In this document: piece after piece, positions 1-38,684 of the stretch | Numbering within the stretch: position 1 is the first letter of the stretch | How the letters are laid out: the number at the start of each line of letters is the position of its first letter | Origin: a virus | Taxonomy: Duplodnaviria; Caudoviricetes | Strand: one strand, 5' to 3' | DNA length: 38,684 nucleotides | Virus record (IMG/VR): IMGVR_UViG_3300029145_000013 | Location: 1-38,684 of that record | The notes under the pieces: model-generated | What the model was told of the DNA's origin: nothing | The model's input: the letters and a program-made list of their open reading frames with translations, nothing else | Databases searched by the model: none | Made by a program: the position numbers and the translations under genes

Positions 1-17
1 GTTTCCCAGTCACGATC
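1..17 (+). other. Random-amplification (Round A/B, SISPA) primer remnant GTTTCCCAGTCACGATC; library artefact
   Basis: Exact known primer sequence; its reverse complement is at 38668-38684. Confidence 0.95.
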
Positions 18-96
18 GAGGGTGGCCTGACGTACGCAACACCGCGCATGAACATTTGGAGGTTTGGCAGCAAAACCAGTTGCCGAGGAGTTAAGC

Positions 97-480
97 ATGG
101 CTACAAGCGGGCAAAGACCCAAGCCCAACGCATTAAAATTAGTAACGGGCAATCCAGGCAAGCGCGCACTGGACCCCACAGAAGTAGAAATAAGAGAAAC
201 GCCTTTACTACCCCCAGTTGAATTAGAAGAACGAGCCCAACAGTTATGGGAACAGTTCATTGATTCGGCTTGGTGGCTATCTGAGCATGACGCACCGAAA
301 GCGTATATGTGGGTAAGCCTAGAGGTAGAGTTTGAGAAATGTCCGGCTGGAATGAACTCTGCCAGGATAGGTCAACTAAGAGCCCTTGGGAGCGAGTTAG
401 GGTTTGACCCCTCGGCAAGAGCAAGAATGCCATCTGGATCTCAAAAGGATACAGACCCGGCAGACAAATACTTTGATTGA
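97..480 (+). CDS. terS: Terminase small subunit, P27/HK97-like family
   Basis: GQRPKPNALKLVTGNPGKR N-terminus and ELGFDPSARAR C-terminal motif; ATG at 97 with SD GAGGAG (ORF track starts at 64). Confidence 0.9.
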   Translation: MATSGQRPKPNALKLVTGNPGKRALDPTEVEIRETPLLPPVELEERAQQLWEQFIDSAWWLSEHDAPKAYMWVSLEVEFEKCPAGMNSARIGQLRALGSELGFDPSARARMPSGSQKDTDPADKYFD

Positions 481-2203
481 CCCGTGTACTGATTACGCAC
501 AAAAAGTAGTAGGCGGTGAAATAGTAGCAGGACCCTATGTTCGGGCTGCATGTAAAAGACATTTAGATGACCTAGAGAACGGCCATAAGAGGGGGCTGTC
601 CTGGCATCCTGAAGAAGTTGAGAGGGTTATAGGTTATTTCCGTGAAGTTCTCACGGTAGAGATTGAACGAGAGGAAGACGGAGAAACTATCTCTGAGGCG
701 GTTCCTTTTGATCCTCACCCCTCGCAGTGTTTTATTTTAGGCTCTTTGTTTGGTTGGAGAAACTCCAAGGGCCATAGAAGATTTAGACGTGCTTATATCG
801 AGATTGGCAAGGGAAATGGAAAATCTCCCCTGGCCGCTGGTATAGGCCATTACATGTTATCCGCCACAAAGAAACTAAGGGCGGAAATATACAGTGCAGC
901 CACTGATAAAGATCAGGCGGCGATTTTGTTCAGGGATGCGGTTGAGATGTGGAACCGCTCCCCTGCGCTAGCGAAAAGACTCACCCCTTCAGGTGTCAAT
1001 CCTGTTTGGCAATTAACACATATTCCATCAGCCTCCTTTTTCAAGCCCATTAGCTCGGAGAAGAAGGGTAAGTCTGGAATCAGACCTTATTGCGCCCTAG
1101 TGGATGAAGTCCACGAACATCCTGATAACACCGTTATTGAGATGTTACGGGCGGGCACAAAGGGCAACCAACAAGCTCTTATATTTGAGATCACCAATAG
1201 TGGTTTTGATCGGACTAGCGCCTGTTGGAATGAGCATGAGTACACCGTCAAGGTAGTAACTGGGGAGCTAGAAAACGATTCCTGGTTTGGCTACGTTTGC
1301 GCCCTAGACGAGGGTGACAAGCCATTTGAAGACGAATCTTGCTGGATAAAAGCAAACCCTTTGATGGGCGTTTCTATCCACCCTGAATTCATTAGGGAGC
1401 AGGTCCGAGAAGCCGAAGGGATGCCCTCAAAGGAATCTCTTGTTAAGCGCCTTCACTTTTGCGAATGGCTGGATGGTGCTGAGTCTTGGATTTCTGGAAA
1501 GCTTTGGAGGTCCCGCGAAAGAGTCTTAAACATAAAAGACTTTATTGGGATGGAGTGTTATGGGGGTATCGACCTCTCATATACGAAAGACTTAAGCGCT
1601 TTAGCTATTGTTTTTCCAAAAGACGGGAAGTTCTACGCCTTTGTTTACCTCTGGAAGCCAAAAGAAACTCTAGAGGACGCAGAAAAAGAAGACCGGGTTC
1701 CATACAGGGACTGGGCCAACCAAGGGCATCTAATAACAACGCCAGGGAAGGTTATAAAACTTCCCAAGGTTGCAAGGAAGCTAGGGGAGATCCAAACCAA
1801 ATTTCAATTCCTTGAACTGGCCTATGACAAATACCGCCAGAGGGAACTAGACGAAGACCTTCAAGACGAAGGGATTAGTCTGAATATGATCGAACATCCC
1901 CAGGGCTTTAGAAGAGATAAAAACAGCCCGCTTTGGATGCCAGAGAGTGTGGAAACTCTTGAAAACATGATTACAGAAGGTGAGTTAGTTGTTAATACCA
2001 ACCCTCTTCTTCGTTACAACGTTGCGTCCGCAGTAGTACGGCCAGATCCAGCAGGAACAGACGGCAGAATCTTAGACAAAAGAAAGTCACGCGCACGAAT
2101 TGATGGCGCGGTTGCTTTGGCTATGGGTGTAGGGATAGCAAAGGTCCGGCATGACTCGTCGAAGAGAGTTCTTCCGGTCAACGTGGAGGACATACTGGTT
2201 TGA
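473..2203 (+). CDS. terL: Terminase large subunit, HK97/D3-like (Terminase_1, cos type)
   Basis: RRFRRAYIEIGKGNGKS Walker A, LVDEVHEH Walker B, ITNSG, GGIDLS and RIDGAVA nuclease motifs; probable TTG start at 473 (frame open from 404). Confidence 0.95.
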   Translation: MIDPCTDYAQKVVGGEIVAGPYVRAACKRHLDDLENGHKRGLSWHPEEVERVIGYFREVLTVEIEREEDGETISEAVPFDPHPSQCFILGSLFGWRNSKGHRRFRRAYIEIGKGNGKSPLAAGIGHYMLSATKKLRAEIYSAATDKDQAAILFRDAVEMWNRSPALAKRLTPSGVNPVWQLTHIPSASFFKPISSEKKGKSGIRPYCALVDEVHEHPDNTVIEMLRAGTKGNQQALIFEITNSGFDRTSACWNEHEYTVKVVTGELENDSWFGYVCALDEGDKPFEDESCWIKANPLMGVSIHPEFIREQVREAEGMPSKESLVKRLHFCEWLDGAESWISGKLWRSRERVLNIKDFIGMECYGGIDLSYTKDLSALAIVFPKDGKFYAFVYLWKPKETLEDAEKEDRVPYRDWANQGHLITTPGKVIKLPKVARKLGEIQTKFQFLELAYDKYRQRELDEDLQDEGISLNMIEHPQGFRRDKNSPLWMPESVETLENMITEGELVVNTNPLLRYNVASAVVRPDPAGTDGRILDKRKSRARIDGAVALAMGVGIAKVRHDSSKRVLPVNVEDILV

Positions 2204-2718
2204 TAGAACCCCATCACAAAAGAATAGTGGGAATGCATGTAACCAAGAAGGGGAAGATCGCCCTAGTTTGGTTGGCAATAAATCCTGATTCAAGACATGT
2301 GCATATTTATGACTGCTGCACATTCAACCCAGAAACGCACGAAGCAATGCGAGAGGCGGTGAACACTAGGGGGAGGTTTATACCTTTAGCCTGGAGTCAC
2401 GAAGAATTTGCAAAAGCCCTCGAATCGAAAGGTGTCCGCATCCTTCCAGAAAAAACAAGCGACTCAGACGAAATGGCAGAAGTTGTTTCAAGGGATATAT
2501 GGGAGCGGATCAGAGCCAAAAGAATCACAGCCGACAAAAACCTTAAAGACTGGGCCGAGGAAGCAAAAAGCCTTCAAAGGCTAGACGGGAAAATACCCAG
2601 AGATAGTCATCCCTTAATGTCGGCAACAAGAATCGCAATGCAAGAAATCAAGTCCGCTAGAAGTAATCAGCGAAAACTAGGAAAGAAAAAACATCAACGG
2701 AGGGTAGCAATCGTATGA
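2200..2718 (+). CDS. Stand-alone degenerate P22-type TerL C-terminal RNase H-like domain; putative terminase-portal adaptor
   Basis: HHKRIVGMH..ALVWLAIN..HIYD..RGRFIPLAWSH..W.EE....R.DGKI...HPLMSATRIA follows the P22-like TerL C-domain pattern, with acidic catalytic positions replaced; SD GGAGGA 9 nt before the TTG. Confidence 0.7.
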   Translation: MIEPHHKRIVGMHVTKKGKIALVWLAINPDSRHVHIYDCCTFNPETHEAMREAVNTRGRFIPLAWSHEEFAKALESKGVRILPEKTSDSDEMAEVVSRDIWERIRAKRITADKNLKDWAEEAKSLQRLDGKIPRDSHPLMSATRIAMQEIKSARSNQRKLGKKKHQRRVAIV

Positions 2719-2837
2719 GCATCAAACTAGCTGCGGAAATCGAAGAGCTTAAAAAGCAAATTAAGACGCTTGAAACAAATTACAAAAAACTGGAGAAGCA
2801 ACTCCAGCAAGTAAAGAAAACCAAAGGAACTAAATGA
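2715..2837 (+). CDS. Small 40-aa coiled-coil protein
   Basis: MSIKLAAEIEELKKQIKTLETNYKKLEKQLQQVKKTKGTK; ATGA-coupled to both neighbours; not in ORF track. Confidence 0.65.
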   Translation: MSIKLAAEIEELKKQIKTLETNYKKLEKQLQQVKKTKGTK

Positions 2838-4822
2838 GCCTAACAGATCGTGAAATCCTAGCTATTGTAGATCGTGAATTCACGTCCTCAATGGGTGCGC
2901 CCGATGGTGAAGTATCCGAAGAACGCGCACTAGCCTGGGATTTTTATAACTCCAAGCCATTAGGGAATGAGATCGACGGTAAGTCCAAAGTAGTAACGTC
3001 TGACGTGTCGGATGTTGTAGACGGGATCATGCCTTCCCTTATGCGGATGTTTACGACAAAGGACAACTTAGTCTCATTTGACGCTGTAGGTCCTGAAGAC
3101 GAGCCTTTAGCCGAACAAGAAACTGACTACACCTCTCACGTATTTTTCAAGAAGAACAAGAACTCCTTTCTAACTCTCTATACATGGTTCATGGATTCTT
3201 TAATCCAAAAGAACGGCATTGTTAAGTGCTGGTTTGATGAATCTGAGGAAGTAACCGAGGAGACCTATAAGGGCCTAAGTGAAGCCGATGTTTTTAAGCT
3301 TCTTCAAGATGATGAATTAGAACCCTTAGATCGTGATGAGAGGCTGGAAAAAATATGGGTTGATGGTGTTGAGATTGAGACTACTGTTCACGACATACGA
3401 TTTAAGCGCACTTGCAAGAAAAACTCCATTCGAGTAGTCCCTGTACCCCCGGAAGAGTTCCGAATTTCCTCTGACTCTATCTCTCCCGACCCGAGTGAGG
3501 CCAGAATGGTTGGCCAAGAGCGTGATATTAAACGCTCTGACTTGATTGGTATGGGCTTTGATAAGCAGACAGTCTTAAAACTCCCGGCAGCGGGCAAAAA
3601 CCCAAAATCTACTGAGAAAACTAGAAGAAAAAGTAAAGTAGACGAGACCAGAGAGGGCGGGGCGGAGCATTTAGAGCAAGAAGTCACAGTAAGAGAGTGT
3701 TATTTAAAACTCGATGGTGAGTTAAGACAAGTATTCACCTCTAACGGGCACTTACTCTCTAACGAACCATCAGATAGACAGCCGTTCCACGTTCTATGCT
3801 CAAAACCTCTCCCCCATAAGCATTTTGGTACTTGCCCCGGCGAGATGGTGATGGACATTCAAGAAATCACCACCACTCTGACGCGCCAGATGTTGGACAA
3901 CCTTTACCAAACCAACAATCCAGGACATGCAGTCTACGAGCAGGCTATTGGTGATGACACGATGGACGGACTCCTATCAACAGAGATAGGAAGTATTACT
4001 ATTTTTGATCGACCTGTTGGCGAAGCTTACGCGCCAATGTCAGTTCCGTTTACAGCCGCTTCTACGTTCCCAATGCTGGAATTATGGGACAAAGCTAAGC
4101 GTGATAGAACTGGGGTCCACTCAGACTCAGAAGGCCTTACACCTGACGCCTTAAAGAATATTCAATCCTCTGTTCTCAGAGAAGCTATATCAATGTCTAA
4201 GGACAAGATCGAGATGATCGCTCGAATCTTTGCTGAGACAGGTATCAAGTCTCTCTTTTTACACATTCACGAACTCATTAGAAAGCACCAAGACATTGAA
4301 GAAGTGGTGAAGCTAAGGGGCGAGTGGGTGGAAGTAGACCCAACCTCTTGGAGAGATAGAACAGATATAACAGTCAACATAGGATTGGGTATTGGTTCAA
4401 AGGAGTCAAATCTACTTCATTTAGGACAAATACAACAAGTTCAGTCTGCAATTGAACAGAATGGCGGAAAGAACTTAATTGTCAAGCCCAAAAATATTTA
4501 CAACATGGCCAAGGAAATCGCTAAGAACGCAGGCCAAGAGCCTGACCTGTTCTTTACTGATCCTGGTGACGCCATGTCTCCGCCTTCCTCACAAGAACAA
4601 CAGCAGTTACAGCTCCAAGCACAAATGTTAGGACAGAAGGAAGAGCAACTTAAATCAATGGAAGACAGGATTAATAAAACCCTTCTTCAACATCAGAGAG
4701 AAATGCTCAAGATTGACCAGGCGGACAGCCACCATAACGATGATCTTATGGTGAAACTTGAGGAGCTACAAAACGAAGTCTTAGAACTACAGCTTAAATA
4801 CGAGGAACAGCCAACGGTATGA
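2834..4822 (+). CDS. Portal protein, P22/SU10-like podovirus type
   Basis: 662 aa; GNEIDGKSKVVTSDVSD..MPSLMRMF, KNGIVKCWFD and VPPEEFRIS motifs; Gln-rich C-terminal barrel; position after terminase. Confidence 0.9.
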   Translation: MSLTDREILAIVDREFTSSMGAPDGEVSEERALAWDFYNSKPLGNEIDGKSKVVTSDVSDVVDGIMPSLMRMFTTKDNLVSFDAVGPEDEPLAEQETDYTSHVFFKKNKNSFLTLYTWFMDSLIQKNGIVKCWFDESEEVTEETYKGLSEADVFKLLQDDELEPLDRDERLEKIWVDGVEIETTVHDIRFKRTCKKNSIRVVPVPPEEFRISSDSISPDPSEARMVGQERDIKRSDLIGMGFDKQTVLKLPAAGKNPKSTEKTRRKSKVDETREGGAEHLEQEVTVRECYLKLDGELRQVFTSNGHLLSNEPSDRQPFHVLCSKPLPHKHFGTCPGEMVMDIQEITTTLTRQMLDNLYQTNNPGHAVYEQAIGDDTMDGLLSTEIGSITIFDRPVGEAYAPMSVPFTAASTFPMLELWDKAKRDRTGVHSDSEGLTPDALKNIQSSVLREAISMSKDKIEMIARIFAETGIKSLFLHIHELIRKHQDIEEVVKLRGEWVEVDPTSWRDRTDITVNIGLGIGSKESNLLHLGQIQQVQSAIEQNGGKNLIVKPKNIYNMAKEIAKNAGQEPDLFFTDPGDAMSPPSSQEQQQLQLQAQMLGQKEEQLKSMEDRINKTLLQHQREMLKIDQADSHHNDDLMVKLEELQNEVLELQLKYEEQPTV

Positions 4823-5100
4823 CGGATAAGGCTAGGGAGGCCATTGAGCTAGCGATTGACGCTAAGAACGCTCTTGAGAACAGGGTTATCCAAAGATACT
4901 GGAGTGATGTAGATAAACACCTCACTGCTCTTTTGAAAGCCACACCCCCAAGAGACAAAGACCGTGTTCTTGAGTTGCAAAACTACATGTATCTATTCGA
5001 GAAGATGAAGAAAGACTTTCATCAATACGTGCATAGAGGAAATAGAGCGGCAACCAAGATAGGGAATAAAACCCTAGCTGAAAAGCTAAAGCTCAAATGA
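4819..5100 (+). CDS. Hypothetical protein between portal and scaffold
   Basis: 93-aa ORF, ATGA-coupled to portal. Confidence 0.75.
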   Translation: MTDKAREAIELAIDAKNALENRVIQRYWSDVDKHLTALLKATPPRDKDRVLELQNYMYLFEKMKKDFHQYVHRGNRAATKIGNKTLAEKLKLK

Positions 5101-5109
5101 TTTATCAAC

Positions 5110-5132
5110 AAGGCCCTTCGGGGCCTTTTTTT
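5110..5132 (+). terminator. Rho-independent terminator
   Basis: AAGGCCC-TTCG-GGGCCTT followed by a T tract. Confidence 0.85.
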
Positions 5133-5145
5133 ATTGGAGTGAGAA

Positions 5146-6222
5146 ATGTCCGATCAGGAAACCTCAACACCAGAGGCCCCAGCGGAACCTAACTTAGGAT
5201 TGTTAGCCCAGGAGGTTTTTGGTTCAGATTATCACGGAAACGTAGAACCGACAGAAACACCAGAGGAGATTCCGGAACTGGAAGAACCTCAAGAGCCAGT
5301 GGAGACACTGGAAGTTACACCGGAGGAGACCCCGGAAGAAACAATCGAGACGGAAGAAGAAACACCAATATCTTCATTTTCTGAACTCGTAGAGAACCAG
5401 GGCTGGGATCCTGAATGGGCGAACAGCCTTGAAATCCCAGTAAAAGTGGATGGTGAATCATCCTCTGCAACGCTCAGCGACTTAGTGAGGTCATACCAGA
5501 CCCAAGAGGCTGCTGATAAACGGCTCACTGAAGCCAAAGAAAAAGCCAAATCGCAAAACCAAGCATTGGCAACAAAAGAGCAGAATCTGGACGCTCTGAT
5601 TGGAATCGCTGGCTCCTTCTTGGGAAAGCAACAAAAAGCTCTTCAAGAAGAATACGCCGCGCTGGACAAAGACTCTCTTAGAGATACCGACCCCGCCGAG
5701 TGGTCTGCGAAAAAACAAGAACTACAAGATCGCATGACTGCCTTTCAGGGCGAAGTAAATCAATTGGCATCTGTACACCAACAGCAAGCCCAACAAAAAG
5801 AGCAAGAGACTGAACAGCAAAGACAAGAGCGACTTCAAAAAGAACACCAATCTCTCTTAGAGAAGTTGCCCGAATGGGCTGATGTAGAAGTACAGGAAAA
5901 AGAGCAAAAACAACTCCATGAATATCTTTCTGGGTTGGAAATGTCACCTGACTCCTACGCCGCCATAGATTCGGATCACAACCTCTTTTTAATGGTTCGC
6001 AAAGCACGCCTTTTCGACGAGATGGAAAGCAAAGCCGAACCAGCCAAGAAGAAACTGGTCAAGGTCCCCAAAGTTTTAAAACCCGGACCTTCTCAAACGC
6101 CAGTTGACACCAATCAAACCCGGATCAGCGAGTTAGAAACACTCATCAACGAGAATCCTAATCATAGGTATGTAATGAAGTGGTCTACCGAGCTGCATCA
6201 ATTGCGACGAGGTAATAAATAA
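5146..6222 (+). CDS. Capsid scaffolding protein
   Basis: Acidic disordered N-terminus, VKVDGE..TLSDLVRSYQ, DTDPAEW motif, coiled coil; directly upstream of capsid gene. Confidence 0.85.
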   Translation: MSDQETSTPEAPAEPNLGLLAQEVFGSDYHGNVEPTETPEEIPELEEPQEPVETLEVTPEETPEETIETEEETPISSFSELVENQGWDPEWANSLEIPVKVDGESSSATLSDLVRSYQTQEAADKRLTEAKEKAKSQNQALATKEQNLDALIGIAGSFLGKQQKALQEEYAALDKDSLRDTDPAEWSAKKQELQDRMTAFQGEVNQLASVHQQQAQQKEQETEQQRQERLQKEHQSLLEKLPEWADVEVQEKEQKQLHEYLSGLEMSPDSYAAIDSDHNLFLMVRKARLFDEMESKAEPAKKKLVKVPKVLKPGPSQTPVDTNQTRISELETLINENPNHRYVMKWSTELHQLRRGNK

Positions 6223-7169
6223 TGGCGCAACCAAGTAATACTTTTGCCACCAATGATATGGTGGGTATTCGTGAACATCTATCAGACGAAATCTACAATG
6301 TATCTCCTGTAGAAGTTCCTTTTCAATCTTCTGTAGAATTTTCAGAAGCAAACTCAACTAAAGTCGAATGGCAAACTCAATCTCTAGCGGCTGCTGCTGC
6401 TAATGCGGTGATTGAGGGTGATGACGCTACCACTGACGCTGGTAACGCAACTACTCGATTATTCAACTACACGCAGATTTCAGACAAGGTTGCTCGCGTA
6501 ACTGGTACTGGTCGATCTGTAGACGCCGCTGGTCGTGGTGACGAACTAGATCACCAAATGATGCTGAAAGGCCGTGAACTTAAGCGCGACATCGAGAAGA
6601 TTGTTCTTGATAACGATGCTTATGTGGTTGGTAACGACTCTACCGCCCGCGAGTGCGCTGGTGTTCCAACTTGGATCATCACAAACATTGACGAAGCATC
6701 AGATGCAACTACTGCTACTGGTGACGGTTCAGACGCTCACACTGATGGTACAGCACGCGCTTTCACAGAAGATCAATTGAAAACTGTTCTTCGCAAGTGC
6801 TTTGACGAAGGTGGTCAACCTGACACTATCATGGTTGGTGCATTTAACCGCCAAGTGGCTTCTAGCTTCTCATCTGGCCGCACTAACGTTCAAAAGGTTG
6901 AAGATGATGTTCTTCACGCATCTTTCGACATCTATGAGTCTGATTTCGGTCAACTTAAGATCGTTCCTAACCGCTTCCAAGAAGCCCGCACTGCTCTTGT
7001 TCTTGATATGGACAACTGGGGTATGGCGTTCCTTCCTGGTAGAAACATGTCTACTACAGACCTGGCAAAGACTGGTGATACAGATCGCCGTCAAGTGCTT
7101 TCTGAGTACACGGTAATCGCTGGTCAAGAGAAATCTTCTGGCGCGGTTTACGACCTAACTGTCTCTTAA
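6222..7169 (+). CDS. Major capsid protein (DUF5309/SU10-like)
   Basis: GIREHLSDEIYNVSP, EWQTQSL, NYTQIS.K, ELKRDIE, YESDFG, LAKTGD motifs; strong codon bias; followed by a terminator. Confidence 0.92.
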   Translation: MAQPSNTFATNDMVGIREHLSDEIYNVSPVEVPFQSSVEFSEANSTKVEWQTQSLAAAAANAVIEGDDATTDAGNATTRLFNYTQISDKVARVTGTGRSVDAAGRGDELDHQMMLKGRELKRDIEKIVLDNDAYVVGNDSTARECAGVPTWIITNIDEASDATTATGDGSDAHTDGTARAFTEDQLKTVLRKCFDEGGQPDTIMVGAFNRQVASSFSSGRTNVQKVEDDVLHASFDIYESDFGQLKIVPNRFQEARTALVLDMDNWGMAFLPGRNMSTTDLAKTGDTDRRQVLSEYTVIAGQEKSSGAVYDLTVS

Positions 7170-7186
7170 TCTGAGTCAACTTAACC

Positions 7187-7212
7187 AAGGGAGCTTCGGC
7201 TCCCTTTTTTTA
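7187..7212 (+). terminator. Rho-independent terminator after capsid gene
   Basis: AAGGGAGC-TTCG-GCTCCCTT followed by a T tract. Confidence 0.88.
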
Positions 7213-7254
7213 TTCCTTTTTGGGCTCATCAGTCTTTAGCCCTGGAGAATCAAA

Positions 7255-7620
7255 ATGGCACTACCTTACGTACCACCTCTACAAAACAAGTTCTTCACAG
7301 TCACTATTGACGACATTTCCACCGCAGGACAAGAGTATTTTGCTCCTGGTTTTAACGGTCGAATCCGAAAGGCTACTTCAGTAATCAATGGCGCAATTGC
7401 AACCGCTGACGCTGACTTAACTTTGAAGATCGGCGGCACAGCCGTTACAAACGGTGTTATTACCGTTGCAACATCTGGATCCGCTGCGGGCACTGTCGAT
7501 AGCTGCTCACCAACCGCAAACCGCTCATTCACAAGCACTGATTCTATTGAGATTGAAACAGACGGCGCTTCCACGAACACGGTTGCTGTAACAGTCACCT
7601 TGGAATTGGAGCCAGCCTAA
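7255..7620 (+). CDS. Putative capsid cement/decoration protein
   Basis: 121-aa beta-rich, Thr/Ala/Gly-rich ORF after capsid gene. Confidence 0.6.
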   Translation: MALPYVPPLQNKFFTVTIDDISTAGQEYFAPGFNGRIRKATSVINGAIATADADLTLKIGGTAVTNGVITVATSGSAAGTVDSCSPTANRSFTSTDSIEIETDGASTNTVAVTVTLELEPA

Positions 7621-7937
7621 TGTCACGTCACTCTGATTGGGTGGAAACTGACAATGACGATAACGCCACTTCCACAGCGACGAGAGCCGCTGTTGCGAAT
7701 CAGAGTCACTACATTACGAGTGTGGCTGGTGGTTATTCGGCGGCTAATGTCGGTAACACCCTAATACTCAAGCAAGGTTCTACTGAGTTGGGAAGATGGA
7801 GAGTTAATAGTTCTTTGGCTATTCCATTTTCCTGCCCAATACGTCTCGAGCCCAACACCGTAGCTAACCTAGAGCTAGAAGCTTCTGGTGCTGGTGGTCA
7901 AATTGGTTCTGTAACCATGACGGGCTACACCCTTTGA
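7620..7937 (+). CDS. Putative virion beta-sandwich protein
   Basis: Coupled ORF in the structural operon, beta-rich composition. Confidence 0.55.
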   Translation: MSRHSDWVETDNDDNATSTATRAAVANQSHYITSVAGGYSAANVGNTLILKQGSTELGRWRVNSSLAIPFSCPIRLEPNTVANLELEASGAGGQIGSVTMTGYTL

Positions 7938-8296
7938 AGAAACTAATAGGGCAGGACACGGCGCTAGGTATAACAACGAATACTTGGGTTCACACCGGGG
8001 ATCAGGGACAGAAGCAAGTCACTGTTGAAACGATTCAAGATGCTGAGCCCGTATTCAAAAAAGCCAAACGATTAGCCCAGACCCAAGACAGTAAGTCTAG
8101 TTTTCGGTTTGCGGCTTCTGTCGCTAATAACGTCTTAAACGATGTGACTTATGCGGCGGCAAGAACCTGGGGAGTATCTGTTAAAGACGCCTTTGCGGAA
8201 ATTATGAAAGGCAAAACTGACAGATCCCAGGAAATTTTGAAGATGCTCAAACAAGGGCGTGACTACAGGAAATTCCAAGCGAAGCATTACGCATGA
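7934..8296 (+). CDS. Hypothetical head-completion region protein
   Basis: Coupled ORF (ETIQDAEPV, RFAASV) upstream of adaptor. Confidence 0.6.
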   Translation: MKKLIGQDTALGITTNTWVHTGDQGQKQVTVETIQDAEPVFKKAKRLAQTQDSKSSFRFAASVANNVLNDVTYAAARTWGVSVKDAFAEIMKGKTDRSQEILKMLKQGRDYRKFQAKHYA

Positions 8297-8919
8297 GTCT
8301 AGACACCTATTCCAATCTAAAAACCTCCATAGCGAATCATTTAGACAGAGATGATCTCTCGGATTATATAGATGACTTTATTGATCTCGCAGAAGAGATG
8401 CATAGAGGTCCTGTTGATGAAGGTGGAGTGCGGTGTTTAGAACAAATTTCGCGTGAAAGTTTCACAGTTGACGCAAGACAAAAGGATTTCCCTACGGGTT
8501 ATCTAGAGCCGATCAATTTTAGGCTTTTAACTACTCCTGTTACCGATCTAACGCACGTTAATTATCACGAGCTGAATCGACACAGATCAGAAACAACCGG
8601 GAAGCCGGAATACTACACGATTGGTGGGGAGTTTGAATTCAACAAATCTCCGGACTCTTCCTACTCGGGTGAGATTATCTTCTTCAAAGAAGAAACCGCA
8701 CTCAGTGATTCAAATACAACTAACAATATCCTTACCAATTATCCAAGTCTTTATCTATACGGGGCCTTGGTAGCTACTGCTCCGTTTCTGATGGATGACC
8801 CTCGAATAGTTATCTGGCAGACCCTTTATCAAGCGGGAGCTAACAGAGCTAATGGTAAGAGTAAGAAGGCGAGGAGGGCAAAGCACCTAGTCTCACAACC
8901 TGCTGGAGCTACTCCGTGA
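8293..8919 (+). CDS. Head-tail adaptor (podovirus)
   Basis: TYSNLKTSIANHLDRDDL, GKPEYYTI, YPSLYLYGAL..APFLMDDPRI pattern; synteny. Confidence 0.8.
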   Translation: MSLDTYSNLKTSIANHLDRDDLSDYIDDFIDLAEEMHRGPVDEGGVRCLEQISRESFTVDARQKDFPTGYLEPINFRLLTTPVTDLTHVNYHELNRHRSETTGKPEYYTIGGEFEFNKSPDSSYSGEIIFFKEETALSDSNTTNNILTNYPSLYLYGALVATAPFLMDDPRIVIWQTLYQAGANRANGKSKKARRAKHLVSQPAGATP

Positions 8920-10403
8920 AGATACCATTCATTGATTGGCAACCAGACGCCGCAGATTTAGGCGCAAGGGGAAACACCACAATAACTAACGCTGTTCCTG
9001 CGTTGACAAGTTTCCAACCATTCCCTTCTTTAAATATCTTAACAACTGCATTAACAGCAGTTCCTAGAGGTGGAATAGAGGCATTCGATAAAGATGAAGC
9101 CTCTCACATGTATGTGGGGGATGAGACCAAATTATACGAGTTGGATGAACCAAACCTAACCTGGACTGATGTAACTCGCTCTAGTGGCGGAAACTACGCC
9201 ACAGCTTCAGGGGAGAAGTGGGACTTTGTTCAATGGAAGAACAAGATCATTGCCACTAACTTTTCTGACAATCCACAGTCAATCACGATGGGTGGGGCAA
9301 ACTTTGCTGATTTAACTACAGCATTCAAAGCCAGAACAGTAGCGGTAGTAGATGACTTTGTTGTCTTTGGAAACACCTATGACGCTTCAGACGGAAACGT
9401 ACCCAATAGATTGAGATGGTCTGCACAAGACGATGAGACCGACTACACAAACTCTGCTACCACTTTAAGTGACCAAAGAGACCTTCCTTCGGGTGGACCG
9501 ATTAGAAAGATAGTCGGCGGTGAGGTTGGGATAGTTGTTTGTGAACGAGCCATCTACAGAATGGATTTCGTAGGCGCTCCCGCAATTTTCAGAACGGATG
9601 AGATTCAACCAAATATAGGAACCATCTCTGGTGGATCTGTTACGTCCTTGGGTGATGAAGTTTATTTAATTTCCGATCAAGGCTTTATGGAAATCTCTGG
9701 TGGGGGTACAGGTAAACGTCCTATAGGTGCAGGAAGGGTGGATCAGTGGTTCTTTGATGAATATGACCCTGATTACCCAGAGAAAGTATTTTCAATGCCA
9801 GATCCTACTAACAATAGGATTTTATGGTGCTTCCCAGGCTCTGGTAGTACAAGCGGAAGACCTAACAAGATAATCATCTATGACAGAACATTTGATAAGT
9901 GGGCTCTCGTAGAAGAAGAAGTTGAAATGATTCTCAAGTCCAAAGGTGTAGCTATTACCTTGGATGAACTCGACTCATTAGGATTTAGTGATCTTGACTT
10001 GATGTCAGTTTCGCTTGATTCAAACCAATTCAAAGTTCTTGCCTCTCAAATCGCCGCATTTAACTCTGATAAGAAACTCGGTTTTTTTAGAGGGGTTAAT
10101 AAGTCTGCAACTCTAGTTACTGGCGAGGTTGAGTTAAACGAGGGTCACAAGACAGCTTTAAAAGCATTCTCTCCCTTGGTTGATGGCGGCACTGTCACCG
10201 CGAGAGTAGGACATAGATCACGTCAGAGCGATGAAGTTACTTGGACTGACTCTTTAACACAATCCACTTCTGGAAGATTCACAAAGCGCGTCAACGATAA
10301 ATTCCACCGTATTGAATTAACGGTTACGGGGAATGGTTGGACTGACGCAATGGGCGTAGACATTCCCAGAGAAGACGCCCCTAAAGGTGCTAGACGTGGC
10401 TGA
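8916..10403 (+). CDS. Tail nozzle/stabilisation protein (P22 gp10-like beta-propeller)
   Basis: IPFIDWQPD N-terminus, NRLRWSA, propeller-like repeats; follows adaptor. Confidence 0.8.
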   Translation: MKIPFIDWQPDAADLGARGNTTITNAVPALTSFQPFPSLNILTTALTAVPRGGIEAFDKDEASHMYVGDETKLYELDEPNLTWTDVTRSSGGNYATASGEKWDFVQWKNKIIATNFSDNPQSITMGGANFADLTTAFKARTVAVVDDFVVFGNTYDASDGNVPNRLRWSAQDDETDYTNSATTLSDQRDLPSGGPIRKIVGGEVGIVVCERAIYRMDFVGAPAIFRTDEIQPNIGTISGGSVTSLGDEVYLISDQGFMEISGGGTGKRPIGAGRVDQWFFDEYDPDYPEKVFSMPDPTNNRILWCFPGSGSTSGRPNKIIIYDRTFDKWALVEEEVEMILKSKGVAITLDELDSLGFSDLDLMSVSLDSNQFKVLASQIAAFNSDKKLGFFRGVNKSATLVTGEVELNEGHKTALKAFSPLVDGGTVTARVGHRSRQSDEVTWTDSLTQSTSGRFTKRVNDKFHRIELTVTGNGWTDAMGVDIPREDAPKGARRG

Positions 10404-10680
10404 CCTTAAAGTCAGACCAGACGCCCCCTTAATAAACAACAACGCAGTAGAACACCGAAGACAGATCGCCAATCGAGCGAATGTCGGACTTCCTATTGAT
10501 GGAAGTAGGGCAATGAACCAACCCCTGGTTCTAGCTACTTACACCGTTGCAACCCTACCCACCGCCTCTCTTTGGGAGGGCGGACAAATTTACGTTTCGG
10601 ATGAGTCTGGAGGGGCTCAACCCGCATTTTCTGATGGTACTAACTGGCGTCGATACACAGATCGCGCCGTGGTGAGCTAA
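10387..10680 (+). CDS. Small tail-associated protein
   Basis: YTVATLP..IYVSDESGG..AFSDGTNWRR motif typical of small tail knob proteins; start may be GTG near 10396. Confidence 0.65.
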   Translation: MLDVADLKVRPDAPLINNNAVEHRRQIANRANVGLPIDGSRAMNQPLVLATYTVATLPTASLWEGGQIYVSDESGGAQPAFSDGTNWRRYTDRAVVS

Positions 10681-10682
10681 AT

Positions 10683-12008
10683 ATGCCAACTATAGAAGAA
10701 CTCATTGCACAGGCTCTTGCTGGTGGCGTTACCGCCGCAGAGGGGCAGGCAATCCTAAATTCTGGAATATCCCTGGGCGACCTTTCCGCAATGTCTGGTG
10801 TTCCGCTTTCAGAGATTAACTCCTTTATTGGAGCGAACAATTTAACGGTCCCCAATCCAACTGTAGACAACAGCGGAGGCGGCAATGCTGGGGGTACAAC
10901 AGCTGCAACAACCACCCCAACTTCTACTAACGCACCCCGCCCAGTCCCTACACCCGGACAACCAACAGATGGTCTAACGCTCCCTCCAATAGAAAATTTA
11001 GGGAACACGTTTGCTGGAAACTTTGGAAATAATCCTGGCGCATTAGGTTTTAGTGACTTAAACCCAATCGTTGTGGGTGCGGAGAATACACAGCAAACCG
11101 CCATCCCAGAGTTTTTAAAGCCATTCTTAGCTTCTGCTGTAGACGCTTCACAAGGGGCGCAAACAAGCCTTACTCAATTACTCGCTAGAGACAATGCGCT
11201 AACCAGTCCGTTTAACAATCTGCAAGAGATTAGCCAACAAGGAGTGTTGGACGTTGCTCAAGGTGCTGGTGGCTTTATTCCTCAAGCTCAATCTGTATTA
11301 AGTGAAATAGCAGATGGCACAGACATATTTGACACTTTTAACCAGGGCAAAGATTTACTTACTGGGTCCAGCGGGAGAAGTGCATTAGAGCAGACTGCCT
11401 CTGGTGACTTCCTATTTGGTAACCCTGGCTTTGATGCTGCTGTACAAGCATCTATCGCACAGGCTATGCCGCACATTGGTTCTAACATTGCCTTACAGGG
11501 TGGTGCTGGCGCGTTAAGCGGAAGTGCGAAAGACGCAGCTTTAGTTGAGGCCGCTACTAACGCCTTCGCTAGAGAGTTTGGTAATGAACGTAATCGTCAA
11601 ATTGGCGCTGCTAACTCCTTAGTGGGTGCAGACCAGTTTGCGGGTAGCACACTAGCGGGAATTGCTAACGCTGACCGATCAAGACAATTCTCTGCTGCAA
11701 CTCAACTTCCTCAAGTTGGTCTATTAGGTTCTAACTTAATTGGTAGGGTGGGAGACACGAGACAACAACAAGAGGAGCGCACCAAGCTCGGCCAAGTTCA
11801 ATCCATGCAACAACTTCTCAGCGGTGCATTTGGCCAGGTTAATCCCAACGCTCTGTTTGGGAATATTAACTCAGTTCAAACAAATTCTAACACCGCAGGA
11901 GGATTGTTAGGCGGTGCCTTAACTGGTGCTCAATTAGGAGGAATGTTTGGTCCTGCGGGAACGGCTATTGGAGCCATTGGCGGCGGTTTACTAGGAGCAT
12001 TCGGATAA
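10683..12008 (+). CDS. DNA ejection/internal virion protein
   Basis: Gly/Ala/Gln-rich; IPEFLKPF motif; C-terminal glycine zipper GGLLGGALTG..GAIGGGLLG. Confidence 0.7.
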   Translation: MPTIEELIAQALAGGVTAAEGQAILNSGISLGDLSAMSGVPLSEINSFIGANNLTVPNPTVDNSGGGNAGGTTAATTTPTSTNAPRPVPTPGQPTDGLTLPPIENLGNTFAGNFGNNPGALGFSDLNPIVVGAENTQQTAIPEFLKPFLASAVDASQGAQTSLTQLLARDNALTSPFNNLQEISQQGVLDVAQGAGGFIPQAQSVLSEIADGTDIFDTFNQGKDLLTGSSGRSALEQTASGDFLFGNPGFDAAVQASIAQAMPHIGSNIALQGGAGALSGSAKDAALVEAATNAFAREFGNERNRQIGAANSLVGADQFAGSTLAGIANADRSRQFSAATQLPQVGLLGSNLIGRVGDTRQQQEERTKLGQVQSMQQLLSGAFGQVNPNALFGNINSVQTNSNTAGGLLGGALTGAQLGGMFGPAGTAIGAIGGGLLGAFG

Positions 12009-13165
12009 TGGCAGGCTTGCTAGGAAAACTAAATCAATTAGGGAATTTTATAAACAACACAGCCACACCCCACATTAACGGATTACTTGGTAATCGAGCC
12101 TTTAATTTAGGTGTTGGGTTACTGGCCGAGTCTGGTCCTCAATACGGACAACGTAGGAGTTTTGGTCAAGTTCTCGCTGGCGCTCAGCAGTACGCAAACA
12201 ACGCACAAGCCCAACATCAAAACTTACAGTTTAACCGTAACGCCTTACAACAGCAGCACCAACAGCAACAGGCTATTAAACAGTTCCAAGGCTTACTAAA
12301 ACAACCTCCTGCTGCAAGTGTGCCTCCTTCTATTCGCAGACCTGGAGCCATTCAGTCTCAGAATAATCAAATGATGGGCTTACTTGGTCAGATTGCGCCA
12401 GGACAAATGGCACAGCAAATGATTGCTCAACAGTTTGCTAATCCTAATCCACAAACATCAGCCTCTTTTGCGGATTGGGTAGCAATGGGCGGCAATCCAC
12501 AAGACATCGAAGGATTTGCAAAGTTTAAGAGTGGTGGTCGTGGAGACTTGCAAGCACTTCAGGCGCAAATCGAAATGATGAGGCTGCAACAGATGGAGCG
12601 TGATGCAGATTCGCAGGCGGAAGAAGAAAGAGTATCTACCCTTTCACGCCGCAGAGGAATTACATCTAGCGTCAATACAATAGCTAGCCTGGCTGAAGAC
12701 CTTCAAACAATCAGCGGAACCTTCCTTGAGCCAGGAATGGTTGCCCCAGAACTTCGTAGAGATATGTCCGCCGTAGGAACCGCAGTTCGCAGCGCATTGG
12801 GTGGAAATACTGAAGAAGCTAAGAAAGTGATAGCGGCCTATGACCGACTAAACAAGAATCTCAATTCTTTGGTGCTGGACACTATAGATAGCCATTCTGG
12901 AGGGCTAACTAATCCTCAGATTGCAATTCTGCAAGAAGCCTCTGCAAGCACAAACATTAGACCTGAAGCAATCGCCAATATTCTAAACACGATGCTCGAT
13001 GCAAGGTCATTCAGCGCGGAACTAGAAAAAGACTGGGAACTGAGTAACCCAGACGTAGTTGGTTCAACCCGAGGCATTCTTAACTCCATATCTTTTCCAT
13101 CTACATCTAACCAAAACGAAGTTGATTGGAACGAGATAAATGCATCAATCGGTGGTAATCAATAA
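12008..13165 (+). CDS. DNA ejection/internal virion protein
   Basis: GLL repeats, Gln-rich helical composition; synteny. Confidence 0.65.
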   Translation: MAGLLGKLNQLGNFINNTATPHINGLLGNRAFNLGVGLLAESGPQYGQRRSFGQVLAGAQQYANNAQAQHQNLQFNRNALQQQHQQQQAIKQFQGLLKQPPAASVPPSIRRPGAIQSQNNQMMGLLGQIAPGQMAQQMIAQQFANPNPQTSASFADWVAMGGNPQDIEGFAKFKSGGRGDLQALQAQIEMMRLQQMERDADSQAEEERVSTLSRRRGITSSVNTIASLAEDLQTISGTFLEPGMVAPELRRDMSAVGTAVRSALGGNTEEAKKVIAAYDRLNKNLNSLVLDTIDSHSGGLTNPQIAILQEASASTNIRPEAIANILNTMLDARSFSAELEKDWELSNPDVVGSTRGILNSISFPSTSNQNEVDWNEINASIGGNQ

Positions 13166-14541
13166 TGGCAGAAGTAACGCTGCCCGATGGAACTATAGTT
13201 AAAAACGTACCAGAAGGGATGAGCCCGGAAGACGTGCAACGCGGATTAGAAATTTACCGCAACATGCACAACCCTTTCGCGGGAGCTAGCAAGCCTAACC
13301 ATCCTACTATGTCCGATTTGCAGTCATTTGGGAGAGGAGCTGCTAACAGGGTTGCAAACGCAGCAGCCAATATTCCTGACTTTGTTGCGAACATTGGTGC
13401 AAGAGCAATCACTCCCGCAGTAAGAAGCTTTCAGCCGGGACAGTACGGATCCGAAAAACCTCTAAACACCGCCTGGGCTTTCAACGCTCCTGCATTAGGA
13501 CAAGACTTCGTTCCCGGCCCAGATGGGCACGATTTGCTTGGGGGGGTTCAAAGGGGTGGTGAGCTAGCCTCTGCATTAGTAAACAGAGATTTTGGCCACT
13601 TCTCACAAGACCCCGCACAAGATCAAAGAGAACTAACCCAGAAAGCAATGGAAGAAAACCCTATGGCCTATTTCCTTGGCCAGGTTGGTGGGGATGTTCT
13701 TACGCTTACAACTCTTAGAGCGCCAATCTCAAATAGCAGAGGCAATCAAGAACTAATTTCCAACCAAATTATTGGAGGCGCTCGATCTCCAGGCCCAACA
13801 AATTTTCGGGCGGCAGCAAGACAGGCGGCGGGGGTAAGCAATCAAGAAGTTAGCTTGGCGTCTGGTGTTTCTGATGCGCTCCGATCAATGACCAATACAA
13901 CTAACTGGAGATGGTTAAGAAATAGAGCGGGTAGAGCTGGAGAAACGGGAATGGAGGCTTTAACACTCTCTGCTTTAAACGGAGAGGCGGACCCAATTGA
14001 GGCTTTTGGTTTTGCGGCAGGAATGCAAATGGCCGGAAGTGGTTTTCTTGGCACTTCCGGAAGTTTGTTATCCGGAAACATAAAGGATGCTGGTGTGAAG
14101 CTAGGAATTGCAGCACTAGCAACTGGTTCGATTTTTCAGGTTGCTAAAGAACTCACTGCTGGCGGTCGCGATTTCATTCTCGAATCAATGGAATCTGGTT
14201 TTGGAAAGGTTGCTTTATTCCTTGCGACTGGTGCGCTAGCTGGCGCAACAGGAATGGGAAGAGTAACCCCCATGAATGCGCAACCAGAACGGTTTTCAGC
14301 AAGAGTTGCAGACGCCATTTCATCTCTCCCTCGAGCGGCAACAATTTCGCTTATCACTGAAGGTATGGATGATCCAGCGACTAACGCAGTCATTAGAAAG
14401 CTAGCCGTGAATCCGAGTTATTTCGGCACAAACGCCACACGCAGATTGGAGAGGGCCTACCTAAACGGAAACTTTAGAAATGAACTTGAGTCGCTCATGT
14501 CGGTAGAAGAGTTCAGGAAAAAATTTGAGGCTATTCAGTGA
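13165..14541 (+). CDS. DNA ejection/internal virion protein
   Basis: VTLPDGTIVKNVPEGMS N-terminus, Gly/Ala-rich hydrophobic helices. Confidence 0.65.
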   Translation: MAEVTLPDGTIVKNVPEGMSPEDVQRGLEIYRNMHNPFAGASKPNHPTMSDLQSFGRGAANRVANAAANIPDFVANIGARAITPAVRSFQPGQYGSEKPLNTAWAFNAPALGQDFVPGPDGHDLLGGVQRGGELASALVNRDFGHFSQDPAQDQRELTQKAMEENPMAYFLGQVGGDVLTLTTLRAPISNSRGNQELISNQIIGGARSPGPTNFRAAARQAAGVSNQEVSLASGVSDALRSMTNTTNWRWLRNRAGRAGETGMEALTLSALNGEADPIEAFGFAAGMQMAGSGFLGTSGSLLSGNIKDAGVKLGIAALATGSIFQVAKELTAGGRDFILESMESGFGKVALFLATGALAGATGMGRVTPMNAQPERFSARVADAISSLPRAATISLITEGMDDPATNAVIRKLAVNPSYFGTNATRRLERAYLNGNFRNELESLMSVEEFRKKFEAIQ

Positions 14542-15185
14542 GCGGTAGGAAGTCCAGACTGGTTCCTGCCTTGAACGGCTTTTTCGGTTAAGGCCCTTTC
14601 TACGGACCACCCTCGATCTATTCTTTTGCTGATAGTTTTTCTATCAATTTTGGCTTCCTCAGACCATTGCTGAAGCGTTTGAGACTTGCCAAAAGCAGAA
14701 ATTATTCTGTTGTTTGTCCGATTGTTTTGCTGCTCTTTCATTGTTGCCCAACGACAATTGTCTGGGGAGTAGCCTTTTGAGTTGTCGATCCGGTCCAAGG
14801 TATGTAGTGCTGTCGGTGGCTCGCCCATATCCTTCAGAAAGTTTTCGAAAGAAGTCCAGCGTTTACAAACAGTAACCCCGGCGTATTTCTTTCTTTTATT
14901 TCTGAACTTTAAATTACCCCAGATTATGTAGGCGCGAGATTTATCGCCGCGTTTTGAATGCCCGTGCTTGAGGTTTCTTTCTAAGCAAACCTCTCTACGC
15001 ACTTCAGAATTATAACAACCGCAGGATTTCGATTTTCCTGCTCTTAGCGCGTTAGACCGGACCTCTCCGGTATTCCCGCATTCACACTTGCAAAGCCATA
15101 GAGCGCCACCAGCCCTGGTGCCAATTCTTTTTATGGCTGTCCATCTTCCAAATATTTGACCGCTTATGTCTACGAATTTAGGCAT
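14535..15185 (-). CDS. Free-standing HNH homing endonuclease-like protein, antisense to virion operon
   Basis: FGRWTAI..WLCKCECG..SKSCGC and VCKRW.SFENFLKDMG..TLDRIDNSKGYSPDNCRWAT...QQNN motifs; probable ATG at 15185. Confidence 0.88.
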   Translation of the reverse strand: MPKFVDISGQIFGRWTAIKRIGTRAGGALWLCKCECGNTGEVRSNALRAGKSKSCGCYNSEVRREVCLERNLKHGHSKRGDKSRAYIIWGNLKFRNKRKKYAGVTVCKRWTSFENFLKDMGEPPTALHTLDRIDNSKGYSPDNCRWATMKEQQNNRTNNRIISAFGKSQTLQQWSEEAKIDRKTISKRIDRGWSVERALTEKAVQGRNQSGLPTAH

Positions 15186-15191
15186 GGGTGT

Positions 15192-15220
15192 ATCATAACG
15201 AGGTTTCCAAGAAATGTCAA
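15192..15220 (-). promoter_or_regulatory. Sigma70 promoter for a leaderless HNH transcript
   Basis: Minus strand reads TTGACA-17nt-TATGAT-6nt-ATG. Confidence 0.8.
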
Positions 15221-16536
15221 AAGTAAGCTCATGGAGTACCACTCCGGGTAGCAATAATTCTGCTTCCCCTGACGGATGGCCTGAAGGTCAATCGCCCAGT
15301 TCGGTGAACGACTGCGCAAGAGAAATGATGGCGCAGCTTGCAAGCTGGTACACAGACTTAAAAGGAACCATCACTACAGGTGGTACTACAACAGCCTACA
15401 CCCTAACGACCACACAAGCTCACGCAGCACTAACTGACATTGGTGTATTTGCCTTTCAAATAAACGCAGCTAATACAGGAGCAGCAACTCTAGCTGTAGA
15501 TGGTTTAACGGCTAAGAGCATGAGAATTAATGGTAATGCTCTTGCTTCTGGCGATTTAAGAACCAATGAAATTGTTTTGGCCGTATACAACCCTGACACA
15601 GATGTCTTTGATCTTTTTAAATCATCAAGTTTTACCGATGCAGACCACACAAAACTCGACGGCATAGAAGCTAGCGCAGATGTAACAGACACCGCAAATG
15701 TAACCGCTGCTGGAGCCTTAATGGATTCTGAGCTAACCGATATTGCAGCGGTTAAGGCTTTGAACCAGGGTGTAGCCACTACTGACACCCCTTCTTTTGC
15801 TCAAGTTACAGTAGACAACATTACTGTTAATGGCGCTGCTATAACTTCTGATACGGGTGCTATTTCCTTTGGAAACGAAAATCTAACCACCACAGGCACT
15901 CTTGCTGCTGGTGCTACTACGATTACTGGTAACAGTTCAGTAACAGGTACTCTAGACGTATCTGGTGATGTGGACGTTGGCGATGGAACCTCTGCAGGTG
16001 TGGCGCTGGCAATTAACGGTTCCGCCACAGGCAATCCGATTCTTCAGCTTGAGCAAGCCGGAACGATTAAGGCATTTCTACAATACGCTGACTCTGGAGA
16101 CATACTATCTCTGGTTTCAGACGGCGAGGTAAGAATAAACCCTAACAACTCCGCAGCATTAATCCTGGACACATCTGGTGATGCTACCTTTGCTGGGGAT
16201 ATTGATTTATCTTCAGGTTTTCTAAACGTAGGTCCTGCTGACACACTGACAATCTCAGCAGGGGTCGTAACAGCCACCAAATACTACAGTTCTGTTGACA
16301 CAGAATCTGCTGCATCAACAGATGATTTGGATACTATAAATGGGGGCTCGGATGGTGACCTTCTCATTATAAGAGCAACAAACTCTGGAAGGACTGTAGT
16401 TGCTAAACACGGGACAGGGAATCTCCATTTGGACGGGGCGGCAGACTTCACGATGGATAACTCAGATGATCGACTCTATTTAATGAGTAACGGAACAAAC
16501 TGGATCGAGATAAGCAGGAGTAATAACGCAACATGA
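15214..16536 (+). CDS. Tail fibre/spike protein
   Basis: WSTTPGSN..WPEGQSPSSVNDCAREMMA anchor, KLDGIEASADVTD segment, beta-rich C-terminal domain. Confidence 0.85.
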   Translation: MSKVSSWSTTPGSNNSASPDGWPEGQSPSSVNDCAREMMAQLASWYTDLKGTITTGGTTTAYTLTTTQAHAALTDIGVFAFQINAANTGAATLAVDGLTAKSMRINGNALASGDLRTNEIVLAVYNPDTDVFDLFKSSSFTDADHTKLDGIEASADVTDTANVTAAGALMDSELTDIAAVKALNQGVATTDTPSFAQVTVDNITVNGAAITSDTGAISFGNENLTTTGTLAAGATTITGNSSVTGTLDVSGDVDVGDGTSAGVALAINGSATGNPILQLEQAGTIKAFLQYADSGDILSLVSDGEVRINPNNSAALILDTSGDATFAGDIDLSSGFLNVGPADTLTISAGVVTATKYYSSVDTESAASTDDLDTINGGSDGDLLIIRATNSGRTVVAKHGTGNLHLDGAADFTMDNSDDRLYLMSNGTNWIEISRSNNAT

Positions 16537-16886
16537 TAATCAAAGTTCTCCCTGATAATACAGTCACTGCACATGTGGATGGCCTGCATTACACAATAAA
16601 TTCAACTCACTCTAATAAGGCTCCAAGTGATTTTGTTAAGTCAATCGCTGACGCCCTCCCATATAAAGGCGCTATGGAATTTGATGGAAAATCCCCTGGC
16701 ATGACTTTTAACTCAGATTCAGGGCAAATCACCATCAACGGCGAAGTAGTGGACATAGACAACTTCTCTCACTTTTCAGAAGAAGCCCAAACATTCATTA
16801 ACACAGTATTAGATAACGGTGGTCGTAGACTCATCGAAGCAAAACAAAGACTAAAGGAGCTACAAGATGGCACAAGTAACGATTAA
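16533..16886 (+). CDS. Hypothetical protein (possible fibre chaperone)
   Basis: Coupled ORF after tail fibre. Confidence 0.55.
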   Translation: MIIKVLPDNTVTAHVDGLHYTINSTHSNKAPSDFVKSIADALPYKGAMEFDGKSPGMTFNSDSGQITINGEVVDIDNFSHFSEEAQTFINTVLDNGGRRLIEAKQRLKELQDGTSND

Positions 16887-17289
16887 TCCAGATGGAAGTG
16901 CGGATTTCCCTGTCCATCTTTCAGCCGAGCAAGTACAGATACTTCTCTACAAACACTACGCTATAAATGAAGGAATATTCGATGCAGTAGAAGAGGCGAG
17001 TGTTGGAATTGCTTACCAAGAATTACAGGGTAAAGCTCAGGCGTTTTATAAGTCTGAGTTTGAAGCTGGTAATGTGGATGGCTCTCTTTCAGCCCTGGGC
17101 CGTGAATCTGACCTAGTAAGCTGGTACATGAATCATCCTGATACTGAAACTGTAAAAGAAGAACAAGATCGACTGGCCCAAGAAGAGGCTGACCGTATTG
17201 CTGCGGAAGCTGCGGCTGAGGCGCAAAGACTGGCTGATTTGGAAGCTGCTGAGGATGAGCTTGCGGCGGCAGAAGAAGCTATCGCCTAG
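16867..17289 (+). CDS. Hypothetical protein with acidic Ala/Glu helical tail
   Basis: SD AAGGAG; last gene of the late operon. Confidence 0.6.
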   Translation: MAQVTINPDGSADFPVHLSAEQVQILLYKHYAINEGIFDAVEEASVGIAYQELQGKAQAFYKSEFEAGNVDGSLSALGRESDLVSWYMNHPDTETVKEEQDRLAQEEADRIAAEAAAEAQRLADLEAAEDELAAAEEAIA

Positions 17290-17596
17290 GGTCTATCAGC
17301 CTCAGCACCTCCCGAACCTCCTGAAGAGTAGCTTCTTCCTTCTTTATTATGCCTTCTAGCTTTTTAATCGACTTTCTCTGAGGGGCTGTAGTGGCCCCTG
17401 CAAGTCCGGTAATCCCCACCTCAAAGATCTCGCAGACGTGAAAGAAGTCATTCACTGTAATTCTGTGACCCTTCCCCTCAAACCTGGAGTATTTAGACTT
17501 ACTCCACCCCAATCTATCGGCTATTTCTTGCTGACTCCATCCACGTAACCTGCGGATTTCCCTAGCTTTATCCTTAATTTTCTTCTCTGCATCCAT
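17279..17596 (-). CDS. XRE-family HTH regulator with C-terminal coiled coil
   Basis: IRRLRGWSQQEIADRLGWSKSKYSRFEG; likely ATG at 17596 (ORF open from 17677). Confidence 0.85.
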   Translation of the reverse strand: MDAEKKIKDKAREIRRLRGWSQQEIADRLGWSKSKYSRFEGKGHRITVNDFFHVCEIFEVGITGLAGATTAPQRKSIKKLEGIIKKEEATLQEVREVLRLIDPRR

Positions 17597-17934
17597 GCCG
17601 GGTTCAAATATACGGCAAATGGATTTGTCTGTAGGATCAAACGTAGGAATTGGTTCGAAATGTGAGACACACATCACACTTCTTATAGGTTTTGACTCGA
17701 ATATCGGATCAAGACCGTCAATTTAATTAGTAGCTAGTTTGACGGGTGTAGGAGATAGGCGTACAAAGAAAGGTGGCTCCCCGACCCTTCGTTATTCCCC
17801 TATAGCTAAATAAAGGCGATGGGAAGGGGGCCGACCTAAATGTATCGAAATGTGTCTAAATAAGGAAGGGAAAGTGACCATAGGACAGTTGATTTATATC
17901 AATATTATGGAGCATCAAAAACTCTATGTTGTGA

Positions 17935-18160
17935 TGTGGGAGATATGCGGGACTTTCATACACCTCAATACACAGGAATGCGGGTTATGGGCTAGTGGGC
18001 ATTCCTTCTCATCTAATTAAATCAAACACTTAACACCTCTACCCCTACCTACGAACTAGGGGGTCGCACGTTCGAATCGTGCCGGGTGCGCCATATCTTC
18101 TAGCCTGTAGCGATGTCCCTTAATTTCACTAAGGCTAATGCGGGAGATTTGCGGGAGATT
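17935..18160 (+). repeat. Integrase arm-type direct repeats flanking attP
   Basis: TGTGGGAGATA 17935, TGCGGGACTTT 17946, TGCGGGTTATG 17979, TGCGGGAGATT at 18139 and 18150. Confidence 0.7.
18049..18093 (+). other. attP: attP core: 3' half of tRNA-Arg(ACG)
   Basis: CT-ACG-AA anticodon loop, T arm GCACG-TTCGAAT-CGTGC, acceptor end GGGTGCG-CCA; 6 nt from int stop; no 5' half. Confidence 0.9.
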
Positions 18161-19242
18161 GTAAGCAAATTAACCGCATCTAACAGTTCCATTAGTCCAG
18201 CTTCAGAGTAATGTGTAGTCATGCTCTTGTGGCTGTGACCAAGGAGCTGCGCTCTCGTCTCTTCAGATACGCCGAGCATCCTAAGACGAGTTGCAAACGT
18301 GTGGCGGAGGTTGTGGACACCTTTAACGTACTTCTCTGTTAATGGTAGCCCAGCCTTCTTCCACGCATTTCGCCAGCCTGTAGTGTTCATTCTTGCGACA
18401 GGGCGATACTTAACCACCTTATCTCTAGAAGTCCTTCTCTCAGAGACAAAAACATATCTGTGATGCTTCCCTCTCATTGAGTCCACTACTGACTTAGCGG
18501 TGTCATTTAAGACCACGTACTTATCTTCCATTTTCTCTGACGTTTTTTTCCTCGCTGCGCCAGGTATGATGAATATCCTTCCTTTTAGATCCGGGTCTGT
18601 AGAATCGCACTCCCACGCCCACTCTAGTTGACAAACCTCCTGCTCCCTGCATCCGGTGTTTACCTTAAACAGAGACATTCGTTCCAACAGGGCTGGTAGT
18701 TCCTTGGTTAGCCTCTCTTGTTCATCCCAATCCAAGGGATAGGCTTCTGCGGCATCTTCCGTAGACTCATACTTAATAATAGGAGCCGTTTCTAAGAAAG
18801 ATAATCCAGAGCTAAACCGCCAATACTTAGCACAGCGATTCAAGACTCTAGACACCATCTCCAATGAAAGATTTATAGTTTTGCCTTTTACTCCTTCTTT
18901 GTGGCGTTTCTCAATAAACGGCTCTAAAGGGCCACGGTGTACTCTCTCCAAAGGTAAGTGACCTATATAAGGCATTACCATCTTCAAGTGGTAGATCGCA
19001 TCTCCTATAGAGCGTTTGTGTTGGTTTTCCTTCAAGTATTTTGCGGCAGCTTCACTAAACAAGATCCTGGGTCTTACCTCTCCAGCGAGTTCGGCCTTAA
19101 ACCGTTTCACTCTACTATTGAAGTAATCTAGCGCCTCGTCGTAGTTATCTGTTCCGCAACTTTCTCGAAGTCTAGACCCTCGTATAACTTTGTCGATGGT
19201 CCACGTTTGGCCTCTTTTATGGAGACCACTTGGTTTGGGCAT
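18100..19242 (-). CDS. int: Tyrosine integrase
   Basis: TGCR, HNLRH, LLGH, TTHY catalytic motifs; ATG at 19242 with SD GAGGAGG. Confidence 0.95.
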   Translation of the reverse strand: MPKPSGLHKRGQTWTIDKVIRGSRLRESCGTDNYDEALDYFNSRVKRFKAELAGEVRPRILFSEAAAKYLKENQHKRSIGDAIYHLKMVMPYIGHLPLERVHRGPLEPFIEKRHKEGVKGKTINLSLEMVSRVLNRCAKYWRFSSGLSFLETAPIIKYESTEDAAEAYPLDWDEQERLTKELPALLERMSLFKVNTGCREQEVCQLEWAWECDSTDPDLKGRIFIIPGAARKKTSEKMEDKYVVLNDTAKSVVDSMRGKHHRYVFVSERRTSRDKVVKYRPVARMNTTGWRNAWKKAGLPLTEKYVKGVHNLRHTFATRLRMLGVSEETRAQLLGHSHKSMTTHYSEAGLMELLDAVNLLTISRKSPALALVKLRDIATG

Positions 19243-19442
19243 TGTTCCTCCTCGGAACACCCACTAGCCGCCTCCATGCTATCTGCAACGCGGTCTAACT
19301 GTCTACGGGTGTACCTAAGTTTGTGAGGGCATTCCTCGGTGTGTACGGGTGTTAAAAAAGGTCTAGCGTGTCTGCTCCACTCTCTACCATTCATGGCGAG
19401 ATAACGCATAGCCTCTTTGCGTGTGTAAAATCTTTGGTCCAT
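19128..19442 (-). CDS. xis: Putative excisionase
   Basis: RFYTRKEAMRYLAM winged-HTH start, LRYTRRQLD; overlaps the start of int. Confidence 0.7.
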   Translation of the reverse strand: MDQRFYTRKEAMRYLAMNGREWSRHARPFLTPVHTEECPHKLRYTRRQLDRVADSMEAASGCSEEEQCPNQVVSIKEAKRGPSTKLYEGLDFEKVAEQITTTRR

Positions 19443-20252
19443 CTATTCCGGACTCTCTGGTAATGGAGAGCTTTCTCCTATGGCTGCTTTGATTTCATCT
19501 ACTGCTTCTGCGGCCCCTTTAATCCAAATAGAATTGGCGCATTGATCCAACCGCACCTCTAAACATTGCTTTGCTAGCGCAGCACACTCCCTGCTAATCA
19601 CAATGCCCTCTCTTTGCTGTAGGGCAGAGATAGCTTGACTAAGTAACTCCTTAACAGGCATGTTTTTAAATCCAGGATTACCAATTACGAATTGCATTTT
19701 CTCTATCAGCTTACTATCTGCCCCAGTGTTGGGGTGGTGCTGCATAAGATTTTTAGCTGCATCACAGTCACACAATTCGCTACTCTCTTGAATCTCACCG
19801 GCTATTACTGAGTGGCCGTGATGGATATAACCATCGTCATTGCATTTAGCGCATTTAGGCTGTTGCGGGAGTGTGGAAAGGGCTGAACGAATTGTCTTTA
19901 TGTGGCCTAGTGTCAAAACCGCTTGATCTAGGGTGCTAGTAGCCATTCCGTTGTATTTTTCCTCAACAATTTTTCGGGCTTCTTCCAGCTCACCCCGATC
20001 TGGTAGCTGGGCGTCCGGGTCTTGCCCGGTTAGGTGTAAATACATACGCCATGCCCCGATAGCTGCGGTGCTTGCCTTCACTCCTTTTTTGAAAGTGCCA
20101 GCGCCGATTTTTATATCAGTTGTTAGCTTTCCATCATCATCAATAAAAGCGTACCGCTTCTCATCATTATTCATAACTTCCCCTTCTGGGCAATAAGGAC
20201 AGCTTGATAGGAACTCCACAGCGTGAAGGTCGCAGAATTTTGTATCACTCAT
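19443..20252 (-). CDS. Hypothetical mosaic protein with CxxC motifs
   Basis: 269-aa ORF in the early-left operon. Confidence 0.6.
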   Translation of the reverse strand: MSDTKFCDLHAVEFLSSCPYCPEGEVMNNDEKRYAFIDDDGKLTTDIKIGAGTFKKGVKASTAAIGAWRMYLHLTGQDPDAQLPDRGELEEARKIVEEKYNGMATSTLDQAVLTLGHIKTIRSALSTLPQQPKCAKCNDDGYIHHGHSVIAGEIQESSELCDCDAAKNLMQHHPNTGADSKLIEKMQFVIGNPGFKNMPVKELLSQAISALQQREGIVISRECAALAKQCLEVRLDQCANSIWIKGAAEAVDEIKAAIGESSPLPESPE

Positions 20253-20544
20253 TACTGGAGTCCGTTGTATTCAGTAGCTCTCTCTCAGATGAATCAAGCA
20301 TTTCTTTTAGCTCCTTTCTGAGCGGCCTTTCTTCAGCAAATCGTTTTACACCATGAACGAGCTTTCTTAGCGAGTGTTCCAGCGCCTCGTTTCTTTGTTG
20401 GAGAGTGGTGATTGTGTTTGCCGCCTCTCTGAAATCATTTTCGAGAAGCCCCATATCATCGGCAGCGTCAAATGAGTAATCGTTCTCATCCATCTCATCA
20501 GCCGCATTGCTTAATCTTTTAACTAGGTTTTCTGTCTCAGCCAT
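20245..20544 (-). CDS. Hypothetical coiled-coil protein
   Basis: SD AGGAG inside a boundary repeat. Confidence 0.65.
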   Translation of the reverse strand: MAETENLVKRLSNAADEMDENDYSFDAADDMGLLENDFREAANTITTLQQRNEALEHSLRKLVHGVKRFAEERPLRKELKEMLDSSERELLNTTDSSNE

Positions 20545-20553
20545 TACTCACTC

Positions 20554-20736
20554 CTACTCTCCGTTTCCCAGCTTAAAAACTTCATATCCATACGCATTAC
20601 AAAAATCATTGCTCTCGGCTGCTGCTATAGCGTCTCCCTGCGTTTCAAAGAACTGAATATCCCCTTCATCATTCGCTACCATTGGGATAGCTGGTATGTG
20701 TTCTGCTGGGTGATTAGCCATTACAAAATATTCCAT
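20554..20736 (-). CDS. Hypothetical protein
   Basis: 60-aa ORF bounded by direct repeats. Confidence 0.65.
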   Translation of the reverse strand: MEYFVMANHPAEHIPAIPMVANDEGDIQFFETQGDAIAAAESNDFCNAYGYEVFKLGNGE

Positions 20737-20757
20737 TACTCACTCCTACGGGTAAAC

Positions 20758-21120
20758 CTAATAATTCTTTCCGCCATCTTGTTCACGATTGGCTTTTTTG
20801 TGGTCTGCTCTTTGCTTGTTGTATTCTAATTTTTCAACTACTGCGCCAGCTAAATCCATATCGTAAGCACCACCAAGATCAAAAATTCTGATCAAAGCAT
20901 CTGCCAATTCGACCTCGCTCATAGGTCTATGGGGCAAATGATCGTCTTGCAAATTTTTCCTATCACCCTCCATGGCCTCACTGATTTCGCTATGTATCAA
21001 CGTCAAGCATCTCGGGAAGGTTTCCCATGTTTTCTCTCTATCCCACCAGCCCGCTTCCTTGGCGGCTCCGTGGCACTTTATCTGGGCAAGCATAATGGCT
21101 TCTCTTAATGGTTCGCTCAT
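20758..21120 (-). CDS. MazG-like NTP pyrophosphohydrolase
   Basis: LIHSEISEAMEG..EVELADALIRIFD..EKLEYNKQR. Confidence 0.88.
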   Translation of the reverse strand: MSEPLREAIMLAQIKCHGAAKEAGWWDREKTWETFPRCLTLIHSEISEAMEGDRKNLQDDHLPHRPMSEVELADALIRIFDLGGAYDMDLAGAVVEKLEYNKQRADHKKANREQDGGKNY

Positions 21121-21143
21121 CTTTCACTCCTACGGGCACAAGG

Positions 21144-21251
21144 TCAGCCCCATAAAACAATTACCGCGATTAAAAGTATGGCTCCAAACAGCATCCCACC
21201 GAACAAACCGCTTTGAGGGTTCCAAAATTTCCACCAAGGAACATTGCTCAT
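21144..21251 (-). CDS. 35-aa single-pass membrane peptide
   Basis: MSNVPWWKFWNPQSGLFGGMLFGAILLIAVIVLWG; lies exactly between two 22-nt repeats; not in ORF track. Confidence 0.65.
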   Translation of the reverse strand: MSNVPWWKFWNPQSGLFGGMLFGAILLIAVIVLWG

Positions 21252-21275
21252 CTTTCACTCCTACGGGTATGGGGG

Positions 21276-21473
21276 TTAGTCATTGGGGACTTCTCTCATA
21301 ACATCTTCAGGCTTGGCATCAACAAACCACCTTCTTATTTCGCCGTCTACGCGACCGCCCGAAAACTCTGGAACAAATCCCTCAACTTCTAGCTGGAGCA
21401 CAACAAGAGGACTGCGCAAAAATCTATTTTGGACTCTGTGCCTTCTATTGCCCGTATACTTTGCTCTCATCAT
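21276..21473 (-). CDS. Hypothetical protein
   Basis: TG.RRHR..LVVLQLE..W.DA..ED pattern seen in phage accessory genes; SD GAGG. Confidence 0.65.
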   Translation of the reverse strand: MMRAKYTGNRRHRVQNRFLRSPLVVLQLEVEGFVPEFSGGRVDGEIRRWFVDAKPEDVMREVPND

Positions 21474-21506
21474 TTCCTCTCTTTCCGGTAGTAAGTATTA
21501 GCGGAA

Positions 21507-21695
21507 TTACTGGCCCTCATAAATCAAGGCATCAGCTCTTCCTGTAAATACGAGCCAAGCGCAGTAACACCGATGTCGGAAAGAGGAATAACCAAGAGGT
21601 CTGGCTTCAACCCATCTACCGTCCTTGAGACCGGCTTTTTCTTGACCTGCACTAGCAATCATTTGGTCAGCATGTCTTATACCTGGATATTTCAT
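21507..21695 (-). CDS. Hypothetical protein
   Basis: GRWVEARP..AWLVFTGRADAL pattern of a common small phage protein. Confidence 0.7.
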   Translation of the reverse strand: MKYPGIRHADQMIASAGQEKAGLKDGRWVEARPLGYSSFRHRCYCAWLVFTGRADALIYEGQ

Positions 21696-21842
21696 CTTCT
21701 CTTCCTCTTATCTAATAGGGCGGTAGAGCGCATGGCTTGTCTTGATACCTGTACGCTGTCCACAGGCAGGAACTTCTCGCTTTCCACGCCGCTCCACCAT
21801 TGATCGTTAATCTCCTGTTACCGATAAACCTGGTTACCGGAA

Positions 21843-22676
21843 TTAAGCGGCTACATCCCCGAAAGGTTCGCAAGATTCACTACAGCCGCCGCTCTCATCA
21901 TTAAACATGCGTAATTGCACTTCACCAGTAGTGGCAATCACTTGGTATTCATTAAATAAGTCTTCCGTCGATCTGTTCCCCCTAAAAAATACTCGCTTGT
22001 TCCCGTCAACATTGTATCCCGCAAGGCCGTACAGGCTCTCCATCTGCCGGGGAAATTCAAAAATGTGCGGCATTGTCTCGATTAGCATCATGTGTTTTCT
22101 GATAGACTTCTTCCAGCACCAGGAGCAGTTGCCCTCATGCTCTAGCAAGTTCAAATTGAATGGCATGGACTCCCAGAAGTCATTTACATGGGCCTTGTCG
22201 ATGCCCCAATCGTTGAGCGGATAAATGAATTTCGGGTCGCCGCCAATCCTGCGCGGCTCATCCGATCTAATTCCAATTGCCATTACACAATCAGACCACC
22301 CAATTGAGTCTGCGTAGCTTTTTATTGGGTTGGCTTTTAGTTCCCTGGTGCAGTGCGGGTAGGCATGATTAGGAATTCCGTATTTCTTTATAACCTCTTC
22401 AAATGGTTCACCCTTCCTGCTGGCGTTTTCCCACTCAACCACTCTATGCGTTGATCCTTTGCGCTTTCCATGGTGTACCTCCGCCTCAACCCAGACAACG
22501 CCAAGACCAAAATATTCATCTACTCTACGAACGAAATTCAGAGTCTCTGGGCGCTCCTGCCCAGTATTTGCAAATACAAATTTGAGATTACGGTCAGCCC
22601 AGCGCTCTTTAATCAAGTGCGCCATGTATGCAGAGGTTTTGCCACCACTGAAGCTGATTAGTATTTTTTCACTCAT
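21843..22676 (-). CDS. PAPS reductase-like / adenine nucleotide alpha-hydrolase family protein
   Basis: ISFSGGKTS PP-loop, VFANTGQE, CTRELK, IGIRSDE, GNCSWCWKK. Confidence 0.88.
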   Translation of the reverse strand: MSEKILISFSGGKTSAYMAHLIKERWADRNLKFVFANTGQERPETLNFVRRVDEYFGLGVVWVEAEVHHGKRKGSTHRVVEWENASRKGEPFEEVIKKYGIPNHAYPHCTRELKANPIKSYADSIGWSDCVMAIGIRSDEPRRIGGDPKFIYPLNDWGIDKAHVNDFWESMPFNLNLLEHEGNCSWCWKKSIRKHMMLIETMPHIFEFPRQMESLYGLAGYNVDGNKRVFFRGNRSTEDLFNEYQVIATTGEVQLRMFNDESGGCSESCEPFGDVAA

Positions 22677-22706
22677 ATCTATCTCCGCTATCCCGATTAC
22701 GGGAAA

Positions 22707-23006
22707 TTAAATCTCTGAAATCTGAACAGTTACGCAGTACTCAGAGCCATCCTTGTGTCTCACGTTGAAGCTGTTTGTGTTCCTCTCAAAGTCTTGAGTT
22801 AGGCCACTGCTTATCTCTCCCAGCTCGCCGTTTTCATCTTCAAGTATCAACGCTGCAATTATCTTCTCGTCGCTTTTAAGGCTCTCCTGCTGCGCTCTGA
22901 GCAATTTGTCAATGGCGGGGGTGGGCCTAGCCTCCGATGAAGATTTATAGGGCGTTTGCAAGATGTTAGAAAAATCGTTTTTACTCATAATCTGGTTTGC
23001 CTTCAT
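22707..23006 (-). CDS. Hypothetical protein
   Basis: ORF between dif-like sites; start uncertain. Confidence 0.55.
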   Translation of the reverse strand: MKANQIMSKNDFSNILQTPYKSSSEARPTPAIDKLLRAQQESLKSDEKIIAALILEDENGELGEISSGLTQDFERNTNSFNVRHKDGSEYCVTVQISEI

Positions 23007-23081
23007 TCAAATTTGTAAACAATAGCTATACTTTTCTCGCAACTCTTAAACCCTGTTTCCGGTAAGAAGCCATACTGGCAA

Positions 23082-23438
23082 TTAAGCTAATTTCTTTGGA
23101 ACTGCTATTGGCATCCACTTGTTGACCAATTGGGAGGGCAAGACAACGTGAGTCAGAGCGGGCTTATCATCGGCAGGGCAGAACAGCTCCCATACCGGGC
23201 CAGAACCGCACAAATCGTCTTTATGAACATCCCCCAATTCCGTCGTATACCTTGCCATGCCAAGCGGTTTTTCTAATTCATCACACCAAACCCACACTGC
23301 GGGACCGTCGATTGTTGGTAAAAGCACTTCGCAATCAATCCATGTTGTGTATTCTCTTAGCCGTTTCAGCTCTGCTTGCATAAACTCCATATCTTCAGCG
23401 GCATCTAAAGCAACGTTCCGCAATTTCTCAGCACTCAT
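23082..23438 (-). CDS. DUF551-like hypothetical protein
   Basis: WIDCEVLLP...VNKWMPI pattern; ATG at 23438 directly after a dif-like site. Confidence 0.65.
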   Translation of the reverse strand: MSAEKLRNVALDAAEDMEFMQAELKRLREYTTWIDCEVLLPTIDGPAVWVWCDELEKPLGMARYTTELGDVHKDDLCGSGPVWELFCPADDKPALTHVVLPSQLVNKWMPIAVPKKLA

Positions 23439-23478
23439 TTTTTCACCTGTTTTCCGGTAACAATAAGTACCGGATAAG

Positions 23479-23862
23479 TTAGAGTTCAAACCACTTGGTT
23501 TTTGATTCTCTTTCATAGTCAAAACCAAGGCGTCCAGCACCTGTCATGGCTACGAATCCATTCATTTGCTCGGGCTGCCCGAAATCTGATATAGGCTTAG
23601 GGTGCTCGTAAGAGTGGTGAGAAAATCCTCTATCAATGTCCGGCTTGATTTCGTTTGAACGATCAACCTGATTAACGCGATCAATATAGCCTTCTAAACG
23701 CGCTTTGCTTTGTTCAAGGTAGGCTACGGCTTCCTTGAGGCAACTAACCTTCTCAGCGTAACTGCCTAGCTTTATCTGCAAATCAGACACTTGTGATTTG
23801 AAGTTCTCTATTTTCTCATTAGCATCTGCCAACTCTTCTTCTAGTACCGCCTTAGTAGCCAT
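23479..23862 (-). CDS. Hypothetical coiled-coil protein
   Basis: SD AGGAG, heptad pattern. Confidence 0.65.
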   Translation of the reverse strand: MATKAVLEEELADANEKIENFKSQVSDLQIKLGSYAEKVSCLKEAVAYLEQSKARLEGYIDRVNQVDRSNEIKPDIDRGFSHHSYEHPKPISDFGQPEQMNGFVAMTGAGRLGFDYERESKTKWFEL

Positions 23863-23871
23863 CTCAATCTC

Positions 23872-24105
23872 CTAAACAAAAACAAACATTGCTAAACCGT
23901 CTTTCACATAAACCCCATCTAATAACCTAATGGGCCTTCTTAATTCTCCGCATACTGCGTGTATCTCTTCGTAACCAGCTTCGAACATGTCTATGAATGT
24001 CCTGCACTTTCTTTTGCAGAGTCTCTTTCTGTAAAACTCAGTAGGGTGGAAGCGAAGCTCAAGGTGCTCTTTCATAATCCACCACCACAAACTCTTCTTT
24101 ATCAA
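23872..24105 (-). CDS. Hypothetical protein
   Basis: Fills operon gap; start probably ATG near 24075. Confidence 0.5.
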   Translation of the reverse strand: MIKKSLWWWIMKEHLELRFHPTEFYRKRLCKRKCRTFIDMFEAGYEEIHAVCGELRRPIRLLDGVYVKDGLAMFVFV

Positions 24106-24811
24106 TCCTCTGTCTCAACACTCCCCAAAAGGACTCATCACTTCCTAAGCGTGAAGCTCTTGGGATGTATAGATTCCCGTGGTTGTCCTCAACAGGATCT
24201 TTAATTGTGTAAAGCTCATCCAGACAACGTAGATCGTCATAGTGGATGTCTTGAATTGAGAGTCTTAGGGCGTACATAAGGGCTCTAATATCTCTGGTGT
24301 GTCTACAGCCGACAGCGTGGCCGACTTCATGTAGTTTGGTGTGAAAATCAGCATCAGTTCTTAACTGAATATCCGCTTCGATAATCTCATCACCCCTCCA
24401 CCAAATATGAGCCCTACCCAGGGTTGAGTTAGTAACAACATCTGTTAGCTCTTCTACAGCTAGAGTTAAACCAAAAGGGACGTAAAGTAATTGATTGGAA
24501 AAATCATCATCACAAAAGACATGGTTTAACCCATTGAAGGAATCTTGACCGCCTTGTGTTCCTGAGATGAATCTAGTTTTGAGGTTGTCTGTTAAGCCCT
24601 CGATAGTCTCAAAGGCTTCTACTATCGAATCAGGATCAGGGCAAGAAGAGTCAATGTAGTACCTAAGCTCATCGTGCCAGTAAGGAGAGCCTTCGTAGGT
24701 TTCATAAGCAAAGACTTTCTCTATATATATTCCGGCGAATCCCAGGACTAATAGAATTAACCACTGGGGATGCCAGAATAAGTTTTTAAGAAACTTTCCT
24801 ACTTTTTCCAC
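24059..24811 (-). CDS. Exported metzincin (matrixin/M10-like) zinc metallopeptidase
   Basis: N-terminal hydrophobic segment ending VFA, EADI, HEVGHAVGCRH zinc motif, ALMY Met-turn. Confidence 0.85.
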   Translation of the reverse strand: MEKVGKFLKNLFWHPQWLILLVLGFAGIYIEKVFAYETYEGSPYWHDELRYYIDSSCPDPDSIVEAFETIEGLTDNLKTRFISGTQGGQDSFNGLNHVFCDDDFSNQLLYVPFGLTLAVEELTDVVTNSTLGRAHIWWRGDEIIEADIQLRTDADFHTKLHEVGHAVGCRHTRDIRALMYALRLSIQDIHYDDLRCLDELYTIKDPVEDNHGNLYIPRASRLGSDESFWGVLRQRIDKEEFVVVDYERAP

Positions 24812-24903
24812 TCCTGCCCCCTGTTACTAATTCATAACCTCGTTTATAAGATTCGTAAGTCCCTTGCTTCTTTAGCTTCTTCCACTCTGCTTTGGTGGGT
24901 GTT

Positions 24904-25329
24904 TTAGGCTGCATTTTTGGCTTCTCCGTGTTTCGCGTGCCACTGCTTATGACAAGCAGCGCATAACCACCTAACTTCTAAGGGCTTCTCATAATCGTCG
25001 TGATGGGCCTCTATGTGCCCCGGCTGACAACATTCTGAGCATTCACTGGGCTTAACGATTTTTCCTGACCGAACCGCGTTGCTTACCATGCTGTGAGCCT
25101 TGTACTTTTTGGGAAACTTAGCCCGATAGTCAGTTACGTATTGTTGGTCTTGCCTATTTCCCCTAGCTCTGTCGTATGCTCGATAGTGTTCAATGTTTGC
25201 AACACGGTTTTTTCTCGTGTCTTTCTTTGCGCACTCTTTGCATTTGTTCAGTCGACCATCTCCCATCCGGGTGTGTCTGTAGAACTCATTAAGCTCCTTG
25301 AGCTTTTCGCACTTGAAACACTTCTTCAT
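24904..25329 (-). CDS. Zn-finger HNH-like endonuclease
   Basis: KKCFKC..CKEC and CSEC..EAHHDDY..VRWLCAACHKQWH. Confidence 0.78.
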   Translation of the reverse strand: MKKCFKCEKLKELNEFYRHTRMGDGRLNKCKECAKKDTRKNRVANIEHYRAYDRARGNRQDQQYVTDYRAKFPKKYKAHSMVSNAVRSGKIVKPSECSECCQPGHIEAHHDDYEKPLEVRWLCAACHKQWHAKHGEAKNAA

Positions 25330-25331
25330 AG

Positions 25332-25763
25332 CTAAAAAGGAATTGAATCGTCGTCAAAATTGTCGAATTGCTGTGGTGCTGCGCCTTGTTGTGCTGCGGG
25401 TTGGCTTGCTGGCTGTGCATTTCCACCACGGCTATCAAGCATCTGCATTTCACTAGCAACAATCTCTGTGGTGTATCTTTCTACGCCGTCTTGCTCCCAC
25501 TTGCGGGTTTGCAATTTGCCTTCCACATAAACCTTTGAGCCTTTCTTTAAATACTGCTCAACGATTTCAGCTAAGCGGTTGAAGAAAACTACTCTGTGCC
25601 ACTCGGTCTTCTCCTGCTGCTCTCCAGTGTTCTTGTCTTTCCAAGAGTCGCTAGTAGCTAATGAGATATTTGCTATGGCTTTGCCATCTGGTGTGTATCT
25701 AACATCCGGATCATTACCCAGATTTCCAACGATAATTACTTTATTTACGCCTTTGCTAGCCAT
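25332..25763 (-). CDS. ssb: Single-stranded DNA-binding protein
   Basis: [31 protein letters not shown], acidic DDDSIPF tail. Confidence 0.97.
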
Positions 25764-26501
25764 CTATGCTGCTTCTCCGTGTAGTGTTTGTGAAAATTCA
25801 TTCTGCATTGCATTTCGTTCTTGGGTTGTGAAAATTCCCCCCTTAGAAGGAGCAAGCCAGAGAGCTTGTTGGACTCCCTGACCTAACTCCCTCCAAGCCT
25901 CCGCCGCCGAAGCAAAATCTTGATTAGCTATGCCTTCCTTGATTGCGATTACTGACCGCATGTGTTCTGAGAGAATTTTTTGTCTTTCAACAAGAGAGGG
26001 GATTGGGCCTTCGTCACAAATCAGCCAAGAGTCATACTCTTTATTTAGGGTCACTATTGTTTCAGGGGAGAAGTGCCGTTTACCCAAACTAACTAACGGG
26101 TATCTTCCCCAATCTCTGACTAGATACCTGCCAACTCCCCAACCAACCGCAGCACGTTTAAAAGAATCTGAATACGCGCCTTTATCACCTTGCATTCCGG
26201 TGTCACCAGCGCCGTTCTCTTTCCAAATCCATTCACCATCAATCTTGATACCAATAGAACAGGTCATTTTTCTGTCACCACGTTCTACGCGGTGGGATCT
26301 TTGCCAATTACCAGGGCCGCATACTTCGTCTAGCCTCTCTGCTACTGCCTTAGCTTTTAGATAGGCGAGGGGCCTACCTACAGGAGAATCACCCCAAGCT
26401 AGTTCTGGTCTACCGCCGTTGCCCTTTTTGACGTTGGTATCCCCAACACGCCAGTTAATGTCTCTGTGGTGAAAGGGTGCGCTTAGTTTGTCTAAATCCA
26501 C
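25764..26501 (-). CDS. Rad52/Sak-like single-strand annealing protein
   Basis: LSAPF..INWRV, RLDEVCGPGNW, KGAYSDSFKRAAVGWGVGRYL; GTG at 26501 with SD AGGAGG; adjacent to ssb. Confidence 0.9.
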   Translation of the reverse strand: MDLDKLSAPFHHRDINWRVGDTNVKKGNGGRPELAWGDSPVGRPLAYLKAKAVAERLDEVCGPGNWQRSHRVERGDRKMTCSIGIKIDGEWIWKENGAGDTGMQGDKGAYSDSFKRAAVGWGVGRYLVRDWGRYPLVSLGKRHFSPETIVTLNKEYDSWLICDEGPIPSLVERQKILSEHMRSVIAIKEGIANQDFASAAEAWRELGQGVQQALWLAPSKGGIFTTQERNAMQNEFSQTLHGEAA

Positions 26502-26652
26502 CGATCTCCCTCCTAATTTCCTGTAGTTCCTTATCAAGTTCTCTTGCAATCCCTACCCAGCATTCCCACCATTCAGGGCTACCTTTGGGATGAGGGTTAC
26601 TGTCAAAAAGAGGGGTTTCAGAGATACCCATCCAATCTCTCCATTTCTTCAT
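26455..26652 (-). CDS. Hypothetical protein
   Basis: NPHPKGSPEW motif; start uncertain. Confidence 0.4.
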   Translation of the reverse strand: MKKWRDWMGISETPLFDSNPHPKGSPEWWECWVGIARELDKELQEIRREIGGFRQTKRTLSPQRH

Positions 26653-26755
26653 CCAAACTCAGACCATCTGAGTCATGCTGCGAGCCAAACTTCTCGTTAA
26701 ATTCCGAAACTTCCAAAACTTCAAATTCGTAAACATCCAAATCATCTTCTTCCAT
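26618..26755 (-). CDS. Small acidic hypothetical protein
   Basis: MEEDDLDVYEFE.. with upstream GGAG. Confidence 0.5.
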   Translation of the reverse strand: MEEDDLDVYEFEVLEVSEFNEKFGSQHDSDGLSLDEEMERLDGYL

Positions 26756-26756
26756 A

Positions 26757-27107
26757 TCAGTTCTCCAATACTTCGTTTTGCGCTTGCTCCTCAAAAGACG
26801 GAAGCATGTGGTCTTCAATTCGGTTAATGATGTACTGGCCTAGCGTTGCTCTATGTTCATTTGCGATTTCTTCTGTTCGAGCATTTCTTGCAGAAGTGAG
26901 GAGGGCGGCAATTACTCCGTAGTCCCCATCGTCAAATGACTCGCCACCAATCGCTTCTTGTCCGATGTCGGATGCTTGGGCAAGGGAAACGCACATCAGC
27001 CAATACTGTCTGTCTTCAATCGCGGGAAGGGCTAGGTCTACCATCTTGTCCCGCTTACTTTGATTAAGGTCGTGTCTTAGTTCTGCTTGAGAATTTGCAC
27101 AGCTCAT
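26757..27107 (-). CDS. Hypothetical protein
   Basis: SD AAGGAG; 116 aa. Confidence 0.65.
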   Translation of the reverse strand: MSCANSQAELRHDLNQSKRDKMVDLALPAIEDRQYWLMCVSLAQASDIGQEAIGGESFDDGDYGVIAALLTSARNARTEEIANEHRATLGQYIINRIEDHMLPSFEEQAQNEVLEN

Positions 27108-27162
27108 TTCGATCTCCTTAATTTATCTAGAGCGAGTCGAACTACTTCGGGGTGAGGAGGGT

Positions 27163-27459
27163 TCATGCTGCAACCTCATCTCTGTTAGGTTGAAAAATAG
27201 TGTCTTCCCATTGGGTTCTTTCTTCGGGTGGGAGTTTTCTTAATGCTGTCTCAAACCATCTGGTATCTGGTTTCTGTTCGGGATCAGGAGAAATCCTGTA
27301 CCACCACCCAGAATGCCTTTCGTGAGTACGCTTTATCAGAAAATTTCCTTGCTCAACTTTTACAACCTCGCACTTCATCCTGAGTCCCGGAATCGCTTCC
27401 GGCACCAAGTACACTTCCTCGCCAACACAAAACTTTGGTCTCATACCAACACGCTCCAA
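27163..27459 (-). CDS. Hypothetical SH3/KOW-like small protein
   Basis: PKFCVGEEV..WFETALRK pattern. Confidence 0.6.
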   Translation of the reverse strand: MERVGMRPKFCVGEEVYLVPEAIPGLRMKCEVVKVEQGNFLIKRTHERHSGWWYRISPDPEQKPDTRWFETALRKLPPEERTQWEDTIFQPNRDEVAA

Positions 27460-27525
27460 ATAACAAAGTAGGAAACAAGAATGGTTAATAGGAATCCGAG
27501 GGTGTCTTTTAGGGTTTGCATATAG

Positions 27526-27762
27526 TTACCATCCGTAGCCGTAGCCGTAGCCGTTGCCGTAGCCGTAGCCGTAGCCGTTGCCGTTGCCGTTGCCGTTGCC
27601 GTAGCCGTAGCCGTCGCCGTTGCCGTCGCCGTAGCCGTTGCCGTAGCCGTTGCCGTTGCCGTAGCCGTTGCCGTAGCCGTTGCCGTTGCCGTCGCCGTAG
27701 CCGTAGCCGTAGCCGTTGCCGTTTAAGCGAATGGCGTATGCCTCTAGCTCATTCATTACCAC
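27526..27762 (-). CDS. Gly-X (GY/GN/GD) repeat protein
   Basis: About 32 Gly-X dipeptides; coupled to the upstream gene. Confidence 0.75.
   Translation of the reverse strand: MVMNELEAYAIRLNGNGYGYGYGDGNGNGYGNGYGNGNGYGNGYGDGNGDGYGYGNGNGNGNGYGYGYGNGYGYGYGW
27533..27723 (-). repeat. 6-bp tandem repeat GGC(T/A/G)AC, about 32 units
   Basis: Directly visible. Confidence 0.95.
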
Positions 27763-28073
27763 TTACTCTCGTTCACGTTCATGTAAAGAACTACAGAAAG
27801 AGGATGAACGGTGATAGCAGGGCATGGATCTAGCTTGGTGTTTGAGGTTGGGCCGTTCTCAGCAATCTCGCCCAGCCCCTTACTTGTTCCCCATACGCGG
27901 ATAACGGAAGCGTTAGAAATTTTCACTTCAGCCTCGGTTTTTAAAACATTACCCACAACAATCCATCCTCGCTGAAGAACTACTATTTGCTTTTTGGTTG
28001 GCTCTACATTCACGCTATCAGCGCGAACATACTCAACCTCATTTACTTTCATTGTGATTGGCTCGTTTGCCAT
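27756..28073 (-). CDS. Conserved phage protein (DUF6948-like) paired with Gly-X protein
   Basis: IVVLQRGWIVVG..NASVIRVWGTSKGLGEIA.NGP; ATG at 28073. Confidence 0.7.
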   Translation of the reverse strand: MANEPITMKVNEVEYVRADSVNVEPTKKQIVVLQRGWIVVGNVLKTEAEVKISNASVIRVWGTSKGLGEIAENGPTSNTKLDPCPAITVHPLSVVLYMNVNESKW

Positions 28074-28128
28074 TTCCTGCCTCCTGAATAAAACCCCGCC
28101 GACTACAGACTGACGGGGACAACATTGG

Positions 28129-28356
28129 TTAAATGACTCCTGCCTTTGAACACTTGTAAACAACCCCATTCATAGAGTTGGATCTAGTGTGCAAGAACAA
28201 GAATTCCCTTTTGCGGTCAAACTGCTGTCTGGACAGGTCTAACTCCTCGCGGATCTCCGCATCGGTCTTGTCCAGAGCCTTGGCGTAAACAACCTGCTTC
28301 TTATCACCACGCACTTTGTCGCGAATTCGTTGTATATCAGTCTGTGTTAATTCCAT
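28129..28356 (-). CDS. Solo LuxR-like HTH protein, first gene from PL
   Basis: KTDAEIREELDLSRQQFDRKRE..F...RSNS...VV....AGVI resembles a LuxR HTH; ATG at 28356. Confidence 0.6.
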   Translation of the reverse strand: MELTQTDIQRIRDKVRGDKKQVVYAKALDKTDAEIREELDLSRQQFDRKREFLFLHTRSNSMNGVVYKCSKAGVI

Positions 28357-28362
28357 GTTTCG

Positions 28363-28402
28363 TATTAAAACATACTGTTTTAATAAACACAACATGTTTT
28401 AA
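28363..28402 (-). promoter_or_regulatory. PL promoter with two operators
   Basis: Minus strand TTGTGT-17-TTTAAT with extended TG; operators AAACA-TAC-TGTTT 28368 and ACACA-ACA-TGTTT 28387. Confidence 0.75.
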
Positions 28403-28598
28403 ACAAAAAAGTTGCGGAGAATCCTTATAAACATCTATGGGGAAAAAGGGTATATTGGAGGGGCTTAGGGGAATACGGAGACGAGAGGATTGTCTATGGC
28501 CCCTAATTGCTCAGGAACTACAGAAATGGACTACACAGCACTGCCAGACAAACTGGCGCTATTGGAAGTGAGAGACAAGGAAGTGTTGCTTGAGAAGA

Positions 28599-28892
28599 TT
28601 AACCTTCTTCTACAGGCTCCAGAAGAGTGTCAATCATCTGCAAAACCAGCGCAGCCTTAGACTTAGGCAATTTTTCTAATTTTTCCAGGATTTCGGCGTC
28701 CAGGCGGCTCTCTATGCCCTCAGTTTCGAGAATCCTGAGAGCCCGGTCGTAATATTCTTTAGGAAGGCTTCCACGATAGACCCAATTATTGTATTGCTGG
28801 CTAGAATTGGCTCCGATCAGTCGTGCCATATCCGCCTTATTTAGGCCTTTGGAAGTGCGGTAATCCTCTACCTTCTTGATGAGATCCGTCAT
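28599..28892 (-). CDS. cI: CI-like repressor (HTH only, no S24 peptidase domain)
   Basis: KGLNKADMARLIG..SQQYNNWVYRGSLP HTH; divergent from cro-like gene. Confidence 0.82.
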   Translation of the reverse strand: MTDLIKKVEDYRTSKGLNKADMARLIGANSSQQYNNWVYRGSLPKEYYDRALRILETEGIESRLDAEILEKLEKLPKSKAALVLQMIDTLLEPVEEG

Positions 28893-28977
28893 GCGCTAAT
28901 TATGCCTCAACTTGTTTTCCATTGAACGAAACAATCTGTGTTGACAATAGCAACACAACATGTTTTAATTCTGCTTC
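28893..28977. promoter_or_regulatory. OR region: PR, PRM and three operators
   Basis: PR TTGACA(28941)-17-TTTAAT(28964); PRM -10 CATAAT 6 nt before cI ATG; operators at 28905, 28929, 28953 (24-bp spacing). Confidence 0.8.
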
Positions 28978-29178
28978 ATGGATTTAGTTGAAGATGTAAT
29001 CAGCGCGCTAGGCGGCGTGAAGGCCGCGCAGCAACGATATGGGTATTCAAGCCCGATGGGTGTCTATGTGTGGAGAAGTAGAGGTCTCCCCCAAAAGCAC
29101 CTAATTGATATACATCTAGCTACAGGCATTCCCCTGGAGCGACTTCAACCCCAAGGGGCAGCAACCCCTAAGAATTAA
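28978..29178 (+). CDS. cro: Cro-like protein
   Basis: VISALGGVKAAQQRYG...GVYVWRSRGLP; 66 aa, divergent from cI. Confidence 0.85.
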   Translation: MDLVEDVISALGGVKAAQQRYGYSSPMGVYVWRSRGLPQKHLIDIHLATGIPLERLQPQGAATPKN

Positions 29179-29183
29179 AGATG

Positions 29184-29207
29184 ACCCGCATTCTACGGCG
29201 GGTTTTT
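29184..29207 (+). terminator. tR1-like terminator
   Basis: ACCCGC-loop-GCGGGT followed by a T tract. Confidence 0.7.
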
Positions 29208-29248
29208 CGTGCCTGGAAGATATAAAAACCACTGAGGATTCATCCAGT

Positions 29249-29431
29249 ATGTCCACATTAGACACATCACCCGAAGCAAAAGACCGAATGGTCAAGAAGT
29301 GTGACGAAGAGATTCGCCGCTTAACTATTCACGGTGTTGAGGTACAGGACCGGGCTAACAGAATTTTAGAAAGACTCGCTGAAGACATAAAAGTTCAGGA
29401 AGAGACCAAGAGGTTTTGGTTAGGAGAGTAA
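29249..29431 (+). CDS. Hypothetical helical protein
   Basis: 60 aa, SD GAGGA. Confidence 0.6.
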   Translation: MSTLDTSPEAKDRMVKKCDEEIRRLTIHGVEVQDRANRILERLAEDIKVQEETKRFWLGE

Positions 29432-29997
29432 GTGGCCCTTCGCAGAGCGACTGTGGAAAGGAGGGGATGGACCCTCGTTAGCAGGGATGCTTTTTGATTA
29501 TGGGAACTGAAGTTTACGTATACGTGATTGGAACCAACGACCGTCACTTCACTGAAGATGGTCCGGTGAAGATAGGTGTTACTGCTAGTCCCTTCAAAAG
29601 AAAACAGCACCTGCAAGTAGGTTCCCCAACAGAATTACAGTTTAAAGGGCTGGTTATATACCCAAGCAGGGTTATGGCCGAGTTTGTAGAAAAATCATTA
29701 CACGAAGCGTTTGCTGACAAACGAATTAGAGGGGAGTGGTTTGATGTTCCCTCGATAGATCCACTTGTTTGGTTAGACCAAGAAGCACTAGAAGACGAAA
29801 GGTTTTTGGGCGAGTGGGTAGATATTTTAGAACCAAACACTCCGGGCATTAGCGAGAGGAAAAACGAAACCTCTCGGCAGGGTTGACCCTCCCTAAAGTG
29901 CCCTGATTCATCGAGAGCTGATGAGTCGGATAGAGGCCATATTCGATACGGAGTTGAAAGACAGCTCGCTATATTTTTCGGAAAGGTTAATAGCCTT
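29432..29997 (+). ncRNA. Candidate structured RNA element in two blocks (29432-29490 and 29844-29997) interrupted by an endonuclease ORF
   Basis: About nine nested helices, with G-U pairs consistent on the + strand, and a long-range GTGGCC/GGCCAT pairing. Confidence 0.55.
29500..29886 (+). CDS. T5orf172/MUG113 (GIY-YIG superfamily) nuclease-like protein
   Basis: YVYVIG..VKIGVT..P.KR..LQVGSP..EKSLH..F...RIRGEWF. Confidence 0.85.
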   Translation: MGTEVYVYVIGTNDRHFTEDGPVKIGVTASPFKRKQHLQVGSPTELQFKGLVIYPSRVMAEFVEKSLHEAFADKRIRGEWFDVPSIDPLVWLDQEALEDERFLGEWVDILEPNTPGISERKNETSRQG

Positions 29998-30017
29998 ATT
30001 AAAGGGAAGTTGCATCT

Positions 30018-30389
30018 ATGGAATACAGCCCACTATTTGAAAAACTGTGGAATACCTTCGACTCCGAGTTTGGAGCAAAGGGAAGTAAGCCAAAGGCATA
30101 TAACGCATTCAACAAATTAAGAACAGATGTTGAAGAGATCATCAGTTCTTATCAACGCCAGTTACAAAACAAGAAACTAATCAAACATCGTGGAGGCTTC
30201 ACCGCTCCTTTTCAACACGTAGAAAGATATCTGCGGAATGAGAGATGGCGAGATGATCCCGAACACATTCCTGCTAACAATTCTCCTGGCTGGAAAGATT
30301 ACGAAAAGCCAGAGGACACAGGACGGACTTTATCACCTGAAGAGAAAAAGCAACGAATCAAAGAAATGCGGGAGGCAATAGGACTATGA
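30018..30389 (+). CDS. Replication-initiator C-terminal domain-like protein
   Basis: FEKLWNTF..KGSKPKAYNAFNKL..HVERYLRNERWRD; no N-terminal wHTH. Confidence 0.7.
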   Translation: MEYSPLFEKLWNTFDSEFGAKGSKPKAYNAFNKLRTDVEEIISSYQRQLQNKKLIKHRGGFTAPFQHVERYLRNERWRDDPEHIPANNSPGWKDYEKPEDTGRTLSPEEKKQRIKEMREAIGL

Positions 30390-30628
30390 GTATTTGTCAG
30401 TACAGAAAATGTCATAACTCACTTATTGGACTGAACACTCGGGGCGGGAGGAAGCGGATTTACTGCGGAGCAACATGCCGAGAACTGGAAACGGCGGCAA
30501 GACGATCAGAATCCAGAGGTGTTGGAACAGTAGTTAAACCCGAAATCCAACAAGAGAAAAAATACCAAAGGGAAAAAGAGTTTCATCTTGACTGGCTAAA
30601 AAAGCCACTAGGAGTAGCCAATGGCTAA
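30386..30628 (+). CDS. Zn-finger hypothetical protein
   Basis: CQYRKC..GRKRIYCGATCR. Confidence 0.6.
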   Translation: MSICQYRKCHNSLIGLNTRGGRKRIYCGATCRELETAARRSESRGVGTVVKPEIQQEKKYQREKEFHLDWLKKPLGVANG

Positions 30629-30926
30629 TAAGAATGCAGGGATACGAATCGGTCACGTTAATCAGAACAAAACTGTGAACAGTAATGAAGGCACTTTTTC
30701 CTATAAGCCCAGCCATGACGTTAAGCGGATTATGACAAAAAACCGCTTGAAGCTAATCGCTGGAGGAACGTCTGGACAAAATGTTTCTTGGGAGAATTTA
30801 CCTGTTCAAGCCAAGGTTCAGATTGAGCTACTACAACACTACTTTCCAAGCATGGATACTGAAACACAGAAGAGGGCTAGCAGGACCATGAAGGAACTCA
30901 CAGAGAGATACAACCTCGCCGCATGA
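30621..30926 (+). CDS. Hypothetical protein
   Basis: SD AGGAG; coupled ORF. Confidence 0.6.
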   Translation: MANKNAGIRIGHVNQNKTVNSNEGTFSYKPSHDVKRIMTKNRLKLIAGGTSGQNVSWENLPVQAKVQIELLQHYFPSMDTETQKRASRTMKELTERYNLAA

Positions 30927-31777
30927 GAAAGCACATCTTCATTCCTGATTGTCAGGTAACACCAGACACACCTACCGACCATCTCAAATGGATAGGTGAG
31001 TATTTGGTGGAACAAAAGCCCGAGGTCATTGTGAACATTGGTGACTTTGCGGACATGGAAAGCCTCAGTTCTTACGACACAGGTAAGAAAGACTTTGAGG
31101 GAAGAAGATATATCCGAGATGTAGACGCAGCTCGAAAGGCAATGGAAGTTCTAATGAACCCATTGGATTCCTATAACCAGCGCCAAAAAGAATCCAGGCA
31201 CAAACAATTCAAACCTGAACTCCACTTCACATTAGGTAATCACGAAGAACGAATCACCAGAGCCATTAACAATGACGCGAAGCTAGATGGAACTCTCGGG
31301 TTAATGGATCTCGGTTATGAAGAATTTGGATGGACTGTTCACGATTACTTAAAGCCAGTCATTTTAGATGGTGTTGCTTATGCGCACTTCTTTGCCAACC
31401 CATTAAGCGGAAGACCTTGGGGCGGGCAATCAATTGATACAAGACTCAAAAACATAGGCTTCAGTTTTTCCATGGGCCATCAGCAAGTGAAGATGGTTGG
31501 GGAGAGGTACTTAAACAACGGCCAACGGATAAGAGGTCTTGTATGCGGATCGTGTTATTTGCATGACGAAAATTACATGGGGCCGCAAGGCAACGCTTAC
31601 TGGAGAGGGATATTAGTAAAGCACGAGGTGAATAACGGCCAATACGATTTGATGGAAGTCTCTCTTGATTACCTATGCAGAAGGTACGAGGGAGTTCCCG
31701 TTTGGGAATTTATGAAAGAGCAATACCCCGAGATATACGAAGGGTCAACGTGGATGAGGTATCAGGGTGACTCCTAG
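30923..31777 (+). CDS. Calcineurin-like metallophosphoesterase
   Basis: IPDCQ, IGDFADM, LGNHE, YAH, MGHQQ motifs. Confidence 0.9.
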   Translation: MRKHIFIPDCQVTPDTPTDHLKWIGEYLVEQKPEVIVNIGDFADMESLSSYDTGKKDFEGRRYIRDVDAARKAMEVLMNPLDSYNQRQKESRHKQFKPELHFTLGNHEERITRAINNDAKLDGTLGLMDLGYEEFGWTVHDYLKPVILDGVAYAHFFANPLSGRPWGGQSIDTRLKNIGFSFSMGHQQVKMVGERYLNNGQRIRGLVCGSCYLHDENYMGPQGNAYWRGILVKHEVNNGQYDLMEVSLDYLCRRYEGVPVWEFMKEQYPEIYEGSTWMRYQGDS

Positions 31778-32207
31778 CGGCCAAGCCTGGACATGCAACG
31801 CATCTCACAAGTGGGATTCGTTTATCAAGTTTTGCCAGGAGAAAAAGGAAGCGGGCGCAAACATCACTTTTAAGATCGTAAACAGTAAACACAGATCGTT
31901 AGAACAAAACGACATGAAGGAGTTTCAGGTAACAGAAATTGCAAAGCATTGTCATGGCGGCGATGAAAGGGCGGCGAGGCGACAGATAAAACTAGAGGTA
32001 GGTGTTCCCATCTTACGAAGAGACAACCCTGAGTTTAGGGCTTTATATGACAAGGTAATCAAGCACCACGATTACGAAACCAAGTTAGAAATGATGGATC
32101 ACTTACCAGTAACCAGCTCAATGAAGGTAAGTCAGATGACAGAGTGTATTGAGAACACGTTTAGGCATTTTGCAACAGTCGTACCGTGGCCGGAGAAGAA
32201 GCAATGA
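31767..32207 (+). CDS. NinB-like protein
   Basis: RSLEQN, KLEVGVPILR, PVTSSMKVSQM motifs. Confidence 0.7.
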   Translation: MTPSGQAWTCNASHKWDSFIKFCQEKKEAGANITFKIVNSKHRSLEQNDMKEFQVTEIAKHCHGGDERAARRQIKLEVGVPILRRDNPEFRALYDKVIKHHDYETKLEMMDHLPVTSSMKVSQMTECIENTFRHFATVVPWPEKKQ

Positions 32208-32692
32208 ATCCAATTATTATGCAATGGGTAAGGTTTTGGTTATTCCCAATCACATTAGCCCTTTTTGTTACAGGCTCTTGGATATATTTCGAACTCTCTG
32301 ATTCGCCGGAACCAACCGTAGAAGAAGAGCTAACCCGATCCCACGTAGCCCAACTACAAGAACAATTCTCAATTCCTGAAATGACCTGTAAGCAACTATT
32401 CGGAGAAGACAGGAGATACCAAGACCCTCGCCCCCAAGTTGAATGTGAAGCGGATAGACCAGGATTCTTTTTCTGGCAGGACATAAACGATGGGGGAGAT
32501 TGGGAAGTCTTTTACTACAACCAATACCCAACAGAAATAACAGGTTTCATGTTCACCACCAATCCCGAGGAAGTGAAGATTACTTTTAAGGACATGAGAG
32601 GGAACGAGACTGAATCGGTTGTAGAGATAGTGAGTGATTTTAAACCCTGCACTTTAGAGAACGGGTGTTCAAGAGTGGAGCATGTGATATGA
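32204..32692 (+). CDS. Hypothetical membrane-anchored protein
   Basis: N-terminal TM segment; ATGA-coupled start at 32204. Confidence 0.6.
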   Translation: MNPIIMQWVRFWLFPITLALFVTGSWIYFELSDSPEPTVEEELTRSHVAQLQEQFSIPEMTCKQLFGEDRRYQDPRPQVECEADRPGFFFWQDINDGGDWEVFYYNQYPTEITGFMFTTNPEEVKITFKDMRGNETESVVEIVSDFKPCTLENGCSRVEHVI

Positions 32693-32805
32693 GCGGGTGG
32701 AAGGGTGACTATGATGATAGGGTTGCTTTGCTGTATGCCTTGTTCTGTGGCGCTGGCTCTATGTTTTGCATTTGGTTTATAGCGTGGGGCGTGCATTACC
32801 TATGA
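32689..32805 (+). CDS. 38-aa membrane peptide
   Basis: MSGWKGDYDDRVALLYALFCGAGSMFCIWFIAWGVHYL; ATGA-coupled on both sides. Confidence 0.55.
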   Translation: MSGWKGDYDDRVALLYALFCGAGSMFCIWFIAWGVHYL

Positions 32806-33371
32806 AGGTTTTAGTTGCGTGTGAATACAGCGGAATAGTTCGGGACGCCTTTTTAGCTCTCGGCTATGAGGCCATGTCATGCGACTTGCTCCCAACAGAG
32901 AAGCCGGGGCCGCACTATCAAGGTGATGTATTCGATGTAATTGACTATCCGTGGGATTTAATGATTGCTCACCCACCTTGCACTCACCAAGCGGTATCGG
33001 GTGCAAGGCATTTTGCTGAAAAGAGACTGGATGGAAGGCAGCAAGCAGGCGTTTCGTTTTTTATGAAGCTGGCTAAATGCGACATACCAAAAAAGGTATT
33101 GGAGAACCCTGTTTCGATTATCAGTTCGTTATGGAGAAAGCCCGATCAAATTATACAGCCTTGGCAATACGGCCACGGTGAAACAAAAGCTATCTGCTTG
33201 TGGCTTGAGGGTGTGGAAAAACTTCAACCGACAAACATTGTTGAAGGTAGGGAGCCTCGTATACATCACATGCCCCCAAGTGTTGATAGAGGAAAACTGA
33301 GATCAGAGTTTTACACAGGTATTGCTGAAGCAATGGCATCTCAATGGGGAGAGGGGAGAAAAGCCGCATGA
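32802..33371 (+). CDS. Minimal phage C5 cytosine DNA methyltransferase
   Basis: MKVLVACEYSG, SCDL, IAHPPCT catalytic motif, LENP. Confidence 0.88.
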   Translation: MKVLVACEYSGIVRDAFLALGYEAMSCDLLPTEKPGPHYQGDVFDVIDYPWDLMIAHPPCTHQAVSGARHFAEKRLDGRQQAGVSFFMKLAKCDIPKKVLENPVSIISSLWRKPDQIIQPWQYGHGETKAICLWLEGVEKLQPTNIVEGREPRIHHMPPSVDRGKLRSEFYTGIAEAMASQWGEGRKAA

Positions 33372-33847
33372 CATACCTAACCCTATTCACAATCAACCTA
33401 ATAGGCGTTGCTTGTAAGTCCTTCCAACAAATTTCAGTTGTGGAATACAAGTGGCTCTTAATACCCCCTGTTAGTTACGCAATGCAGATTTGGTTAGTCG
33501 CTAATGTTTATTTTGTTACTCAAACAGAAAGTCTAGGGCTGGTTGTTTTGGTTGGTGGTACGGGTGCATTCCTTGGCTCGTGGCTGGGTATGTATCTCCA
33601 GCAGCTAATTGATGCAAAGAAAAACACCGCACTAATAACCCAAGACGAAATAGACCAACACCAAGGCAAGAGAGGTGATCTCTTAAAGTCTAAGGGAATA
33701 CCTATCACATGGGATGGTCGGTTCGATGATAACTACGCCATTGGCATAGAGATGATAGAGAACAAGAAGTCGCCTGGAATCGTGGCTTACGAATACACAT
33801 GGGCGTTAAAAAATGGCCAAGAAGAAAACACTCAGAAAGCTAGTTGA
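33368..33847 (+). CDS. Hypothetical membrane protein (3 TM plus soluble C-terminus)
   Basis: Hydrophobic segments; ATGA-coupled start at 33368. Confidence 0.6.
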   Translation: MTYLTLFTINLIGVACKSFQQISVVEYKWLLIPPVSYAMQIWLVANVYFVTQTESLGLVVLVGGTGAFLGSWLGMYLQQLIDAKKNTALITQDEIDQHQGKRGDLLKSKGIPITWDGRFDDNYAIGIEMIENKKSPGIVAYEYTWALKNGQEENTQKAS

Positions 33848-34235
33848 TGACGTAGCGGTACAACTGCAAAAGCTAGTGAGGCTGAAGGAAGCAGTCTTAA
33901 ACGATGGCTATGTTAGATGCTGGTACTCGGGCGAGATGATCCACTGGAAGGAAGCCGATGGGTGTCACTACATTTCTAGAACTCACCAAGCAACAAAGAT
34001 TCTTGAGGAAAACATACACCCAGGCAAGAAGGGGTTAAACCTTCGAGCAGGAAGGGGGGATTCATTGCTTCACGCTGATTACCGTCGAAACATGGTTGAG
34101 TTCTACGGCGAGGAGTTTGTAGATGAGCTGGAAAGGTCAGCGCGGGAACCAATCAAATACTCTCGACCAGACCTAGAAGATCAGCTAAAGGATTTAAGAA
34201 AGCGTAACAGGGAATTGGAGGCGCAGTTATGTTAA
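33813..34235 (+). CDS. NinG/Rap-like endonuclease
   Basis: LQKLVRL..GYVRC..ADGCHYISR..EENIHP..YGEEFVDEL; several Cys are degenerate. Confidence 0.78.
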   Translation: MAKKKTLRKLVDDVAVQLQKLVRLKEAVLNDGYVRCWYSGEMIHWKEADGCHYISRTHQATKILEENIHPGKKGLNLRAGRGDSLLHADYRRNMVEFYGEEFVDELERSAREPIKYSRPDLEDQLKDLRKRNRELEAQLC

Positions 34236-34489
34236 AGCGTCAGATATGCTTTTTTATCCTTGCTATTGGGCTTAGTGCGTCACTTCTGACCTGTAAAACT
34301 GACTACAGAACTGACTACGAGAAAAACAACGGAATAGAACTTACTCCTTATCAAATAGAAGTAAGGAAAGAGATTAAAAGAGCAAACAGGGCGGCGAGAG
34401 TGCGGGACATGATGCGGGAAAACGAGCAGATGAGGATAAGAAGGATCTTAAATTGTCCGAGTCCCAATTATTTGGATTGTTGGTGGTAG
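34229..34489 (+). CDS. Hypothetical exported or lipoprotein-like protein
   Basis: N-terminal hydrophobic stretch followed by Cys. Confidence 0.5.
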   Translation: MLKRQICFFILAIGLSASLLTCKTDYRTDYEKNNGIELTPYQIEVRKEIKRANRAARVRDMMRENEQMRIRRILNCPSPNYLDCWW

Positions 34490-34491
34490 GG

Positions 34492-34710
34492 ATGAAATTT
34501 AGGTGTGGTTATAAAGCGAAACTTAAACACAGAGCCAGAAAGTATTGGCATTCTTATTTTGCTTGGCTTCCTGTAAGTGTTGGTGAGCATGATTGCCGCT
34601 GGCTGGAATTTGTTGAGAGAAAAGGGCGCTGGAAAGATGGCTGGTGTTTGGCTCCTGGATGCGCGCCCTTTAAAACAAAAAAATGGTACTGGGAGTATCG
34701 CGCAAAGTGA
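34492..34710 (+). CDS. Hypothetical protein
   Basis: WHSYFAWLPV..RWLEFVERK..WEYR pattern. Confidence 0.65.
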   Translation: MKFRCGYKAKLKHRARKYWHSYFAWLPVSVGEHDCRWLEFVERKGRWKDGWCLAPGCAPFKTKKWYWEYRAK

Positions 34711-35192
34711 GAAAGGAATCTCAAATAACTAAGCTGATTAACATCTATCTAGATGGGTTGGTTAGTGTTGGAAACGATGCGGGCTGGGTTGGCGATTCAA
34801 TGCTTTCCAAGATGATCGACTTCGGAGGAGAGCCGCCTAGAGGATCGGGCATGGATCAATCAAACCTCTCGATGATAAACGCGCTCTCCTTATATCGAGA
34901 CAAACACCACGAATTCGCAAACATAGAACGAGTGGTCCACAGGCTTTTGTCCAAACCCGTTACGGCCATGTATATCACCGCGTTACTGATTGAGCACTAC
35001 TACCACGCTCAGAATGAGAGAACAGGGAAAGCTTACACTGATGAAGATAGGGCGTCTCTTTGGGGTAGGTGTGCGGCTGAATTGGGAGTTACTGAGGTTT
35101 TAAAGCTATCCCAAAACGAGGCATTGAGGGTTTACAGATACGGGGCTCGGAGAGCTGGGCCTAGATTGGTGAGAAGGGAGGCTGGGTTATGA
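34683..35192 (+). CDS. Putative Q-like antiterminator/late regulator
   Basis: Positional: last early gene before a promoter-terminator pair and the lysis genes; start may be GTG 34707. Confidence 0.55.
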   Translation: MVLGVSRKVRKESQITKLINIYLDGLVSVGNDAGWVGDSMLSKMIDFGGEPPRGSGMDQSNLSMINALSLYRDKHHEFANIERVVHRLLSKPVTAMYITALLIEHYYHAQNERTGKAYTDEDRASLWGRCAAELGVTEVLKLSQNEALRVYRYGARRAGPRLVRREAGL

Positions 35193-35221
35193 AATTATAC
35201 TGGTTTTTTATACATGAGTGC

Positions 35222-35250
35222 TTGACGCACCTAGTAAAATATGAGAGAAT
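35222..35250 (+). promoter_or_regulatory. Late promoter (PR'-like)
   Basis: TTGACG-17-GAGAAT with extended TG. Confidence 0.7.
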
Positions 35251-35304
35251 CTGGGGCAGATTGTGGGCAAGTTGTGCCTGCGATTCCCGAACAACTCCCC
35301 TAAG

Positions 35305-35327
35305 ACCCTGCTTCGGCGGGGTTTTTT
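35305..35327 (+). terminator. tR'-like terminator
   Basis: ACCCTGC-TTCG-GCGGGGT followed by a T tract. Confidence 0.85.
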
Positions 35328-35340
35328 ACGCCCAAAGGAA

Positions 35341-35784
35341 ATGAAACAGTACATATTCCCCGCCATCCTATCCACTTTACTCACAGTATCTACAGCGGTG
35401 ACGGGCTGGACGGCTATCGGGGTGGTGGATCTTCTATCTATTACTGCTGTATTGGATGAACGGGTTCGAAATAACTCAATTATGGCTATGTCTGCCTCTG
35501 AATTAGGGGCGGCGGCACTAGAAACTGTCGAATTTCACCAATCAGAACAGTTCCACGATGGGGTTCCACAGCTAATAGCTGATGCATTAACAGTTCAGGC
35601 TCTCGCCTCCCAGCTAACCACCCTAAGAAGTGATTACGTGAGAATGGGAAGAATAATAGATGGTTACACAACCAATCCGGCATCTCCGGCAGATGAGATA
35701 GCTTGGGTAGAGCTACAACAAGACATAGAAACCACTTGTGACCGCTTGGTTAGGCTGGGCGGTAATCACAGGCTCTGTCAGTGA
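35341..35784 (+). CDS. Membrane protein, possible holin
   Basis: N-terminal TM; first late gene, coupled to the endolysin. Confidence 0.5.
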   Translation: MKQYIFPAILSTLLTVSTAVTGWTAIGVVDLLSITAVLDERVRNNSIMAMSASELGAAALETVEFHQSEQFHDGVPQLIADALTVQALASQLTTLRSDYVRMGRIIDGYTTNPASPADEIAWVELQQDIETTCDRLVRLGGNHRLCQ

Positions 35785-36185
35785 CATTAGAGGAAAGGCT
35801 CCGACTTCACGAAGGGTACGAACAATACCCATACACAGACACAAAGGGGAAGATCACCATAGGTGTGGGTCATAACCTCACTGACAATGGGCTTCCCGAA
35901 CACATTATCCAGGCGCTACTAGATTACGACATCCAGATAGCGCGAGAAGAATTAGACAGAGTTCACCCTGATTGGCGCGGCTACACTTCCAAACGTAGAG
36001 ATTGCCTTGTAGAGCTGATGTTCAACATGGGGGCTCCGTCTTTACTTACCTTTAAGAAGATGTGGGCCGCAATTGAGCGGGAGGATTGGCCGGAAGCGGC
36101 CTTAGAACTACTAGATTCAAGATGGGCTGAGCAGGTAGGACCACACAGGGCGGCAAAGCTCGCAGATTTATTAGAAGATGGCTAG
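35781..36185 (+). CDS. Endolysin, T4-lysozyme-like (GH24)
   Basis: HEG..YTDTKGKITIGVGHNL catalytic E-D-T, FNMG, LDSRWAEQV. Confidence 0.93.
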   Translation: MTLEERLRLHEGYEQYPYTDTKGKITIGVGHNLTDNGLPEHIIQALLDYDIQIAREELDRVHPDWRGYTSKRRDCLVELMFNMGAPSLLTFKKMWAAIEREDWPEAALELLDSRWAEQVGPHRAAKLADLLEDG

Positions 36186-36570
36186 ATTCCTCACCCCTTT
36201 AAGACTAGATGCTGTAGAGGGTGGCTGGAGATACGCTGAAGTCTTTCAATACAAGTCTGCTTACTTAAAGAAGTTAATCAGTGTACCCGTAGGTGAGTTC
36301 ACAGACCTGGCTAGTATTCCGAAGATAGTCCCAAGGTGGATATTTGACGTAGCCAACGGGCCAACAAGACTTCCGGCATGTGTTCACGATCCCTTATGTC
36401 ATCAAGTCTATAAGGAGATGTACGGCATCTCTCAACTAGACGCAGACATTACTTTACTTGAAGCCTGCAAAGCTAACGCGGTCCCTATGTGGAAGATTGT
36501 TCTAATCGCCTTGGCTGTCATTCCTTATCAACTTTACAAGCACAAATCTAATTACTGGGTGAGGCAATGA
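36178..36570 (+). CDS. DUF1353-like protein
   Basis: VPVGEFTDLASIP..ACVHDPL..DAD. Confidence 0.8.
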   Translation: MARFLTPLRLDAVEGGWRYAEVFQYKSAYLKKLISVPVGEFTDLASIPKIVPRWIFDVANGPTRLPACVHDPLCHQVYKEMYGISQLDADITLLEACKANAVPMWKIVLIALAVIPYQLYKHKSNYWVRQ

Positions 36571-36659
36571 ACAAAGAGATTTATATCCCAACTAACGAAG
36601 GCAGAAAGCCTACAGACACCAAACCCTACAAAGAACCAACAGCACCGGAGCCGTTCTAA
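36567..36659 (+). CDS. 30-aa hypothetical peptide
   Basis: Coupled to both neighbours. Confidence 0.4.
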   Translation: MNKEIYIPTNEGRKPTDTKPYKEPTAPEPF

Positions 36660-36895
36660 TGTCCCCGCATTTCAAATCATTTATTCAGGGTGTTTGTTTA
36701 GCAATCTTCTTTCTGTTATGTGCGGCTGTCTTATCTTCATGCACAACTACAACGGACATTCTTGCTGGCTCAGATGGTGCCTGTGGAACACTTCACATTG
36801 AAGGCTCATTCACTGACTCACAAGGCGACGTGATTATATTTAAAGTCCCCGAGGGATGGACGGCAGAACAAGTCAAAGACCTCTGCCCGCAGTGA
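36659..36895 (+). CDS. Lipoprotein in the lysis region
   Basis: Signal peptide with LSSC lipobox. Confidence 0.7.
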   Translation: MSPHFKSFIQGVCLAIFFLLCAAVLSSCTTTTDILAGSDGACGTLHIEGSFTDSQGDVIIFKVPEGWTAEQVKDLCPQ

Positions 36896-37278
36896 AAACA
36901 TTTGTAGTCCAGCCATTCGATCAGAAGGTAGGTGTTACTACCAATTGGGAAGAGTTCCTAAAGCACGATCAAGACTATGCTCTAGTCCTTCACAAGAAAA
37001 AGCTCATTGATGATGAGCATGATCCGGTAGAAGAGAAAGATCTGGTTCACTGTCTAGGAATGACAGGTTACTGGAAGTACCAGCCGAGGGACGAAATAAA
37101 GTTTCTTATCTACATAAAGAACAAGAAAGACACCAGTCTAATATTTCACGAGTCATTGCACGCTGCTCACTACGTTATGGAGCATTGTGCCCAGCCCATT
37201 GATATGGATTCAACGGAGGTACAGGCGTACCTGATGGAGTTTATTGCTTCAAATGTTATGCGCCTATTAGGGAAATAA
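36892..37278 (+). CDS. HExxH (zincin-like) hypothetical protein
   Basis: FHESLHAAH..EVQAYLME; GTGA-coupled start. Confidence 0.7.
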   Translation: MKTFVVQPFDQKVGVTTNWEEFLKHDQDYALVLHKKKLIDDEHDPVEEKDLVHCLGMTGYWKYQPRDEIKFLIYIKNKKDTSLIFHESLHAAHYVMEHCAQPIDMDSTEVQAYLMEFIASNVMRLLGK

Positions 37279-37370
37279 TAATAAGAACAAAGTCCTCGTT
37301 CTCAGGTGGCTTCCCGCCATCCCTCCTGACCTGAGAGCGGGGCATTATTCTTTAATACCATAACCAAGGA

Positions 37371-37826
37371 GTGGATATGAAGCGAAAAGACTTGAGGTCT
37401 ATTTATCAAGAGCGTTACTCGGAAATATCAGCCGTTCAACTAGAGTGCGTAGGTAGGTGTTACTACTGTGGCGATACAGCAGAAGTAAAAGATCATTACC
37501 CGCCATTGTCGACAGCCGACTGTTTTAGTGTAGAAGATGATATTGATTGGCTGCTAGTTCCAAGCTGTTCAGAGTGCAACTTGTTGGCTGGCAGTGAGCC
37601 GCACAATACGCTTGAAGAACGCCGGGAATACATCCAGGAGAAACTCAAATCTAGATACAAAAAAGAGCTGCGCCTTGGTGAACATTGGTATGACGCAGAG
37701 CTAGAAGAGGTCTTGAATGAAAACCCTACAAGCACTTTGTTTCGAGACATGACTCATATGAAAGCGAAGGGTAGTTGGTTGAAAGGCAGGGTCAGTTTTG
37801 AAGGATATGGGTTCGACAAACTATGA
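37371..37826 (+). CDS. HNH endonuclease-like protein
   Basis: CYYCG..DHYPP..LVPSCSECN. Confidence 0.8.
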   Translation: MDMKRKDLRSIYQERYSEISAVQLECVGRCYYCGDTAEVKDHYPPLSTADCFSVEDDIDWLLVPSCSECNLLAGSEPHNTLEERREYIQEKLKSRYKKELRLGEHWYDAELEEVLNENPTSTLFRDMTHMKAKGSWLKGRVSFEGYGFDKL

Positions 37827-38029
37827 GCAAAGGATCAGGGCGGCGACCAACACTCATCTCGCAAAAGGAAGCTGATGACAACTGGAGGGCAGCCTTCGGG
37901 CCGTCAAGACTGGAACGAATGGTACAAGACCAGGCGCTGGAAGAAGCTAAGAAAGAGACATCTAAAGAAACAACCCCTGTGCCAGATGTGCCTACAGCTA
38001 AAGAAGCACACCTTAGCGACTGTAGTTGA
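37823..38029 (+). CDS. Small phage protein (KGSxRRP..NW..F type)
   Basis: ATGA-coupled; overlaps the HNH gene. Confidence 0.45.
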   Translation: MSKGSGRRPTLISQKEADDNWRAAFGPSRLERMVQDQALEEAKKETSKETTPVPDVPTAKEAHLSDCS

Positions 38030-38201
38030 CCACATCACCCCTCACAAGGGAGACACTAAGCTCTTTTGGAACCCAAAAAACCTACAGTCATTGTGTAAAC
38101 ACTGCCATGACTCTCACAAAGCAAAGAAAGAGAAGAGCGGCTACTTACCCGGATGTGATGGAGACGGCAACCCATTGGACCCTGACCATCCTTGGAACTA
38201 G
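37875..38201 (+). CDS. Terminase-associated HNH endonuclease (HK97 gp74-like)
   Basis: WYKTRRWKKLR..PLCQMC..VVDHITPHKG..LFW..NLQSLCKHCH; next to the genome end. Confidence 0.9.
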   Translation: MTTGGQPSGRQDWNEWYKTRRWKKLRKRHLKKQPLCQMCLQLKKHTLATVVDHITPHKGDTKLFWNPKNLQSLCKHCHDSHKAKKEKSGYLPGCDGDGNPLDPDHPWN

Positions 38202-38203
38202 AT

Positions 38204-38347
38204 ATGGATGAAGAGTTAGTAGAGATCAACGAAGACCTGCACAACCTCACTGACCTTCAGCTTATGTACCTATTGGATAACGTAACCCAGCAAGTCTTAG
38301 AGATATTAATGGACAGACAAGAAGCAAGAGAGGGAGTGAGCCACTGA
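38204..38347 (+). CDS. 47-aa acidic hypothetical protein
   Basis: MDEELVEINEDLHNL..; TGATG-coupled to the next gene. Confidence 0.5.
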   Translation: MDEELVEINEDLHNLTDLQLMYLLDNVTQQVLEILMDRQEAREGVSH

Positions 38348-38619
38348 TGGACGCAGCAAAGATACAGAAAGACCTAGATCAACTTGACTCTACTTACAAC
38401 AAGAAGAGATCAGAGCTTGAATCACAGCTAACACTAGCAAAGAACCAGTACATCATTGGACAAGAGCTAGTACCCAAGTCAAGCAATGCAACAAGTGTGT
38501 TTAAAGTAACAGGAGCAGACAAGGCAGGGCTGATAGGTGACTACAAGTCAAGAGGCCACAAGCTATCACACGCTGAGCTTAAGCAGTGGAAACCCAAAGA
38601 GACTCCTTCTACTAGGTAG
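38347..38619 (+). CDS. Hypothetical protein
   Basis: 90-aa ORF with SD GGAG. Confidence 0.6.
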   Translation: MDAAKIQKDLDQLDSTYNKKRSELESQLTLAKNQYIIGQELVPKSSNATSVFKVTGADKAGLIGDYKSRGHKLSHAELKQWKPKETPSTR

Positions 38620-38660
38620 GAAGGGGTAGGGGGAGGGGTTAGCCTTTTTTTGAAAAGTGA
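38614..38660 (+). other. G-rich cos-proximal region
   Basis: GGGGTAGGGGGAGGGG between HNH and (circularly) terS, where HK97-like cos sites lie. Confidence 0.5.
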
Positions 38661-38667
38661 ATGGCGG

Positions 38668-38684
38668 GATCGTGACTGGGAAAC
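38668..38684 (-). other. Random-amplification primer remnant; library artefact
   Basis: Reverse complement of 1-17. Confidence 0.95.

Follow-up and report, generated by a model that had tools for sequence, protein, structure and literature searches.

The window analysed here is a stretch of 38,684 nucleotides from a virus of the Caudoviricetes (IMG/VR record IMGVR_UViG_3300029145_000013), and its packaging and head genes are listed in Table 1. The contig is framed by a library tag, which we take to be a random-amplification primer; the same tag opens L013 and L117 and also appears in loose ends of runs. Contigs of runs X2, X3 and X4 (one study; X2 may be the source sample) bridge the junctions between TerL, the small gene behind it (the orphan) and the portal, which makes an assembly chimera unlikely. 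A depth step near position 2420 was seen in run X1.

Table 1. Packaging and head features of the window.
Feature	Position	Strand	Remarks
Library tag	1..17	.	Not phage DNA; reverse complement at the contig's far end, 38668-38684
Probable left genome end (cos-type terminus), just before terS	18..60	+	From contig-end clustering; inferred exact cut site
TerS, 127 aa	97..480	+	phrog_83 E 1.7e-16; Terminase_4 and TIGR01558 below cut-off
TerL, complete cos-type, 576 aa, TTG start	473..2203	+	Pfam TerL_ATPase and TerL_nuclease; phrog_9 E 8e-143
TerL C-terminal tail, RVLPVNVEDILV	2165..2200	+	Remnant of ancestral P22-type TerL linker; predicted docking peptide
Shine-Dalgarno sequence of orphan, GGAGGA	2185..2190	+	Within TerL tail codons; 9 nt before TTG
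Orphan, stand-alone P22-type terminase nuclease domain without catalytic acids, 172 aa, TTG start	2200..2718	+	
Basic C-terminal tail of orphan, ends VAIV	2656..2715	+	Predicted portal-binding element
Coiled-coil ORF, 40 aa	2715..2837	+	Between orphan and portal; absent from the ORF list
SU10-family portal, 662 aa	2834..4822	+	PF23899 (SU10_portal) E 2.5e-172
Scaffolding protein	5146..6222	+	phrog_3927 E 4.8e-28
SU10-family major capsid protein	6222..7169	+	PF17236 (SU10_MCP) E 1.4e-90
SU10-type head-tail adaptor	8293..8919	+	PF24175 (SU10_adaptor) E 4.9e-21
HNH protein	37875..38201	+	PF01844; phrog_2323 E 2e-37; precedes terS when read across the genome ends

The initial annotation described an HK97-style cos packaging set on a P22/SU10-like head. 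For the packaging set, TerL is confirmed by its phrog_9 match and keeps its own nuclease motifs GIDLS and RIDG, the P27 label of TerS is weak (TIGR01558 score 20 bits, cut-off 45.6), and the HNH gene is found at the opposite contig end. Relatives of the HNH protein precede terS in L005, L017, L023 and L024, and the TerS is 49-64% identical to those of L025, L081, L082 and L087. Contig ends of relatives cluster upstream of terS (17/31 versus 6/32 in controls) with an end offset common to 7 contigs, and these patterns make defined genome ends at this site likely. As regards the head, the portal, capsid and adaptor matches bear out the SU10 family but not P22 proper (P22_portal only at E 0.003). 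Portal matches in cultured phages are at most 35% identical (best 40 of 293). No HK97 portal or prohead protease was found among the head genes with Pfam and phrog; SU10 families and a scaffold were matched instead. In the outgroup one TerL, of the pac or DTR type, immediately precedes the SU10 portal, and in the window this single gene is replaced by a cos-type TerL plus the orphan.

The orphan is a separate open reading frame with no ATPase domain attached, and its start overlaps the TerL stop (TTGA). The ribosome binding site, its spacing and the TTG start are as first annotated, and the motifs GMH and HPLMSATRIA are also present as described. As a single sequence the orphan gave no useful family match in Pfam, phrog and curated family scans. 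A profile built from 20 close relatives matches the nuclease structure of P22 TerL (PDB 4DKW, E 2e-5), which is also the best Foldseek match of the AlphaFold model (E 1.7e-7). The model aligns to it over 159 residues (Z 17.9, rmsd 2.8) and covers only 309-482. Homologues form the C-terminal part of longer ORFs in 48 loci, and those tested carry Pfam 6N and 6C. The orphan of the window has H at the equivalent of D321 and HP at the DD pair; the D321 equivalent is absent in 98/105 short members of the family and kept in 90/92 long ones. The proposed resemblance to the nuclease domain of P22-type TerL is thus upheld by Foldseek and structural alignment, and neither of two observations that would have spoken against it was made: the TerL nuclease fold is present in the model, and the orphan family has lost its catalytic acids throughout. 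Fold and lost acids identify the orphan as what was the nuclease domain, with its tail, of a P22-type ancestral terminase, now deprived of its catalytic residues.

The orphan is a conserved family and not a relic. Its dN/dS is approximately 0.13 (dN 0.31 and dS 2.4 between the window and L001), pN is lower than pS in 351/351 pairs, and the frame is open at full length in members down to about 25-30% identity. It precedes the portal in 32/32 informative loci of the portal clade, i.e. those where the portal was found and upstream DNA is present, but as the loci are related such counts are not independent. TerL is visible in 28 of these 32 loci and is of the cos type in 28/28. Three loci in which TerL is not visible, with other genes upstream and contigs that end (L119, L279 and L283), count neither for nor against. 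No orphan was found in other cos-type TerL loci (0/65). Relatives with the gene missing or pseudogenised had been named in the initial annotation as evidence against its reading; instead the arrangement of TerL, orphan and portal recurs across the portal clade, and the gene is under purifying selection.

The orphan is adjacent to TerL in 30/46 distinct genes and non-adjacent in 16/46, and it stays beside the portal where genes are inserted after TerL. A stop-start overlap (TTGA, ATGA or GTGA) is found at many TerL-orphan junctions. Orphan distances correlate more with those of the portal (r 0.78, a value that gene adjacency by itself would raise) than with those of the TerL body (r 0.52). Between L003 and L006, however, the portals are 99% identical and the orphans 56%. 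A small ORF resembling the 40-aa coiled-coil ORF comes after the terminase region in relatives.

By the P22-linker profile, TerL ends in 12 residues that belong to the old P22-type terminase, where they linked ATPase and nuclease. The 4DKW crystal construct begins at this linker, which is ordered there as part of the nuclease domain; the orphan lacks these first 20 residues of the domain. The tail is the top window of the profile in 19/25 TerLs located beside an orphan, compared with 0/15 control TerLs and 1/59 (at 0.4 bits) in a second control set. The tail is not top-ranked in 6/25, and in L019 and L032 it falls below -10 bits. It is also kept where genes separate TerL and orphan (L012, L021 and L024), and it is absent from close TerL relatives in HK97-headed phages. 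Part of the conservation could stem from the Shine-Dalgarno sequence inside the tail. A model of the natural linker together with the dead domain covers 4DKW 289-482 with Z 27.2. The TerL tail is the predicted docking peptide for the dead domain, and what appears to be new here is a TerL tail derived from the linker of the old P22-type terminase beside that domain.

Repeated exchanges of the TerL body have taken place with phages that have HK97-type heads. Its nearest relatives, 51-70% identical, are found with an HK97-type portal, protease or capsid (L081 and L082 are close TerLs from such phages), and at least 4 changes between orphan-associated and other TerLs are seen in the tree, a quick version with L031 on a long branch. 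The tree and the linker remnant both support the replacement of the original terminase that the initial annotation had suggested. Among 7,993 candidates scored, none joins a cos-type TerL in frame to a dead domain (the sole return was a 491-aa P22-type TerL), which is weak evidence of absence. Natural fusions of another kind are P0103 and P0170, in which an intact TerL of other families continues into a dead nuclease domain of a different lineage. Matches of 740-850 aa were rejected as fusions; they are for the most part TerLs of the P22 type, and intein or homing-endonuclease matches occur in several.

The C-terminus of the dead domains has a median net charge of +5 over the last 25 aa, and 83/98 end in a hydrophobic-x-hydrophobic-hydrophobic-like pattern. 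This conserved hydrophobic end resembles the TerL tails of other SU10-portal phages, whose unrelated TerLs have one tail in common. P22 TerL without residues 483-499 is described as having lost portal binding (PMC5290284). By analogy the basic tail of the orphan is a predicted portal-binding element of the P22-like type; it tracks the portal weakly (r 0.19).

The orphan probably serves as a third subunit of the terminase, linking the native SU10-family portal to a cos-type motor that was swapped in, an adaptor role that we infer from these observations. A cos-type TerL would have been grafted onto the old gene at the ATPase-nuclease linker, the old nuclease would then have lost its catalytic acids, and a stop-start overlap would have divided the fusion within the linker, about 12 residues from its beginning. 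In the present machine the TerL tail might refill the site on the dead domain where the linker sits in the P22 structure, and, like the P22 tail, the basic tail of the orphan might bind the clip of the portal, while cutting at cos and pumping of DNA would be the work of TerS, TerL and HNH. As short peptides would carry both interfaces, the TerL body would be exchangeable with HK97-headed phages, in agreement with the TerL tree. More tentatively, and at slightly less than an even chance, this would be a clade of temperate aquatic podoviruses with a three-subunit terminase, in which a ring of dead nuclease domains lies between motor and portal, is joined through the 12-residue tail by split-protein complementation and serves as a universal socket for several unrelated cos motors, enabling a change from headful to cos packaging. 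Other observations speak against an adaptor. Outgroup SU10-family portals are paired with three other TerL types and no extra domain, thus not every swap requires an adaptor, and no solved precedent for an extra ring between motor and portal was found among cos phages.

The orphan might instead act on the portal side only, binding portal or procapsid as a spacer, a grip on DNA, a gate or a chaperone of the portal, with TerL docking on the portal unaided. Its place beside the portal despite insertions after TerL and its portal-like distances agree with this, and the dead terminase nuclease of phi29 retains DNA binding (PMC7672431). This explanation is unlikely, however: it leaves the linker-derived tails on TerLs of separate lineages unexplained, including those of the three loci with intervening genes, and such tails are lacking in close TerL relatives with HK97 heads. 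The stop-start coupling to TerL in most loci, the basic tail of the orphan and the linker remnant on TerL could also point to a regulator on the terminase side, which would bind the TerL tail and aid or restrain cos cutting, with DNA bound via the basic tail and no portal contact. We consider this quite unlikely, given that the closest TerL relatives manage without an orphan on HK97-type heads, so that the need for it goes with the portal type, and that its hydrophobic C-terminus resembles the TerL tails found with other SU10 portals.

It is very improbable that ribosomal frameshifting or readthrough makes TerL and orphan one protein. Overlapping stop and start codons in many loci and the fusions P0103 and P0170 with other TerL types would fit, but the orphan has its own Shine-Dalgarno sequence, no common slippery sequence was seen at the junctions when inspected by eye, and whole genes intervene in the 16 non-adjacent cases. 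That the orphan is a remnant of a recent terminase swap without function, or one half of a disrupted gene, is scarcely credible. The loss of catalytic residues is compatible with it, and the arrangement was not seen in cultured phage records, where the orphan matches listed (25 of 56) are either unannotated or annotated as TerL. This reading is nevertheless largely refuted by the selection data, and the full-length frame in distant members, the presence in all informative loci and the complete upstream TerL also contradict it.

Compared with known systems, the orphan is closest to P22 gp2, with the same fold, homologous sequence and a basic C-terminal tail placed at the portal-binding residues 483-499 (4DKW; PMC5290284 and PMC11728703). 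Unlike gp2, it has no attached ATPase, D321 and the DD pair are replaced, the HD loop is shortened, and the 20 linker residues are found on the C-terminus of another gene. An inactive terminase nuclease fold is also retained in the packaging motor of phi29 gp16, but there the dead domain is in cis, no active nuclease is present and pRNA links to the prohead (PMC7672431), whereas the orphan is a protein of its own next to a TerL whose nuclease is intact. The window shares TerS, TerL (phrog_9), HNH and signs of defined ends with HK97/P27-type cos terminases (PMC10359639), but differs in its SU10-family head with scaffold, in lacking a detectable HK97 portal or protease and in the P22-type linker remnant that replaces the TerL tail. 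The herpesvirus tripartite terminase pUL15/pUL28/pUL33 likewise packages unit-length genomes with a machine that includes a third subunit, and pUL33 is described as binding the TerS-like subunit and being required for cleavage (PMC13595956); no homology to it is proposed. P0103 and P0170 resemble the window in an intact foreign TerL followed by a dead domain of another lineage, but they are one chain with other TerL families, whereas the window has two genes and the linker left on TerL. No prior description of a cos-type TerL with a stand-alone dead P22-type nuclease was found in the main texts of open-licence literature that were accessible.

The phages with an orphan constitute a family of aquatic phages using a kind of motor normally paired with the unrelated heads of long-tailed phages, and in this clade the terminase type is no predictor of the head type. 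The predicted two-peptide socket is open to direct test with purified proteins. If the adaptor reading is true, a small separate portal-docking module would allow the motor-portal interface to be studied without the flexible ATPase, and the locus would show a route by which phages change their packaging strategy.

The stand-alone gene between TerL and portal (the orphan) was taken in the initial annotation for the nuclease domain of a P22-type TerL that had lost its catalytic acids, and both points are borne out. The profile of its family matches the P22 terminase nuclease structure 4DKW, which is also the best match of the predicted orphan structure (pLDDT 80.6). The 20 close relatives (161-191 aa) are 44-65% identical, and distant relatives are many: an E-value limit of 0.001 leaves 602 representatives, of which the best 150 were listed. 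When 80 viral loci were collected with the profile, the domain stood alone as a gene ahead of an SU10-family portal in 32 and was the C-terminal part of a longer ORF, mostly a full P22-type TerL, in 48. The aspartate of the GxDFG motif, D321 by P22 crystal-structure numbering, is called critical in PMC11728703. Its equivalent is absent in 98 of 105 distinct short sequences and kept in 90 of 92 long ones. Six of the seven short sequences that keep it have all motifs intact and probably represent full TerLs truncated by the contig; the seventh, P0064, lacks the DD pair. At the catalytic columns of the short family members no conserved acidic residue takes the place of the lost ones, and the domain is therefore read as inactive.

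The window record (38.7 kb, rated complete) occurs in four runs of a single aquatic metagenome study, and contigs from three runs span the stretch from TerL through the orphan to the portal. After the 40-aa ORF the order is portal, scaffold and capsid, and the portal, capsid and adaptor match SU10 families. A similar small ORF also lies 3' of the terminase gene in the orphan-bearing loci L003 and L006 and in L173 and L176, which belong to the outgroup of SU10-family-portal phages with other TerL types. The virus looks temperate from its gene content (integrase, repressor-like gene, Erf, SSB, NinB and NinG). The same arrangement, with a TerL of the window's lineage, occurs inside a 5.5-Mb Pseudomonadales chromosome record (L185:2603-4968); this locus is probably a prophage and is the best host hint found.

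Positions of features in the window
Feature	Position	Description
TerS	97-480	
TerL	473-2203	complete phrog_9 terminase, both Pfam domains
Orphan	2200-2718	172 aa
Small coiled-coil ORF	2715-2837	40 aa; coupled to orphan and to portal
Free-standing HNH endonuclease	14535-15254	minus strand; within tail gene region
Phosphoadenosine phosphosulfate reductase-like gene	21843-22676	phrog_424; within early genes
HNH gene	37875-38201	
Library tag	1-17 and 38668-38684	exact inverted 17 bases; also starts loci L013 and L117

The contig starts about 80 bases 5' of terS and ends 3' of the HNH gene, with the library tag at both ends. An inverted terminal repeat was rejected as a reading of the tag, a library artefact that also starts two other loci. 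Contig ends no more than 2.4 kb from the start of TerL were compared, some near-duplicates included: 17 of 31 in the portal clade lie 380-650 bases before that start, versus 6 of 32 where the TerL is of another type (Fisher p 0.003). Of 18 clade rows chosen by hand, 8 (from 7 contigs) have an [AC]TAAAC motif, picked after sequence inspection, 11-12 bases beyond the contig end. The clustering would fit cos-type ends.

Portal-based searches gave 37 distinct contigs with at least 43% identity, and upstream DNA is missing from five; two of the searches used an alignment drawn mostly from orphan-bearing loci and may favour this clade. No relative with the orphan gene missing or broken was seen among the 32 contigs with upstream DNA, all of which carry the dead domain, and the TerL is of cos type in all 28 where it is visible. 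Unrelated genes (endolysin-like, laminin G and others without an assignment) are often inserted between TerL and dead domain (L012, L019, L021, L026, L030, L181, L279, L283). Portals below 40% identity are partnered by Terminase_3, a 420-aa type or intact P22-type TerLs, and no dead domain was found beside them. The nearest relatives of the window TerL adjoin HK97 portal, protease or capsid genes, with no dead domain at their loci. The domain is likewise absent from each of another 65 loci that have a cos-type TerL and 2 kb of sequence 3' of it.

The orphan and portal of the window are closest to those of L001 and L003 (orphan 65 and 60% identical, portal 77 and 76%), yet its TerL shares about 30% identity with theirs and 74% with that of L025. 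In a tree of 47 TerL bodies, built by a quick method, the orphan-associated TerLs form three separate lineages with HK97-headed ones interleaved, and the starred branches force at least four changes. Orphan distances correlate more closely with those of the portal (Mantel r 0.78) than with those of TerL (0.52), to which gene adjacency adds. The sequences thus indicate that the motor has been swapped, and more than once. The earlier claims of a cos-type terminase on a podoviral head and of a replaced original terminase agree with these comparisons and with the complete phrog_9 TerL beside SU10-family head genes. Inteins or homing endonucleases are frequent in the cos-type and P22-type TerLs of these loci (L020, L068, P0085-P0155).

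Orphan-adjacent TerLs share a C-terminal motif, such as RVLPVNVEDILV, KVFPVDLEGIAV or LVFPVEEEDILE, and intact P22-type TerLs have GSGR[IV]FP[IV]xExxI directly before the nuclease domain. A profile built from 42 such P22-type linkers ranks the tail above every other window of the protein in 19 of 25 TerLs beside an orphan (not in the other 6) versus 0 of 15 close controls, with medians of 9.6 and -8.3 bits. Another 59 control tails score no higher than 0.9 bits; a single one of them is top-ranked, with 0.4 bits. The motif is kept even when other genes separate TerL from the orphan (L012, L021, L024), so Shine-Dalgarno overlap cannot be its sole cause. The P22 crystal construct starts with this linker; the model of the natural linker-plus-dead-domain stretch of protein P0103 (pLDDT 97 for residues 11-20) covers 4DKW 289-482 and that of the orphan 309-482. 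A segment ordered on the P22 domain is therefore missing from the orphan. The neighbouring TerL has part of it, its tail being a remnant of the old linker, and this tail may re-dock on the orphan. In one subgroup of stand-alone dead domains (P0072, P0074, P0077, P0079, P0107) the N-terminus is extended by 20-30 aa that do not resemble the linker.

On the portal side, P22 TerL without residues 483-499 fails to bind the procapsid form of the portal (PMC5290284), and C-terminal portal binding is reported for T3, lambda, SPP1 and P22 in a 2026 review (PMC13595956). The orphan's predicted role is that of the docking end of P22 gp2, although it falls outside the active family; the tail retained in its own family is basic and ends in hydrophobic residues. 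Unrelated outgroup TerL types share one tail ending W[IV]V, and among outgroup loci L125-L179 at least three TerL families have a common tail, e.g. WGKSINVxPKWVV. L173 and L176 have portals 97% identical and different TerL families, with DNA near-identical from about 14 codons before the stop. In L003 and L006 the portals are 99% and the orphans 56% identical, the latter becoming identical from 8 codons before the stop. Both cases agree with a tail that matches its portal. The two cases also show SU10 portals accepting other motors by way of nothing more than a grafted tail, and an orphan body that can change greatly against a single portal.

A three-part machine is the probable reading: TerS, TerL and HNH would carry out cos cutting and DNA pumping, the TerL tail is predicted to bind the dead domain, and the tail of that domain the portal. 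The linker-like TerL tail speaks against a portal-side factor without TerL contact, an unlikely alternative, and the resemblance of the orphan's hydrophobic end to TerL tails of other SU10-portal phages against a terminase regulator without portal contact, which is about as unlikely. That the orphan is a relic is hardly credible. The gene is not debris: pN is below pS in all 351 orphan pairs from 27 loci, and between window and L001 dN is 0.31 and dS 2.4, a purifying ratio of about 0.13 that is rough because dS is near saturation.

A frameshift fusion of TerL and orphan is very improbable, and no fusion of a cos-type TerL with the dead domain was found among longer forms or portal-clade loci. 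Single chains exist in P0103 (phrog_38 TerL, linker, dead P22-type domain) and P0170 (Terminase_3 TerL, dead P22-type domain), which likely arose independently. They exhibit the fusion stage that a split model requires, but with TerL families other than the cos type.

Phage terminases are described as two-subunit. The nearest published parallel to the three-part arrangement is the vestigial nuclease domain of phi29 (PMC7672431), which lies in cis with no active partner, whereas in the window the dead domain is a separate gene beside a complete TerL. Searches of open-licence papers brought up no earlier account of TerL, dead domain and portal so arranged.

What the first reader, a model, noticed from the sequence alone, without database searches (positions are those of the whole stretch)
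21481..23477. Array of early genes separated by 11-6-11 dif-like inverted repeats: a possible phage gene-cassette system
Seen (+ strand): CTTTCCGGTAG-TAAGTA-TTAGCGGAATT (21481), GTTACCGATAA-ACCTGG-TTACCGGAATT (21817), degenerate ATCTCCGCTAT-CCCGA-TTACGGGAAATT (22681), GTTTCCGGTAA-GAAGCC-ATACTGGCAAT (23055), TTTTCCGGTAA-CAATAA-GTACCGGATAA (23450). Each abuts or overlaps the TAA stop of the upstream gene and most lead straight into the next SD. Arms are conserved, spacer length is fixed in four of five, spacer sequence varies, and there are no U tails. Established: TAA-N6-TTA in 28 bp is the geometry of Xer/dif and pdif tyrosine-recombinase sites, though these arms are symmetric rather than XerC+XerD. 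Inference: recombinase-driven cassette capture or shuffling analogous to pdif modules or integrons. Alternatives are RNA processing hairpins or operators.
Basis: partly seen in the sequence, partly recalled or inferred. Interest (0 to 1): 0.75.

Follow-up and report, generated by a model that had tools for sequence, protein, structure and literature searches.

The report
Host dif-site mimics between phage genes
Five short palindromes between the early genes of this temperate phage are imperfect copies of the site that its likely bacterial host family is predicted to use, with a single enzyme, to unlink joined chromosomes, so they likely mark joints where that host enzyme built, and may still exchange, gene modules in the phage.

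Summary
The five sites are real, sit at successive gene junctions and far exceed chance. They match 18-19 of 22 arm bases of a chromosomal site, ATTTCCGGTAA-TCTTTA-TTACCGGAAAT. That site lies opposite dnaA in 3 of 3 large replicons checked. It often lies beside a tyrosine recombinase 55% identical to Coxiella XerL, in genomes with no XerC or XerD over cut-off. The phage's attP matches tRNA-Arg(ACG) of the same family, Pseudohongiellaceae, so the phage integrase has its own target and the enzyme that fits these sites is host XerL. Host islands hold similar degenerate pairs around one or two genes. The architecture is that of Acinetobacter dif modules, but in a phage operon and with one symmetric recombinase. 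Swapping by XerL is not shown. One other phage contig shares 21255-22709 almost exactly, but the block ends at the 5-bp-spacer site and at a different junction repeat, which fits Erf-type recombination as well. No second five-site array was found. RNA hairpins are not supported. New variant of a known kind; interest 0.62.

The parts
21481..21508 (.). dif-like site 1 (11-6-11, spacer TAAGTA); overlaps stop of the 62-aa gene, followed on the minus strand by SD-ATG of the 65-aa gene
   Evidence: (19 of 22)
21817..21844 (.). dif-like site 2 (spacer ACCTGG); overlaps stop of the PAPS-reductase-like gene
   Evidence: (19 of 22)
22681..22707 (.). dif-like site 3, 5-bp spacer CCCGA, likely inactive; a block shared with another phage ends at 22709
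   Evidence: (18 of 22)
23055..23082 (.). dif-like site 4 (spacer GAAGCC)
   Evidence: 18 of 22
23450..23477 (.). dif-like site 5 (spacer CAATAA)
   Evidence: 18 of 22
23082..23438 (-). module between sites 5 and 4: gene of about 118 aa (start after SD inferred; the frame is also open through site 5), no family; DUF551-like lead only
22707..23006 (-). module between sites 4 and 3: 99-aa gene of no known family
21843..22676 (-). module between sites 3 and 2: 277-aa PAPS-reductase-domain gene (phrog_424, PF01507)
21507..21800 (-). module between sites 2 and 1: 30-aa ORF (21708-21800) and 62-aa gene (21507-21695, phrog_21988)
21276..21473 (-). 65-aa gene directly after site 1
20548..21267 (-). 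second junction repeat, four copies of GTAGGAGTGA (20548, 20740, 21124, 21255) before start codons; possibly decayed half-sites, possibly only a shared SD; the shared block's other end is at 21255
   Evidence: (D9)
21255..22709 (.). 1455-base block shared (2 other letters, no gaps) with a 36,289-base contig of run X5 and a 9,601-base contig of run X7
18049..18094 (+). attP core, 46 bases identical to the 3' half of tRNA-Arg(ACG) of G207; separates the Int target from the five sites and points to the host family
18100..19260 (-). phage integrase (phrog_1), the only tyrosine recombinase among the 61 ORFs scanned
25764..26549 (-). Erf-like annealing protein (phrog_1097), the enzyme of the main rival explanation

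Best explanation
The five palindromes are imperfect copies of the predicted chromosomal dif site of the phage's likely host family (Pseudohongiellaceae), and they likely act as joints of a dif-module-like array recognised by the host's single XerL-type recombinase. Shown: the sequence match, the junction positions, the host site's place opposite dnaA and beside the recombinase, and the attP match. Inferred mechanism: two XerL subunits bind the two near-identical arms. Because each site has its own spacer, neighbouring sites would not recombine with each other, so modules are not deleted. A site would recombine only with a spacer-matched site on another molecule (a co-resident phage, prophage or host island), giving a cointegrate; a second crossover at another matched site, or by Erf, would replace or add the genes between. 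Stop codons and ribosome-binding sites built into the arm edges let an incoming promoterless gene be read from the early leftward promoter. Site 3 has lost a spacer base and is likely dead.
For: Match to host consensus 18-19 of 22, unique in the window. Host site: 120 loci returned, about 200 estimated, 97 of 120 with one spacer; a 400-aa tyrosine recombinase in 49 loci, 55.4% identical over 98% to the Coxiella plasmid recombinase whose catalytic Tyr matches Y389 of XerL in PMC9765430. Site at 46.6%, 52.5% and 50.0% of the replicon from dnaA in G001, G002, G003 (my arithmetic). Match with up to 3 mismatches in 235 of 251 family genomes. Host link: 34-base attP core exact in 2 of 251 order genomes, both with the exact dif and the recombinase, and 2 of the 3 one-mismatch genomes likewise; 0 of 150 other class genomes match the 44-base core; Int homologues in 7 of 251 and capsid homologues in 6 of 251 family genomes. 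Arm positions C5, C6, T9, A10 are intact in 10 of 10 window arms (P 9e-5 under random placement, about 0.02 after allowing for my choice of 4 of 10 positions) and are also the least changed in 21 extra host sites (Spearman 0.60, p 0.053). 15 of 16 non-canonical host sites at 18 of 22 or better are intergenic, and pairs flank one GNAT gene (L223), two low-GC genes (L224) or a Gp49/HTH pair (L157). Window spacers share at most 3 of 6 bases with each other in either orientation; 3 of 4 have a 5-of-6 match among the 21 host spacers (p about 0.01). Spacer-matched two-step exchange is the model for Acinetobacter dif modules (PMC13141974, PMC11705084; passages).
Against: No binding or recombination was tested. 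The one observed swap ends at site 3, and the partner contig has no gap there, so it carries the same 5-bp spacer, which a tyrosine recombinase is unlikely to use (established knowledge). Its other end is at a different repeat. Both ends are also gene boundaries, where phage mosaic joints fall anyway. No other array of this size was found: 21 of 21 other phage records have exactly one site, the 6 Int-bearing and 6 capsid-bearing family loci scanned have none at 17 or more, and the G494 prophage has two clear sites and one weak one. Cargo GC (43-48%) equals the genome's 46%, so the modules do not look freshly foreign. A 45%-identical homologue of the PAPS-reductase gene has no site at 16 or more. 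One contig in run X4 has C to T at 23455, a conserved arm position. The host is inferred, not observed.
Confidence: 0.55

Rival explanations
1. The sites derive from XerL dif sites but now serve only as short shared boundary sequences. Gene blocks move by Erf-mediated homologous recombination between phages at these and at the neighbouring GTAGGAGTGA repeats; XerL no longer acts on them.
For: The phage encodes Erf. The only observed swap ends at a 5-bp-spacer site and at the second repeat. Four more junctions next door carry that repeat without a full palindrome. Every site has 3-4 mismatches to the host consensus.
Against: Mismatches avoid the four inner positions and 4 of 5 sites keep the 6-bp spacing. 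Spacers are diverse, which lowers rather than raises homology between sites. Comparable degenerate pairs flank modules in host islands outside phages.
Confidence: 0.27
2. The sites are protein-binding elements without strand exchange: XerL or a phage protein binds them as operators or roadblocks that tune read-through of the early operon.
For: Symmetric arms with a free spacer are also the form of dimer operators (established knowledge). The sites cover ribosome-binding sites. Spacers match neither each other nor the host dif (at most 4 of 6).
Against: No copy lies in the divergent control region near 28900-29000 or at any other place in the window. The best match is a chromosomal site beside a recombinase and opposite dnaA, not a regulon of promoters. 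Host extra copies often lie between convergent or downstream gene ends.
Confidence: 0.1
3. The sites are RNA hairpins for processing, stability or translational coupling.
For: They lie between stop codon and SD in one operon; site 5 folds better than shuffles (z -2.5).
Against: 4 of 5 fold no better than shuffles (z +0.45 to -1.03). Each has 2-4 unpaired arm positions and only 1 compensatory change in all five. Loop length is fixed and loop sequence free.
Confidence: 0.04
4. The phage's own integrase acts on the sites.
For: Int lies 2.2 kb away in the same operon.
Against: Int has a separate attP at a tRNA-Arg. Its 46-51% homologues in the family sit beside tRNA-Arg genes in 4 of 4 loci scanned for tRNAs and have no such sites.
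Confidence: 0.04

Closest known systems
dif (pdif/xrs) modules of Acinetobacter Rep_3/OrfX plasmids (PMC13141974, PMC11705084; passages read)
   Same: Several 11-6-11 dif-like sites on one mobile replicon; accessory genes between them; neighbouring spacers differ; host recombinase, none encoded by the element; exchange proposed through spacer-matched sites.
   Different: Phage, not plasmid; symmetric arms for one recombinase instead of XerC plus XerD, so no C/D alternation; all genes co-oriented and promoterless inside one operon with stops and SD built into the arm edges; no Rep_3/OrfX backbone; no experiment yet.
dif/XerL of Legionella pneumophila and Coxiella burnetii (PMC9765430; parts 1-5 of 7 read, figures not seen)
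   Same: Single recombinase of about 400 aa (55% identical to the Coxiella protein), perfect-dyad arms, site near the terminus, no XerC/XerD.
   Different: The paper describes XerL as restricted to Legionellales; here close homologues occur in 67 of 251 sampled genomes of another order. Arm sequence differs from the Legionella att AAGTCTGATTATTTTGATAATC (PMC5071653, passage). dif is often next to the gene.
IMEX elements such as LME-1 (PMC9765430, PMC5071653)
   Same: Phage-borne mimic of a XerL-type dif.
   Different: IMEXs carry one mimic with the host spacer and integrate through it. This phage has five sites with non-host spacers and its own Int and tRNA attP.
Boundary or linker repeats of mosaic phages, and T4-type PeSL cassettes
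   Same: Short repeats at junctions of variable early genes where blocks are exchanged.
   Different: Those are direct repeats or promoter stem-loops used by homologous recombination; here the repeat is a fixed-geometry palindrome matching a host recombinase site.
Integron cassette arrays (attC; established knowledge)
   Same: Promoterless co-oriented genes, stop codon in one arm, SD after the other.
   Different: No integron integrase or attI; sites are 27-28 bp, fold poorly as single strands and lack attC length and extrahelical bases.

Membership tests
XerL-type dif site (host site) | About 28-30 bp, two perfect inverted arms around a short centre | tested here: met
   11-6-11, 97 of 120 with one spacer
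XerL-type dif site (host site) | Intergenic, variable neighbours, opposite the origin | tested here: met
   46.6%, 52.5%, 50.0% from dnaA in 3 of 3 large replicons; GC skew itself not computed
XerL-type dif site (host site) | XerL orthologue present, XerC and XerD absent | tested here: met
   (55% to Coxiella XerL by best hit; no tree built); 0 of 5 over cut-off for XerC and 0 of 5 for XerD; MAGs may be incomplete
XerL-type dif site (host site) | Recombination catalysed by the single recombinase; filamentation on loss | not testable with these tools
   needs bench work
dif modules (pdif) | Several dif-like sites flanking accessory genes on a mobile element | tested here: met
dif modules (pdif) | XerC-arm plus XerD-arm asymmetry with alternating C and D modules | tested here: not met
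   both arms fit one consensus; likely host has no XerC/XerD over cut-off
dif modules (pdif) | Rep_3/OrfX plasmid backbone | tested here: not met
   complete temperate phage gene set; shared block has no match among 72,556 plasmids
dif modules (pdif) | Module replacement between relatives with crossovers in matched spacers | tested here: inconclusive
   one shared block, one end at site 3, other end at another repeat; partner's flanking letters not seen
IMEX (LME-1 type) | One dif mimic with the host spacer used for integration, no own integrase needed | tested here: not met
   spacers match host dif at 2-4 of 6; own Int and tRNA attP
Integron cassette array | IntI with attI, and attC sites folding as bottom-strand hairpins | tested here: not met
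   Int scores 21.8 bits against a cut-off of 265 for TIGR02249; poor folding of the sense strand; no IntI among 61 ORFs

The most novel reading that the evidence does not exclude
A tailed temperate phage carries a spacer-addressed gene-cassette array inside its early operon that is run by the host's single XerL recombinase and trades modules with dif modules in the host's genomic islands: a dif-module system in a phage, and one built on a one-enzyme Xer system, with XerL/dif being the standard dimer-resolution system of a whole aquatic gammaproteobacterial family whose phages routinely carry its site.
Probability: 0.42. Interest if true: 0.82.

Novelty: new variant of a known kind. Interest (0 to 1): 0.62.

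Why it matters
dif modules are known as movers of resistance genes on Acinetobacter plasmids. A version in a phage operon, driven by one symmetric host recombinase, would show that this gene-exchange logic is general and would give a site-specific route for the mosaic early regions of phages, usually put down to homologous or illegitimate recombination. It is directly testable with one protein and 28-bp oligonucleotides. Two side results stand on their own: a predicted XerL/dif system in Pseudohongiellaceae and other lineages outside Legionellales, and single near-perfect copies of the site near the terminase genes of many unrelated phages, which could serve as a host marker. I found none of this in print with searches (listings only, open-access library); earlier unchecked notes of this scan already mention XerL outside Legionellales.

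Tried and rejected
GenBank phages: only short 67-75% matches for 17800-25400; capsid and 62-aa gene hits are distant. IMG/VR relatives by Int (2 loci), Erf (5), PAPS-reductase gene (1) and the 118-aa gene (0) carry no sites. Pattern scans for other arrays: one search was mis-registered by me and could not match the window, so its zero is uninformative; one search gave 1 hit with no site at 17 or more; the metagenome pattern fits only the register of site 4 and gave 1 hit in an unrelated low-GC contig; the second repeat gave 0 IMG/VR hits. A DNA search of 251 family genomes returned only ssb among the listed matches; 208 rows were not listed. Runs X3 and X4 show no joint at any of the five sites; contigs drop rare variants, so this shows nothing about circles or deletions; the X4 joint 23034-23825 is not at a site and has only 27 letters on one side. 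The letters flanking the shared block in the partner contig were not seen, so crossover inside the spacer versus outside the arm stays open. The Coxiella plasmid dif was not identified in the 2.4 kb fetched, and the paper's dif alignments are figures that I could not see; its supplements held no site sequence. Atlas searches for two cargo proteins gave leads under 0.9 only. No PDB sequence hit for the recombinase. My first idea that the host motif was a LexA-type operator was dropped: one conserved spacer, one main copy per genome, no fixed downstream gene. The idea that single phage copies are cos or pac sites was not tested but is less likely given identity to the host site.

Full report
Observation. 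The window is a whole 38.7-kb IMG/VR virus record with terminase, portal, capsid, integrase, Erf, SSB and lysis genes in a lambdoid layout. The five sites are at the stated places, all at successive junctions of minus-strand genes between ssb/erf and int. A half-site PWM gives 26.3-28.1 for the four 11-6-11 sites and 19.4 for the 11-5-11 site; the next hit is 15.1 and 20 shuffles peak at 7.3-16.2; leave-one-out recovers each site. The stop codon of the upstream gene overlaps the outer arm by 1-2 bases at four sites and is 1 base away at the fifth; three sites lead directly to SD-ATG.

What the motif is. An exact scan of GTDB species genomes for the palindromic core returned 120 loci (about 200 estimated); most of the 80 titles shown are Pseudohongiella, Pseudohongiellaceae, OM182 or unclassified Gammaproteobacteria. 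97 of 120 have the same spacer, giving ATTTCCGGTAA-TCTTTA-TTACCGGAAAT. Neighbours vary, but a gene of about 405 aa lies in 49 loci, often right behind the site (only 80 loci had full flanks). It is a tyrosine recombinase far below the XerC, XerD, XerA and XerS cut-offs. Its best plasmid hit is the Coxiella burnetii plasmid recombinase, 55.4% over 98% of its length, whose catalytic Tyr falls at 389 when counted from the Met at residue 8, as for XerL in PMC9765430 (parts 1-5 of 7 read). That paper shows that XerL alone recombines a dif with perfect 10-12-bp arms. In G001, G002 and G003 the site is 46.6%, 52.5% and 50.0% of the replicon away from dnaA (my arithmetic). No XerC (0 of 5) or XerD (0 of 5) passes cut-off. 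235 of 251 genomes of the family have a match. Across the order, 67 of 251 genomes have the recombinase. I picked by eye 31 genomes with a symmetric, AT-spacer site among the rows listed (28 rows unlisted); all 31 are among those 67, and arms vary by lineage (CCGG, CCTG, CCGA).

The window's sites against it. They match 19, 19, 18, 18 and 18 of 22 arm bases and are the only places at 17 or more; 60 shuffles gave none at 18 or more. The 18 mismatches avoid C5, C6, T9 and A10 in all ten arms (P 9e-5, about 0.02 after allowing for the choice of positions), and the profile resembles that of 21 extra host sites (Spearman 0.60, p 0.053). Only one change is compensatory, and 4 of 5 fold no better than shuffled RNA. 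This is the pattern of a protein-bound DNA site.

Host. Bases 18049-18094 are identical to the 3' half of tRNA-Arg(ACG) of G207, and 18058-18096 to that of G002. The 34-base core is exact in 2 of 251 order genomes (G002, which was the centre of the search and not a random draw, and G207) and has one mismatch in 3; four of these five carry the exact dif and the recombinase. None of 150 other class genomes matches the 44-base core within 2 mismatches. Int homologues of 46-51% occur in 7 of 251 family genomes, one in a prophage that also shares the repressor and Cro-like genes at 52-55%; capsid homologues occur in 6 of 251. The host is therefore likely a Pseudohongiellaceae bacterium with the cognate recombinase, and Int has a target of its own.

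Are they cassette joints? For: in ten host genomes chosen for many matches, 15 of 16 non-canonical sites at 18 of 22 or better are intergenic (four of 30 loci fell below 18 and were not counted). Pairs flank a single GNAT gene whose stop touches the arm (L223), two low-GC genes (L224) and a Gp49/HTH pair with a second HTH gene (L157). A prophage in G494 that shares capsid and portal with the window, integrated at a tRNA-Arg by its own Int, holds one near-perfect internal site and a second one leading into SD-ATG after the primase-helicase. The window's spacers share at most 3 of 6 bases with each other, and 3 of 4 have a 5-of-6 match among 21 host spacers (p about 0.01; a post hoc test). In Acinetobacter, recombination needs identical or nearly identical spacers and single modules are replaced through cointegrates (PMC13141974, PMC11705084; passages).

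Against or ambiguous: one 36,289-base contig in run X5 (and a 9,601-base contig in X7, same study P2, not the source study) shares 21255-22709 with 2 other letters and no gaps, and only 22-39-base patches further down the operon. One end is 2 bases beyond site 3, so a different gene precedes the same site. But site 3 has the 5-bp spacer in both phages, and the other end is at the last base of a different junction repeat, GTAGGAGTGA, present four times next door. Both ends are gene boundaries. This fits Erf-mediated exchange at short shared sequences at least as well as XerL crossover. The partner's flanking letters were not seen. No second large array turned up: 21 of 21 other phage records with a near-perfect site have exactly one, and family prophage loci have none, though my degenerate scans were narrow (see Tried and rejected). 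Cargo GC is like the genome's. One contig of run X4 changes a conserved arm C at 23455.

Mechanism. Most likely the host XerL-type enzyme binds the arms and exchanges strands only between spacer-matched sites on different molecules; distinct spacers protect the array from self-deletion; stops and SD at the arm edges make each promoterless module expressible from the early leftward promoter. Identity with the host site is shown by sequence (I put it at about 0.9 that the sites derive from it); binding, catalysis and module traffic are inferred (0.55 for the whole). The main rival is that they are dif-derived relics now used by Erf (0.27).

Comparison and novelty. It works like Acinetobacter dif modules but fails two membership features (XerC/XerD asymmetry, plasmid backbone); it is neither an IMEX nor an integron. 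Searches (listings) showed no dif-module array in a phage and no XerL outside Legionellales; the library lacks most subscription papers, and bioRxiv supplements were closed. PMC2731167 (passages) lists large gammaproteobacterial genomes with no known dif/Xer system, a gap this system may fill. Earlier unchecked notes of this scan describe XerL/dif in a marine bacterium and spacer-coded joints in SPbeta-like phages; they are leads, not support. Verdict: a real feature, a new variant of a known kind, interest 0.62.

Noticed in passing
L003-L024 (IMG/VR): 22 viral loci carry one near-perfect copy of the site with an AT-rich, non-host spacer; in 17 of 22 it lies within about 2.2 kb of a large terminase gene (clusters; three representatives confirmed). 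Possibly used to resolve phage genome dimers; a possible host marker.
   Followed up: partly
G494:C1 about 2,575,000-2,607,000 (L228, L219): Prophage sharing capsid (43%) and portal with the window, integrated at tRNA-Arg(TCG), with two internal sites (L219 6517, 12710) and a weak third near 13216.
   Followed up: partly
L223 13448-14036; L224 7514-10009; L156 17052 and L157 6527, 8217: dif-module-like pairs in host genomic islands around a GNAT gene, two low-GC unknown genes, and a Gp49/HTH toxin-antitoxin-like pair.
   Followed up: partly
order-wide sample: XerL-like recombinase in 67 of 251 genomes, with lineage-specific arm variants (CCGG, CCTG, CCGA), often within a few kb of the gene.
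   Followed up: partly
L027 5580 and 6001: A 5-bp-spacer copy 420 bases from the intact chromosomal site; looks like an inactivated integration scar, and parallels window site 3.
   Followed up: no
host extra sites: Spacer TACCTA recurs in 4 of 21 extra host sites and in viral locus L004; window site 1 differs from it by one base.
   Followed up: partly
window 20548-21267: Four copies of a second junction repeat; in the 11-6-11 register three keep a 7-of-11 left arm with the SD as spacer, and two 22-base copies flank a 35-aa ORF.
   Followed up: partly
window 27526-27762: 78-aa ORF made almost wholly of Gly-Asn/Tyr/Asp repeats (6-base unit).
   Followed up: no
window 24059-24811: 250-aa gene with a matrixin-type metallopeptidase domain (PF00413) in the early operon.
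   Followed up: no
L025 4866-8161: Genes that look like a diversity-generating retroelement (reverse transcriptase, small accessory gene, target) in a phage with a related integrase; label from recalled motifs, not scanned.
   Followed up: no
plasmid collection: 1897 plasmid records encode more distant relatives (under 60%) of the recombinase, many in Klebsiella, Burkholderia and Pseudomonas.
   Followed up: no
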